NCBI GenBank assembly: GCA_944358525.1
Contig: CALVRI010000005.1
Location: 1-48,473 of the forward strand
DNA: 48,473 nucleotides
Source of the DNA: an uncultured Bacilli bacterium
GTDB taxonomy: Bacteria > Bacillota_I > Bacilli_A > RF39 > UBA660
Reading direction: 5' to 3'
Shown here: positions 1 to 48,473 of the stretch, in pieces
Numbering within the stretch: position 1 is the first letter of the stretch
Layout: the number at the start of each line of letters is the position of its first letter
Made by a program: the position numbers and the translations under genes
Notes under the pieces: generated by a model
Told to the model about the DNA's origin: nothing
Database searches by the model: none
What the model saw: the letters and a program-made list of their open reading frames with translations, nothing else

Positions 1-560
1 TTTTCACCATTATCTATTTTTTCAATTGCCTCTTCCATAGATAAATTTCGGCATCTAGCATAATATCCATAATAACCTATTCTCTCTTTATGTTTCTCTT
101 GTCTTTCTCTATCTTCTTGTAAACTTTCTGGTGAACAAAAACAAGGATAAGCCTTATCTTCTATAATTAATTTTTTAGCAAAAGCCTTATAAATATCTCC
201 TCTTTCACTTTGAGTATAAGGTCCATAATTACCTTTATCACCATCTAAAGTAACTCCTTCATCAAAAGTAATATCAAAATTAGCTAAATCGGTAATTATT
301 TTATTAACCCCATCTTCAATACTTCTCTTTTGATCTGTATCTTCTATTCTTAGAAAAAACACACCATTACTTTGCTTAGCCATCTTTCTAGCAATAAAAG
401 CCGCATATAAAGCACCTAAATGTACAAAACCAGTTGGACTAGGTGCATATCTTGTAACTATTGCTTTATCATCTAAATCTCTCTCTGGATATAATTTTTC
501 ATAATATTCAAAGTCATGTTCTGTTTTTAATAATCTATCGGCAAATTCTTTTCTATCCAT
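1..560 (-). CDS. gltX: glutamate--tRNA ligase, 5' part (runs off the window)
   Basis: Not in the ORF track. Manual translation from ATG 560: MDRKEFADRLL...VTRYAPSPTGFVHLGAL...FFLRIEDTDQKR, carrying the class I HIGH-like and RIEDTD motifs; SD-like AAGGAAAAGAGGG upstream. Confidence 0.95.
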   Translation of the reverse strand, partial: MDRKEFADRLLKTEHDFEYYEKLYPERDLDDKAIVTRYAPSPTGFVHLGALYAAFIARKMAKQSNGVFFLRIEDTDQKRSIEDGVNKIITDLANFDITFDEGVTLDGDKGNYGPYTQSERGDIYKAFAKKLIIEDKAYPCFCSPESLQEDRERQEKHKERIGYYGYYARCRNLSMEEAIEKIDNGE

Positions 561-620
561 AATATCCCTCTTTCCTTTAATATTATCTTATAAATAACTT
601 TAAAAATCAACGATAAAAAG

Positions 621-644
621 AAAAAAGCTCAAAATTTGAGCTTT
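621..644 (-). terminator. intrinsic terminator of the LCP gene
   Basis: Inverted repeat aaagctcaaa-a-tttgagcttt at the stop codon, with a U-tract on the minus strand. Confidence 0.7.
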
Positions 645-2658
645 ATTCAGTAGGAGTATCATCTTGTTCATTACCAGCATCATCATCAACATCAGGTTCC
701 TTAGGTGGTGTTACTGGCGTCTTATCACCATCAGGTAATGCATCATCTAAAATTTCATCATCACCTTTTTGAACATCATCCGTCGTTGTATTACTACTTG
801 ATGAACTAGAACTACTAGATGAACTTGTATTTCCACCAGCAGTTATAGTAATAGAATTAACATCCTCTATATTAGCCCCAGATGGAACACTTTGACTAAG
901 TACATATCCATTTCCACCTTTAACAGTTACACTAATACCATTTCTAGAACAATATGAACGAACATAATCAACAGTCTGTCCTACAAAATTTGGAAGTTGA
1001 ACTAAAGATCTTTCTCCAGTTTCATCTGCTCCTATTACTTCTTTTTCATAAGGAGTATTAATATCAAAGCTAAATGATTTAACTACTTTAGTTTTCTTTA
1101 AACCTAAATTTTCCTTCATCGCATCTGATACTGCTTTAACACTATCATCATATAAAACATAATTATAAAGTGATAAATTAGTTCCACCATAATCATATAT
1201 TCTAGCATCATAACCATTTAATTTTAACCTTTGAATACCTAATACATCAGCCATATCATTCATGCCAGTACTCTTAGAAGCAATATCTTTAAATACATTG
1301 TATAATGAAAGTATTTGATCAGTACTCATATTAGTCACCATATTATTACTAATAGTATCTAATAATTTATATACTGTATCTAAATCCTTAACATCCTTAA
1401 ACTTATTAAGAAGTGCGGTTACAACCTCTTGTTGGTGCTCACCACGGATAAAATCATTACTTGTATAATTTGTCCATTTAGAAGAACACATACTAGGATT
1501 TGGATGTCGATTACGAGCATAAGCTAAAGCTTGCTCACCATTTAAAGTTTGTAAACCTTTTTCAATATAAATTGTATTAGAACCCCATTGACGTTTACTA
1601 TTTTGTTCACACAAATTATATGGAACATCTATCTCAACTCCACCTAAAGTATCAACGAGTTGAACAACACCTGTAAAATTAATCTTAACATAATAATCTA
1701 TTTTAATATCTAAGAAATTCTCAATTGTATCCATCATACATGTCTCGCCTTTCCAAGCCGCATGTGTAATCTTATTTTTTCTTTGACCAGAAAAACAAGC
1801 AATTGGAACATAAGAATCTCTAGGAATGCTAAGTATAGTTGTACTTAAAGTTTTTGGGTTAAAAGTAATTACCATAAGTGAATCACCATTAAATGATCCA
1901 TTCGCAATTCCCTCTGCATCTGAGTCCACACCCATAAGTAAAACTGTAAAAGGTTCAGTAATAGCTTTTGTATTTGTACTATCACTTTCTTTTTTTTCAT
2001 TTTTTACCTTTTTAGTTTGAGTTAATAAAACCTTAGTCTCATCAGCAATGTCTTCATAACCCTCCATACTGCCAAACATAACAGTATAATTTGTTGGTAA
2101 AAATATATAATTAATCTCACCATCACGCAATGCATCAATCATTGCAATATAACTATCATATTCTTTAGTTTTATTATTTAACTTTTGTTCTTTAATTACT
2201 TCCTCTGGAATTATATTTCCTTCATAACTAGTAGTATCATTTAAAATACCAAGTTCTGAATCACCTATATCTTTAATACTTTCAGCTTCATTATCTTTCA
2301 AAGTCACTAAACTAGAAGAATAAGTTGTATATCCAGAAGTATCACTTACTTTAGATAAAGCCCCATAAACCTTATCAACATTGTAAGCCGCAAAAATACC
2401 CACTCCACCAATTAACAACATTAAAATAATAACTATCGTAAGTTTAATCTTCTTAAATTTATTTAAAAATCTAATACTCAAAATAAATAGCAGCAAACTT
2501 ATTATTCCAAGTACAATTGATCCAATAAGTCTTAAATTATTTTCTATATTATTTAATTTAGAGATAGATAAAATAAAATATCCAACTCCTCCAAACAACA
2601 CTAAAATACTTATTAAAGTTAATATAAACGCAACCTTGTGCTTAGTAAGCTTCTTCAT
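643..2658 (-). CDS. LCP (LytR-CpsA-Psr) glycopolymer transferase with 3 N-terminal TM helices, a PASTA-like domain and a Ser/Asp-rich tail
   Basis: LCP motifs LLMGVDS, SIPRDSYV, KITHA, NFTG, ALAYARNR, DFIRGEHQQ; PASTA-like LPNFVGQT...VLSQSVPSG. Confidence 0.9.
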   Translation of the reverse strand: MKKLTKHKVAFILTLISILVLFGGVGYFILSISKLNNIENNLRLIGSIVLGIISLLLFILSIRFLNKFKKIKLTIVIILMLLIGGVGIFAAYNVDKVYGALSKVSDTSGYTTYSSSLVTLKDNEAESIKDIGDSELGILNDTTSYEGNIIPEEVIKEQKLNNKTKEYDSYIAMIDALRDGEINYIFLPTNYTVMFGSMEGYEDIADETKVLLTQTKKVKNEKKESDSTNTKAITEPFTVLLMGVDSDAEGIANGSFNGDSLMVITFNPKTLSTTILSIPRDSYVPIACFSGQRKNKITHAAWKGETCMMDTIENFLDIKIDYYVKINFTGVVQLVDTLGGVEIDVPYNLCEQNSKRQWGSNTIYIEKGLQTLNGEQALAYARNRHPNPSMCSSKWTNYTSNDFIRGEHQQEVVTALLNKFKDVKDLDTVYKLLDTISNNMVTNMSTDQILSLYNVFKDIASKSTGMNDMADVLGIQRLKLNGYDARIYDYGGTNLSLYNYVLYDDSVKAVSDAMKENLGLKKTKVVKSFSFDINTPYEKEVIGADETGERSLVQLPNFVGQTVDYVRSYCSRNGISVTVKGGNGYVLSQSVPSGANIEDVNSITITAGGNTSSSSSSSSSSSNTTTDDVQKGDDEILDDALPDGDKTPVTPPKEPDVDDDAGNEQDDTPTE

Positions 2659-2741
2659 ACAAAACCTCCTTGCGTACTATATAAGTATAACCCATATTTT
2701 AATTTTTAACAAGGGTTCACACAAATTTTTGACAAAAAATA

Positions 2742-2765
2742 AAAAGTCCTTATTAAAGAACTTTT
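2742..2765 (-). terminator. intrinsic terminator after tRNA-Cys
   Basis: Minus strand aaaagttctt-taat-aaggactttt followed by a U-run. Confidence 0.55.
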
Positions 2766-2776
2766 AAAATCATAAT

Positions 2777-2850
2777 TGGAGGGCCTAGTCGGATTTGAAC
2801 CAACGATCAGGGAGTTGCAGTCCCACGCCTTACCACTTGGCTATAGACCC
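2777..2850 (-). tRNA. tRNA-Cys (GCA)
   Basis: 74 nt GGGTCTATAGCCAAGTGGTAAGGC...CT GCA AC...GGTTCAAATCC...GGCCCTCCA; cloverleaf, encoded CCA, U discriminator. Confidence 0.96.
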
Positions 2851-2851
2851 A

Positions 2852-3023
2852 GAAAAAAGGTTGAATTGTAAGAGAATTACTAGAATTTTAAATAAAACCT
2901 AGAACGGCTTCAACCAGACCGTAGTACTTGTGCACCATTAAAAAATGGTTTTCATTGAGTTTGCAACAGCACATGCTATAAAAACAGGCAAAGTAAAATT
3001 TCTATAACACATGCTTAGCACTA
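2852..3023 (-). ncRNA. unassigned structured RNA or leader upstream of tRNA-Cys
   Basis: 15-bp stem with five G-U pairs, closing stem TAGTGCT/AGTACTA, further hairpins, and GGTTGAA/TTCAACC plus U6; lies directly below a consensus promoter. Confidence 0.55.
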
Positions 3024-3025
3024 TC

Positions 3026-3054
3026 ATTTTATTATATTTTATGAATCTTGTCAA
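3026..3054 (-). promoter_or_regulatory. sigma-A promoter for the structured RNA and tRNA-Cys
   Basis: TTGACA-N17-TAAAAT on the minus strand. Confidence 0.75.
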
Positions 3055-3105
3055 TAAATGACATATTTTTTGTGTCACTTTCTGTCAAATAGAAAAAAGT
3101 GCCAA

Positions 3106-5478
3106 TTACTTATTTCTAAGTTTCACACCTTTTTCTTTTTCAACTTTATCAATAATATTATTAAATACTTCCATAACCTCTTCCTCACTTAAAGTTCTAT
3201 CAGGTGAAGAAAAAGTTAATGAATAAGCTAAAGACTTTTCATCCAAAGCCACATGTTCACCAGTATAAACATCAAATAACTTAATATCAGTTAAAAGTCT
3301 TCCGCCAGCTTTTCTAATAACACTTATAATCTCATCAGAAGTTACATCATAATTAACTATAAATGCCATATCCTTAACAATCTCTGGATACTTAGGAGCT
3401 TCTTTAAACTTAATTGGCTTCACTTTACCCATAAGCGCTTCTAAAGAAAGCTCAGCCACATAAATATCATCCTTAGTAATAATCGGATGGACTTTTCCAA
3501 TAACCCCTATCATTTTTCTATCAAGCATAACACTCGCACATATTCCAGAGTGTAAATCAGGTAATTCACATTTCTCAAAAGTATATCTATTTTTAAAACC
3601 TAAATAATCTAAAATATTTTGAACTATACCTTTAATCAAATAAAAATCAACTTTAACATTCACACCATGCCACTGATTAACCAAATAATTAGAGCTCATA
3701 AGCATACATACTTTACTTTCTTCATTATAAGAAGCATCATATGTTTTAGCAATTTCATAAATATTTACATCATTAACCTTGTGATCACGGTTATATTCAT
3801 ATACCTTCAAAAGTGAAGGAATTAAACTAGTTCTAATAACAGACTTATCAGTACTCATTGGAAGTGGTAAAGTAATTTGTTTTTTATCTTCATATCTAAA
3901 ACTAGAAGCCATCTTTGGTGAAACTAAAGTATAAGTTTTAACCTCATTTAAACCAAGTTCACGCAATCTATTAGAAATAATCTTACGATATTTAATATCT
4001 AAAGCATATTCACCCTTTTTAATTGCCACACTTGGTAAAGTAGACACTAAATTATGATAACCATAAAGTCTGCCAACTTCCTCAGCAATATCATTCACAT
4101 AAGGATCAATATCAAGTCTTCTAGAAGGAATAATCGCTTTAAATTCACCTTTATTATATTCAAATGGAAAACCTAAACGATTAAGTTCAACCTTAACATC
4201 ATCATCAGAAATCGTAATTCCAAGTAACGTATTTATTTCAGAAGATTTAAATTTAACAATCTTTGGTGTTTTATCAATTTTATCATGCTTAACCATTCCA
4301 GAAAGTACTTTTGCTCCTGCATACTTTTCAAGTAGATGACAAGCTCTTTCAATCGCTTTCTCTGTATACTCATAACTTAAACCCTTACCATATCTAATTG
4401 AAGCTTCACTTCTTAAATCAAGTCTATTAGAAGTATTCCTAATACTAACCCCATCAAATATTGCACTTTCAATTAAAATATCTTTAGTATTTTCGGTAAC
4501 CTCGGTATTTTCACCACCCATAACACCAGCAATACAAACCGGTTTCTTACCATCAGTAATAACAATATCATTACTATTTAAAACTCTATTAATTCCATCT
4601 AAAGTTACAATTTCTTCTCCATCTTTCGCATTTCTAACTAAAATATTATCTCCTAAAGTATCTTTATCAAAGAAGTGCAAAGGTTGTCCATATTCAAGCA
4701 TAACATAATTAGAAATATCAACCACATTATTAATAGAACGCATACCATAAGCAGAAAGTCTTCTCTTAATAAATTCAGGAGACTCTCCAATTTTAACATC
4801 AGTAACCATCTTAGCTAAATAATATGGACATTTATCAGTTTCCACACTTAAACTAAAATGATTTTTAATATTATCTTTAATAGGATTTGTCTTATCATCA
4901 GGTAAAGTAACTGGTCTATTTAAAATTGCTCCAATCTCATAAGCAAAACCAATATGATAATAACAATCATTATTACGATGTTTATGAATATCTAGTTCAT
5001 ATAAAGTATCGTCTAAATTAAGGTATTTCATTGCATCCATACCAACCTTAGCCTTACCATCCACTTCATAAATACCCTTGCTGTAAGTCTCTTCTGTTTT
5101 TTCTTCTAACCCAAGTTCATAAAGTGCGCAAAGCATTCCATTAGATTCTACCCCTCTAATTTTACTTTTCTTAATCTCAAAATCACCAGGTAAAATAGCT
5201 CCAAGTAAAGCTACAATAACCTTTAATCCTTTTCTAACATTAGGTGCCCCGCAAACAATTTGTAAAACTCTATCACCAACATTAACCTTACAAACATGTA
5301 AATGATCTGAATCAGGATGCATCTCACATTCTATAACTTCACCAATAACTAAATTATCTATATGATTAGAAATAACCTTTTCAATATTAATTCCCGCTTT
5401 AGTTATCTTAACCGCAAGCTCTTTTAAATCTTGATCTTCAATATCAATATAATCTTTGACCCACTCTAAATCTATCAT
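3106..5478 (-). CDS. pheT: phenylalanine--tRNA ligase beta subunit
   Basis: HPDSDHLHVC, QIVCGAPNV, INNVVDISNYVMLEYGQPLHFFD and a C-terminal FDX-ACB domain; follows pheS. Confidence 0.98.
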   Translation of the reverse strand: MIDLEWVKDYIDIEDQDLKELAVKITKAGINIEKVISNHIDNLVIGEVIECEMHPDSDHLHVCKVNVGDRVLQIVCGAPNVRKGLKVIVALLGAILPGDFEIKKSKIRGVESNGMLCALYELGLEEKTEETYSKGIYEVDGKAKVGMDAMKYLNLDDTLYELDIHKHRNNDCYYHIGFAYEIGAILNRPVTLPDDKTNPIKDNIKNHFSLSVETDKCPYYLAKMVTDVKIGESPEFIKRRLSAYGMRSINNVVDISNYVMLEYGQPLHFFDKDTLGDNILVRNAKDGEEIVTLDGINRVLNSNDIVITDGKKPVCIAGVMGGENTEVTENTKDILIESAIFDGVSIRNTSNRLDLRSEASIRYGKGLSYEYTEKAIERACHLLEKYAGAKVLSGMVKHDKIDKTPKIVKFKSSEINTLLGITISDDDVKVELNRLGFPFEYNKGEFKAIIPSRRLDIDPYVNDIAEEVGRLYGYHNLVSTLPSVAIKKGEYALDIKYRKIISNRLRELGLNEVKTYTLVSPKMASSFRYEDKKQITLPLPMSTDKSVIRTSLIPSLLKVYEYNRDHKVNDVNIYEIAKTYDASYNEESKVCMLMSSNYLVNQWHGVNVKVDFYLIKGIVQNILDYLGFKNRYTFEKCELPDLHSGICASVMLDRKMIGVIGKVHPIITKDDIYVAELSLEALMGKVKPIKFKEAPKYPEIVKDMAFIVNYDVTSDEIISVIRKAGGRLLTDIKLFDVYTGEHVALDEKSLAYSLTFSSPDRTLSEEEVMEVFNNIIDKVEKEKGVKLRNK

Positions 5479-6518
5479 TAGTTAGCCTCCTTTCTATCAA
5501 AACCTCTACTCTCTCTTAAATCGTTTGTATAAAATACTCTTAAATCATTGATGCCGTATTTGATCATTGCTAGTCTTTCAGCTCCAAAACCAAACGCAAA
5601 ACCAGACCATTTCTTAGGATCATAACCACAGTTTTCCAAAACCTTTGGATGAACCATTCCCCCACCAGATACTGTAATCCAACCAGTATTTTTACAAATA
5701 TTACATCCTTTGCCTTTACAGTGATGACAGCTAATATCCATCTCAACAGAAGGCTCAGTAAATGGATAATAACTTGGTCTAAATCTCGTTTGACACTCTT
5801 CACCAAATAAATGCTTTGCAATAACATCAAATGTTCCTTTTAAATCAGATAAACTAATATTTTTATCAACAAGTAAACCTTCTATCTGCATAAATTGATG
5901 TGAATGAGTCGCATCATCATCATCTCTTCTATATGTCTTACCAGGACAAATCATTCTAATTGGTTTTTCTCCTTTTCCAGCAAGCATTGTCCTAACTTGT
6001 ACAGGCGAAGTTTGACTGCGAAGTAAAAGTTCATCATCTTTTACATAAAATGTATCTTGCGCATCCCTAGCTGGATGTCCTTTAGGTAAATTAAGCATTT
6101 CAAAGTTATATTCATCTTTTTCAACCTCTGGTCCATCAACCACATCATATCCCATTGACATAAGTAACTCTTCAATATCTTCAATCATCTTCTCCAAAAT
6201 ACTAGGAGCTCCTATCTTAATCTCTGTAGCTGGTAAACTAATATCAATACTCTCATTTTGTAACTTTTCACTTAATAACTTTACTTCTATTTCTTCTTTT
6301 TTACTATCTAATAAACTAGTAGCTTCATTTTTTAAATTATTAATTAAAGCTCCAAAAGATTTTTTCTCATCATTACTTAAATCTTTCATTTTAGAATATA
6401 AAGATGTAATCTCACCTTTTTTACCTAAATATTTCGCTTTTACCTCATTTAAATTTTGTTCAGAAAAAACCGTTTCTAAATCAACTTGCAAATCATTTAA
6501 AATATTATCTAAATTCAT
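5478..6518 (-). CDS. pheS: phenylalanine--tRNA ligase alpha subunit
   Basis: HPARDAQDTF, RSQTSPVQVR, FRPSYYPFTEPS, GFAFGFGAERL; start moved to ATG 6518 behind AGGAGG. Confidence 0.98.
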   Translation of the reverse strand: MNLDNILNDLQVDLETVFSEQNLNEVKAKYLGKKGEITSLYSKMKDLSNDEKKSFGALINNLKNEATSLLDSKKEEIEVKLLSEKLQNESIDISLPATEIKIGAPSILEKMIEDIEELLMSMGYDVVDGPEVEKDEYNFEMLNLPKGHPARDAQDTFYVKDDELLLRSQTSPVQVRTMLAGKGEKPIRMICPGKTYRRDDDDATHSHQFMQIEGLLVDKNISLSDLKGTFDVIAKHLFGEECQTRFRPSYYPFTEPSVEMDISCHHCKGKGCNICKNTGWITVSGGGMVHPKVLENCGYDPKKWSGFAFGFGAERLAMIKYGINDLRVFYTNDLRESRGFDRKEAN

Positions 6519-6532
6519 AAACACCCTCCTAA

Positions 6533-6745
6533 CAAAAAAATCACATCCATATAAGGACGTGATTTAAACGTGGTACCACCTTAATTTGTAAGTAAAACTT
6601 ACCTCTAAAACTATAACGCGTTACCGATATATCTTTGCATATATAGCTCCTAAGATGAATTCATAAAAGATTATTACTAACTTCCACCACCCGTTAGCTC
6701 TCTATAAATAATTACTTTTATTACTACTTCTTAATCTTCGCTTTT
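6533..6745 (-). promoter_or_regulatory. T-box riboswitch with Phe specifier
   Basis: Minus strand AGAGA and GGTGG stem I motifs, specifier GAA-TTC-A (UUC = Phe, 6657-6659), T-box AAGGTGGTACCACG, terminator aaatcacgtcc/ggatgtgattt plus U-tract. Confidence 0.95.
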
Positions 6746-6805
6746 CAAATTTCAATATCAATTATACCACATTTTTGACATTTTTAAACAAAAAACTAAC
6801 ATAAG

Positions 6806-7066
6806 TTAGTTAAGAGTTTTACTAGAACTTTCCATCACATTTTGAGCTTGATATTCAGCAAGGTGAGCTTTCAAGCTCTCAAGTGTTCCAGGTTCAAATT
6901 TTTGTCCTATTGGCAAATACATCTCAGAAGCAAAAATATTCTCTACACCAATTTCAGGAAAAGCCGAAAATATTTTTTCCTGCATATCAAACACATGAGA
7001 ATTTCCGCCATGTTTTCTATTTTCATAATTGCTATTCATATTGTTAATTACATCAGCTAATACCAT
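6806..7066 (-). CDS. hypothetical protein (86 aa)
   Basis: GGAGG SD inside the end of the upstream gene, TAATG stop/start overlap; no recognisable motif. Confidence 0.7.
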   Translation of the reverse strand: MVLADVINNMNSNYENRKHGGNSHVFDMQEKIFSAFPEIGVENIFASEMYLPIGQKFEPGTLESLKAHLAEYQAQNVMESSSKTLN

Positions 7067-7599
7067 TATTTTACCTCCGCTTCTGCCATGGCTTTTAATA
7101 CCATCTTTGCATCATTACTAAAATAAGCATTGTATAAAACATCGTTTCCGATTACTTTACTAATTAAATTTGTCATAATAATTTCATCTGTAAAAAAATT
7201 ATCTGGGACATCTCCCACTAAATAATTAGTAAGTATCTCTGTATAGCCTTCATTAAGGGCAAGGAGAGAATCACTCTCATCATTAAACCCATAATAATTA
7301 TCTTTAGCACTAATAACACCTAATAAACTATGCATAAGCCAGTGTCTCGCATCCGCTTCAGTAATAAGTCCATAGTTAATTGCTATTTCATTATTATGTG
7401 GAATGTACTTGCACGGCATTTTAACTAAATACATACTTTCCCTTTTTATCTTTAAAGTCTTAAGTCGTTCTTTCAAAGTCGTTAAATCCACATCTTTAAA
7501 TATCTCATGAAAGATTGTAATAAGTTCTAAAAGATTATCTTTAACCTCTAAAGTTAAATTTTCATTACCATCTAGTATGACTTTAACTTCTTCAAGCAT
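7066..7599 (-). CDS. hypothetical protein with a degenerate gluzincin-like signature
   Basis: LMHSLLG where HExxH is expected, then GF...ALNEGYTE; AGGTGA SD and TGnTATAAT upstream. Confidence 0.65.
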   Translation of the reverse strand: MLEEVKVILDGNENLTLEVKDNLLELITIFHEIFKDVDLTTLKERLKTLKIKRESMYLVKMPCKYIPHNNEIAINYGLITEADARHWLMHSLLGVISAKDNYYGFNDESDSLLALNEGYTEILTNYLVGDVPDNFFTDEIIMTNLISKVIGNDVLYNAYFSNDAKMVLKAMAEAEVK

Positions 7600-7740
7600 A
7601 ACTTAATCACCTGGTAAGTATTATATCACACTGTAAAGCAAAAGTATACAATTTTTCCACTTTTTTTTGACATTTATTATACACTTCTAATTTAAATATG
7701 TTATAAAACCCCTTATTTTACAATACTTTCTATACTTTTG

Positions 7741-7794
7741 TTGCGAAAGTATTTATTTTGTTATATAATGTGGAAAAGTGAAAAGTTTTCCACA
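7741..7794 (+). promoter_or_regulatory. sigma-A promoter with a palindromic operator over the start site
   Basis: TTGCGA-N17-TATAAT (7741-7769), then TGTGGAAAA-N8-TTTTCCACA (7769-7794). Confidence 0.65.
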
Positions 7795-7830
7795 GCTTAT
7801 AATAAAGTGTAAAGAAAAAGGTGAAATAAA

Positions 7831-8988
7831 ATGTATCGAAAAACTTATGCATTAATTAATTGTAATACTTTAAAAAGAAACATTCAAAACATTAAAGAAA
7901 ACTATCCTTATAAATATTATATAGGTGTTGTTAAAGCAAATGCTTATGGTCATGGTGACTATATCGTAAATACCTTAATTCAAGGTGGAATAAATTATTT
8001 AGCCGCATCATCCTTAGAAGAATGTTTAAATATCCGAAAAAGAAATGAGAACATTCCAATACTATGTTTAGAACCAATAGATCATGAATTTTTAAATATA
8101 TGTGAAAAAGAAAATATCACCATAACTATTCCTGATTATGAATATTTTAAAAACATAAACTTAAATTTAAATTTAAAAGTTCACCTAAAAATAGATAGTG
8201 GTATGAATCGCTTAGGTTTTAAAGATAAAAATGAAATAAAAAAAGTATATGATACTATCTTAAATTATCCAAATATAACCTTAGAAGGAATATACACTCA
8301 CCTAGGTACTTCAGGTATGTGGGATAGTCACTACGACCACGATTTAAAAAATTTTGAAGATATAACAAGTCTAATTGATTTAAATACTATTCCTATTGTT
8401 CATATTTCTCGTTCACTTACCTTAGTAACTCATCCAATGCCTAAATATGTAACTGGAATTAGACTAGGTATCATAATGTACGGTTTTCCTCAAAAAATAA
8501 ATAAACCATCCGGACTTAGATTAATAAAAAGAAATATGTATTTAAAAAAACATCATATAAGTGACATTACATATGAAAATAATTTAAAACTAAACACCGC
8601 TTTCTCACTTCACACCACCATTATGACCATCAAAAATGTCAAAAAAGGCGAATATGTTGGATATGGAGCAAAATATATTGCTGAAGAAGATATGAAAATC
8701 GCCATTATTCCAATTGGTTTTGCCGATGGACTAATTAAACAATACGAAAATCAAACTGTCAAAATAAATAATAAAGATTATAAAATAATTGGTGAAGTTG
8801 GTATGGACATGACTGCCATTAAAATTGATGATAGTGTAAAACTTAAAGATCATGTTATAATATTTGATGATGCCAAAAAGAAATCAAAAGAACTAGGTAT
8901 CAGTGCTTATCAACTCTTCACAAGCATTACAACTAGAGTACCACGAGTATATGATGAAGATGGTAAACTAACAGAAATAAAATATTAA
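7831..8988 (+). CDS. alr: alanine racemase family PLP enzyme with a divergent substrate pocket
   Basis: VVKANAYGHG (PLP lysine), HLKIDSGMNRLG, RLGIIMYG and GYGAKY intact; atypical HISRS, GFADG and GEVGMDM. Confidence 0.85.
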   Translation: MYRKTYALINCNTLKRNIQNIKENYPYKYYIGVVKANAYGHGDYIVNTLIQGGINYLAASSLEECLNIRKRNENIPILCLEPIDHEFLNICEKENITITIPDYEYFKNINLNLNLKVHLKIDSGMNRLGFKDKNEIKKVYDTILNYPNITLEGIYTHLGTSGMWDSHYDHDLKNFEDITSLIDLNTIPIVHISRSLTLVTHPMPKYVTGIRLGIIMYGFPQKINKPSGLRLIKRNMYLKKHHISDITYENNLKLNTAFSLHTTIMTIKNVKKGEYVGYGAKYIAEEDMKIAIIPIGFADGLIKQYENQTVKINNKDYKIIGEVGMDMTAIKIDDSVKLKDHVIIFDDAKKKSKELGISAYQLFTSITTRVPRVYDEDGKLTEIKY

Positions 8989-9000
8989 AGGAATGATTTT

Positions 9001-10209
9001 ATGAACTTTGAAGTAATAATTATTGGAAGTGATGCAAATGCCTATTACATGGCAAGATGTGTTCACGAATTATATAATAAAAAAGTAAAACTCATCGCCC
9101 ATAAACCGATGAGCTTTGTCAATCACTCTAATATAATTGAAGCAACATATGACTCAAGATTATGGGACATAAATAAATTTGCCGATGCTATGAATGAATA
9201 TGTTAAAAACATAAATGCAGACAAAATAGTATGCATCTCTTCTAATGAAACATATGCTAGAGGGCTAGTTGCTAATAAAAATAAACTAGACAAAAGAATA
9301 GTATTTAACTATGTTGATTTAAACTTTTTAGATAGTCTAATGATGAAAGACAAATTTTATGAAACATATAAAGACTCAGGATTACTACCTAAAACTATCA
9401 TTTATAATTTAAATGATGAACTCAAATTAGATTTTGACTTTCCTATTATTATAAAACCCAATGATGTTATCGATTTTAATCATATTAATTTTGAAGGAAA
9501 GAAAAAAATATATAAACTAAATAATATGGATGAAGTAAATCATACAATTGAAAGTTTTAGAAATAGTAGTTATAAAGGAAAATTAATCATTCAAGAATAC
9601 ATTCCAGGTGATGATAGTAGCCTATTTGATGGTGTAATATATTGTAATTCCAAAGGTAAATGTGAACTTTTTGCTTTTGCTCAAATCGGTCTTCAAGAAC
9701 ATACCGCCAACATGGTCGGTAATGCTGCTTGTTTAATAAACCATTTCAATACAAATGGTTATAATGAAAAAATTATTTTAGAATTTAAACAATTTATGGA
9801 AAAAATAAATTTCAAAGGTATCGCTGAATTAGACATAAAATATGATTACCGTGATAAAAAATACAAAATATTAGAAATAAATGCTCGTCAAGGAAGATGT
9901 AGTTACTACGTCACCGCTGCTGGCTATAACATTGTTAAACTATTTGTTGATGACTTAATTTATAATAAAGAAAAAGAATTTAAAATTGCTGATAAAGAAT
10001 TATTACTAACTTATGTACCTAAAAAAATAATCAAAAAATATGTCATAAACGAAGATTTTAAAAAAGAAGCATTAAAACTTTATAAACAAAAAAAAGTTGT
10101 AAATCCTTTAATTTATAAAAAAGATTTACCATTAAAAAGAATTATATTTTTAATCAGAAAACACTTTAGATATTATAAAGATTATAAAAATGGATATTGG
10201 AAATACTAG
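9001..10209 (+). CDS. ATP-grasp carboxylate-amine ligase, D-aspartate ligase (Aslfm/AslA) family
   Basis: GSDANAYYMARC, IIKP, IIQEYIPGDDS, EHT...GN and EINARQGRCSYY resemble Enterococcus/Lactococcus D-Asp ligases. Confidence 0.8.
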   Translation: MNFEVIIIGSDANAYYMARCVHELYNKKVKLIAHKPMSFVNHSNIIEATYDSRLWDINKFADAMNEYVKNINADKIVCISSNETYARGLVANKNKLDKRIVFNYVDLNFLDSLMMKDKFYETYKDSGLLPKTIIYNLNDELKLDFDFPIIIKPNDVIDFNHINFEGKKKIYKLNNMDEVNHTIESFRNSSYKGKLIIQEYIPGDDSSLFDGVIYCNSKGKCELFAFAQIGLQEHTANMVGNAACLINHFNTNGYNEKIILEFKQFMEKINFKGIAELDIKYDYRDKKYKILEINARQGRCSYYVTAAGYNIVKLFVDDLIYNKEKEFKIADKELLLTYVPKKIIKKYVINEDFKKEALKLYKQKKVVNPLIYKKDLPLKRIIFLIRKHFRYYKDYKNGYWKY

Positions 10210-10224
10210 AAAGGAAGTAAAAAT

Positions 10225-12066
10225 ATGTGTGGATTTTGCGGATATATAAATAGAAAAGAAAAAAGGCACATCAAAGCTATGAATGATATGATTGTCCATC
10301 GTGGCCCAGATGATGAATCTTACTATACTGATGATGAAATAGCTATGGGCTTTAGAAGACTTAGTATCATTGACTTAAAAGGTGGAAGGCAGCCAATGTC
10401 TAATGAAGATGACTCAATGTATATAACCTTTAATGGTGAAATATATAATTTTAAAGAAATCAAAGAAGATTTAATAAATAAAGGCCACATCTTTAAAACA
10501 AATACTGATACCGAAGTTATATTACATGGTTATGAAGAATACAAAGAAAAAATATTAGATAAATTAAGAGGAATGTTTGCTTTTGTAATATGGGATAAAA
10601 ACACTAAAAAATTATTTGGTGCGAGAGATCATTTTGGTCAAAAACCCTTCTACTATGCTAAAATGCAAGGAACATTTATGTATGGCTCTGAAATAAAAAG
10701 TTTCTTAAAACATCCAGATTTTCTAAAAAAAGTCAACAAAGAAGCTTTAAAACCATATCTAACATTCCAAACATCAGTCTTAAATGAAACATTTTTCAAA
10801 AACGTCTATAAATTAAAACCAGGTCATTACTTTACTTATGATTTCAATACTGAAAAGATGGAAATTCAAGAATATTATAAAATCAAATTTGAGCCTAAAA
10901 ATCAAGACTTTGATAATTTAGTAAATGAAATTGATAACACCATTACTAAATCTATCGACTATCACACTATTAGTGATGTTCCAGTCGGCTCTTATTTATC
11001 CGGTGGTATTGATTCATCATATGTTGTAAGTTATTTAAAACCAGATAAAACATTTTCTGTTGGATTTGACTATAAAGATTTTAATGAAGTACCACTTGCT
11101 AAAGACCTATCAGACCTTTTACACATTCAAAATAAAAACGAATTAATAAATGCTGATCATTTCTTTGAAAGTATTGATAAAGTTCAGTATTATGCTGATG
11201 AACCAACAGCTAACCTATCAGCTGTACCACTATATTTCTTATCAAAATTAGCATCTACTGATGTTAAAGTTGTCTTATCAGGTGAAGGTGCCGATGAACT
11301 ATTTGGCGGATACCCAAGTTATAAAGAAGATAAAACATTAACAAAATATAAAAAATTACCTTTATTTTTAAGAAAATTTATAAAAACAATCATCTCACCT
11401 CTTCCAAGTTTTCATGGTAAAAACTTCTTAACTAAAGGTGGTAGTAAATTAGAAGACTATTATGTTGGTGATGCTTTCATCTTTAACAATAAAGAAGCTA
11501 ACAAAATATTAAATGATAACTACAAAAGTGATCTAAAATATCAAGATATCACTAAACCATATTTTGATAAAGTAAAAGATAAAGATGATGTCACCAAAAT
11601 GCAATACTTAGATATGCATTTCTGGCTTCCAAATGACATCTTACTTAAAGCTGATAAAATGAGTATGGCTAACTCTCTAGAACTACGTGTACCAATACTA
11701 GATAAAGAAGTTTTCAAACTAGCAAGTACAATTCCAACCGAATATAAAATATCTCACGATACGACTAAATATGTTTTAAGGCAAGCTGCTTCTAAACGAA
11801 TTCCAGAAGCATGGTACAAAAGAAGAAAAAAAGGTTTCCCTGTTCCAATTATTAAATGGTTTAGAGAAGAAAAATATTATAATATTGCCAAAGAAATGTT
11901 CAAGCAAGATTTTACTAAAGAGTTCTTCGATCAAAAAGCTTTACTTAAATTATTAGATGACCATTATAAAGGCAAGAAAAATAACTGCCGTAAAATTTGG
12001 ACTGTCTATGTATTCTTAGTATGGTATAAAGAATTTTTCATTGATTTTGATAAAATCACAGCATAA
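10225..12066 (+). CDS. asnB: glutamine-hydrolysing asparagine synthetase family amidotransferase (AsnB/AsnH-like)
   Basis: MCG N-terminus, HRGPD, FNGEIYN, RDHFGQKP, LSGGIDSS, SGEGADELFGGY, LELRVP. Confidence 0.95.
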   Translation: MCGFCGYINRKEKRHIKAMNDMIVHRGPDDESYYTDDEIAMGFRRLSIIDLKGGRQPMSNEDDSMYITFNGEIYNFKEIKEDLINKGHIFKTNTDTEVILHGYEEYKEKILDKLRGMFAFVIWDKNTKKLFGARDHFGQKPFYYAKMQGTFMYGSEIKSFLKHPDFLKKVNKEALKPYLTFQTSVLNETFFKNVYKLKPGHYFTYDFNTEKMEIQEYYKIKFEPKNQDFDNLVNEIDNTITKSIDYHTISDVPVGSYLSGGIDSSYVVSYLKPDKTFSVGFDYKDFNEVPLAKDLSDLLHIQNKNELINADHFFESIDKVQYYADEPTANLSAVPLYFLSKLASTDVKVVLSGEGADELFGGYPSYKEDKTLTKYKKLPLFLRKFIKTIISPLPSFHGKNFLTKGGSKLEDYYVGDAFIFNNKEANKILNDNYKSDLKYQDITKPYFDKVKDKDDVTKMQYLDMHFWLPNDILLKADKMSMANSLELRVPILDKEVFKLASTIPTEYKISHDTTKYVLRQAASKRIPEAWYKRRKKGFPVPIIKWFREEKYYNIAKEMFKQDFTKEFFDQKALLKLLDDHYKGKKNNCRKIWTVYVFLVWYKEFFIDFDKITA

Positions 12067-12092
12067 AAGCGCTAGAATTTCTAGCGTTTTTT
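12065..12092 (+). terminator. intrinsic terminator ending the three-gene operon
   Basis: aaaagcgctagaa-t-ttctagcgtttttt. Confidence 0.85.
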
Positions 12093-12324
12093 CTTGTTCA
12101 TTATCTTTTAAAAATAATTAGAAAACCCTAATTATTTAATTTTTCTATTTTACTCAAAGGTCTATCAATTTAAAAATAATTTAAACATAAACATGCCTTT
12201 TAAAATTTTTCTTTGTAGTATAAAATTTATTGTCTAAATCTTCTTTAATCATTTACATATCTATTAATCATTCTTTTTTACCTACATAGATTAATCGACA
12301 TTTTTCTTTTACTTCCTTTTAAAT

Positions 12325-12353
12325 TTGACATTTTTCTTTTAATTTCATAAAAT
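12325..12353 (+). promoter_or_regulatory. sigma-A promoter of glmS
   Basis: TTGACA-N17-TAAAAT. Confidence 0.7.
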
Positions 12354-12397
12354 GATAACAAAGGATAGATAACAAAAGGAGGTTAATTATCTTATCT

Positions 12398-12525
12398 TAG
12401 CGCCAGGGTCTAAAGACCGACGAGGATGATAGTTATCGAAATATTCGGCGGATGCTATCACGGTGAGAATCGTTAAATATATGACAAAGCATAAAATCAA
12501 TCTTATGTACAAAACATATATTCTA
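12398..12525 (+). ncRNA. glmS ribozyme (GlcN6P-activated)
   Basis: AGCGCCAG cleavage motif at 12399, GACGAGG and TTATCGAA...TTCGGCGGATG core, directly 5' of glmS. Confidence 0.95.
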
Positions 12526-12548
12526 AATTTAGTATAAAGGAGAATTTT

Positions 12549-14351
12549 ATGTGTGGTATTGTTGGTAGCATCAGCACCAAAACAAATATAATACCTATTC
12601 TTTTAGACGGCTTAAAAACCTTAGAATACCGTGGATACGATTCTGCCGGTTTAAGTTATATAAAAGATAGTAATTTAATTATAAATAAAGTAAAAGGTCG
12701 TGTTAAAGACCTTGAAAATCATATATCTAAAGAAAGTAAAGCAAACATTGGAATTGCTCATACTAGATGGGCTACTCATGGAAAAGTAAATGAGATTAAT
12801 GCCCATCCTCATAACGTAGGAAATATTACTATTGTCCATAATGGTATAATTGAAAACTTTAGTAAATTAAAACATAAATTAGAAGAAAAAGGATATAAAT
12901 TTAAATCCGAAGCTGATACTGAAATCGCCGCTGGATTACTAGATTATTATTATAAAAAATATGAAAACATTGATAAAACAATTCAAAAATTTATGAAAAA
13001 AGTTGATGGTAGTTATGCCATATGCATGATAATAAATGATGATCCAAATACTATTTATGTTATTAAAAAAGATAGTCCACTAATTATTGGAACTGGCAAT
13101 CACACCAATTATATTGCTAGTGATGTTCCAGCCATATTAAAATACACCAAAAACTACTATATTTTAGAAGATTATGAATATGGAAAAGTAACAGCTGATA
13201 ATATAACAATTTATGACAAAGAAGGAAATGTTTTAAATAAACAGTTAAAAGAATATCAAGGTAGTGACTTAACAAGCGATAAAGGTATCTACGAACACTA
13301 TATGTTAAAAGAAATCATGGAGCAAAATTCCACCATTAGAAAAACCGTAAATCCATATATAAATAGTATAGATGACTTATTAAAACTACCAGATTTAACA
13401 AAATATGAAAGAATTGATATCATTGCCTGTGGTACTGCTATGCATGCCGGACTAGCTGCTAAATACTTATTTGAAGAATATACAAATACTAAATGCGAAG
13501 TTTTTTTAGCTAGTGAATATAGATACCAAAATAATTTTCTAAATAATAAAGTTTTATCCATATTCATATCACAATCAGGTGAAACAGCTGATACATTAGC
13601 TGCTTTAAAAAAAGTTAAAGAAGAAAAATGTGATACTCTAGGTATCGTAAACGTTAAAGAAAGTTCTATTGCTAGAGCTTTAGATAAAGTATTATACACA
13701 GAAGCCGGAACCGAAATAGCCGTAGCATCAACTAAAGCTTATACATCTCAAGTAGCATTGCTTTCAGTATTAGCTCTCGCCCATGCCTATAGAACAAAAT
13801 CAATTAAAGAAGAAAAAATATTTGAAATACTTGAAGAATTTAGAAATATTACTCAAATATTAAATCCAATTTTAGAAAATACACAAACCTATGAAAACAT
13901 AGCTAAAGAAATATATGAAAAAAATGATGCCTTCTATATTGGTAGAGGTCTAGACTATGCCCTAGCCATGGAAGGATCATTAAAATTAAAAGAGATATCT
14001 TATATTCACAGTGAAGCCTATGCTGCTGGTGAATTAAAACACGGAACTATATCTTTAATCACCAAAGAAACACCAGTATTTGCCTCTGCAACCAATAAAC
14101 ATATAAATGCTAAAACAATTAGTAACTTAAAAGAAGTCATTTCAAGAGGTGCAAACTGTTACTTAATAACTGATGAAGACATTAAAGATGATAGTTTCAA
14201 ACAAATCATAAAAATTAAAAAAGTAAGTATGTTTATTAAACCATTACTTACTATCATTCCTTATCAACTAATTTCCTATTATACAGCTAAATTTAAAAAT
14301 TGTGACATTGATAAACCACGTAATCTAGCTAAATCAGTTACCGTAGAATAA
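12549..14351 (+). CDS. glmS: glutamine--fructose-6-phosphate transaminase
   Basis: MCGIVG, LEYRGYDSAG, HTRWATHG, SQSGETAD, PRNLAKSVTVE. Confidence 0.98.
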   Translation: MCGIVGSISTKTNIIPILLDGLKTLEYRGYDSAGLSYIKDSNLIINKVKGRVKDLENHISKESKANIGIAHTRWATHGKVNEINAHPHNVGNITIVHNGIIENFSKLKHKLEEKGYKFKSEADTEIAAGLLDYYYKKYENIDKTIQKFMKKVDGSYAICMIINDDPNTIYVIKKDSPLIIGTGNHTNYIASDVPAILKYTKNYYILEDYEYGKVTADNITIYDKEGNVLNKQLKEYQGSDLTSDKGIYEHYMLKEIMEQNSTIRKTVNPYINSIDDLLKLPDLTKYERIDIIACGTAMHAGLAAKYLFEEYTNTKCEVFLASEYRYQNNFLNNKVLSIFISQSGETADTLAALKKVKEEKCDTLGIVNVKESSIARALDKVLYTEAGTEIAVASTKAYTSQVALLSVLALAHAYRTKSIKEEKIFEILEEFRNITQILNPILENTQTYENIAKEIYEKNDAFYIGRGLDYALAMEGSLKLKEISYIHSEAYAAGELKHGTISLITKETPVFASATNKHINAKTISNLKEVISRGANCYLITDEDIKDDSFKQIIKIKKVSMFIKPLLTIIPYQLISYYTAKFKNCDIDKPRNLAKSVTVE

Positions 14352-14381
14352 AACCTGAAGCCTATAAAACCTCAGGTTTTT
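14351..14381 (+). terminator. glmS terminator
   Basis: aaacctga...tcaggtttt plus T-run. Confidence 0.6.
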
Positions 14382-14443
14382 GCTTACTCAAAATCTTTAA
14401 ACATAAAATCATTTACCGCAACATAACATAATAACTAGAATAT

Positions 14444-14488
14444 TATTATATAATAATCATATAATAATTATATGATTATTATATAATA
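14444..14488. repeat. perfect 45-bp AT palindrome (22-bp arms)
   Basis: tattatataataatcatataat-a-attatatgattattatataata. Confidence 0.9.
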
Positions 14489-14492
14489 TAAC

Positions 14493-14521
14493 TTGACAAA
14501 TAATATAATAACTGATATATT
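14493..14521 (+). promoter_or_regulatory. sigma-A promoter of the TA operon
   Basis: TTGACA-N17-TATATT with TGn extension; AAGGAG SD downstream. Confidence 0.65.
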
Positions 14522-14548
14522 CATATATAGAAAAGGAGATGATCTGTT

Positions 14549-14863
14549 ATGTCTAATATGACAACTTCCATAAGTGTCCAAATAGACAAAAAAGATAAAG
14601 AACAAGCAACTGCTATACTCCAAAAATTAGGTGTTAGTATGAGTGGACTAATCAATATGACCTTAAAACAACTAATACTTAAAGGTGGTATACCGTTTGA
14701 TATTACACTTCCTAAAGAAAATATCGACTTAACTCAATATTTTACACAAGAAGAGCTAGAAAATACTGCTAAAGAACTTTCATATATTGAAAAACATCCA
14801 GAAGAATATAAAAGCTATAACACTACTAAGGAACTAAAAAAGGATTTATTATCTAATGACTAA
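14549..14863 (+). CDS. type II antitoxin, RelB/DinJ family
   Basis: RHH-like SISVQIDKKDKEQATAILQKLGVSMS, GIPF and C-terminal YxTxxEL; overlaps the toxin gene. Confidence 0.88.
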   Translation: MSNMTTSISVQIDKKDKEQATAILQKLGVSMSGLINMTLKQLILKGGIPFDITLPKENIDLTQYFTQEELENTAKELSYIEKHPEEYKSYNTTKELKKDLLSND

Positions 14864-15143
14864 TTATAAAATCAAATATTCTAAAGAATTTAAAAAAAAT
14901 CTAAAAAAAGTAATAAAACAAGGTAAAAATATCGACAAATTATTAGAAGTAGTAGATATGCTTTCAAAAAAAGAAATACTTGATCCTAAATATAATGACC
15001 ATCCATTATACAATGATAAAAGATTTAAAAAATGTAGAGATTGTCATATTGAACCAGATTGGATTCTTATATATAAATATTTAGAAAACGAAATTGTTTT
15101 ATTATTAGTAAATACAGGAAGTCACAGCAATATTTTAGAATAA
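14856..15143 (+). CDS. yafQ: type II toxin, YafQ family mRNA interferase
   Basis: FKKNLKK, YNDHPL, RDCHIEPDWILIY, TGSHS. Confidence 0.9.
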   Translation: MTNYKIKYSKEFKKNLKKVIKQGKNIDKLLEVVDMLSKKEILDPKYNDHPLYNDKRFKKCRDCHIEPDWILIYKYLENEIVLLLVNTGSHSNILE

Positions 15144-15154
15144 ATTTTAAAATT

Positions 15155-15199
15155 AATGGCTGTTATGAAATAAAGTTAATTTATCTCATGACAGCCATT
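15155..15199. terminator. bidirectional terminator (20-bp inverted repeat) between the toxin and clpC
   Basis: aatggctgttatgaaataaa-gttaa-tttatctcatgacagccatt, 18 of 20 positions Watson-Crick complementary. Confidence 0.75.
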
Positions 15200-15220
15200 T
15201 TTATAATCAAATTTAAATTA

Positions 15221-17512
15221 TTATACTTCTTGTTTTAAATTTTTAATATAAACTTCATTCTTACCATCGATAATCTTATCGATAACAATTGTTTCTATTT
15301 TATCCTTGATAATCTTATTAATCTTTCTAGCACCATATTCATCGTAATTAGATAAATTTAAAATTTCATTTTCTACCTCTCTAGAAACTTTAACTTTTAT
15401 CTTATCACTATATTTTTCCTTAAATTTTTTAAGATTCATTTTAATAATCTTTAAAATATCTTCTTCATTCAAAGAATTAAAACAAATAACCTTATCTACC
15501 CTATTCATAAATGGAATAGAAAAACTATCATTTAATCTAGATATTTTAGTATTCTTATTATTAAATCCCACATTTATCTCATGAAAACCAACATTAGAAG
15601 TCATAATAATAACCACATTATCAAACCTAACTATCTTACCTTTACTGTTTTTAATTTTACCCTCATCTAAGACTTGTAAGAATAAATTAATAATATTCGT
15701 ATGTGCTTTTTCAATCTCATCTAAAATAAGTACTGAATAAGGCTTATTCCTAATCTCTTCTAAAATATTTGTATTGTCATCATATCCAACATATCCAGGA
15801 GGTGAACCAATAATCTTACTTATACTATGTGCTTCTTTATACTCACTCATGTCTAATTTAATAATATTATTTGCTCCAACTAAATTTTCTCCAAATGTTC
15901 TCGCAAGTAAAGTTTTACCAACCCCAGATGGTCCACAAAACAAAAAAGAATAGCACTTATCATTAAAACCTAACTTAATTTTTTTAGCCACCTTAGCAAC
16001 TTCCTTAACAGCTTCATCTTGTCCAATAATATTTTTATTTAAAATCTTTTCAGTCTGTTTAATTAATTTAGTTTTCTCATTTAAAATCTCATAAATAGGA
16101 ATACCTGTTTTCATATTAATAACCTCAGCCACATCAAGTTTAGTAACCTTCCTACTATGAGTCTTATAAAGTGATAACTCCAAATTATTAATCTTATTCA
16201 TTAAATCAAATTCTTCATTCTTAAACGTACTAGCCTTATCAAAATCGTTATCCAAAATAGCTTTTTTCTTATTTTTAATAACTTCTTTTAACTTCTTATT
16301 GTAAAAACCATACTCCTTAAGTCCTTTACTTTCCTTCAAACTAACCTTAGCTGATACCTCATCTAATATATCGATAGACCTATCAGGTTCATTCCTATTA
16401 TAAATATACTTACTAGATAAATGAATAATTAAATCAATAATCTCTTCATCAATAATTACTTTGTGGTAACCTTCATATATATCCTTTAAATTCATTAAAA
16501 TATTTTTCACAGTTTCCTCACTAGGTGCCTCTATAATTACCCTTTGAAATCTTCTTTCTAAAGCACTATCTTTCTCAATATATTTTTTATACTCATCCGT
16601 AGTCGTCGCCCCAATACATCTAATTTTTCCTCTAGCTAAAGCCGGTTTAAATATATTAGAAGCATCAATTGCCCCTTCAGCCCCTCCTGCACCAACTAAA
16701 GTGTGAATTTCATCGATAAATAAAATAATATCATCATTTTCCTCAATCTCTTTTAATATCTTATTCATTCTCTCTTCAAACTCACCACGGTATTTAGTTC
16801 CCGCAACAGAAGATGCCATATCTAAACTAATAATCCTTTTATTACGTAAAGCAAGTGGTACCTCACCTCTCACTATCATATTAGCAAGCTCTTCGACAAT
16901 AGCTGTCTTCCCAACCCCAGCTTCACCTATTAATAATGGATTATTCTTACACCTTCTACAAAGTATCTCTAATACCCTCTTAATTTCCTCATCCCGGCCC
17001 GTTACAGGGTCCAAATTACCATTCATAGCCTTCTTATTTAAATCAGTTCCAATTTCATCTATAAGTAGCTTTTTATGACTTTTTTTATTAATTATCTTAT
17101 CTGTAAATTCACTATATAGCTCATCAATATCGATATCCATACCAATTAATATTCTAATAGCAACCCCTTCGCCTTCATCAAGTAAACTAGCAAATAAATG
17201 ATTAACTGTAACCACTCCATTATTATTTTCTTTTGCATCCAAAGTCGCATTTTCAATTATTCTTTTTAAAAGTGGTGTATATAAAAACCATTCACTATGT
17301 TTACTTCCCTTACCGATAATCTTAATAACTTCATCTTTAAATCTATTATAATCCAAATCAAATTCTTTTAATTTTTCACTAATCTCATTATCACCTTTAA
17401 GTATTGCAAGAAGTAGATGTTCCGATGAAACATAAGGATGATTTAACTCATACATTTCTTTTTTAGCATTAACTAAAACCTTTCTTGCTTCTTCTTCAAA
17501 GTTTCCAAACAT
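15221..17512 (-). CDS. clpC: ATP-dependent Clp protease ATPase subunit
   Basis: Clp-N repeats, [29 protein letters not shown]-like linker, [17 protein letters not shown]. Confidence 0.92.
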
Positions 17513-17606
17513 TGTTTTAGCTCCTCTCTAATATATCCTATGTTTATATTGGTCATCTTTGAAAAAATTTATTCGGCAAATTTCACAAAATATTTTTACA
17601 CTATAA

Positions 17607-17644
17607 AACGACCGAGAAGCGGTCGTTACAAAGGCTTTGCCTTT
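17607..17644 (-). terminator. two tandem hairpins downstream of the DGR-target-like gene (terminator and/or DGR-type hairpin)
   Basis: aacgaccg-agaag-cggtcgtt (17607-17627) and aaaggc-ttt-gccttt (17630-17644). Confidence 0.65.
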
Positions 17645-17673
17645 ACTATTTTATTCTTGTTATTGTGTATTTA

Positions 17674-18400
17674 TCACACTATCGTGAATGGATCTTCTAA
17701 AGTTCCACTTCCATTCAAAGTAGTATTAGATTTTAAGAAGATTACTGGGCGGGGAGCATCATTGCCATCAGTAGAGGCATAATTGTAGTACACAGATGCG
17801 TTCGAACTATTCACAATACCGTGCCAAACCGGAGTAGCATTTCCACCAGACTCGCTAGAATAAGCATTGATTGTCCAGTAACTTAATGTACTTGCTGCTC
17901 CTTTATCTAACAAGTAATTACTATTACATGCATCAGAATCACTATTTGAAGTTGTAGCTGATGTACATAGTGGATTTGTACTTGCTCTTAATATATCTGA
18001 TACGTTGGCTAGTCCCACATTCCCTGTCCATTGGTACATTTTCTCTCCGACTATATTTTTCTCTATACTATCTACTTCGTCTCCACTTCGATTTAAAAAC
18101 TCTACTGCCATTTGATACAGTTACATCATACTGCATTGTATCTCCTGGGCTTGTTAATCTTGTACTAAAAGTTGCCGTTGTATCATCATGTGTCGGCTCT
18201 AATGCATTTGTTGGAGTTCCACTTATTACTTTACTTTGGATATTTGTTATTTTTACACTCCAATTACTTGTTACATTACTTGTTCCACTTATTTTTAATT
18301 GACTTTGAAAAGCCGCATATCCTACTCCCATTATTACTAATATCATGCATAAACCAGCAATAATATAGTTCCTTTGTCTACTATTTAATCTTCTTCTCAT
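17674..18400 (-). pseudogene. split surface-protein gene: membrane-anchored N-terminus (18068-18400) joined out of frame to a DUF6273-like/CLec-like C-terminus (17674-18111)
   Basis: ORF1 has AGGAGG and a TM helix ending GVGYAAF, then PGDTMQYDVTVSNG and a nonsense tail. ORF2 has no SD and ends YWT...W...RPVIFLK...GSGTLEDPF. Frames switch near 18108. Confidence 0.65.
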
Positions 18401-18503
18401 TTAAATTCCTCCTACTTTTACTTTACATAACCACTTTATCAAAAAAACAAGTAATATTTTCAATAAATCATTTTTTTGACAAAAATTTACAAAAAAAGAA
18501 AAT

Positions 18504-20021
18504 CTAAATTTTCTTATATAATTTAGACTTTCTTAAAGACCTCATCATCATATCAAAATTAGGTATTTGTAGGTTATCTACAGCCATATCATTATCATCT
18601 TCTATAACTTGTAAATTAACCCCTATCATAAGTTTATATTTAATAACTGTATCTAATGTTGATTGAATATCTAAAATATTTAAATTATCCACTAAATCAG
18701 TAGATTCATCACTCTTCATCTCTCTAACCAGTTTTGGTCTTTCAACTTCACTTATAACTTTAATAGGACTATCACTTAAAGGTTCTATCTCATGCTTTAA
18801 CAAATCAGGTTTATCTTCAATTTTAGTCTTTTGATTAACTTCTTTAACACCTTTAATAAACTTATTTGCAAAGTGAGCAACATTACTTGAAGTTTCTTTA
18901 ATTTCATCTTTTCTATTCAAAATATTATCAAACGAAACTTTTGCACCATCTTCCATCGGCTTAAATAAATCCGGCTTTTCTTTTACCATAGAAGATATAG
19001 GTTCACTTTTCTCCTTAGGTAATAACACCCCTTTATCCTTATTCTTGCGTTTTTTCTTTAATGATCTATCTTCTAAATTATTCTTCGCATTTTTAATAGC
19101 CTTACCCATATCTCCAATTTTTTCTTTTAAAAAAGGTTTAGGCTCATCACTAATTATTAAAGTATTCTCTTTAATCGGTTTATTAACAGTTGTATCCTCT
19201 AAAATAGTAGGTCCAAACATTTTTTCAAATTCATTATTATATTTTTCCTCTGAAACATTAAGTGTTACTGACTCTAACTTATCCACATCAAACTTAAATG
19301 GTTTTAACTTTGGCTTACTAGTATTACTTTTATCAGCAATATTGATATAACCAACCTTAGTATTATCAATCTTAATATTTTTAATTAACCCAAGTGTATT
19401 TTTAGTCTTAGTTTTCTCAAGTGTAGTAATTTGTTCTTTAATCTCTTCTGCAAGCGGTGTACTTTTCTTATCTAAAATATCTGTAACCTTATTAATTCCA
19501 TTAATAATTAATATTGATATCACCTGTAATGCAAATGTTCCAATTAATAGCTGCATAAGTGTTAAAACATCATTATTAGAATAAAGTGCATTATCTGCAT
19601 ATATATTGATATTTTTAGACCTAACTATAGTCAATATTAATACAAATAACATTTGTATAATAGCAAAACCGGTAATATTAATAATCTTATTAATCTTAAA
19701 CATTTTCTTACTGAAAAAACTAATTAATGCAATTGCTGAACAAAGAACAACAACAACAAATAAAGTAATAAAATTAGGAAAATAAAGAGTCATAAATAAA
19801 CCATTCATTAAATTATCAAAAAGTTCAAATATTACTTCTCCACCAATATATAAAACAAACACAATAACTAACAAATAAACAAACACAAAAGCCTTTTTAC
19901 CATGTTTTTTTTGCAAAAGAAATATAATTGCTGGAACCAAAAGGATAATAATAAAAAGGGGGTGCTCAAAAATATTATCAAAAAGTACTTTAAACTTATC
20001 TATAAGTGATAACTGTTCCAA
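18504..20021 (-). CDS. hypothetical membrane protein (N-terminal TM bundle, Lys/Glu-rich soluble C-terminus)
   Basis: About 5 hydrophobic segments in the first 175 aa; GAGGTGG SD, TTG start. Confidence 0.7.
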   Translation of the reverse strand: MEQLSLIDKFKVLFDNIFEHPLFIIILLVPAIIFLLQKKHGKKAFVFVYLLVIVFVLYIGGEVIFELFDNLMNGLFMTLYFPNFITLFVVVVLCSAIALISFFSKKMFKINKIINITGFAIIQMLFVLILTIVRSKNINIYADNALYSNNDVLTLMQLLIGTFALQVISILIINGINKVTDILDKKSTPLAEEIKEQITTLEKTKTKNTLGLIKNIKIDNTKVGYINIADKSNTSKPKLKPFKFDVDKLESVTLNVSEEKYNNEFEKMFGPTILEDTTVNKPIKENTLIISDEPKPFLKEKIGDMGKAIKNAKNNLEDRSLKKKRKNKDKGVLLPKEKSEPISSMVKEKPDLFKPMEDGAKVSFDNILNRKDEIKETSSNVAHFANKFIKGVKEVNQKTKIEDKPDLLKHEIEPLSDSPIKVISEVERPKLVREMKSDESTDLVDNLNILDIQSTLDTVIKYKLMIGVNLQVIEDDNDMAVDNLQIPNFDMMMRSLRKSKLYKKI

Positions 20022-20056
20022 ACTCCCACCTCATTTCTATAAACATTTTACCATAT

Positions 20057-21709
20057 TTATACATTTTTTTTAATTCTTTTTAAACCTTTAAATTTAGAAA
20101 TTATCTTCTCTACAAAATCCTTTCCCACTATTTCAGAAATGGTATTAGATTTATATGCAACAAAGAAATAAATAATCACTCCAATAACCCCATATAAAAT
20201 AATATACAAAATTGAACCCATTCTTGATATCGAAAAACTTGGTATAAACAAATTCAAAATTGATAAACCTAAAACCATAATTAATGTACATAATAAAACT
20301 TTAATTAAAGTTCTAGCAGCTTTTAAATAACTAATATTAGTCTGTTTCTTAACTTTATAAAGTAAATAAATTGAAGCTGTAGTATCAATAAGTATATTTA
20401 AACTAATTGTCGCATAATATGACTCTAAACCAAGTACATGAAATAAATGCATAAACGGTACATTAAGCAATATTTTAAGTATCAAAGACCCACCTAAAGC
20501 CGTAATGGTAGCTTTAGTATTATTCATTGTCTGATTAGTATTTACCATAACAGAACAAATAGAAAGTGGTATTTGTGATAATATTAATAATTTAAATATA
20601 GAACTATTAAGTTCATCATAACCATAAAATACTGTCCAAACAGCTGATGACATAAAACTAATACCAACAGAAAGCGGTATTGTTACCAAAAATAAAGTCT
20701 GTAATGCTTGTGTAATCTTTCCGTTTACTTCCTTAGTATTTCGAACTGCCCAGGCAGAAGCAATTGTCGGAATTAAACTCGTAATAATACCAGTTGAAAT
20801 AGACATAACTATCATATTAAGTTTAGAACCCCATGTTTGAATAACACTAACTACATTTTCACTAATAGCCGTTGTATAACCCAAACCAACTAATCCTTTA
20901 ACAACTGTAAATACATCAACCATTACATAAATAGATTGTAAAAGTGAAATAATAACAAAAGGCATTGCATAAAAAATAATTTTTTTTACTAAATCTTTAT
21001 TAGTAATTTTCCTTTCATTTAAAGTTGCTTTTTCATTACGTTTTAAATCCTTACTTTTTTTTATTTTCATAAATACATAAAAATAAGCAACCAAAGCTCC
21101 AACTGTGGCTCCAAAAACAGCAACCCCTACAGCTGTATTTAAAGATAAATGAAAAACTTTTAAAGTTAAAAAACTACCAGCTAAAATAACAATAACCCGA
21201 GCTAACTGTTCTAAAATATCAGCCACCGAAGACACCTGCATAATCTTATGTCCTTGTAAATATCCCTTCGAAACACTTAAAAATGGAACAACCAAAACAG
21301 CTGTTGAAATTACTCTAATAACCATTGTAACATCTTCTACAGTATTTCCTCCTTCTACACCACCAATAATCATATTAGCTAAAGTAGGTGCAAAAATAAA
21401 TAACACTAAAAAAGAAATAACACATAAAATAGAAATAACTTTTAAACCTATCTTAAAAACTCTTTCCTTAGTACTATAAAATTTCATTTCATTATATTCA
21501 CTAACCACTTTACTCATAGCTACTGGAATACCAGATGTCGCTAAATTTAAAAACACATTATAAATGGAATAAGCGTAACTATATAAAGCTCCACCTTGTG
21601 TTCCAATAATTGCATAAAATGGAATAACATATACAAGACCAATAACTTTACAAATAACAATTCCTAACACAGAAATTGCAGCTCCCGCCAAAAAGCCAGA
21701 TCTTTTCAT
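20057..21709 (-). CDS. murJ: MOP flippase, YtgP/MurJ-like lipid II flippase
   Basis: GLVYVIPF, GGALY, FLNLATSGIPVAMSK, GYLQGH and EQLARV closely follow B. subtilis YtgP; about 14 TM. Confidence 0.8.
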   Translation of the reverse strand: MKRSGFLAGAAISVLGIVICKVIGLVYVIPFYAIIGTQGGALYSYAYSIYNVFLNLATSGIPVAMSKVVSEYNEMKFYSTKERVFKIGLKVISILCVISFLVLFIFAPTLANMIIGGVEGGNTVEDVTMVIRVISTAVLVVPFLSVSKGYLQGHKIMQVSSVADILEQLARVIVILAGSFLTLKVFHLSLNTAVGVAVFGATVGALVAYFYVFMKIKKSKDLKRNEKATLNERKITNKDLVKKIIFYAMPFVIISLLQSIYVMVDVFTVVKGLVGLGYTTAISENVVSVIQTWGSKLNMIVMSISTGIITSLIPTIASAWAVRNTKEVNGKITQALQTLFLVTIPLSVGISFMSSAVWTVFYGYDELNSSIFKLLILSQIPLSICSVMVNTNQTMNNTKATITALGGSLILKILLNVPFMHLFHVLGLESYYATISLNILIDTTASIYLLYKVKKQTNISYLKAARTLIKVLLCTLIMVLGLSILNLFIPSFSISRMGSILYIILYGVIGVIIYFFVAYKSNTISEIVGKDFVEKIISKFKGLKRIKKNV

Positions 21710-21717
21710 AACAACAC

Positions 21718-21885
21718 CTACCTATAAACAACTAAAGCCGAAAAACAATATATTTGTTCTTCGGATACTGCTACAGCAGTTGAAAATTTTATATCAATTA
21801 TTTCAGGATCTTCATTCAAAATAAAATTATTAATTGATTCTTCTAAATCTTTTTCATGACTTTCATCAAAAACTTTTACTTTCAT
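21718..21885 (-). CDS. cse60: sporulation protein Cse60 (DUF2758), 55 aa
   Basis: Absent from the ORF track. Manual translation MKVKVFDESHEKDLEESINNFILNEDPEIIDIKFSTAVAVSEEQIYCFSALVVYR; GGTGA SD; HEKDLE and IYCFSA match Bacillus Cse60/YteV. Confidence 0.88.
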   Translation of the reverse strand: MKVKVFDESHEKDLEESINNFILNEDPEIIDIKFSTAVAVSEEQIYCFSALVVYR

Positions 21886-21955
21886 ATTATATCACCATTT
21901 AGAATATAACAAAAGTTTTGATATCAAAATGTCAAAAAAAGGAGAGTTTATCTCC

Positions 21956-23167
21956 TTATCTATTACCATAATATGACGTAAAATAAACTCCTTTTGATGG
22001 AATATTTTTAATATAATTGTTTGGATTCTGTCTTCCACTATTTGTAGTATGTAATCCATTAAATACATTCAAATGAACATGAACACCAAAAGCACACTCA
22101 TCTTCACGATTAAGGCCACCCATAGAGCCTAATTTAGTATCTGGATAAACAACTTGATTTTTCTTAACATTAACGCTTGTCATATGCCAATAAGAAGTCG
22201 TATAACCAAGTCCATTATGATAAACATAAACAATATGATTACCACACTGTCTATTTTTAGAAGGATATCTTATTGCAACAACAGTTCCAGAAGCCACCGG
22301 ATAAACAGGATCACCATAATTACTATTAGAAAAATCTACACCAGTATGAAAATCTTCTAAAGAACCATTACCATCCAAATCACGATAACCATAAGCACTA
22401 GACACTCTACCTTTAGCAATCGGCATATATGTATTACCAGTAACTACTATTCCTCCTGGTCTTGAATTATCAAGTTTTCTTTGACATTGAGTAAGTGTTT
22501 CATCATCATCACAGCCAAGTGACTTTAAATTATTAATCATACTAATAGTTACTTTATATTCCTCATCTTTATCAAGCATACCCTCAGTTATATTTTCAAT
22601 TTCTTTATTAAGTCTAGCTTCTAAGACCGCAAGTTGTTGTTGTTTTGTATTAAGTTCTTGTTGTTTAGTGCTTAACTCTGATTTTTTATTATCTAATTCT
22701 TTAACATCGTTATTATATTCTTCAATAAGTTTTTCATTGTAATCTCCAAGTTGTTCAGCAACAGAAATTCTATATATAAAATCAGTAAAATCAGTTGCTC
22801 CAAAAATATATTCCAAATAATTAGAATCACCATTAGTAACCTGAACAAAACTCATAATCTCTTTCATCTGTTCATCTTTTTTATCAATATCCTTTTGAAT
22901 TTGTTCAATCTGATTAGAAATAGATTCTAATTGATTTTCTATACTAGAAATCTCACTCTCTACTTGTTTTTTTTGTTTTTGCGCTTGATTCCTTTCAGCT
23001 TCAGTAAGCTCTTTTTCCGCTTTAGCCGCATTATAAGCTTTTCTATTTGCTTCTGCTTCAGCTTTTAACTGTCCTAATGTCTTTTCTGCTGCCGCATAAC
23101 TTGTTGGTAAAGACATACTAAATAACACAACACCTATTAAAAGTATACTAAATAATTTTATCTTCAT
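21956..23167 (-). CDS. secreted coiled-coil plus M23 peptidase (CwlO/PcsB/EnvC-like wall hydrolase)
   Basis: Signal peptide, long coiled coil with YLEYIFGATDFTDFI, HTGVD, YWHM, HVH. Confidence 0.88.
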   Translation of the reverse strand: MKIKLFSILLIGVVLFSMSLPTSYAAAEKTLGQLKAEAEANRKAYNAAKAEKELTEAERNQAQKQKKQVESEISSIENQLESISNQIEQIQKDIDKKDEQMKEIMSFVQVTNGDSNYLEYIFGATDFTDFIYRISVAEQLGDYNEKLIEEYNNDVKELDNKKSELSTKQQELNTKQQQLAVLEARLNKEIENITEGMLDKDEEYKVTISMINNLKSLGCDDDETLTQCQRKLDNSRPGGIVVTGNTYMPIAKGRVSSAYGYRDLDGNGSLEDFHTGVDFSNSNYGDPVYPVASGTVVAIRYPSKNRQCGNHIVYVYHNGLGYTTSYWHMTSVNVKKNQVVYPDTKLGSMGGLNREDECAFGVHVHLNVFNGLHTTNSGRQNPNNYIKNIPSKGVYFTSYYGNR

Positions 23168-23180
23168 ATATCAAACCACC

Positions 23181-23825
23181 TCATTCTTTTAAAATTGCCA
23201 CAGATTTTTTATAATCGGGCATATGTAACCTTACCGTTTCCCAAAATTCTCTAGAATGATCAAAGTGTACAAAATGTGAAAGTTCATGAATAATTACATA
23301 GTCAATTTCGTGTAATGAATACTTAATTAACTTGGAATTCAAAGTAACTGAATTATCTCTTTTATTACAAACACCCCATCTTGTCTTCATACTTCTGATT
23401 TTAAGCTTAGGGAAAGGAATATCTTCATCAAACAAATTATAATTATATTCTAACCTTTCTGTAAAAACCCTTTTTGTTTCCTTTTTTAACCATTTTTCTA
23501 AAGTCTTTGCATCTTTAACAAAAATCTTGCCATCACTAACATCCGTATTTTCAAATGGTACTAATATTATATCATATTTTTCACCAAGATAATAAAAAAG
23601 GTCTTCTTTTTCCAACTTTTTCCTAGTTCTTGACAATGCATTGCGTAAAAATTCCTTTTCATTATCGAGTATTGTTTTAATCTCCCTTTTACTGGTCAAA
23701 TAATTTGTTGTAACATAAATAGTTAAATCATCTTTTATTTTTATGTAAGTATTTTTATTATTTTTTTTAACAATCAACACTTTATAAGTATATCCATCTA
23801 ATTTATAATCAAATGTTATTTCCAT
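23181..23825 (-). CDS. YgjP/DUF45 (SprT-like) metal-dependent hydrolase
   Basis: MKTRWGVC, DYVIIHELSH, HSREFW; start moved to ATG 23825. Confidence 0.88.
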   Translation of the reverse strand: MEITFDYKLDGYTYKVLIVKKNNKNTYIKIKDDLTIYVTTNYLTSKREIKTILDNEKEFLRNALSRTRKKLEKEDLFYYLGEKYDIILVPFENTDVSDGKIFVKDAKTLEKWLKKETKRVFTERLEYNYNLFDEDIPFPKLKIRSMKTRWGVCNKRDNSVTLNSKLIKYSLHEIDYVIIHELSHFVHFDHSREFWETVRLHMPDYKKSVAILKE

Positions 23826-23873
23826 CTTACCACCATATACAATTCTACCACAAAACATATGAAAAGAAAAAGG

Positions 23874-24272
23874 CTAAGCCTTTTCATCTAACATAGATGT
23901 ACAATGTGAACATCTAGTAGCATTTATATCAATTTCACTAAAACAATAAGGACATTTTTTAGTTGTTAGCTTTTCTTTCTCTTTACTTCCTAAATGTTTA
24001 AGTTTATTAAGAGCCTTCACTATACAAAATAGTACAAATGCCATAATAAAGAAATTTATTAAAGCAGTTGCAAAAGCCGAAACAAATCCTGCCACATCCT
24101 GTGCATTATAGCGCGCTCCACCAGTCACAACATTTAAAATTGGATTAATCAAATTATCTGTAAGTGAAGTTACAATTCCAGAAAAAGCCGTACCAATAAC
24201 CACACCGACAGCCATATCTACCATATTACCTTTTAAAGCAAAAGTTTTAAATTCATCAATAAATTTTTTCAT
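23874..24272 (-). CDS. mscL: large-conductance mechanosensitive channel with a C-terminal zinc ribbon
   Basis: EFKTFALKGNMVDMAVGVVIG, CPYC...CSHC tail; start moved to ATG 24272. Confidence 0.93.
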   Translation of the reverse strand: MKKFIDEFKTFALKGNMVDMAVGVVIGTAFSGIVTSLTDNLINPILNVVTGGARYNAQDVAGFVSAFATALINFFIMAFVLFCIVKALNKLKHLGSKEKEKLTTKKCPYCFSEIDINATRCSHCTSMLDEKA

Positions 24273-24331
24273 AAAACCAACTTCTTTCAAAAACATTATA
24301 TCACAAAATAAAAACTACTCGAAAGTAGTTT

Positions 24332-25951
24332 TTATAGTAAAGTTATAATTCCACAAACTAGTAATACTAATAAAAATGCGATAAGTGCGAACTTCCAAAT
24401 GTATTTTATCCACTCTTTATAAGAAACATTGAATAGACTTAAGCCAGCAATTAAAATTACACTAGTTGGGAAAATAATCATACCAATTCCATAAACAGAT
24501 TGAACAAGAAGTCCAGCAACTGAAAGTGATGCTACATCAAAGCTTGACATAAATGTTGACATAGTAGCAAGCAAATAATATAAATCATTGTAGAAGAAAC
24601 TTCCTAATAATCCTGCAAAACCTGTTGTAAGAACATTAAATCCATCTGTAAGTCCAAATACTTTAGCATTAATTGTATCAACTAAAGTACCAGTTCCAGC
24701 ATATGAAGCTTGATATAGTACATATAAAATTACACTAGCTGAAGCTGCAAGAACAGCAGTTGGAAGCCACTTTTTCACACCACTAGCAAAACTATCGATG
24801 AATTCATTTAAACTCAATTTATAAATCCATGCAATAATACCAGCTGCAATAATCATTGCTCCAACAAGTTCAACATTACTCCAATATCCTAATTCTGAAA
24901 TACCACTCAATAAGTGTTCAAAAATTGGGAAATCTTTAATTTCAATACCCATAATAGCTTCATGAATATTGCTAAATACATCAACACCAAATGCATAATA
25001 CCAATTATACATACCAACTAAACAAAGTATTAACATTAGTGCAAATATAACAACTAAAGGCACTGCACTAATTTTAGATTTTGATGAAACCTTCTTAACT
25101 GGTTTAGTAACTGCAAATGCTTTAGTATTTGATTTACCTTTTGTAGTTTTCTTTTTAGCAGTAGTTTTTGTAGCTGCTTTTTTAGTAGTTGTAGGAGCTT
25201 TTTTATTACTAGAAGCTGCCTTTGTAGTCTTTTTAGTTGCCTTGGTCTCAGAAGCTTTAGTAGTTTTAGCTACTTTTACTTCCTTAACTTCTTTAACCTC
25301 TTTTTCAGTTTTATTCATTTTAGCCTCTTTTAATTCTTTTTTCATATTTTTCTTACTAGAAGTAAGTACCACAAAAATAAGTGTGATAATTAAAATAACT
25401 AATAAGATAACTTTTGCAACTATTTGATTACTCATATCAAGTCCTAATAAATTAGCTGTATAACCAGTAATATTAAAACCATAAGTAGATGCAATTGAAC
25501 CAACTAATAAAGAACCAACAGTTGAAACTAAAACTGTAACTTTATCATAATTCATTGCAAAAAGCACAGTCGCAAATAATGGTACTAAAATAAATAGTGG
25601 TAAAATTAGACCTGTAACTGATGAAAGAACAGTAAATAGGATAATTGTTAAAATCAAAAATCCTTTTTCTTTTCTTTTAAAGGCATGACCTATTTTTTCA
25701 GTAACTTTTTCTAATGCCCCAGTTTTTTCCATAACACCATAAAGTCCACCAATAGTAGCAAATACTACACCATATAAAATGAATGTAATAAATGATTGAA
25801 TAGGTGTATTAAATAAATCAATTAAACCTACAGGGTCAATTCCATTTGTTGTAAGTTCACCACTTGAATAAGTACCTACTGGAATAATCCAACTCAATAT
25901 AACAAAAATTAAGAAAGATATTCCTATTACCTTAAGTAATCTTCTTTTCAC
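24332..25951 (-). CDS. YfcC/DcuC-like ion-transporter superfamily protein with a central Lys/Thr/Ala-rich insert
   Basis: LSWIIPVG, IGGLYGVMEKTGA, PTSVIL...SYKEWIKYIWK; about 12 TM. Confidence 0.75.
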   Translation of the reverse strand: MKRRLLKVIGISFLIFVILSWIIPVGTYSSGELTTNGIDPVGLIDLFNTPIQSFITFILYGVVFATIGGLYGVMEKTGALEKVTEKIGHAFKRKEKGFLILTIILFTVLSSVTGLILPLFILVPLFATVLFAMNYDKVTVLVSTVGSLLVGSIASTYGFNITGYTANLLGLDMSNQIVAKVILLVILIITLIFVVLTSSKKNMKKELKEAKMNKTEKEVKEVKEVKVAKTTKASETKATKKTTKAASSNKKAPTTTKKAATKTTAKKKTTKGKSNTKAFAVTKPVKKVSSKSKISAVPLVVIFALMLILCLVGMYNWYYAFGVDVFSNIHEAIMGIEIKDFPIFEHLLSGISELGYWSNVELVGAMIIAAGIIAWIYKLSLNEFIDSFASGVKKWLPTAVLAASASVILYVLYQASYAGTGTLVDTINAKVFGLTDGFNVLTTGFAGLLGSFFYNDLYYLLATMSTFMSSFDVASLSVAGLLVQSVYGIGMIIFPTSVILIAGLSLFNVSYKEWIKYIWKFALIAFLLVLLVCGIITLL

Positions 25952-26070
25952 CTTTCTCTACCTCCCACTAGCATTATATCAAAAAACCCTTATAATATAA
26001 AGCATTTTTAAATAATTTTCATTATTTTTTCACAAAAGAAATATTGTGTTATAATAAACGAGGTGATTCT

Positions 26071-27003
26071 ATGAATAATTTTCCTTACTCAAATACCAAT
26101 AAAAGATATCATACCCTAGACTATTTTTATAAACAAAAATTTGGCGAAAAGGTATGTAAAATAAGCCTAAACGCAGGTTTTACATGTCCTAATATTGATG
26201 GAACTTTATCTAAAAATGGTTGTATTTACTGCTCTAAATCAGGTAGTGGTGAATATGGTGGTAACCCAAAAGAAGATTTAATAAAACAGTTTAATGAAAT
26301 AAAAAAAGTTATGAATAAAAAATGGCCAAACACAAAATATATAGGTTACTTTCAAGCAAGAACAAATACTTATGCTCCAATAAACATCCTAAAAGAAAAA
26401 TATGAAATAATTTTAAAGCAAAAAAATGTAGTTGGTCTATCTATTGCCACTAGACCAGACTCTATAACAGATGAATGTTTAAATTATCTAGAAGACTTAA
26501 ATAAAAGAACATTTTTAACTATCGAATTAGGTCTTCAAACAATCCATGAAAAAACATCTAAAATAATAAATAGATGTCACGACTTAAATTGCTTTGAAGA
26601 AACCCTAAAAAAATTACAATCAAGAAATATATTTACTGTCGTACATATCATAAATGGCTTGCCTGGAGAAACTAAAGAAATGATGATAGAAACAGTAAAA
26701 TATTTAAATAAATTAAATATTGATGGAATTAAAATTCATATGCTTTCTGTTTTAAAAAATACACCATTAGAAAAATATTATAAAATTAAACCATTTCATA
26801 TTTTAACAAAAGAAGAATATATAGATATTGTAATTTGTCAATTAGAAAATTTAAATCCTAAAATAGTAATTCAAAGACTAACTGGAGACCCTATGAAAGA
26901 AGAATTAATCGCTCCTCTTTGGACAACCAAAAAAGTGGGTGTCCTAAATGACATCGACAAAGAAATGGTTAAAAGAAATACTTATCAAGGAATAAATTGT
27001 TAA
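26071..27003 (+). CDS. TIGR01212 (YhcC/YtqA) radical SAM protein
   Basis: GFTCPNIDG...GCIYC, TRPD, ELGLQT, HIINGLPGE, RLTGD; start moved to ATG 26071 behind GAGGTGA. Confidence 0.92.
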   Translation: MNNFPYSNTNKRYHTLDYFYKQKFGEKVCKISLNAGFTCPNIDGTLSKNGCIYCSKSGSGEYGGNPKEDLIKQFNEIKKVMNKKWPNTKYIGYFQARTNTYAPINILKEKYEIILKQKNVVGLSIATRPDSITDECLNYLEDLNKRTFLTIELGLQTIHEKTSKIINRCHDLNCFEETLKKLQSRNIFTVVHIINGLPGETKEMMIETVKYLNKLNIDGIKIHMLSVLKNTPLEKYYKIKPFHILTKEEYIDIVICQLENLNPKIVIQRLTGDPMKEELIAPLWTTKKVGVLNDIDKEMVKRNTYQGINC

Positions 27004-27036
27004 AACATTAAATTACATTTTTTACAAAGCAAATTC

Positions 27037-29073
27037 CTAGTGAATGAAAAATAATCGAATAATAAAACACAAACCTATTCCAATAATTAAAGGTATAATA
27101 AATGAAATAAAAGCCCATTTCCATTTTCCTGTCTCTTTCTTAATTGTAACCAAAGTAGTTAAACAAGGAAAATGAAAAAGTGAAAATAACATTACACAAA
27201 TTGCTGTCACATATGTCCAACCATTATTTACAAACAATTCTTTAAGTAAATTTAAATCATTCATATCTGTAATCATCCCAAGTGACATATACCCCATTAT
27301 CATAATTGGAATAACTATTTCATTAGCCGGAAAACCTAAAATAAATGCCATAATAATTACCCCATCTAATCCAATAAACTTTCCAAATGGATCTAAAAAA
27401 TCAGAAAAAATTTTAAGTAAACTTACACCATTAATAGCAACATTTGAAAAAATCCAAATTACTAAACCTGCTGGAGCTGAAACACATACAGCTCTTTTTA
27501 AAACAAATAAAGTTCTATCTATAAGTGACCTTACTAAAACCTTCCCAATTTGTGGCCTTCTATAAGGTGGAAGCTCTAAAGTAAATGATGATGGAACTCC
27601 TTTTAAAATAGTATTAGAAAGAATTTTAGAAACTATAAAAGTAACTATTACTCCAACTAAAATAAAAATTAATAAAATGAAAGCCCTCATCAACCCAGAA
27701 CTATTATTAGTTACTAAAAACATTGTAATTAAAGAAATCAAAAGTGGAAATCTTCCATTACACGGAACAAAACTGTTCGTAATTATAGCAATTAACCTTT
27801 CTCTTGGCGAATCAATTATTCTAGCACCAGTAACCCCAACCGCATTACATCCAAAACCCATAACCATCGTTAATGCTTGCTTACCGCATGATGAACATTT
27901 TTCAAATGACTTATCTAAATTAAAAGCAATTCTAGGAAGCACACCAAAATCTTCAAGCAAAGTAAAAAGTGGAAAAAATATAGCCATCGGTGGAAGCATA
28001 ACAGCCACTACCCATGCTAATACCCTATAAACTCCATGAACAAACATATCAGTAAACCATATAGGCAAATGAATATTTACTAAAAAATTATACAAAATAT
28101 CTTCAAATTCAAAAAACTTTTCATATAAAAAATCAGAAGGAATATTTGCTAAAGTAATAGTAATCCATAAAATTAAAAACAAAAGACATAACATGATTGG
28201 AATGCCAGTTATCTTATTTGTTAAATATTTATCAATAATTCTTTCCTTTTTATCATAATTATCCTTATTATATTTAACAACTCTTTTACAAATAGAATAA
28301 CTTTTTTCATTGATTGTTTCTGTAATAATAGTATCTATATCATCATAATTAATTCCCCTACTTTTAAAACCATTCAAAATATCTTCTTTAATATATTTAG
28401 CCTCTAAATTTCTCATTAAATTTGTTTTATATTTATAATCAAAAGCATTTATAAAATCATAATCGCTAGCTAAATACCTAAGCAACACATTTTCACTATT
28501 AACTAAATTTTTAGGAATAAACTTTTCTAATTTTTTTATATCTTTTAAAATAAAATTATCATAATTTATTTTTACATATCCTTCTTTTTTTAAACTAACA
28601 AGCTTAACCTTATCTAATAAATCATTAAAACCTTTTTTATCTCTAGCTATAGCTCCTACCACCGGTACTCCTAATAATAAAGATAATTTTCGAAGATCAA
28701 CATCAATCTTTTTCTTTTTAGCTTCATCCAACAAATTAACACACACTACCACCTTATCAGTAATTTCTAATACTTGTAAAACCAAATTCAAATTTCTCTC
28801 TAAAGCTGTCGCATCACAAACAACTATTAATGCATCATAATCATCAAAATAAACAAAATTTCTAGTAACATCTTCTTCCTTAGAATGTGCTAGTAAAGAA
28901 TACGTTCCAGGTAAATCTTCAAACTGATAACTCATTCCATTATAAACCTTATATCCTGTTGCTTTAGCCACAGTTTTACCAGGCCAATTACCTGTATGTT
29001 GCCGCATTCCAGTAAGCCCATTAAATATGGTACTTTTTCCAACATTAGGATTTCCTATTAAACCAACCCTCAT
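27037..29073 (-). CDS. feoB: ferrous iron transport protein B
   Basis: GNPNVGKS, GNWPGKTV, DLPGTYS, MGFGCN, PCNGRFP, ELPPYR, PCLTT. Confidence 0.95.
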   Translation of the reverse strand: MRVGLIGNPNVGKSTIFNGLTGMRQHTGNWPGKTVAKATGYKVYNGMSYQFEDLPGTYSLLAHSKEEDVTRNFVYFDDYDALIVVCDATALERNLNLVLQVLEITDKVVVCVNLLDEAKKKKIDVDLRKLSLLLGVPVVGAIARDKKGFNDLLDKVKLVSLKKEGYVKINYDNFILKDIKKLEKFIPKNLVNSENVLLRYLASDYDFINAFDYKYKTNLMRNLEAKYIKEDILNGFKSRGINYDDIDTIITETINEKSYSICKRVVKYNKDNYDKKERIIDKYLTNKITGIPIMLCLLFLILWITITLANIPSDFLYEKFFEFEDILYNFLVNIHLPIWFTDMFVHGVYRVLAWVVAVMLPPMAIFFPLFTLLEDFGVLPRIAFNLDKSFEKCSSCGKQALTMVMGFGCNAVGVTGARIIDSPRERLIAIITNSFVPCNGRFPLLISLITMFLVTNNSSGLMRAFILLIFILVGVIVTFIVSKILSNTILKGVPSSFTLELPPYRRPQIGKVLVRSLIDRTLFVLKRAVCVSAPAGLVIWIFSNVAINGVSLLKIFSDFLDPFGKFIGLDGVIIMAFILGFPANEIVIPIMIMGYMSLGMITDMNDLNLLKELFVNNGWTYVTAICVMLFSLFHFPCLTTLVTIKKETGKWKWAFISFIIPLIIGIGLCFIIRLFFIH

Positions 29074-29103
29074 TTAAACGCCCCACTTTACATTATTTCA
29101 TTT

Positions 29104-29131
29104 TATTATATGAAAAGAAACAAAAGAAGTG
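29104..29131 (-). promoter_or_regulatory. sigK-like promoter candidate for feoB
   Basis: CAC-N16-CATATAATA on the minus strand; also contains TATAAT, so sigma-A is possible. Confidence 0.4.
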
Positions 29132-29195
29132 AAAATATAAAGTTCTACTATATAAAAATACCAAACATCATAATTGGCAAATAATATATAATTAA

Positions 29196-29215
29196 AACTA
29201 GGCCTAAGCCTAGTT
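29196..29215 (-). terminator. hairpin after the HerA gene
   Basis: aactaggc-ctaa-gcctagtt. Confidence 0.6.
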
Positions 29216-29239
29216 CAACATACAAAATTTCAGCAAATA

Positions 29240-31009
29240 TTATCTATCAATAAACCAATTGCCAGAGATATCACAACTACTTGAAGATGGAGCCGGATCT
29301 GGCTTATCCATTTTAATAAGTACTGGCACATGAAAAGCACTTCCAAACCCAATACAATTACCTGGTTGTAAAATCCTAAGTCTTTTAACAATTTCATTAG
29401 TAATATTTGGAACCATATCTCTAATATATTGAATATCTCTAGGATGTAACATTTTAAATATTAGGAAATTACTACACTGAGAAATAGATGTCTCAGATAA
29501 ATCAGATGGTCTTTGTGAAATTAACCCCAAAAGTACTCCGTACTTACGTCCTTCTTTAGTAATTCTATCAAAAATATTATAGCCAAGTAAATTAACATCA
29601 TTATCATTCTGAACATATCTATGAGCTTCTTCCAAAATAATATGAAAAGGAAGTGTTGCTCTTTGTTTCAAATTTTTAGCATAATCAAATAATAATTTAG
29701 AATAAATCTTCGTAATAATTTTTGCAAACCTATCATCTACATAGTTAATATTAAAATTAATAATTTGAGTTTTTCTACCATTTGGTGCCATAAGTAATTC
29801 TTTAATATATTCATCTCTAGTAACATATCTGTCACATTCAAAATATTTTGCATAATCACCATTAAGTAAAGTGTGAAGACGAACCTTTAACACATTATTT
29901 TCATCATACACTTTATTACTATTAAGTGCACCTTCTGAAAGCAAAGCAAAATCCAAAGCCATACTCAAATCTTCAAGGCCATACTTAAATGAACCATCTG
30001 GCATTGAAAGTTCTATTGATTCATCTAAAAATGATTGCATAAAATTAGTAAGTAATTCCATTTCTCTAATTTTACCAGAAGCATCAATAATTAAACACTG
30101 TTTTAAAGTTCGTACATAACCCGGTTGATATATCTGAGTATCCAAATTCAAATCTTTTGTATGATAATAAGAAAGAAGTGAAAAAATTTGGTCACGAATT
30201 TGAGCTGAATTTTTACCGCTTGATAAAATATCCAAAATAGCTCTTGCAATAATATCATTCTTTTGTTTAATAACTTCTTCTTCATCTCTGACAAATAATC
30301 CAACTAATTTAAGAGTCTTCTCAATAATTGGAAGCTGGGTTGGACTTTCGGCATTTAAAAGTAAAGCAATATCATCAGTGGTAAGTAACCATAAAGGAAT
30401 TTTTAAAATCTCCGTATCACTAATATTTACATTTGTTGTATATGCTTTAAAACTTAATTCTGGAACTTTTTTACTAATATCTTTAAATGCACTATGATAT
30501 TCACCATAAGCATCAAAAATAAATATACTTGCTCTATATGCCACAGTATCTTTTTTATCAAATATACTTTGTAAAAGTCTTGCTACTCCCCATGATTTTC
30601 CACTTCCAGTTGATCCAAATATTGCGAAATGATTCGCAAAAAATTGATTTATATCAAAACCAATTTTAACCCCTGGATAAACTGGACTTTCACCAATATA
30701 TACATCTTCCCTTTCTTTATAATCCGCAACACTAATAATCATTGGAATTTTCTCTTTAGAAATTAATTTCACTTTAGCTCCGAATGAAGGTTTACGTATA
30801 ACTCCAAATACAAACTGATTATTAACAAGTTCACCAATTAAATTAACATATGCAATACCATCTTTAATGTCAACAATCTCCCCAACAAGCATCTTATCAG
30901 GATCTTCCATAACCACATGTAAATTAATTAAACTTTGAAACTCGTTAAGATTAATCGCAAGTTTAAGTAAAACAGTATCTTCTTCCACTCCAATTATCGT
31001 TCCTAACAT
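29240..31009 (-). CDS. HerA/DUF87 family ATPase (FtsK-HerA superfamily)
   Basis: N-terminal beta-barrel-like region, HFAIFGSTGSGKS, FDAYGEY, ILEEAHRY, KEGRKYG, SQRPS. Confidence 0.88.
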   Translation of the reverse strand: MLGTIIGVEEDTVLLKLAINLNEFQSLINLHVVMEDPDKMLVGEIVDIKDGIAYVNLIGELVNNQFVFGVIRKPSFGAKVKLISKEKIPMIISVADYKEREDVYIGESPVYPGVKIGFDINQFFANHFAIFGSTGSGKSWGVARLLQSIFDKKDTVAYRASIFIFDAYGEYHSAFKDISKKVPELSFKAYTTNVNISDTEILKIPLWLLTTDDIALLLNAESPTQLPIIEKTLKLVGLFVRDEEEVIKQKNDIIARAILDILSSGKNSAQIRDQIFSLLSYYHTKDLNLDTQIYQPGYVRTLKQCLIIDASGKIREMELLTNFMQSFLDESIELSMPDGSFKYGLEDLSMALDFALLSEGALNSNKVYDENNVLKVRLHTLLNGDYAKYFECDRYVTRDEYIKELLMAPNGRKTQIINFNINYVDDRFAKIITKIYSKLLFDYAKNLKQRATLPFHIILEEAHRYVQNDNDVNLLGYNIFDRITKEGRKYGVLLGLISQRPSDLSETSISQCSNFLIFKMLHPRDIQYIRDMVPNITNEIVKRLRILQPGNCIGFGSAFHVPVLIKMDKPDPAPSSSSCDISGNWFIDR

Positions 31010-31062
31010 ATCATCACCCTATTATAATTTTATCACAAAATAAGCACTAATAAAAGAAAAAA

Positions 31063-32025
31063 TCAGATTATTGTATCTCTGATTAAATATTTACACTCCT
31101 TTGTTAGCCATAAAGTAACATCACAATTTTTCTTAAAAGTAATAAATCCAAGCCCCTTAATTACTAAATCTTGATTAATTCCTATTTTAAAATCATACCT
31201 TTTTAATATACTTTCTCTATCTTTATAAACTCTTCGAATTTCTATATCATTAGACATATAACAAATTATATTAGTATCCTCTAAATCAAGTCTCATAAAA
31301 TCCTCAAAAAACAAATACTGTTTACCTTTAACCTGATAACTAATAGGTCTAATTTCTTTTTTAGGAGTAATTTTTTTTAATAATTCTTTAGAAGATAAAA
31401 GTACTAAGCTGCCACTATCCAAAAGTCCTGGAGTATCTATCAAAGTAAGTTCATTATTTACCTTATTATTAATCAAATCTAATGTGGTTGACGGTAAATT
31501 ACTAGTTGTAATTTCACCAACTATATTTCCATAATTTTTTAACATTTTATTAACAAGTGTAGATTTACCTGCATTAGTATAACCAATCACATAAACATTA
31601 TTAGTTTTTTTATACTTTAAAATTTCACTATAAAGCAAATCCAAATTAAAATTATTCTTACTAGAAATCAAAATCTTTGAAACCACATTGAGCTTGCATT
31701 TTATCCTTTTTAATAAACCTTCTTTATTAATACTTCTAGGTAATAAATCAGCTTTAGTTACCACTAGTATTACTGGACTATCTACTTTTAAATCATCTAA
31801 ATTATATAAATTTAAAAAATCAGTAACCAATATAATTAAATCTTTTTTTAAATCTATCTCTTTAATAATTTGTGTATAATCCTTATCTTTTACCCTTACA
31901 TATCTATTATAATGTTTAATATTAAAACATCGTTCACATAACTCATTACTTAAATCATTAGTATACCCTTCTTCATTTGGATAAACATCTTGTAAAATAG
32001 CTCCACACCCAATACACCTAGTCAT
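31063..32025 (-). CDS. yqeH: ribosome biogenesis GTPase YqeH
   Basis: CIGCG...CERC zinc finger, TKADL, GYTNAGKST, DTPG (circularly permuted); start moved to ATG 32025. Confidence 0.9.
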   Translation of the reverse strand: MTRCIGCGAILQDVYPNEEGYTNDLSNELCERCFNIKHYNRYVRVKDKDYTQIIKEIDLKKDLIILVTDFLNLYNLDDLKVDSPVILVVTKADLLPRSINKEGLLKRIKCKLNVVSKILISSKNNFNLDLLYSEILKYKKTNNVYVIGYTNAGKSTLVNKMLKNYGNIVGEITTSNLPSTTLDLINNKVNNELTLIDTPGLLDSGSLVLLSSKELLKKITPKKEIRPISYQVKGKQYLFFEDFMRLDLEDTNIICYMSNDIEIRRVYKDRESILKRYDFKIGINQDLVIKGLGFITFKKNCDVTLWLTKECKYLIRDTII

Positions 32026-32539
32026 AATATCTTCCTTGCCAAAACAAATCATGATCTCTTAATTTCTTCATTTTTCTTCTCTCCGAAAATCTGTGAATTT
32101 TTGTCAAAATAAAATCTTTATTACATACTGGATTTACTAAAATAGTTGTAATACCAACTTTATTTCCAACCTTAATATCTGTCATTAGTTGATCTCCAAC
32201 AATAGCTACTTCATTTACAGAATATCTATAATCATTAAGTAACTTACGTAATTTCCGAGTAAATGGTTTACATGCACTTGATACACCATCAACACCAAAG
32301 AAATTCATAAATCCTTTTAATCTAATTTTAGGACTATTGGTAAAAATAATAATTTTAAAACCTTTCTGTTTTAAGCTAGTAAATAAATCTTTAGCTTTTT
32401 GTGGAGCTTCACTACTATAAGGAGGCACAATAGTGTTATCTAAATCAAATAATATACATTTTATTCCACGGTTAAGTAGCTTAGAATAATCAATCGTATA
32501 AATACTTTTTTGATAAATATCTGGTAAATATTCTTCCAT
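32018..32539 (-). CDS. yqeG: YqeG HAD IIIA phosphatase
   Basis: FDLDNT, KP, VGDQLMTD; directly upstream of yqeH. Confidence 0.92.
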   Translation of the reverse strand: MEEYLPDIYQKSIYTIDYSKLLNRGIKCILFDLDNTIVPPYSSEAPQKAKDLFTSLKQKGFKIIIFTNSPKIRLKGFMNFFGVDGVSSACKPFTRKLRKLLNDYRYSVNEVAIVGDQLMTDIKVGNKVGITTILVNPVCNKDFILTKIHRFSERRKMKKLRDHDLFWQGRYYD

Positions 32540-32602
32540 AAATTTCCTCCTTTAATTCCTAATATAATAATATCACATTTTTCCTTTTATCTTCAATACC
32601 TT

Positions 32603-33775
32603 TTAAAATTCATTCCTATCGATATCTGAAAGAAAATAAGGAAAAATTAAAACTATTAAACCAATAAAAATTAAAAAATATACTAAATAATCTAATCCTA
32701 AAATTCCTACAAACAAAAGTAAAACAAATCCTGTTACTCTGCCAATATTCAAAAATAGTTCACTAATGGCCCAAAATTCTGCTTTTTCTTCTTTTTTTAC
32801 ATTTTCTTTAGCCATATTAACAAGTCTTAAAATATAAGCAAAGTTTAAAATACCTGCACCAAATATACCTAATATAACATTATAAATTACTATAGTTAAA
32901 TCTGATGTTTTTAAAATTAATAATATCATGGATAAAAATATAATTACTCCAGAAAAATATAAAGGTACTCTATCGCTTTTATTTTTATATTTTTTAGTGT
33001 AAATATAGATAGCTATTAAGCTAAGCAATGAAGTCAATGAAGTAATCACACCTAAATTAAAATCAGTTTTAAAGGACATCATAATCAAAATAGTTATAGC
33101 TGTACTTAAAGCACTATCTGAAAACGTCATACCATTTAGATATTGAACTAAAAATAATTTTCTATGATCTTTATTTTTCATTAGCTTTTTTAAAGCATTT
33201 ATTAAATTATAGTTCCTATCATCATTTAAAACAGGTTTTAAATAGAAAGAAGCAACTATCTGACAAAAAGAAAAAAATAAAACTATAATCGCTGTCATTT
33301 GATAATTAATAATGGTAATGGTAGCACCTAATAAAATAGGGCCTAGCACACTTGTTAAATCTTTCATCATATTTAATTTAAGTTCAAAAGATGTTCTTCT
33401 TTCTTTTTCTACCCCTTCCGCATGATACAAATCAAAAGGAATATAGAAAAACATTTGTGCAAAACCAAATACAAAGGAAACGATACCATAATAAGAAGTG
33501 ATATTAGTTCCCAAAAACATAATAAGTAATACGCAAAAAAATTTAGCAATTATTCCTAATCTTAAAACAAATAAAGTTCCTTTTTTTTCTACATAATATC
33601 CTGCTATCATACCAAAAATAGCTAAAAACAAATAATTAAAAGCATTAAAAAGAGATACTGTAGTAATGCTTTCTATAGATATTTTTACAAAATAAGCTGT
33701 TAAAAAAGGGCCTAAAAAAACATTAATTAATTTCATAAAACCATATATTACAAGCATTGCTCTTTCGTTTTTCAT
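32603..33775 (-). CDS. MFS transporter
   Basis: About 12 TM, ELFLNIGR near the C-terminus; start moved to ATG 33775 behind GAGGTG, with its own TGnTATAAT. Confidence 0.8.
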   Translation of the reverse strand: MKNERAMLVIYGFMKLINVFLGPFLTAYFVKISIESITTVSLFNAFNYLFLAIFGMIAGYYVEKKGTLFVLRLGIIAKFFCVLLIMFLGTNITSYYGIVSFVFGFAQMFFYIPFDLYHAEGVEKERRTSFELKLNMMKDLTSVLGPILLGATITIINYQMTAIIVLFFSFCQIVASFYLKPVLNDDRNYNLINALKKLMKNKDHRKLFLVQYLNGMTFSDSALSTAITILIMMSFKTDFNLGVITSLTSLLSLIAIYIYTKKYKNKSDRVPLYFSGVIIFLSMILLILKTSDLTIVIYNVILGIFGAGILNFAYILRLVNMAKENVKKEEKAEFWAISELFLNIGRVTGFVLLLFVGILGLDYLVYFLIFIGLIVLIFPYFLSDIDRNEF

Positions 33776-33829
33776 ACCACACCTCATTATAAATTATATC
33801 AAATTAAAACAAAATACCAAAATAAATTT

Positions 33830-33960
33830 TAACTAGCTTACCTCACAGTAAGTTTTTTCACTCTTCTTGAAGTCTTAGACTCATAGATCAATATCGAATA
33901 GTGGCTACCCTAATTTATATTTAACATACTATCATTCGCAACGAGTATATCACATACTAT
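33830..33960 (-). other. unassigned GC-elevated structured non-coding element
   Basis: Hairpins gagtc-taa-gactt and cttac-tgtgag-gtaag, pairing cgaat..agt/actattcg, and a 9-bp direct repeat acatactat (33924, 33952). Confidence 0.35.
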
Positions 33961-34054
33961 TTATTTTTTTACAAACAAACGTTTTTACTTATTCAGAATT
34001 TATTTTTCAAAGCAAATTCCTAATATAATGTCTATAAAGAAAAAACAATATAAG

Positions 34055-35224
34055 TTAATTTAAACTTATATTGCCCATAACCATATCTTTAACATTTCTC
34101 AAAAACAAATTTCCGAAATTAGCTCGCTCCACATTCTTATCTACTGTTAAGTTTAAAGTTTTAACACTATTTCCATCTTCTTTAATTGTTAAAGTTCCTA
34201 CATTATCTCCAATTTTTAAAGGAGCTTTTAGTGCTTTTAATTTTATATCATAACTTAAATTTCCATCTTTTTCACTCTTCTTCTTAACAACAGTCGCTTC
34301 TTCTAACGGTACAACTTTAACATATTCATCCTTACCATTTTCAACCCTATACTTTCCAAGTGAACTTTTATTTTTAAGCATATTGATAACCTTATATTGA
34401 GCGAATGCATAATCAAGCATTTCACTAACTTCTTGATTACGTATTTTACTAGTATCTTCACCCATAACTACTGCGATAATTCGCATACCATCTTTCTCAG
34501 CAGTTGCCGTCATACAATATCCAGCATCCTCAGTATATCCAGTTTTTAATCCATCAACACCATCATAAAATCTAACTAATCGATTTGTATTAACAAGCCA
34601 TATTTTCCTATCAGTATCTTCTCTTAAATAATCTTCGTAAATTTTTGTATATTCTAAAACTTCTTTATGTTTAACAAGTTCTTTAGCAATAATTGACATA
34701 TCTCTACTACTAGAATAATGATTTGCATCATCTAAACCATGTGGATTTTTAAAATTAGTGTTAGTAAGGCCTAACTCGCTCGCCCTCTTATTCATCATAC
34801 TAACAAAATTATTAACACTTCCAGCAACTGTTTCAGCTAAAGCTACCACTGCATCATTACCAGAAGCAATAGCTACACCTTTAAATAAATCACGAACACT
34901 CATCTTTTCTCCAATTTCTAGTAATATTTGACTTCCACCCATACTAGATGCATTTTCACTTACTTGTACTACTTGATCCCATTTTATAACTCCATCTTCA
35001 ATAGCTTCTATTATTAAAAGCATACTCATCATCTTTGTCATACTAGCTGGATGTAATTTCTCATCCGCATTTTTTTCAAACAAAATTTTACCTGTACTTG
35101 CTTCTATTAAAATAGCCGATTTTGCATTCTCTGCTAATTTCAAATCATCAGCTTGAACAGAAAAAACAAACGTAAAATTAAATAAAATCAAAAAAGTAAA
35201 TACCACTAACATTATTTTTTTCAT
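34055..35224 (-). CDS. dacF: D-alanyl-D-alanine carboxypeptidase, DacF-like
   Basis: SAILIE, PASMTK, GGSQI, SGNDA, LVNTNRLV, DGLKTG, resembling B. subtilis DacF. Confidence 0.85.
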   Translation of the reverse strand: MKKIMLVVFTFLILFNFTFVFSVQADDLKLAENAKSAILIEASTGKILFEKNADEKLHPASMTKMMSMLLIIEAIEDGVIKWDQVVQVSENASSMGGSQILLEIGEKMSVRDLFKGVAIASGNDAVVALAETVAGSVNNFVSMMNKRASELGLTNTNFKNPHGLDDANHYSSSRDMSIIAKELVKHKEVLEYTKIYEDYLREDTDRKIWLVNTNRLVRFYDGVDGLKTGYTEDAGYCMTATAEKDGMRIIAVVMGEDTSKIRNQEVSEMLDYAFAQYKVINMLKNKSSLGKYRVENGKDEYVKVVPLEEATVVKKKSEKDGNLSYDIKLKALKAPLKIGDNVGTLTIKEDGNSVKTLNLTVDKNVERANFGNLFLRNVKDMVMGNISLN

Positions 35225-35285
35225 AACATCGCCCCTATTAAAAAATATGTCAAAAAATATTTTTTATAACAAAAAAGACTACTTT

Positions 35286-35651
35286 CTAGCAGTCTTCCTG
35301 AACAAACTCATAAGTATATTGATTATTATCAGCTTCATAACTTATTCTAACAATCCCACATAATTCCTTACTATTTTTAGGATCCTTTAAATCAGAACTA
35401 TCAATATAACCTTCATCAGCCAAATCTTTAATATCAACATCTACTATGTCACCGTCATTGTATGGCATTTTATCCGCATTAATTGTTCCCCATTTTTCAG
35501 CCGCATCTTCGATTGTATTTTTTTGAGTTTCTGAAAGTGAAGAACGCGACCTATTCATAATCCCAATAACTGATGTAGTCACTAATACAGCAATTATTCC
35601 TAACAGTGCAATTACAACAAGTAATTCAATTAATGTAAATCCTTTTTTCAT
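35286..35651 (-). CDS. type IV pilin / ComG-like prepilin
   Basis: MKKG/FTLIELL class III signal, L..EGYI..KDP motif; start moved to ATG 35651. Confidence 0.85.
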   Translation of the reverse strand: MKKGFTLIELLVVIALLGIIAVLVTTSVIGIMNRSRSSLSETQKNTIEDAAEKWGTINADKMPYNDGDIVDVDIKDLADEGYIDSSDLKDPKNSKELCGIVRISYEADNNQYTYEFVQEDC

Positions 35652-35652
35652 A

Positions 35653-36027
35653 TTAACACTCTCCATTATATTCATAGACAAATTGATAATCCTTATAACT
35701 TATACATATTTTAGTTTCTAAAGAAATATCTCCTTTATCAGTCATATCTTTAATAGACTTATCTTCCAAATAACCAGAATCTTGCAATTCTTTAATTGTT
35801 ACATATTTTTTCTCATCACCATTATAATAAATTTTTCCATCATTTTCACTTAAATTAACAGTTCCCCACTGCCTAGCCGCATTTATAACAGCGGATTGTT
35901 GTTCATTATTTAATCTATTTTGTGTTCTATTCAAAATTCCTGTTACACTAGGCATAACAATTAATAATACAATACCTAAAATAGCAATTACTGCCAATAA
36001 CTCAATTAAAGTAAATCCTTTTTTCAT
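35653..36027 (-). CDS. type IV pilin / ComG-like prepilin
   Basis: MKKG/FTLIELL, LQDSGYL; start moved to ATG 36027 behind GGAGG. Confidence 0.85.
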   Translation of the reverse strand: MKKGFTLIELLAVIAILGIVLLIVMPSVTGILNRTQNRLNNEQQSAVINAARQWGTVNLSENDGKIYYNGDEKKYVTIKELQDSGYLEDKSIKDMTDKGDISLETKICISYKDYQFVYEYNGEC

Positions 36028-36058
36028 AAGCTCCTCCACTATTATTAATAATATCACA

Positions 36059-36583
36059 TCAATTATTTTTATTCAAATGCAGTCTATTAAACTCAAATAC
36101 TTTTAAATCCTTTTCTAGAAAAGAAAAAGCACTAATAACAAATAATAAGATATAACCTAAAATCAAAAATGTCGCATCAAAACACGCATAATATAAACCA
36201 TAAGTAATAGCAGTTGACATACCAGAAAGTCTAACTAATTTCATATCACTTTGCCATAAACAATAAACTCTAATTATAGAACCAATAGTCGGTAAAAAAG
36301 ATATCATACCTTGCCATGTTAAAATACAATTCACACAAACTAAAAATTCAAAAAAAACCAACAAGAAAAAATATAAATCCTTATTAAATTTATTTTTATG
36401 GCAGAAAAGAAGTGATCTGATAAAATTAATAAAACTAAGTACCGCTCCCGTTAAAGCACCTATAGTAAAATCAAAAATAGATTCAAACAAACAACTTAAT
36501 GATTGCAGATTTAATGATATACTTCTAGATTTAACACAAACACTCAAAAAAAGCATAATAAATGTCAAAACACTAAAAATCAT
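36059..36583 (-). CDS. YgjV-family inner membrane protein
   Basis: GALTGA...IRS, TWQG..S.LP, WQ...K..R pattern; fully hydrophobic; start moved to ATG 36583. Confidence 0.65.
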   Translation of the reverse strand: MIFSVLTFIMLFLSVCVKSRSISLNLQSLSCLFESIFDFTIGALTGAVLSFINFIRSLLFCHKNKFNKDLYFFLLVFFEFLVCVNCILTWQGMISFLPTIGSIIRVYCLWQSDMKLVRLSGMSTAITYGLYYACFDATFLILGYILLFVISAFSFLEKDLKVFEFNRLHLNKNN

Positions 36584-36674
36584 AATACCACCTATAATTA
36601 CTTTACCACAAAATATCAATAGTAAACATTAAAAAAAAAGCATCATGCATAAATTGACACCTTTTTACAAAATT

Positions 36675-36917
36675 CTAAAAAGAATCTATATTAATAATTA
36701 CATGTTTTTCATGGTTCAAATAACTACTAGCTTGAACAATTGTCCTAATAGAACTTGCAATCATTCCTTTTTTACCAATTACTCTACCCATATCATCGTT
36801 ACTTACTAAAACTTCGATTGTAATCTTATCTTCATCATCAAAAGCTTTTACTGATACCATATCTGGATTTTTGACTAAACTTTTAACCAAAAATTCGGTT
36901 AAATTACCTAACTGCAT
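36675..36917 (-). CDS. khpA: KH-domain RNA-binding protein
   Basis: DMGRVIGKKG..A..IR; follows rpsP. Confidence 0.92.
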   Translation of the reverse strand: MQLGNLTEFLVKSLVKNPDMVSVKAFDDEDKITIEVLVSNDDMGRVIGKKGMIASSIRTIVQASSYLNHEKHVIINIDSF

Positions 36918-36919
36918 AA

Positions 36920-37201
36920 TTATTTACTTTCTTTTGAATATTTTATCTCATGGAATTTTTTATTAATTCCTTTTTTATTAAATAAACTTTTTACTGTATC
37001 AGTAGGAATAGCTCCATCTTTAAGCCATTTTAAAGCAACTTCTTCATTAATATTAATTTCTGCTGGTTGGGTAATAGGATTATAAGTACCAATTAATTCA
37101 ATATACTTACCATCTCTTTTTACTCTTGAATCAGCAGCTACAATACGATAAAATGGTTTTCTTTTAGCTCCCATTCTTAAAAGTCTTAATTTAACTGCCA
37201 T
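36920..37201 (-). CDS. rpsP: 30S ribosomal protein S16
   Basis: [26 protein letters not shown]...GTYNP. Confidence 0.99.
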
Positions 37202-37278
37202 AATATCCCTCCGTTTCTGAAAATAATTCTACCATAAAACAAACTAAGTGTCAACCTTTTTACGTTAACAATTATATT

Positions 37279-37968
37279 CTATTTTTCTAACACTTTAACC
37301 TTATTTTTATAACTATCTATATCAATAATAAATCCTTTAGGTACAAAAGCTATAGGTACAAATAAACTTTTTTTATCACTTACTGAAAACACTTCACAGT
37401 TCATCATATCATGACCAATATATTCTCCAGTAAGCCAAAAATATAAATAATGATTAACTGTTCCATGACCAAATATTAAAATATAATCATATTTATTAGA
37501 TAAAGTTAACTTTTGTATTTCTAAAGCAAGTTTTTTAACTCTTGCTTTAACCTGATTTTTACTTTCACCACCTGTATATATAGCATTATCTAAATCTTTT
37601 TTAGCATCCTCAAAATATTTTTTACTCTCAGGATACATTCTTAAAACCTCATCCACCGTATGAGCATAATGAACCCCAGAATTAAATTCTTTTAATTCAT
37701 CATTTATATGTATATCATAACTACTATGCATTTTAGATAAAGCATATTTTAATGTTTGTTGAACCCTCAAATAAGGACTAGAAATAATTAAAATTTTACC
37801 TTTTAACTTATCTAAAAATTCACCCAACTCTAAAGCTTGCTTTACTCCATATTCTTTTTCAATAGGCATATCCTTATCTTTTGCAATTTGCCATAAACCT
37901 TCTTGCCCATTATAACTCGCATTATTTGCCGGAGTAAAAGCATGTCTAATTAAATAAACCTTTGTCAT
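37279..37968 (-). CDS. histidine phosphatase superfamily protein
   Basis: YLIRHA, SSPYLRVQQT, LKE, GES, GHG; start moved to ATG 37968. Confidence 0.85.
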   Translation of the reverse strand: MTKVYLIRHAFTPANNASYNGQEGLWQIAKDKDMPIEKEYGVKQALELGEFLDKLKGKILIISSPYLRVQQTLKYALSKMHSSYDIHINDELKEFNSGVHYAHTVDEVLRMYPESKKYFEDAKKDLDNAIYTGGESKNQVKARVKKLALEIQKLTLSNKYDYILIFGHGTVNHYLYFWLTGEYIGHDMMNCEVFSVSDKKSLFVPIAFVPKGFIIDIDSYKNKVKVLEK

Positions 37969-38007
37969 AATCAATCACCCTAAAAATATTATACCAAAAA
38001 AGTGCGA

Positions 38008-38550
38008 TTATTCCGCACTTAAATAATCTTCTGATACCTTTTCATCAATCTCCTTTAAAGTATCATCATCAACATCATCGACTATTTCATCCCAAGGCTC
38101 TTCATCATCCTCAACAGCTATCTTAACTTTAGTTTCACCAACTATCTCCACACCAAGTTCTTTTTCAATATTAAATGAAATCATATTATCATCTTGAATA
38201 TTAACTCCAGAGCACGTCGGTTGTTTTAAAGACCTAACAATAATATCCGTATCACCAGATAAATCAGCATTTTCTCTTAATCTAACATTAAATAAATCAT
38301 TGTACTCAATTTTTTTATTAATAACTGCTGTTTTACTATCATTTTCATAAGAATACCAAATATTTATATCAAAAGATCCATCTACCCCAACTTTATCGCC
38401 AGATTTATAACCTTTAAATTTATGATTAATTACCCAACACCCAAGTACAGTCGTGGGTTTATTCTCAGCCTCTAAAGTATAACTATTCTTAAAATGCTTC
38501 TTACCCTTACCAATAATTGCCTTGGTTACTATTTCTTTATATGATGCCAC
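38008..38550 (-). CDS. cotE: outer spore coat morphogenetic protein
   Basis: YKEIVTKAIIGKG, LGCWVINH, DINIWYSY, VEIVGETKV and an acidic tail; GTG start at 38550 behind GGGGTGA. Confidence 0.92.
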   Translation of the reverse strand: MASYKEIVTKAIIGKGKKHFKNSYTLEAENKPTTVLGCWVINHKFKGYKSGDKVGVDGSFDINIWYSYENDSKTAVINKKIEYNDLFNVRLRENADLSGDTDIIVRSLKQPTCSGVNIQDDNMISFNIEKELGVEIVGETKVKIAVEDDEEPWDEIVDDVDDDTLKEIDEKVSEDYLSAE

Positions 38551-38567
38551 TTTATCACCCCTCACTT

Positions 38568-38594
38568 TAAGATATGCATTTCACCTAAAAAAGT
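38568..38594 (-). promoter_or_regulatory. sigK-like promoter of cotE
   Basis: AC-N16-CATATCTTA on the minus strand, the B. subtilis sigK consensus AC-N16-CATAnnnT. Confidence 0.55.
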
Positions 38595-38610
38595 ACACAA
38601 AAAAAGTAGC

Positions 38611-39945
38611 CTAAACTACTTTTTCTAAAATTGGTAAAAATTTATCTATATTAGGTGTAGATAAAATTTTCGTATAAATTGCGAGCTTTTCTAATTCACT
38701 TATTTGACTATAGTCAGTTGCATTGCTAACATCAACATCTTCAAAAACACTAGCCATTTTACTTGTATATTTTAAATCAAAATTGCCTTCAGACAAAATT
38801 TTATCATCTTGAGTTTGTTTATAATATAAGTTATATGTATATTTTGTTTTATTATCATTCACCATAAATGAAAATTCACCAGTAGTCAAAATTTTATCTT
38901 CTGTTTTAGAAATAACATAAGTAAATTTATTATCTTCTTTCCTAGTAAAACTAATATTTCCAAGTTTACTTAAAGCTTCAGCTCTAATAAAATCATTTGT
39001 CTTATTATCTACATAAAGTGATATTTCTAACTTTTCATGTCTTTCTAGTTCATTTTTTATTTTAGATAAATAATTATCCATAGAATTTCTTATATCACTA
39101 TTTTTAACATTTCTCATTTTAGCCAGTACACTAACTAGCTCGTCATTAGCTTTTAAGGTATTAACAAAAGTTTCAACAGTTCTATCTCTATTTGTTTTAT
39201 CTATAATAAGTTTTGTTTTATAACTCTTAACAACCTTACCATCAATATCTAAATTTTCTTTAGAACCATATATTTTTTCATCGGCAATAACCTTATCAAT
39301 AGCTTGATTTAACCCTTTTAAAATAATATTAACATCATTACCATTAGTAAAATATCTTAAACTATTACCATTTAATTTAATATAATTTTCAGCTGCAATT
39401 GGTGAATAAATATATGTATCATTTCCATCACCATAAATATTAGCATTGACAAAATCATTACCATCATAAGTTGTTTTTAAATCAGCATAAGTTCTATTTC
39501 CAGCATTATCTTTAACATAATCTACATTAAAACTAACCTTACTTAATTCATCATATAATTCAGAATTTTCGTCATTACTTTTAATTGTGTAATCTAAAGT
39601 AATATTGCCATCCATAATATCATAAACATTGTCATTCACATTATCTTCTAAATAAGCGAACAGTCCATCAACAGTCTGAGTAAATAAAGTTTTAGGATTA
39701 CTACTAAAGAAAGTCAAACAAAGCACTATTGCAATAATTAAAATTAAAAATATTGAAATAAGCCAAGGTAACTTAGACATTTTAGCTTTTGCAGAATTTT
39801 TAACAATATCAGTATAATTGACATTAAAATTTTCTGACTTAGCATCCTCATCCATCAATGAATCATCTAATGCATCATTAGTTCTATCTTCCACCTTTTT
39901 AACAAATTCTTTTATTTTATTAGCATTATTTTCAGTATCTTTCAT
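38611..39945 (-). CDS. hypothetical single-TM protein with a large beta-rich extracellular domain
   Basis: Acidic N-terminus, one TM (LPWLISIFLILIIAIVLCLTFF); AGGAG SD. Confidence 0.75.
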   Translation of the reverse strand: MKDTENNANKIKEFVKKVEDRTNDALDDSLMDEDAKSENFNVNYTDIVKNSAKAKMSKLPWLISIFLILIIAIVLCLTFFSSNPKTLFTQTVDGLFAYLEDNVNDNVYDIMDGNITLDYTIKSNDENSELYDELSKVSFNVDYVKDNAGNRTYADLKTTYDGNDFVNANIYGDGNDTYIYSPIAAENYIKLNGNSLRYFTNGNDVNIILKGLNQAIDKVIADEKIYGSKENLDIDGKVVKSYKTKLIIDKTNRDRTVETFVNTLKANDELVSVLAKMRNVKNSDIRNSMDNYLSKIKNELERHEKLEISLYVDNKTNDFIRAEALSKLGNISFTRKEDNKFTYVISKTEDKILTTGEFSFMVNDNKTKYTYNLYYKQTQDDKILSEGNFDLKYTSKMASVFEDVDVSNATDYSQISELEKLAIYTKILSTPNIDKFLPILEKVV

Positions 39946-40015
39946 ATACTTATCTCCTACTCTTTACATCAATGATACCAAAATAACAAAATTTTTACAA
40001 GTAGAAAAGATAGCC

Positions 40016-41434
40016 TTAAGCTATCTCCGCATCCATACTCCATGTTTTAACATCCGTAATTTTAACATTTACAATTTTACCTAACATTTCTTTAGGAGCT
40101 TTCACATTGACAAGTTTCATCGTATCTGTATATCCAGCAAGCATACTACCATCTTTTTCACTTACATTTTCTAGTAATACAGGAACAACTTTTCCTAAAT
40201 ATTTTTCATTCGCTTCCCTCGCATATTTATTCACAAGTTCATTTAATCTATGTAATCTCTCTTCTTTAACTTTAAGTGGTGTATCATCTTTCATTTTAGC
40301 CGCAGGTGTCCCTTCTCTAGGTGAAAAGATAAATGTAAATGCTGAATCGTACTTACAAGTATTAACAACATCCAAAGTATCTTCAAAATCTTCTTCAGTT
40401 TCGCCTGGAAACCCAACAATAATATCTGTTGTTATAGATGCATTAGGTACAGTTTTTTTAATCTTATTAAATAATTCTAAATAACTCTCTTTAGTATATC
40501 TTCTACCCATTAATTTAAGTATTTTATCAGAGCCAGATTGTAATGGTAAGTGAATATAAGGCATGATATTTGAATACTTGCTGATAACCTCGATCATTTT
40601 ATCCGTAAAATCCCAAGGATGTGATGTTACAAAACGAACCCTATCAATACCTGTTTTAGCTGCCTCTTCTAATAAATCACTCATATCATATTCTAAATTT
40701 AAATCTTTACCATAAGCATTAACATTTTGACCGAGTAATGTAACTTCTTTATAACCATTATCTTTCAAAGATTTAACTTCTCTTATAATATCCCCAAATC
40801 TTCTACTTCTTTGTTTACCTCTAGTATAAGGCACTATACAATATGTACAAAACTTATCACAGCCATACATAATATTAACAAAAGCTTTATATTTACTATC
40901 TCTTTTAGCCGGCATATCCTCAATGATATCACCCTCATAGCTATATACATCTACTTCTATTTTATTTTTATGCATTGCCTTATTTAAAATTTCTGGTAAT
41001 TCATGAATATTATGCGTCCCAAACACAATATCTAAAAAACTATACTTATCTAAAATTTCATTAACCACTACTTCCTCTTGCGCCATACATCCACAAACCC
41101 CAGTAATAATATTTGGTCTTTCTTCTTTCATATGTTTGAGTCTACCAATCATACCAAACACCTTATTATGAGCATTTTCCCTAATCGCACAAGTATTAAG
41201 TAATATCAAATCAGCACTTTCCATATCTAAAGCTTCATTAAATCCCATCTCTTCCAAAATAGCTTTAATATTCTCTGAATCATGAACATTCATCTGACAT
41301 CCATATGTTTTAACATAATAAGTTTTGCAGGTTCCCAAAGTTTTTAAATTTTCTGGTATTTCATATTTCTTAATCTTAACTTCTTTTTTAGTTCTTTTTT
41401 TAGCTTCATCTAAATGTGGCATCAACATACTCAT
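40016..41434 (-). CDS. miaB: tRNA-2-methylthio-N6-dimethylallyladenosine synthase
   Basis: TYGCQMNVHDSE, NTCAIRE, GCDKFCTYC, C-terminal TRAM domain; start approximate. Confidence 0.97.
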   Translation of the reverse strand: MSMLMPHLDEAKKRTKKEVKIKKYEIPENLKTLGTCKTYYVKTYGCQMNVHDSENIKAILEEMGFNEALDMESADLILLNTCAIRENAHNKVFGMIGRLKHMKEERPNIITGVCGCMAQEEVVVNEILDKYSFLDIVFGTHNIHELPEILNKAMHKNKIEVDVYSYEGDIIEDMPAKRDSKYKAFVNIMYGCDKFCTYCIVPYTRGKQRSRRFGDIIREVKSLKDNGYKEVTLLGQNVNAYGKDLNLEYDMSDLLEEAAKTGIDRVRFVTSHPWDFTDKMIEVISKYSNIMPYIHLPLQSGSDKILKLMGRRYTKESYLELFNKIKKTVPNASITTDIIVGFPGETEEDFEDTLDVVNTCKYDSAFTFIFSPREGTPAAKMKDDTPLKVKEERLHRLNELVNKYAREANEKYLGKVVPVLLENVSEKDGSMLAGYTDTMKLVNVKAPKEMLGKIVNVKITDVKTWSMDAEIA

Positions 41435-41503
41435 CACTTCCTCACAAGATAATAACACAAATCAAAAGAAAAAGCTAGTCTAAGCCAGCTTAAAACATTA
41501 AAG

Positions 41504-43150
41504 TTATACCTCCCCAATAACAATTAAAATCATTGGTTTACATTCGGTTTGCTCGTAGAAATATTTACCCACCTTATCTCTAATTCCGAGTTTTACTTTA
41601 GAAAAATCTACATAATTAGATTTAGTATGTTCTAAAATAACATCAGTAGCTATCTTTTCAGCATCTTTAATTAAATTAATATTATCACGAACAAAGATAA
41701 ATCCTCTAGTTAAAACCTCTGGTCCAGCCAAAATTTCTTTAGTCTCTTTATCAATAGTTGCTGTAATAATAACAATACCACTGTCACTTAAAAGTTCACG
41801 ATCTTTAAGAACAAGTTCACCAACATCACCAGCAGCAAGTCCATCGATTAAAATATCATCAACAGGTACTTTCATTCCATTATCTATAAGCTCACCATTT
41901 TCAAAATAAGCAACCTCACCATTTAAACGAAGTAAAATATGATCATCATCCATACCAACTTCTTTAGCCACATTACGATTAGCTACCTGATTACGATACT
42001 CACCAATAACCGGCATATAATATTTCGGACTCATCAAATCTATCATAAGCATCAAATCCTCAGAAGAAGCATGATGTGATAAATATTTTCGTTTAGAAAA
42101 CTCAACTACATTAGCCCCTATTTTAGCAAGTCCATCAAGCAACTTAGTAGCAGTTCTTTCCATACCATCTTCAATTGGTGAAGCAAATATAATTGTATCA
42201 TCTTTAGTAACTGTTATAAACTTATCATATCCTCTAACAATCCTTTTCAAATTAGAAAAAGGTTTTTCTCTTTCATCAGATATAATTACGACAATCTTAT
42301 CATCCTTAACATGGTTAATCGGTAAAATTCTTTTCTTATCAAAATTGACATAATTCTTGTCAATAGCTTTTAAAATAACACTTTCTAAACTCTTACCCAT
42401 AATAACCACATTACGGTCAGTATTTTTTATTTCATTAAATAATTCTTGTATTCTATAAAGTTGCGCTTGATAAATATTGTATAAAATTCTACCATCAGTT
42501 CTATTTAAAACTTCTCTAATAGCTTCAGCTGTACGATGATTAGGTGATGTAAATCCTTGCCTATCCGCATATAAAGATTCAGAAAGTAAACATAAAACAC
42601 CTTGTTTACCTACATAAGCAAGTTTACCAATATCAGTCTTATAAGCTCCTAACATCGTTGAATCAAATACAAAATTACCCGTATAGAATATCGCACCATC
42701 TGGTGTATATAAAACATAACCAACATTTTCTGGAACCATATGTGTTAAAGAAATTGGAAAAATACTATTTTTACCAAAATTAATTTTTCTATGAGGTTTA
42801 ATAACCCTTAAATTTTTAACATTTAAATTATCCGCTAAAAGATCATCCTTAATAATTTCCATTGTAAATGATGTTCCATAAATTGGTAAATCAGGAACTT
42901 CTTTTAATATTTCAGATAAAGCTCCCATATTATCATAATGTCCGTGTGTAATAAATATACCTTTAATGTTTTTTCTATTTTTCTTAAGTAAATCATAATT
43001 TGGAATAATATAATCTACTCCAAGCATTTTGTCATCGGCATATTTCAATCCCGCATCAAATATAAATATATCGTTATCGACATCTACGACATACATATTC
43101 TTTCCATCTTCATTTAATCCGCCGAGAGCAAATATTTTTATTTTACTCAT
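41504..43150 (-). CDS. rnjB: ribonuclease J, J2-like with degenerate metal motifs
   Basis: ALGGLNEDGKNMY, THGHYDNMG in place of HxHxDH, TGNF, SHHAS, GPEVLTRGF. Confidence 0.85.
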   Translation of the reverse strand: MSKIKIFALGGLNEDGKNMYVVDVDNDIFIFDAGLKYADDKMLGVDYIIPNYDLLKKNRKNIKGIFITHGHYDNMGALSEILKEVPDLPIYGTSFTMEIIKDDLLADNLNVKNLRVIKPHRKINFGKNSIFPISLTHMVPENVGYVLYTPDGAIFYTGNFVFDSTMLGAYKTDIGKLAYVGKQGVLCLLSESLYADRQGFTSPNHRTAEAIREVLNRTDGRILYNIYQAQLYRIQELFNEIKNTDRNVVIMGKSLESVILKAIDKNYVNFDKKRILPINHVKDDKIVVIISDEREKPFSNLKRIVRGYDKFITVTKDDTIIFASPIEDGMERTATKLLDGLAKIGANVVEFSKRKYLSHHASSEDLMLMIDLMSPKYYMPVIGEYRNQVANRNVAKEVGMDDDHILLRLNGEVAYFENGELIDNGMKVPVDDILIDGLAAGDVGELVLKDRELLSDSGIVIITATIDKETKEILAGPEVLTRGFIFVRDNINLIKDAEKIATDVILEHTKSNYVDFSKVKLGIRDKVGKYFYEQTECKPMILIVIGEV

Positions 43151-43229
43151 TTTATCTCCTTTCTAAAGTGTTTAAAAGCCTTATTAATTATAACAAAAAA
43201 AGCTATAAAAAGCAATTTGCCATTATAAC

Positions 43230-44144
43230 TTAAATAAATATCTTATCTAATTCTTTATTAGGTAGTAGCATCTTTATACCTTTAACAATCTTAATTTCAT
43301 ACTCTTTAGTTTTAGTTTTAAGCATCTCACCATCGATACAAAAACTTTTCTTAGGAGTCTCTTTTAATTTAATTTTTAAATTATCAGTTCTAAAAAAATA
43401 AAATCCTGGAACTTTAGTAATATCACTTGTTTTAAGTAAATATAAACTTCTAATAATATCTTTTTTAGTTGTTATATTAGAAAGCAAAACTTCAAACTTA
43501 CCATCATTCATCTTTACATCTTGTAAAATTTCTAGTCCGCCCATTCTACTCGCATTACAAATAAGAGCAAATGAATAAAGACCGGTATAAGTCTCCCCAT
43601 TAGCTGTATAACTCATCTCAAACAAGTGTGTTTTTTGATTAAAAGATTTTATTGCATTAATCATATAAGCCAAATATCCAAAATTCTTTTTTAAATTTCT
43701 TGGTGTATCATAAGCAACATCAGTAAACTTACCAAGCCCAGCCACATAAACAAAAGGAACATCATTAATTGTACAAATATCTAATTCTTTTACTGTCCCC
43801 TCCAAAACCATCTTTAAATTATTAACTGGATTTTTACCCATACCAAAAGTAGCCCCTAAATCATTAGTTGTACCTAATGGAATGTGAGTAAGTAATAATT
43901 TCTTATTTCGTTTTAAATTACCCGTCACAATTTCGTTAAATGTACCATCACCACCAAGTGATATAACCAAATCAATATCATCAGGCAAATCAGCAATTAT
44001 CTTCTTCGCATGACCAGCATACTTAGTAAAAATAACATTTACCTCAAAACCATATTCATTTAAAATAGTTCTAAATTTATTAGCTAAAACTTCTTTATTA
44101 TTTTTACCACTATTGGGATTACATACTAAAACACTTTTTCTCAT
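43230..44144 (-). CDS. diacylglycerol kinase family (DagK/YegS/BmrU) lipid kinase
   Basis: NPNSG, GGDGT..E, PLGTTND, IDGE; start moved to ATG 44144. Confidence 0.9.
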   Translation of the reverse strand: MRKSVLVCNPNSGKNNKEVLANKFRTILNEYGFEVNVIFTKYAGHAKKIIADLPDDIDLVISLGGDGTFNEIVTGNLKRNKKLLLTHIPLGTTNDLGATFGMGKNPVNNLKMVLEGTVKELDICTINDVPFVYVAGLGKFTDVAYDTPRNLKKNFGYLAYMINAIKSFNQKTHLFEMSYTANGETYTGLYSFALICNASRMGGLEILQDVKMNDGKFEVLLSNITTKKDIIRSLYLLKTSDITKVPGFYFFRTDNLKIKLKETPKKSFCIDGEMLKTKTKEYEIKIVKGIKMLLPNKELDKIFI

Positions 44145-44193
44145 TGCAGTCACCATTTTCATTATACATTAATTTTATGTAAATCACAAAATA

Positions 44194-44664
44194 TTATCTA
44201 CAAAAATTTTTTTCTTTATTAAAAACATATTCTCTAATATCAGGAAAAAGCAAAGATATAACTTTATCATCTTTAAAACTTTTATAAAGCATATTTATTT
44301 TTGTTATATCGCACTTTTCTAACCATTCATCTAATTTACCTTCTTGAATAGCCACATATAAATCTAAAAATATCTCATCTTCTTTTTTCTCACAATATCC
44401 TTCTAAAGATGCCATTAAACTAATTGTTGTATAATTAGGTTTACAATTATTTAAAAATGCAAGCACCTCTTGAACTTTATCATAACCAAGTTCATCTAGT
44501 TTAACTTCTAATAACTTAGGATTTTTATCCATATAAAAAATCATATTCTCAATTATCTCTTTATTTTCTAAATACATTTCATTAAATAATTCATTATCTA
44601 TTTCACCATTAGACATAATTCCAAACACAATCATTCCTTCTTTCATAGATGTATATAATACCAT
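44194..44664 (-). CDS. hypothetical protein (start uncertain)
   Basis: Open frame with genome-typical codon usage; no motif recognised. Confidence 0.6.
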   Translation of the reverse strand: MVLYTSMKEGMIVFGIMSNGEIDNELFNEMYLENKEIIENMIFYMDKNPKLLEVKLDELGYDKVQEVLAFLNNCKPNYTTISLMASLEGYCEKKEDEIFLDLYVAIQEGKLDEWLEKCDITKINMLYKSFKDDKVISLLFPDIREYVFNKEKNFCR

Positions 44665-44695
44665 TATTTAAATAAATGTCAAATTAAAAAGGAAA

Positions 44696-45889
44696 CTATA
44701 TAATTTCCTTTTTAATATTAGGATTTTTTAAAACTTCAATTAATTTATCAATTTCTTCTTTAGAATTATAAAAATATAAACTAATTCTACAAGTGTTTTT
44801 AATATGAATTTCATCTTTTAATATCTTCGCACAATGATTTCCAGCTCTTGTACATATATTAAACTTATCTAAATAAATTGATAAATCTTGTGGAAAAATT
44901 CCATCATAATTAATTGTCACAATACCACTTTCACTATTAGCATTATAAATAGTTATCTCCGGTATTTCTTTCAATCTTTTAACCAAATAATTTTTAAGTT
45001 CTATCTCATATTTATGAATATTATCAAAACCAATATCCATTAAATATTTAATAACATATCCAAAACCTATAACTCCAGCAATATTAGGAGTTCCTGCTTC
45101 TAACCTATCCGGCATCATCTTATAAATTCGTCTACCATCAGTACTAAAATCCGCATTCATTCCACCACCAAAAATAATTGGCTCTATATCATTTAATAAC
45201 TCTTCTTTACCATACAAAACACCAACACCTGTCGGACCACACATTTTATGAGCTGAAAAAGCTAAAAAATCAATATCCAAATCTTGAACATCAACCTTCA
45301 AATGTGGAACACTTTGTGCTCCATCAATTAAAACTAAAATACCTTTACTGTGAGCTAATTTAACAATCTCTTTTATAGGCCTTACATCGCCAACCACATT
45401 ACTAACATGAGCAATTGAAATCACCTTAGTTTTAGATGAGATTGCTTTTTCAACATTAGTCATCAAAACCTCATGATTGTCATTAAGTTCAATATATTTA
45501 ATCTTTAAATTTAGTTTATCTGCTAATTCAAACCAAGGTAACAAATTAGAAGCATGCTCACTCTTAGTAAGTAATACTTCATCACCATCTTTTAATTTAT
45601 TAGCAAAATAACCAAAAACTATTTTATTAATTGAATCAGTCGATCCACTAGTAAAAGCTATTTCTGATACCTTTCTAGCCTTAATCAAATCTTTAACTAA
45701 ATATCTTGTCTCTTCATATTTTTGACTAGCTTTTATACTTAAAGTATAATCACCTCTATGCGCATTCGAACTATAATTATTATAATAATCAGAAATAGCC
45801 TCACCTAACATTTTAGGTTTTAAAGTTGTTGCGCCATTATCAAAATATATAATTCCTGAACTTAAAATATTAAAATCCTCACGGTGCAT
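44696..45889 (-). CDS. sufS: cysteine desulfurase, SufS type
   Basis: YFDNGATT, EHASN, DGAQ, FSAHKMCGPTG, EAGTP, RAGNHCA. Confidence 0.93.
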   Translation of the reverse strand: MHREDFNILSSGIIYFDNGATTLKPKMLGEAISDYYNNYSSNAHRGDYTLSIKASQKYEETRYLVKDLIKARKVSEIAFTSGSTDSINKIVFGYFANKLKDGDEVLLTKSEHASNLLPWFELADKLNLKIKYIELNDNHEVLMTNVEKAISSKTKVISIAHVSNVVGDVRPIKEIVKLAHSKGILVLIDGAQSVPHLKVDVQDLDIDFLAFSAHKMCGPTGVGVLYGKEELLNDIEPIIFGGGMNADFSTDGRRIYKMMPDRLEAGTPNIAGVIGFGYVIKYLMDIGFDNIHKYEIELKNYLVKRLKEIPEITIYNANSESGIVTINYDGIFPQDLSIYLDKFNICTRAGNHCAKILKDEIHIKNTCRISLYFYNSKEEIDKLIEVLKNPNIKKEII

Positions 45890-45893
45890 ACTA

Positions 45894-46682
45894 TCACCTC
45901 CAATACCTATTAATAATCTCTTTTAACGTATCTTTATAATATGTAATACCCTTCAAAAGAAAACCTTTAGTAAGTAAATTTTCAGACTCCTTTTTAGAAA
46001 TACCTCTACTCATTAAATAAAATATTTCATCAGTTGAAAAAGTTCCAATAAGAGCACTATGATTCGCTATTACATCATTTTCATCAATAAATAAATTGGG
46101 CTTTATCACGCAATTATTTCCAGTCAAGTTGATAATTCTTGCCTTTTGATTAACATCACAGCCAGTTATTCCATTAGAAACAAATCCTGAAACATTAAAT
46201 TCCAAAGTACCATCTAAAATATTAACCCCATTATTTACTATGTTACTAACCGTATTCTTCGCATTATGATAAACTAAAAAATTATACTTTTCCTCATATT
46301 TGCTAATTGTCTTTAAATTAAATTGAACCTTCGCATTTTCGCCATTTAAATTAATAACTGTCATTTCTTTTATTTTCTTACCATCATTAATTTTTTCAAT
46401 ATTTAAATAACTATTATCCTCTAAATAATACTTATATTGAAACTTATACTCGCCATCATGTTTATATTCATAAATATTTGCTTTAACACCTTCCAAAACA
46501 TTAATATAAAAATCTAATTTAATTTCCACTTCACTTGCATCAATAACTATATCTGTATCTTCTAAAATCTTAATCTTAACACTTTGAACATTCAAAAATT
46601 TACTTGCTTCACCAATACTAACCTCAATACCGTTCTTATTTTCTATTTTAATATCTTCACCATAAACTATAATCTTATTCAT
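45894..46682 (-). CDS. sufD: SufD-like Fe-S assembly protein (short)
   Basis: PNLFIDENDVIANHSA, FYLMSRGI; lies between sufC and sufS. Confidence 0.85.
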   Translation of the reverse strand: MNKIIVYGEDIKIENKNGIEVSIGEASKFLNVQSVKIKILEDTDIVIDASEVEIKLDFYINVLEGVKANIYEYKHDGEYKFQYKYYLEDNSYLNIEKINDGKKIKEMTVINLNGENAKVQFNLKTISKYEEKYNFLVYHNAKNTVSNIVNNGVNILDGTLEFNVSGFVSNGITGCDVNQKARIINLTGNNCVIKPNLFIDENDVIANHSALIGTFSTDEIFYLMSRGISKKESENLLTKGFLLKGITYYKDTLKEIINRYWR

Positions 46683-47424
46683 GATTCTTACCTACCAACT
46701 TATCATAGCCTTCCTCTTCAATTTTCAAAGCAAGTTTTTTATCACCACTTAAAACAATCTTACCATCTTTCATAATATGAATAAAATCTGGTTTTATATA
46801 ATCTAGTAATCTTTGATAATGTGTCACAAGCAAAATAGCCGGTTTACATTCATTATAATAATCCATCACACTTTCTCCAACCAATTTTAAACTATCGACA
46901 TCTAAACCAGAATCAATTTCATCTAAAAGAACAACATTTGGTTTTAAAATACACATCTGTAAAATTTCATTCTTCTTCCTCTCACCACCAGAAAAACCAT
47001 CATTAATACCTCTATGAATCATTTCTGAATCCATATGCAATTTTTCGGTTAATTTATCAACTTTTCTAATAAAAGGTAGTAATTTAAAATTATCACCTTC
47101 CTTAGCCCTAAGTGCGCTTCTTAAAAAATCTGCATTTGTTACCCCTTCAATAGTAAGTGGCATCTGCATTCCTAAAAAAATACCTAATTTAGCTCTTTCA
47201 TTTACTGGCATTTTATTAATAACCTTACCATTATAACTAATCTTACCCTTAATAATTTTATAATTTGGATCACCCATGATAACCTTAGTTAAAGTAGATT
47301 TACCTGTACCATTTGGACCCATAATCGCATGAATCTCTCCAGATTTTATTTCTAAACTAAAATCCTTCAAAATAGTTTTACCAGCCACTTCAACAGTTAA
47401 ATTGTCTATATTTAAAATATTCAT
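46675..47424 (-). CDS. sufC: Fe-S assembly ATPase
   Basis: MGPNGTGKST, GFSGGERKKNE, LDEIDSGLDVD, THYQRLL. Confidence 0.96.
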   Translation of the reverse strand: MNILNIDNLTVEVAGKTILKDFSLEIKSGEIHAIMGPNGTGKSTLTKVIMGDPNYKIIKGKISYNGKVINKMPVNERAKLGIFLGMQMPLTIEGVTNADFLRSALRAKEGDNFKLLPFIRKVDKLTEKLHMDSEMIHRGINDGFSGGERKKNEILQMCILKPNVVLLDEIDSGLDVDSLKLVGESVMDYYNECKPAILLVTHYQRLLDYIKPDFIHIMKDGKIVLSGDKKLALKIEEEGYDKLVGKNHE

Positions 47425-47581
47425 ATTTAATCACCTCATTATATTTTAACATTTTTTCAATAATTTTTGTATAAAAACTCTAAAATTAACCAATAATATA
47501 TTAGAATATTCGCAGATATTCATATTTAAAAAGAGGTTACTCTTTTTTTCTATATATGATAAAATGGATATGGGTGATATA

Positions 47582-47947
47582 ATGGATTGTATATTTTGTA
47601 AAATAGTTAATGAAAAAATACCTTCATACACACTTTATGAAGATGAAATTGTTAAAGTTTTTTTAGATGTTAACCCTGATGTCAATGGACACACATTAAT
47701 CGTTCCAAAAAAACATTATCAAGATTTATTTGACATTGATAATGATACTCTAATGCATATTATGGATATTTCTAGAAAAATAAACCAATTATTATCTGAC
47801 AAATTAAACACTGATGGATTAACTTTAGTTCAAAATAATGGTTTAAAACAAGAAGTTAAACACTTTCATCTTCACCTTAAACCACAATATAAAAATGAAG
47901 GTAATTTACTTCCAGTAGAAGAAATATATAAAAAAATAAACGGATAA
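47582..47947 (+). CDS. hit: HIT family nucleotide hydrolase
   Basis: MDCIFCKI, GHTLIVPKKH, HFHLH; start moved to ATG 47582. Confidence 0.93.
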   Translation: MDCIFCKIVNEKIPSYTLYEDEIVKVFLDVNPDVNGHTLIVPKKHYQDLFDIDNDTLMHIMDISRKINQLLSDKLNTDGLTLVQNNGLKQEVKHFHLHLKPQYKNEGNLLPVEEIYKKING

Positions 47948-47953
47948 AAACGT

Positions 47954-48399
47954 TTATTTTCTTTTTTTATTTTTTTTCGTCGGCCTTTTCTTTTTTAAAG
48001 TTTTTGATTTTTCTGAAACTTTTTGTAATCCTTCTAATGAAGAAGGGGAAATTTCAAATAGTTTTTTTAAACCATCATCAGTTGAAATATCAATTCGCAT
48101 AAACCTACCATTTTGATTATAATAAACTTCCGGATATCCATATTTATTAAGTTCAACTTTTAAATTAGGGTTTCCTTCTTCTCTAACTCTCATTGCTTCG
48201 AAAAAGCCGCGATATAAAGATGAAACATCAGGTACAAAAGAAGTATATAAATCATCTCTAATTTTAAGTTTAACTCGCTCTTTATTCATTTTAAATAATC
48301 TAGCAAACTCCATATAATTAACTAACATAGATTTCATATTTTTATTAGGATAAAATCTTTTATCTCCCATTGAATCACAAAAATCCTGACACCAATTTT
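47954..48399 (-). pseudogene. hypothetical protein, probably the 3' remnant of a gene interrupted by an IS end
   Basis: ATG 48370 has no SD; the frame stays open upstream (KNWCQDFCDS) to the IS-like junction at 48400. Confidence 0.45.
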
Positions 48400-48473
48400 T
48401 GATGTGAACCCTGTTTGGTAGACATCATAAAAAAACCGGGTTTAAAAAATCAAGGGCGAACGAAGTGAGTTCA
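48400..48473. mobile_element. probable terminal inverted repeat and end of an IS3-family element (runs off the window)
   Basis: Begins TGATGTGAACCCTGTTTGGTAGACA, matching the TGA..TG.ACCC......TAGACA pattern I recall for IS3/IS150-group ends; GC rises abruptly; GCGAACGAAGTGAG motif follows. Confidence 0.6.

Follow-up and report, generated by a model that had tools for sequence, protein, structure and literature searches.

Results

A racemase, ligase and amidotransferase gene set beside glmS

The window, by which we mean the whole 48,473-nucleotide stretch of DNA analysed, comes from an uncultured bacterium of the chicken gut. It contains three consecutive genes encoding an Alr-fold racemase (Alr*), an ATP-grasp carboxylate-amine ligase (LigA) and an AsnB-type glutamine amidotransferase (Table 1). 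The ORF coordinates agree with an earlier note on this DNA, which had placed the three genes 12-15 bp apart beside glmS: the gaps are 12 nt (Alr*/ligA) and 15 nt (ligA/AsnB), and each of the three start codons is preceded by a GGTG/AGGA-type ribosome-binding site. The same note had assigned one promoter and one terminator to the unit. The terminator is borne out by a hairpin, beside which, at 12092, the match to RNA-library contigs of a relative of about 92% identity ends; a single promoter is plausible, but a consensus scan of the region gave no more promoter-like sites than expected (47 vs 52 +/- 5.9).

Table 1. Features of the three-gene unit and its surroundings (window coordinates).
Feature	Position	Strand	Remarks
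Promoter-like site upstream of Alr*	7741..7769	+	TTGCGA-17-TATAAT; consensus scan
Exchanged cassette, Alr* + ligA	7795..10207	+	blastn breakpoints 7794 and 10208
Alr*, Alr-fold racemase gene	7831-8988	+	385 aa ORF
ligA, ATP-grasp carboxylate-amine ligase gene	9001-10209	+	402 aa ORF
AsnB-type glutamine amidotransferase gene	10225-12066	+	613 aa ORF
Intrinsic-terminator-like hairpin closing the unit	12065..12091	+	12-bp stem + T run
glmS ribozyme leader	12388-12532		own to glmS
glmS	12549-14351		downstream of the three-gene unit

Alr* has domains PF01168 and PF00842 and passes the alr model TIGR00492 (262.7 bits, cut-off 168), while it falls below the cut-off of the VanT models (187 vs 460). 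The Pfam matches of LigA to ATP-grasp families are sub-threshold (PF15632, 24.2 vs 29.1; PF02655, 20.7 vs 23.2), and LigA alone as query gave no sequence-level PDB match; its ATP-grasp fold was confirmed by Foldseek, which matched it to 3VOT and PylC (4FFL/4FFM) with probability 1.0 and a TM of about 0.55. The AsnB-type protein scores 538 bits with TIGR01536 (cut-off 267), has a Cys after the N-terminal Met, and combines GATase and Asn_synthase domains. The host MurE carries the DNPR motif and scores 392.6 with NF001126 (cut-off 373), which makes it a diaminopimelate-type enzyme. Cell-wall genes are frequent neighbours, with MurE or a MurJ/SpoVB-like flippase adjoining the module in many loci and glmS doing so here.

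Alr* belongs to a ligase-linked subfamily with an altered entryway

With residues numbered by alignment to the Geobacillus stearothermophilus enzyme, the six Alr* motifs quoted earlier, all of which are present in the translation, map to K39, Y265', N203->R, D171->G, Y284'->F and R309'->E. The catalytic residues and PLP ligands are retained (K39, K129, R136, H166, R219, S204, Y265', M312', D313', Y354). All four middle-layer entryway residues are altered (D171G, R290'K, R309'E, I352S), and there are further changes at N203R, Q314'M, A170S and E172M, at Y284'F in this protein, and a roughly 20-residue insertion after the MYG motif. In the available text of one structural study, the entryway residues are described as strictly conserved across all Alr structures (PMC3146814).

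When 128 distinct ligase-linked Alr* proteins were compared with 13 canonical Alr, position 171 was Gly in 123/128 (canonical Asp, 13/13), 203 was Arg in 119 and Lys in 8 (Asn, 12/13), 314 was Met in 121 (Gln, 13/13), 309 was Asp or Glu in 99 (Arg, 13/13) and 352 was Asn, Ser or Thr in 127 (Ile or Val, 13/13). A single branch (support 100) splits the two groups, and neither R/K203 nor M314 occurs in any of 33 unlinked Alr-fold proteins, 20 of them further genes from 15 relatives. The earlier reading is supported to this extent: the substitutions belong to a subfamily. Judged by its sequence, Alr* is a distinct ligase-linked clade of fold-type III PLP racemases with a remodelled entryway.

The acidic pair D171/E172 is lost in Alr*, the replacement of R309' by Asp or Glu adds a negative charge at the entry, and the inner gate is kept (Tyr265' in 128/128, Tyr354 in 123/128). 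According to the portion of PMC4517790 available to us, this gate limits Alr to small substrates, Tyr354 blocking larger ones, and the substrate side chain points toward the region near the phosphate-binding Ser204; by our own geometric reasoning, the new, near-invariant positive charge at 203 would sit where that side chain points. Of the earlier proposal that Alr* is a neofunctionalised Alr acting on Asp or another non-Ala residue, the remodelling of a subfamily is upheld and the substrate is not, given the intact small-substrate gate and the passed alr model.

The racemase and ligase genes are exchanged as one cassette

The Alr-fold gene had been said to sit in the place of RacD, and sister genomes confirm this: in G009, G012, G016 and 20 further loci of the same genus, the same chromosomal slot reads hyp177 followed by ligB-(RacD)-AsnB, RacD being missing from 3 of these relatives' 23 ligB loci. 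Compared by blastn with G018, a genome with the ligB (type B) cassette, the DNA is 96% identical until 7794, a stretch common to RacD-type relatives that includes the promoter-like site; likeness is lost over the cassette and resumes at 10208 at 93.7%. Save for a stretch of about 67% inside the ligase genes, shared with G018 and G009, nothing in the DNA of G018, G009 or G023 corresponds to the cassette. Flanking proteins are 94-99% identical to those of G018, and the AsnB-type protein, 98% identical to its counterpart there, is kept unchanged with either cassette. The exchanged segment is exactly racemase plus ligase.

A tree of the flanks was built for 44 loci (23 A, 19 B, 2 B without RacD). 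It requires no fewer than 10 switches of cassette type, of which well-supported branches force at least 7. In the genus, the Alr*-ligA pair and the classical ligase + RacD pair are therefore alleles that can replace each other, with the same promoter region before and the same AsnB after them; G016 carries both modules, each complete. Since the ligase is swapped along with the racemase (the two ligase types are 37% identical), both alternatives raised earlier, a non-orthologous replacement of RacD or a new bridge chemistry, remain.

Racemase type follows ligase clade

The tree of 229 distinct ligases comprises 140 in clade A, 46 in clade B and 43 in clade P (Planococcaceae-type). A branch with support 99 sets apart all 131 ligases whose gene immediately follows Alr*, and the 38 whose gene immediately precedes RacD all belong to another clade, also with support 99; the 229 include no mixed racemase/ligase pair. 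Alr* neighbours 131/140 clade-A ligases, vs 0/46 in clade B and 0/43 in clade P. Of the 9 clade-A ligases that lack a neighbouring Alr*, 2 lie at contig edges, 4 come from loci that do contain Alr*, but outside our script's adjacency rule (3 further upstream, 1 overlapping the ligase start), and 3 have an Alr*-type gene elsewhere in the genome, adjoining MurE or a MurJ/SpoVB-like flippase. Across relatives the three-gene order co-varies with the Alr* substitutions, a check that the earlier note had proposed, and the Alr* and LigA identity matrices correlate (r = 0.84, 124 pairs), to which shared ancestry contributes. Of the 155 ligase genes linked to Alr* in the loci retrieved, 114 have AsnB directly 3'; outside the genus, AsnB forms a module-specific clade, and G016 holds one AsnB per module.

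LigA is 33-37% identical (E about 1e-70) to its RacD-linked sister ligases, a clade of putative D-Asp ligases, and the Atlas clusters nearest to it are auto-named 'D-aspartate ligase'. It differs from the RacD-linked ligases by a 5-residue insertion, and at position 276 clade A has Glu in 100% of its members, as against Asn in both clades holding D-Asp/D-Glu wall ligases. VanA/Ddl have their catalytic Arg at the position aligned with 276, and the Glu hints at a donor other than that of the Asn276 clades.

Distribution of racemases among the genomes

PF01177 (RacD/MurI) has no match in the window, as had been noted, nor in the 80%-complete genome, in which the single PF01168 match is Alr*; a search of this genome for a second, canonical alr or a racD, also suggested earlier, thus found neither. 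Alr* is likewise the sole Alr-fold gene in the circular chromosome of a relative, and the only full-length one in 14/25 other module-bearing genomes and in 12/12 genus genomes with the Alr*-type cassette alone. In 11/25 of the other module-bearing genomes there is a canonical Alr as well, and at 9 or more loci it is part of the same cluster. The 25 + 3 other ligA genomes that were searched yielded no cassette-type RacD. PF01168 has no match in 19/23 RacD-type sister genomes of the genus, and 3 genus genomes have ligB-AsnB without any racemase match. The earlier note would have counted a sole alr against its reading; Alr* is the only one found, but this weighs less, since 19 of the 23 RacD-type sisters have no Alr-fold match and the cassette has been exchanged repeatedly, so that being the sole alr does not make Alr* a housekeeping enzyme.

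Discussion

The closest known systems are Racfm/Aslfm of Enterococcus faecium and RacD/AslA of Lactococcus lactis, where AsnH is the amidotransferase partner; they likewise combine a racemase, an ATP-grasp ligase and an AsnB-type amidotransferase, and make a D-Asp/D-isoAsn branch. Our set shares its chromosomal slot with the RacD-ligase pair of relatives, and the RacD-linked ligases in sister genomes, which stood for the E. faecium and L. lactis sequences in our comparison, are homologues of LigA. The set differs in having a PLP-dependent Alr-fold racemase instead of a cofactor-free two-cysteine Asp/Glu racemase, in its gene order (racemase before ligase, not ligase before racemase), in the separate clade, Glu276 and insertion of its ligase, and in a diaminopimelate-type host MurE, where the known systems are of the Lys type. 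Most likely, the Alr*-ligA-AsnB set is a variant of this racemase-ligase-amidotransferase wall-branch system with an unusual racemase.

We give roughly even chances to Alr* and LigA forming a dedicated pair for a branch of a non-Ala D-amino acid that AsnB amidates. With PLP, Alr* would turn a non-Ala L-amino acid, L-aspartate being the likeliest, into its D-form. LigA, as an ATP-grasp relative of the D-aspartate ligase Aslfm/AslA, would activate a carboxyl of the product and join it to an amine on the peptidoglycan stem peptide, whose residue 3 is here probably meso-diaminopimelate, and AsnB would amidate a carboxyl remaining free; these catalytic steps, the acceptor and the amino acid are what we infer. 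That Alr* supplies LigA with its substrate is very probable. As to the donor, D-Asp and D-Ala are each a tentative candidate, D-Ser, D-Asn or another amino acid is rather unlikely, and D-Glu more so. An acidic donor is suggested by the intact AsnB with either cassette, directly after ligA in most loci, by the positive charge at 203 together with the loss of D171/E172, and by the absence of a cassette-type RacD from the other ligA genomes examined. Against D-Asp we counted the Tyr265'/Tyr354 gate and the passed alr equivalog model (which weigh on any non-Ala donor), the negative charge at 309', and the diaminopimelate-type MurE, the characterised D-Asp ligase acting on L-Lys (for the mechanism of AslA as a D-aspartate ligase, see the available part of PMC13631041). 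Two complete modules in G016 would also be redundant if both made D-Asp.

It is possible, though somewhat doubtful, that Alr* is still an alanine racemase and that LigA attaches D-alanine or the near-isosteric D-serine, a chemistry unlike the RacD-type D-Asp branch, with AsnB amidating, for example, a diaminopimelate carboxyl. AsnB1/LtsA act on diaminopimelate in this way, and the MurE type would permit it here. Glu276 of LigA could bind the alpha-ammonium beside the activated carboxyl, and its structural neighbour PylC links a D-amino acid alpha-carboxyl to the Lys epsilon-amine. Different products of the two cassettes, and hence different walls, would more readily account for the perfect coupling and the repeated switching between alleles. 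Many genomes have no full-length Alr-fold gene besides Alr*, in keeping with an alanine racemase activity that has been retained, as are the enzyme's complete set of catalytic and PLP residues, its alr score and its gate, given that Tyr354 blocks larger substrates (PMC4517790, part available). This reading would, however, need another reason why residues that true Alr enzymes conserve strictly are remodelled throughout the subfamily; no source of D-Ala was detected in RacD-type sisters, so that the genus is evidently not constrained by its supply of D-Ala; and the module-specific AsnB clade and the one AsnB per module in G016 argue that AsnB acts on the branch residue. A D-Ala branch is not known to us from any peptidoglycan. 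The canonical Alr that 11 of 25 genomes carry in addition to Alr*, at least nine times in the same cluster, and the lack of a PF01168 match in 19 of 23 RacD-type genomes also indicate that Alr* is not simply a housekeeping Alr. A still less probable account makes it just that, an alanine racemase in a cell-wall cluster (MurE, flippase, glmS) uncoupled from LigA, an ordinary D-Asp/D-Glu ligase whose substrate is scavenged or made by an unrecognised racemase. Its sole status here and in the circular relative, the three genomes with Alr* apart from ligA, and the three racemase-less ligB-AsnB genomes, in which D-amino acids are apparently scavengeable, would fit, but the clade-specific adjacency, the partly ancestral correlation of the matrices and the precise extent of the cassette speak for coupling, and at least 7 exchanges gained or lost Alr* with ligA, which would be intolerable were Alr* essential. 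A role outside peptidoglycan, be it the synthesis of a small amide or dipeptide metabolite with a D-amino acid or the decoration of another envelope polymer, is very improbable: racemase, ATP-grasp and AsnB-type sets do occur in small-peptide pathways, and the solved structure closest to LigA is the L-amino-acid ligase 3VOT, but the cassette is interchangeable with a RacD-ligase pair known from wall synthesis, its recurrent neighbours are cell-wall genes, the module is found in very small genomes (1.0-1.5 Mb), and the unit has no exporter or immunity gene.

PylC and the L-amino-acid ligases share the ATP-grasp fold of LigA, PylC joining a D-amino acid to the Lys epsilon-amine, but at 13-15% sequence identity and in a different biological context. 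Biosynthetic Alr (G. stearothermophilus 1SFT, Streptococcus pneumoniae 3S46) have the fold and both Pfam domains of Alr*, whose best PDB matches are Alr enzymes (E about 1e-42); they lack the entryway changes conserved over the ligase-linked clade. VanT (Ser), the broad-spectrum Bsr/lysine racemase and histidine racemase (5ZL6), all among the PDB matches of Alr*, are precedents for a recruited Alr scaffold, and VanT linked to VanG for a racemase with a partner ligase. These neofunctionalised racemases open the pocket by replacing Tyr354, with a small residue in Bsr and Asn in the VanT-like relatives found here, whereas Alr* keeps Tyr354 and alters other positions. One relative, G012, has a vanG-type cluster with VanT.

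An exchangeable racemase-ligase cassette

Our analysis gives good support to the view that a dedicated, neofunctionalised Alr-fold PLP racemase (Alr*) and a divergent ATP-grasp ligase of the Aslfm family (ligA) together stand in for the aspartate racemase RacD and its ligase. The earlier note had offered two readings of the Alr-fold gene, replacement of RacD or a new bridge chemistry. It does occupy the slot of RacD, and as the ligase is swapped along with it, either reading may hold. When 36 genomes of the same genus were searched (37 with that of the window), the Alr*-ligA cassette (type A) was found alone in 12 of the 37, with ligases 76-97% identical to ligA, and a ligB-RacD cassette (type B) alone in 23, with ligases 34-38% identical to ligA; the remaining two genomes, G016 and G035, have both ligase types. 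In each of the type-A loci that we examined, the gene immediately 5' of the ligase codes for an Alr-fold protein; in type B a gene of the Asp/Glu-racemase family (220-245 aa; TIGR00035, 192.5 vs 93.1) lies directly downstream. The slot common to both pairs is PheT-PheS-(hyp177) on one side and AsnB-GlmS on the other, where hyp177 is a conserved protein of 177 aa and AsnB a glutamine amidotransferase.

The flanking proteins of G018, a type-B genome, are 94-99% identical to those of the window. Its DNA matches the window at 96% up to position 7794, is then lost, and resumes at 10208 at 93.7%, with only a 67% stretch inside the ligase genes between these points. The exchanged unit is thus exactly racemase plus ligase, between a shared upstream region and a shared AsnB. 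On a tree of two flanking proteins from 44 loci (23 type A, 19 type B and 2 type B without RacD; quick IQ-TREE, SH-aLRT only), the cassette type switches at least 10 times, and at least 7 of these switches are forced by well-supported branches. Almost all of the genomes compared here are metagenome bins, those reached through their loci having no completeness figure; ORFs were called mechanically, and large trees were built with FastTree or quick IQ-TREE.

Several genus loci depart from the simple alternation. The two alleles of G035 lie on contigs of 2.7 kb and 2.2 kb and resemble an assembly bubble, as a mixed population would produce. G016 has a RacD-type cassette at its PheS locus and, away from it, a second complete module, Alr'-ligA'-AsnB'-MurE' (contig C22, 7497-13161; loci L021 / L150), whose linked MurE' has the motif DDLH in place of the DNPR of diaminopimelate-type MurE. 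In G005 (L276), G034 (L279) and G024 (L280), ligB is followed directly by AsnB with no RacD between them; these three genomes have no PF01177 or PF01168 match genome-wide, and so carry a ligase without a recognisable racemase.

Anatomy of the locus

The window is contig C5 of a metagenome-assembled genome (80% complete, 1.31 Mb, about 28% G+C), and the sequencing runs that contain the stretch are chicken-gut metagenomes for the most part. All motifs quoted in the earlier note are present in the translation, and the finding is real, beyond chance. Alr*, ligA and AsnB each have their own ribosome-binding site at the start. Matches like the promoter-like site upstream of Alr* occur without enrichment in the A+T-rich DNA here (47 found, 52 expected), and promoter function of this site is plausible. 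The hyp177 protein, which is without a Pfam or NCBIfam match, is found at the left border of the cassette, at 59-100% identity, in almost every genus locus reaching that side.

Features of the locus (window coordinates)
Feature	Position	Strand	Details
T-box leader	6550-6747	-	RF00230, 118.6 bits; upstream of pheS-pheT
86-aa ORF	6806-7066	-	follows hyp177 gene
hyp177 gene	7066-7599	-	
Promoter-like site	7741-7769		
Alr*	7831-8988	+	12-nt gap to ligA
ligA	9001-10209	+	15-nt gap to AsnB
AsnB	10225-12066	+	
Terminator-like hairpin	12065-12091	+	12-bp stem and T run; closes the three-gene unit
glmS ribozyme leader	12388-12532	+	RF00234, 83.4 bits; 5' of glmS
glmS	12549-14351		
RelB antitoxin / YafQ-type toxin pair	14549-15143	+	genes overlap by 8 nt; just 3' of glmS

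In one study, two metatranscriptome runs (X17 and X18) yielded contigs of about 10 kb that match 7400-12092 at about 92% identity, show the order hyp177-Alr*-ligA-AsnB, and part from the window just past the terminator. We rejected them as evidence for an operon transcript because they also cross divergent genes and may reflect DNA carry-over. A joint from 7921 to 12097 in one contig was discounted, as one of its sides is just 21 letters long. Two further runs, X15 and X16, show several loose ends at 7901-7924 and 12068-12117, an indication that variant alleles occur together.

Residue fingerprint of the racemase

Alr* belongs to the Alr family by both its domains (PF01168, 147 bits; PF00842, 106 bits) and the equivalog model (TIGR00492, 262.7 against a cut-off of 168). 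Aligned to the G. stearothermophilus chain, whose numbering is used here, it retains the catalytic residues, the PLP ligands and the carbamyl-Lys129/Arg136 pair, with K39, K129, R136, H166, S204, R219, Y265', M312', D313' and Y354 all in place. The eight-residue substrate entryway is not preserved: all four middle-layer residues are altered (D171G, R290'K, R309'E and I352S), as are two of the inner layer (A170S and Y284'F), where Y265' and Y354 are kept. Further changes are N203R, Q314'M and E172M, and about 20 extra residues follow the MYG motif. A passage of PMC3146814 reports strict conservation of the inner- and middle-layer residues in every alanine racemase structure known at that time, and one of PMC4517790 describes Tyr354 as blocking larger substrates, with the substrate side chain pointing toward it; the roles we give to residues of Alr* are putative, drawn from such passages and by analogy. 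Alr* is also distinct from the VanT serine racemases, since it scores 187 against the NF033131 cut-off of 460, where a true VanT-G (that of G012) scores 519, and it keeps Tyr354 rather than Asn.

The earlier note had asked whether these substitutions co-vary with the synteny, and they do. Among 128 distinct ligase-linked Alr* proteins, with pairwise identities down to 32%, K39, R136, R219 and Y265' are kept in all, S204 in 124 and K129 in 120, while the altered positions recur throughout the set. Canonical and unlinked Alr-fold proteins (33 in all) differ: a single branch with a support of 100 splits Alr* from the canonical Alr proteins, and another 20 Alr-fold genes, all unlinked to such a ligase and drawn from 15 other genomes of the class, have neither R/K203 nor M314.

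Residue fingerprint of ligase-linked Alr* (n=128) and of canonical Alr from the same loci and genomes (n=13; residues found in 12-13 of 13)
Position	Alr* residue	Alr* proteins	Canonical Alr
171	G	123	D
203	R	119, plus K in 8	N
309'	D/E	99	R
314'	M	121	Q
352	N/S/T	127	I/V
354	Y (kept)	123	

The ligase and its clades

The AF2 model of ligA (pLDDT 91.6) has the ATP-grasp fold and finds ATP-grasp ligases in Foldseek with a probability of 1.0, including L-amino-acid ligase, PylC, PurK, biotin carboxylase and Ddl; Pfam ATP-grasp hits stay below their cut-offs. K152, K169, D278, E292, N294 and R296 are invariant across 34 members of the ligase family, and the Atlas clusters nearest to ligA are auto-named 'D-aspartate ligase'. 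ligA is homologous to the RacD-linked ligases of G009, G012 and G049 (33-37% identity, 216-230 bits), the sequences by which its similarity to ligases paired with an aspartate racemase was gauged; it falls in a clade apart from theirs. A sequence search of the PDB with ligA alone gave no meaningful match, and a profile yielded nothing beyond marginal alignments to VanA/biotin carboxylase (E about 0.1), which served solely to place position 276. Replacement of Ddl by ligA was rejected, as a Ddl-like gene is present in the genome.

In two scans of one-genome-per-species contigs, the ligase had 170 and at least 579 relatives. The top 80 from each scan were read, and nearly all of them belong to uncultured Bacilli or 'Tenericutes'-labelled genomes and to Clostridia (Acutalibacteraceae, Oscillospiraceae and Lachnospiraceae). 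A third scan, centred on Paenisporosarcina indica, the sole cultured organism from the first two, added Planococcaceae, Lysinibacillus and RacD-linked Clostridia. The 229 distinct ligases from all fetched loci fall into three clades (FastTree; branch supports 99, 99 and 84). Clade A holds 140 ligases, 131 of them with Alr* directly upstream; clade B holds 46, with RacD directly downstream in 38; and the 43 of clade P, all Planococcaceae-type, have no racemase alongside. There is no mixed racemase-ligase pair among the 229, and RacD never lies directly downstream of the 131 clade-A ligases linked to Alr*. As for the nine exceptions in clade A, two are at contig edges, four have Alr* in the locus beyond the adjacency rule of our script (farther upstream in three, overlapping the start of the ligase gene in one), and three have an Alr*-type gene elsewhere in the genome, adjoining MurE or a MurJ/SpoVB-like flippase.

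A possible housekeeping role for Alr*

A second canonical alr and a racD, the genes to be looked for according to the earlier note, were both absent from our searches of the 80%-complete genome: PF01168 gives Alr* alone, and PF01177, TIGR00067, PF01063 and TIGR00035, covering racD, murI and dat, are without a match. The outcome for PF01168 and PF01177 is the same in the circular 1.54-Mb type-A genome G087, where PF01177 finds nothing even at E <= 1. Alr* is likewise the sole Alr-fold gene in all 12 type-A-only genus genomes, bar a 222-aa YggS-like frame in G021, and in 14 of 25 other module-bearing genomes. The earlier note had counted a sole alr that racemises only Ala against a new specificity, and sole occurrence, which is confirmed here, would by itself suggest a housekeeping role. 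That reading is countered on three sides. PF01168 has no match in 19 of the 23 type-B genus genomes, including the single-contig G009; a cassette exchanged at least 7 times could not have been removed so often if it held an essential housekeeping gene; and a canonical Alr is co-resident in the other 11 of the 25 genomes, in at least nine loci within the same cluster, in the order Alr*-ligA-AsnB-flippase-Alr. Alr* is probably not simply a housekeeping enzyme, and within the cassette, racemase and ligase seem to belong together. In the remaining four type-B genomes, PF01168 detects the VanT-G serine racemase of G012, a canonical Alr in G031, a 222-aa frame with an internal stop in G004 and a weak partial match in G001. 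Double systems with RacD in module-bearing genomes were considered and rejected, as the three TIGR00035 matches found there (26-32% identical to cassette RacD) are unlinked and have no ligase beside them.

The amidotransferase and the donor amino acid

AsnB begins with MCG, which supplies the N-terminal nucleophile Cys, and has the AsnH-like content of a GATase class II and an Asn_synthase domain (PF13537, PF13522 and PF00733; TIGR01536, 538 vs 267). Its candidate reactions are amidation of the branch residue, amidation of diaminopimelate and synthesis of free asparagine. Among the fetched loci it directly follows 114 of 155 Alr*-linked ligase genes, and MurE or a MurJ/SpoVB-like flippase often adjoins the module. 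Such wall-gene neighbours, and the fact that the RacD pair can take its place, assign the module to peptidoglycan synthesis. Two AsnB-type genes occur in some module loci (L123, L135, L066 and others), one of those in L123 falling within the RacD-linked AsnB clade, which hints at two separate amidation steps.

Judged from sequence, the amino acid supplied to the ligase may be acidic, with D-Asp ahead of D-Glu. AsnB stays intact with either cassette, being 98% identical between the window and the type-B genome G018; the AsnB of the genus serves both. The AsnB proteins form module-specific clades outside the genus, and G016 keeps one AsnB per module; the grouping of the genus AsnB with RacD-linked AsnBs has a support of 42% only. 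By analogy, the new and nearly invariant Arg203, beside the phosphate ligand Ser204, together with the loss of the acidic pair D171/E172, would favour an acidic substrate, and no cassette-type RacD turned up in the 28 other ligA genomes examined. Against an acidic donor stand the retained Tyr gate, the score above the alr cut-off and the acidic residue that replaces R309'. The donor may instead be D-Ala, D-Ser or something else. Position 276, aligned marginally with the catalytic Arg of VanA/Ddl, is Glu in clade A vs Asn in clades B and P (100% within each clade); moreover, the strict coupling of racemase and ligase, their frequent switching and the retention of both modules in G016 suggest that the two cassettes make different products.

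Clades B and P include the ligases of organisms whose wall branches are D-Asp or D-Glu, in part according to passages of PMC5786688, and this is in keeping with an acidic donor. The same passages give the wall of Paenisporosarcina as L-Lys-D-Asp and that of Planococcus as L-Lys-D-Glu. Paenisporosarcina and Planococcus carry a single ligase each, of clade P, with 77-82% identity between them. Since enzymes this similar serve walls of either kind, clade membership was rejected as a guide to the donor. A D-amino-acid transaminase bridging D-Ala and D-Asp was rejected as well, being found in none of the 36 genus genomes.

Implications

We put forward only tentatively, as a possibility with the odds somewhat against it, that Alr* is the first racemase of Asp or another acidic amino acid on the Alr fold and forms, with its co-evolved ligase, a mobile 'wall-type' allele, traded by gut Firmicutes for the RacD cassette at one locus. 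Such a locus would be a source of diversity in cell-wall chemistry or in how it is supplied, in hosts otherwise without a match to the alanine racemase, glutamate racemase and D-amino-acid aminotransferase families searched. If Alr* racemises Asp or any other non-Ala residue, this would be a new specificity for a much-studied drug-target fold, with the specificity residues pinpointed as 203, 171, 309', 314' and 352. In open-access full text we found no paper pairing an Alr-fold racemase with an Aslfm-type ligase. The module is widespread, with at least 579 relatives of its ligase. Its genes are annotated only as 'alanine racemase' and 'carboxylate--amine ligase' or 'hypothetical', and what is predicted from the genomes of such lineages about wall chemistry and D-amino-acid metabolism is therefore probably wrong or incomplete. 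The repeated, precise swap of two cassettes at one locus represents a rare allelic variation in peptidoglycan stem-peptide synthesis, and bears on phage lysin/receptor specificity and on host recognition of muropeptides.

D-amino-acid supply and wall genes in the genus

Searches detected no canonical alanine racemase in G000, G007, G026, the circular G087 or the single-contig G009 and G012, and no glutamate racemase (TIGR00067/PF01177) beyond the cassette RacD of G009 and G012; nor did they detect a D-amino-acid aminotransferase in G000, G007, G009, G012 or G026. The genus does have MurC, MurD, MurE, MurF and a Ddl-like gene, and this points to scavenging or to unrecognised enzymes for the supply of D-Glu and D-Ala. 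As to the putative acceptor of ligA, MurE of the window's genome is of the diaminopimelate type by its DNPR motif and its score (NF001126, 392.6 vs 373); the MurE adjoining the module in other lineages has other motifs, e.g. DDLH, EDAR or EDPR. Outside the window, the only Ddl-like gene of G000 (C2, 26344-29154) is unusually long (400 aa) and abuts a 536-aa MurF-like gene scoring 242 against the MurF cut-off of 288.6, the canonical MurF lying on contig C3. The VanT-G gene of G012 belongs to a complete vanG-type glycopeptide-resistance-like cluster (C1, 1320000-1332000; L027), in which VanG, VanT-G, VanR and VanW score above the NCBIfam cut-offs and the VanS, VanXY and VanT-membrane models below them.
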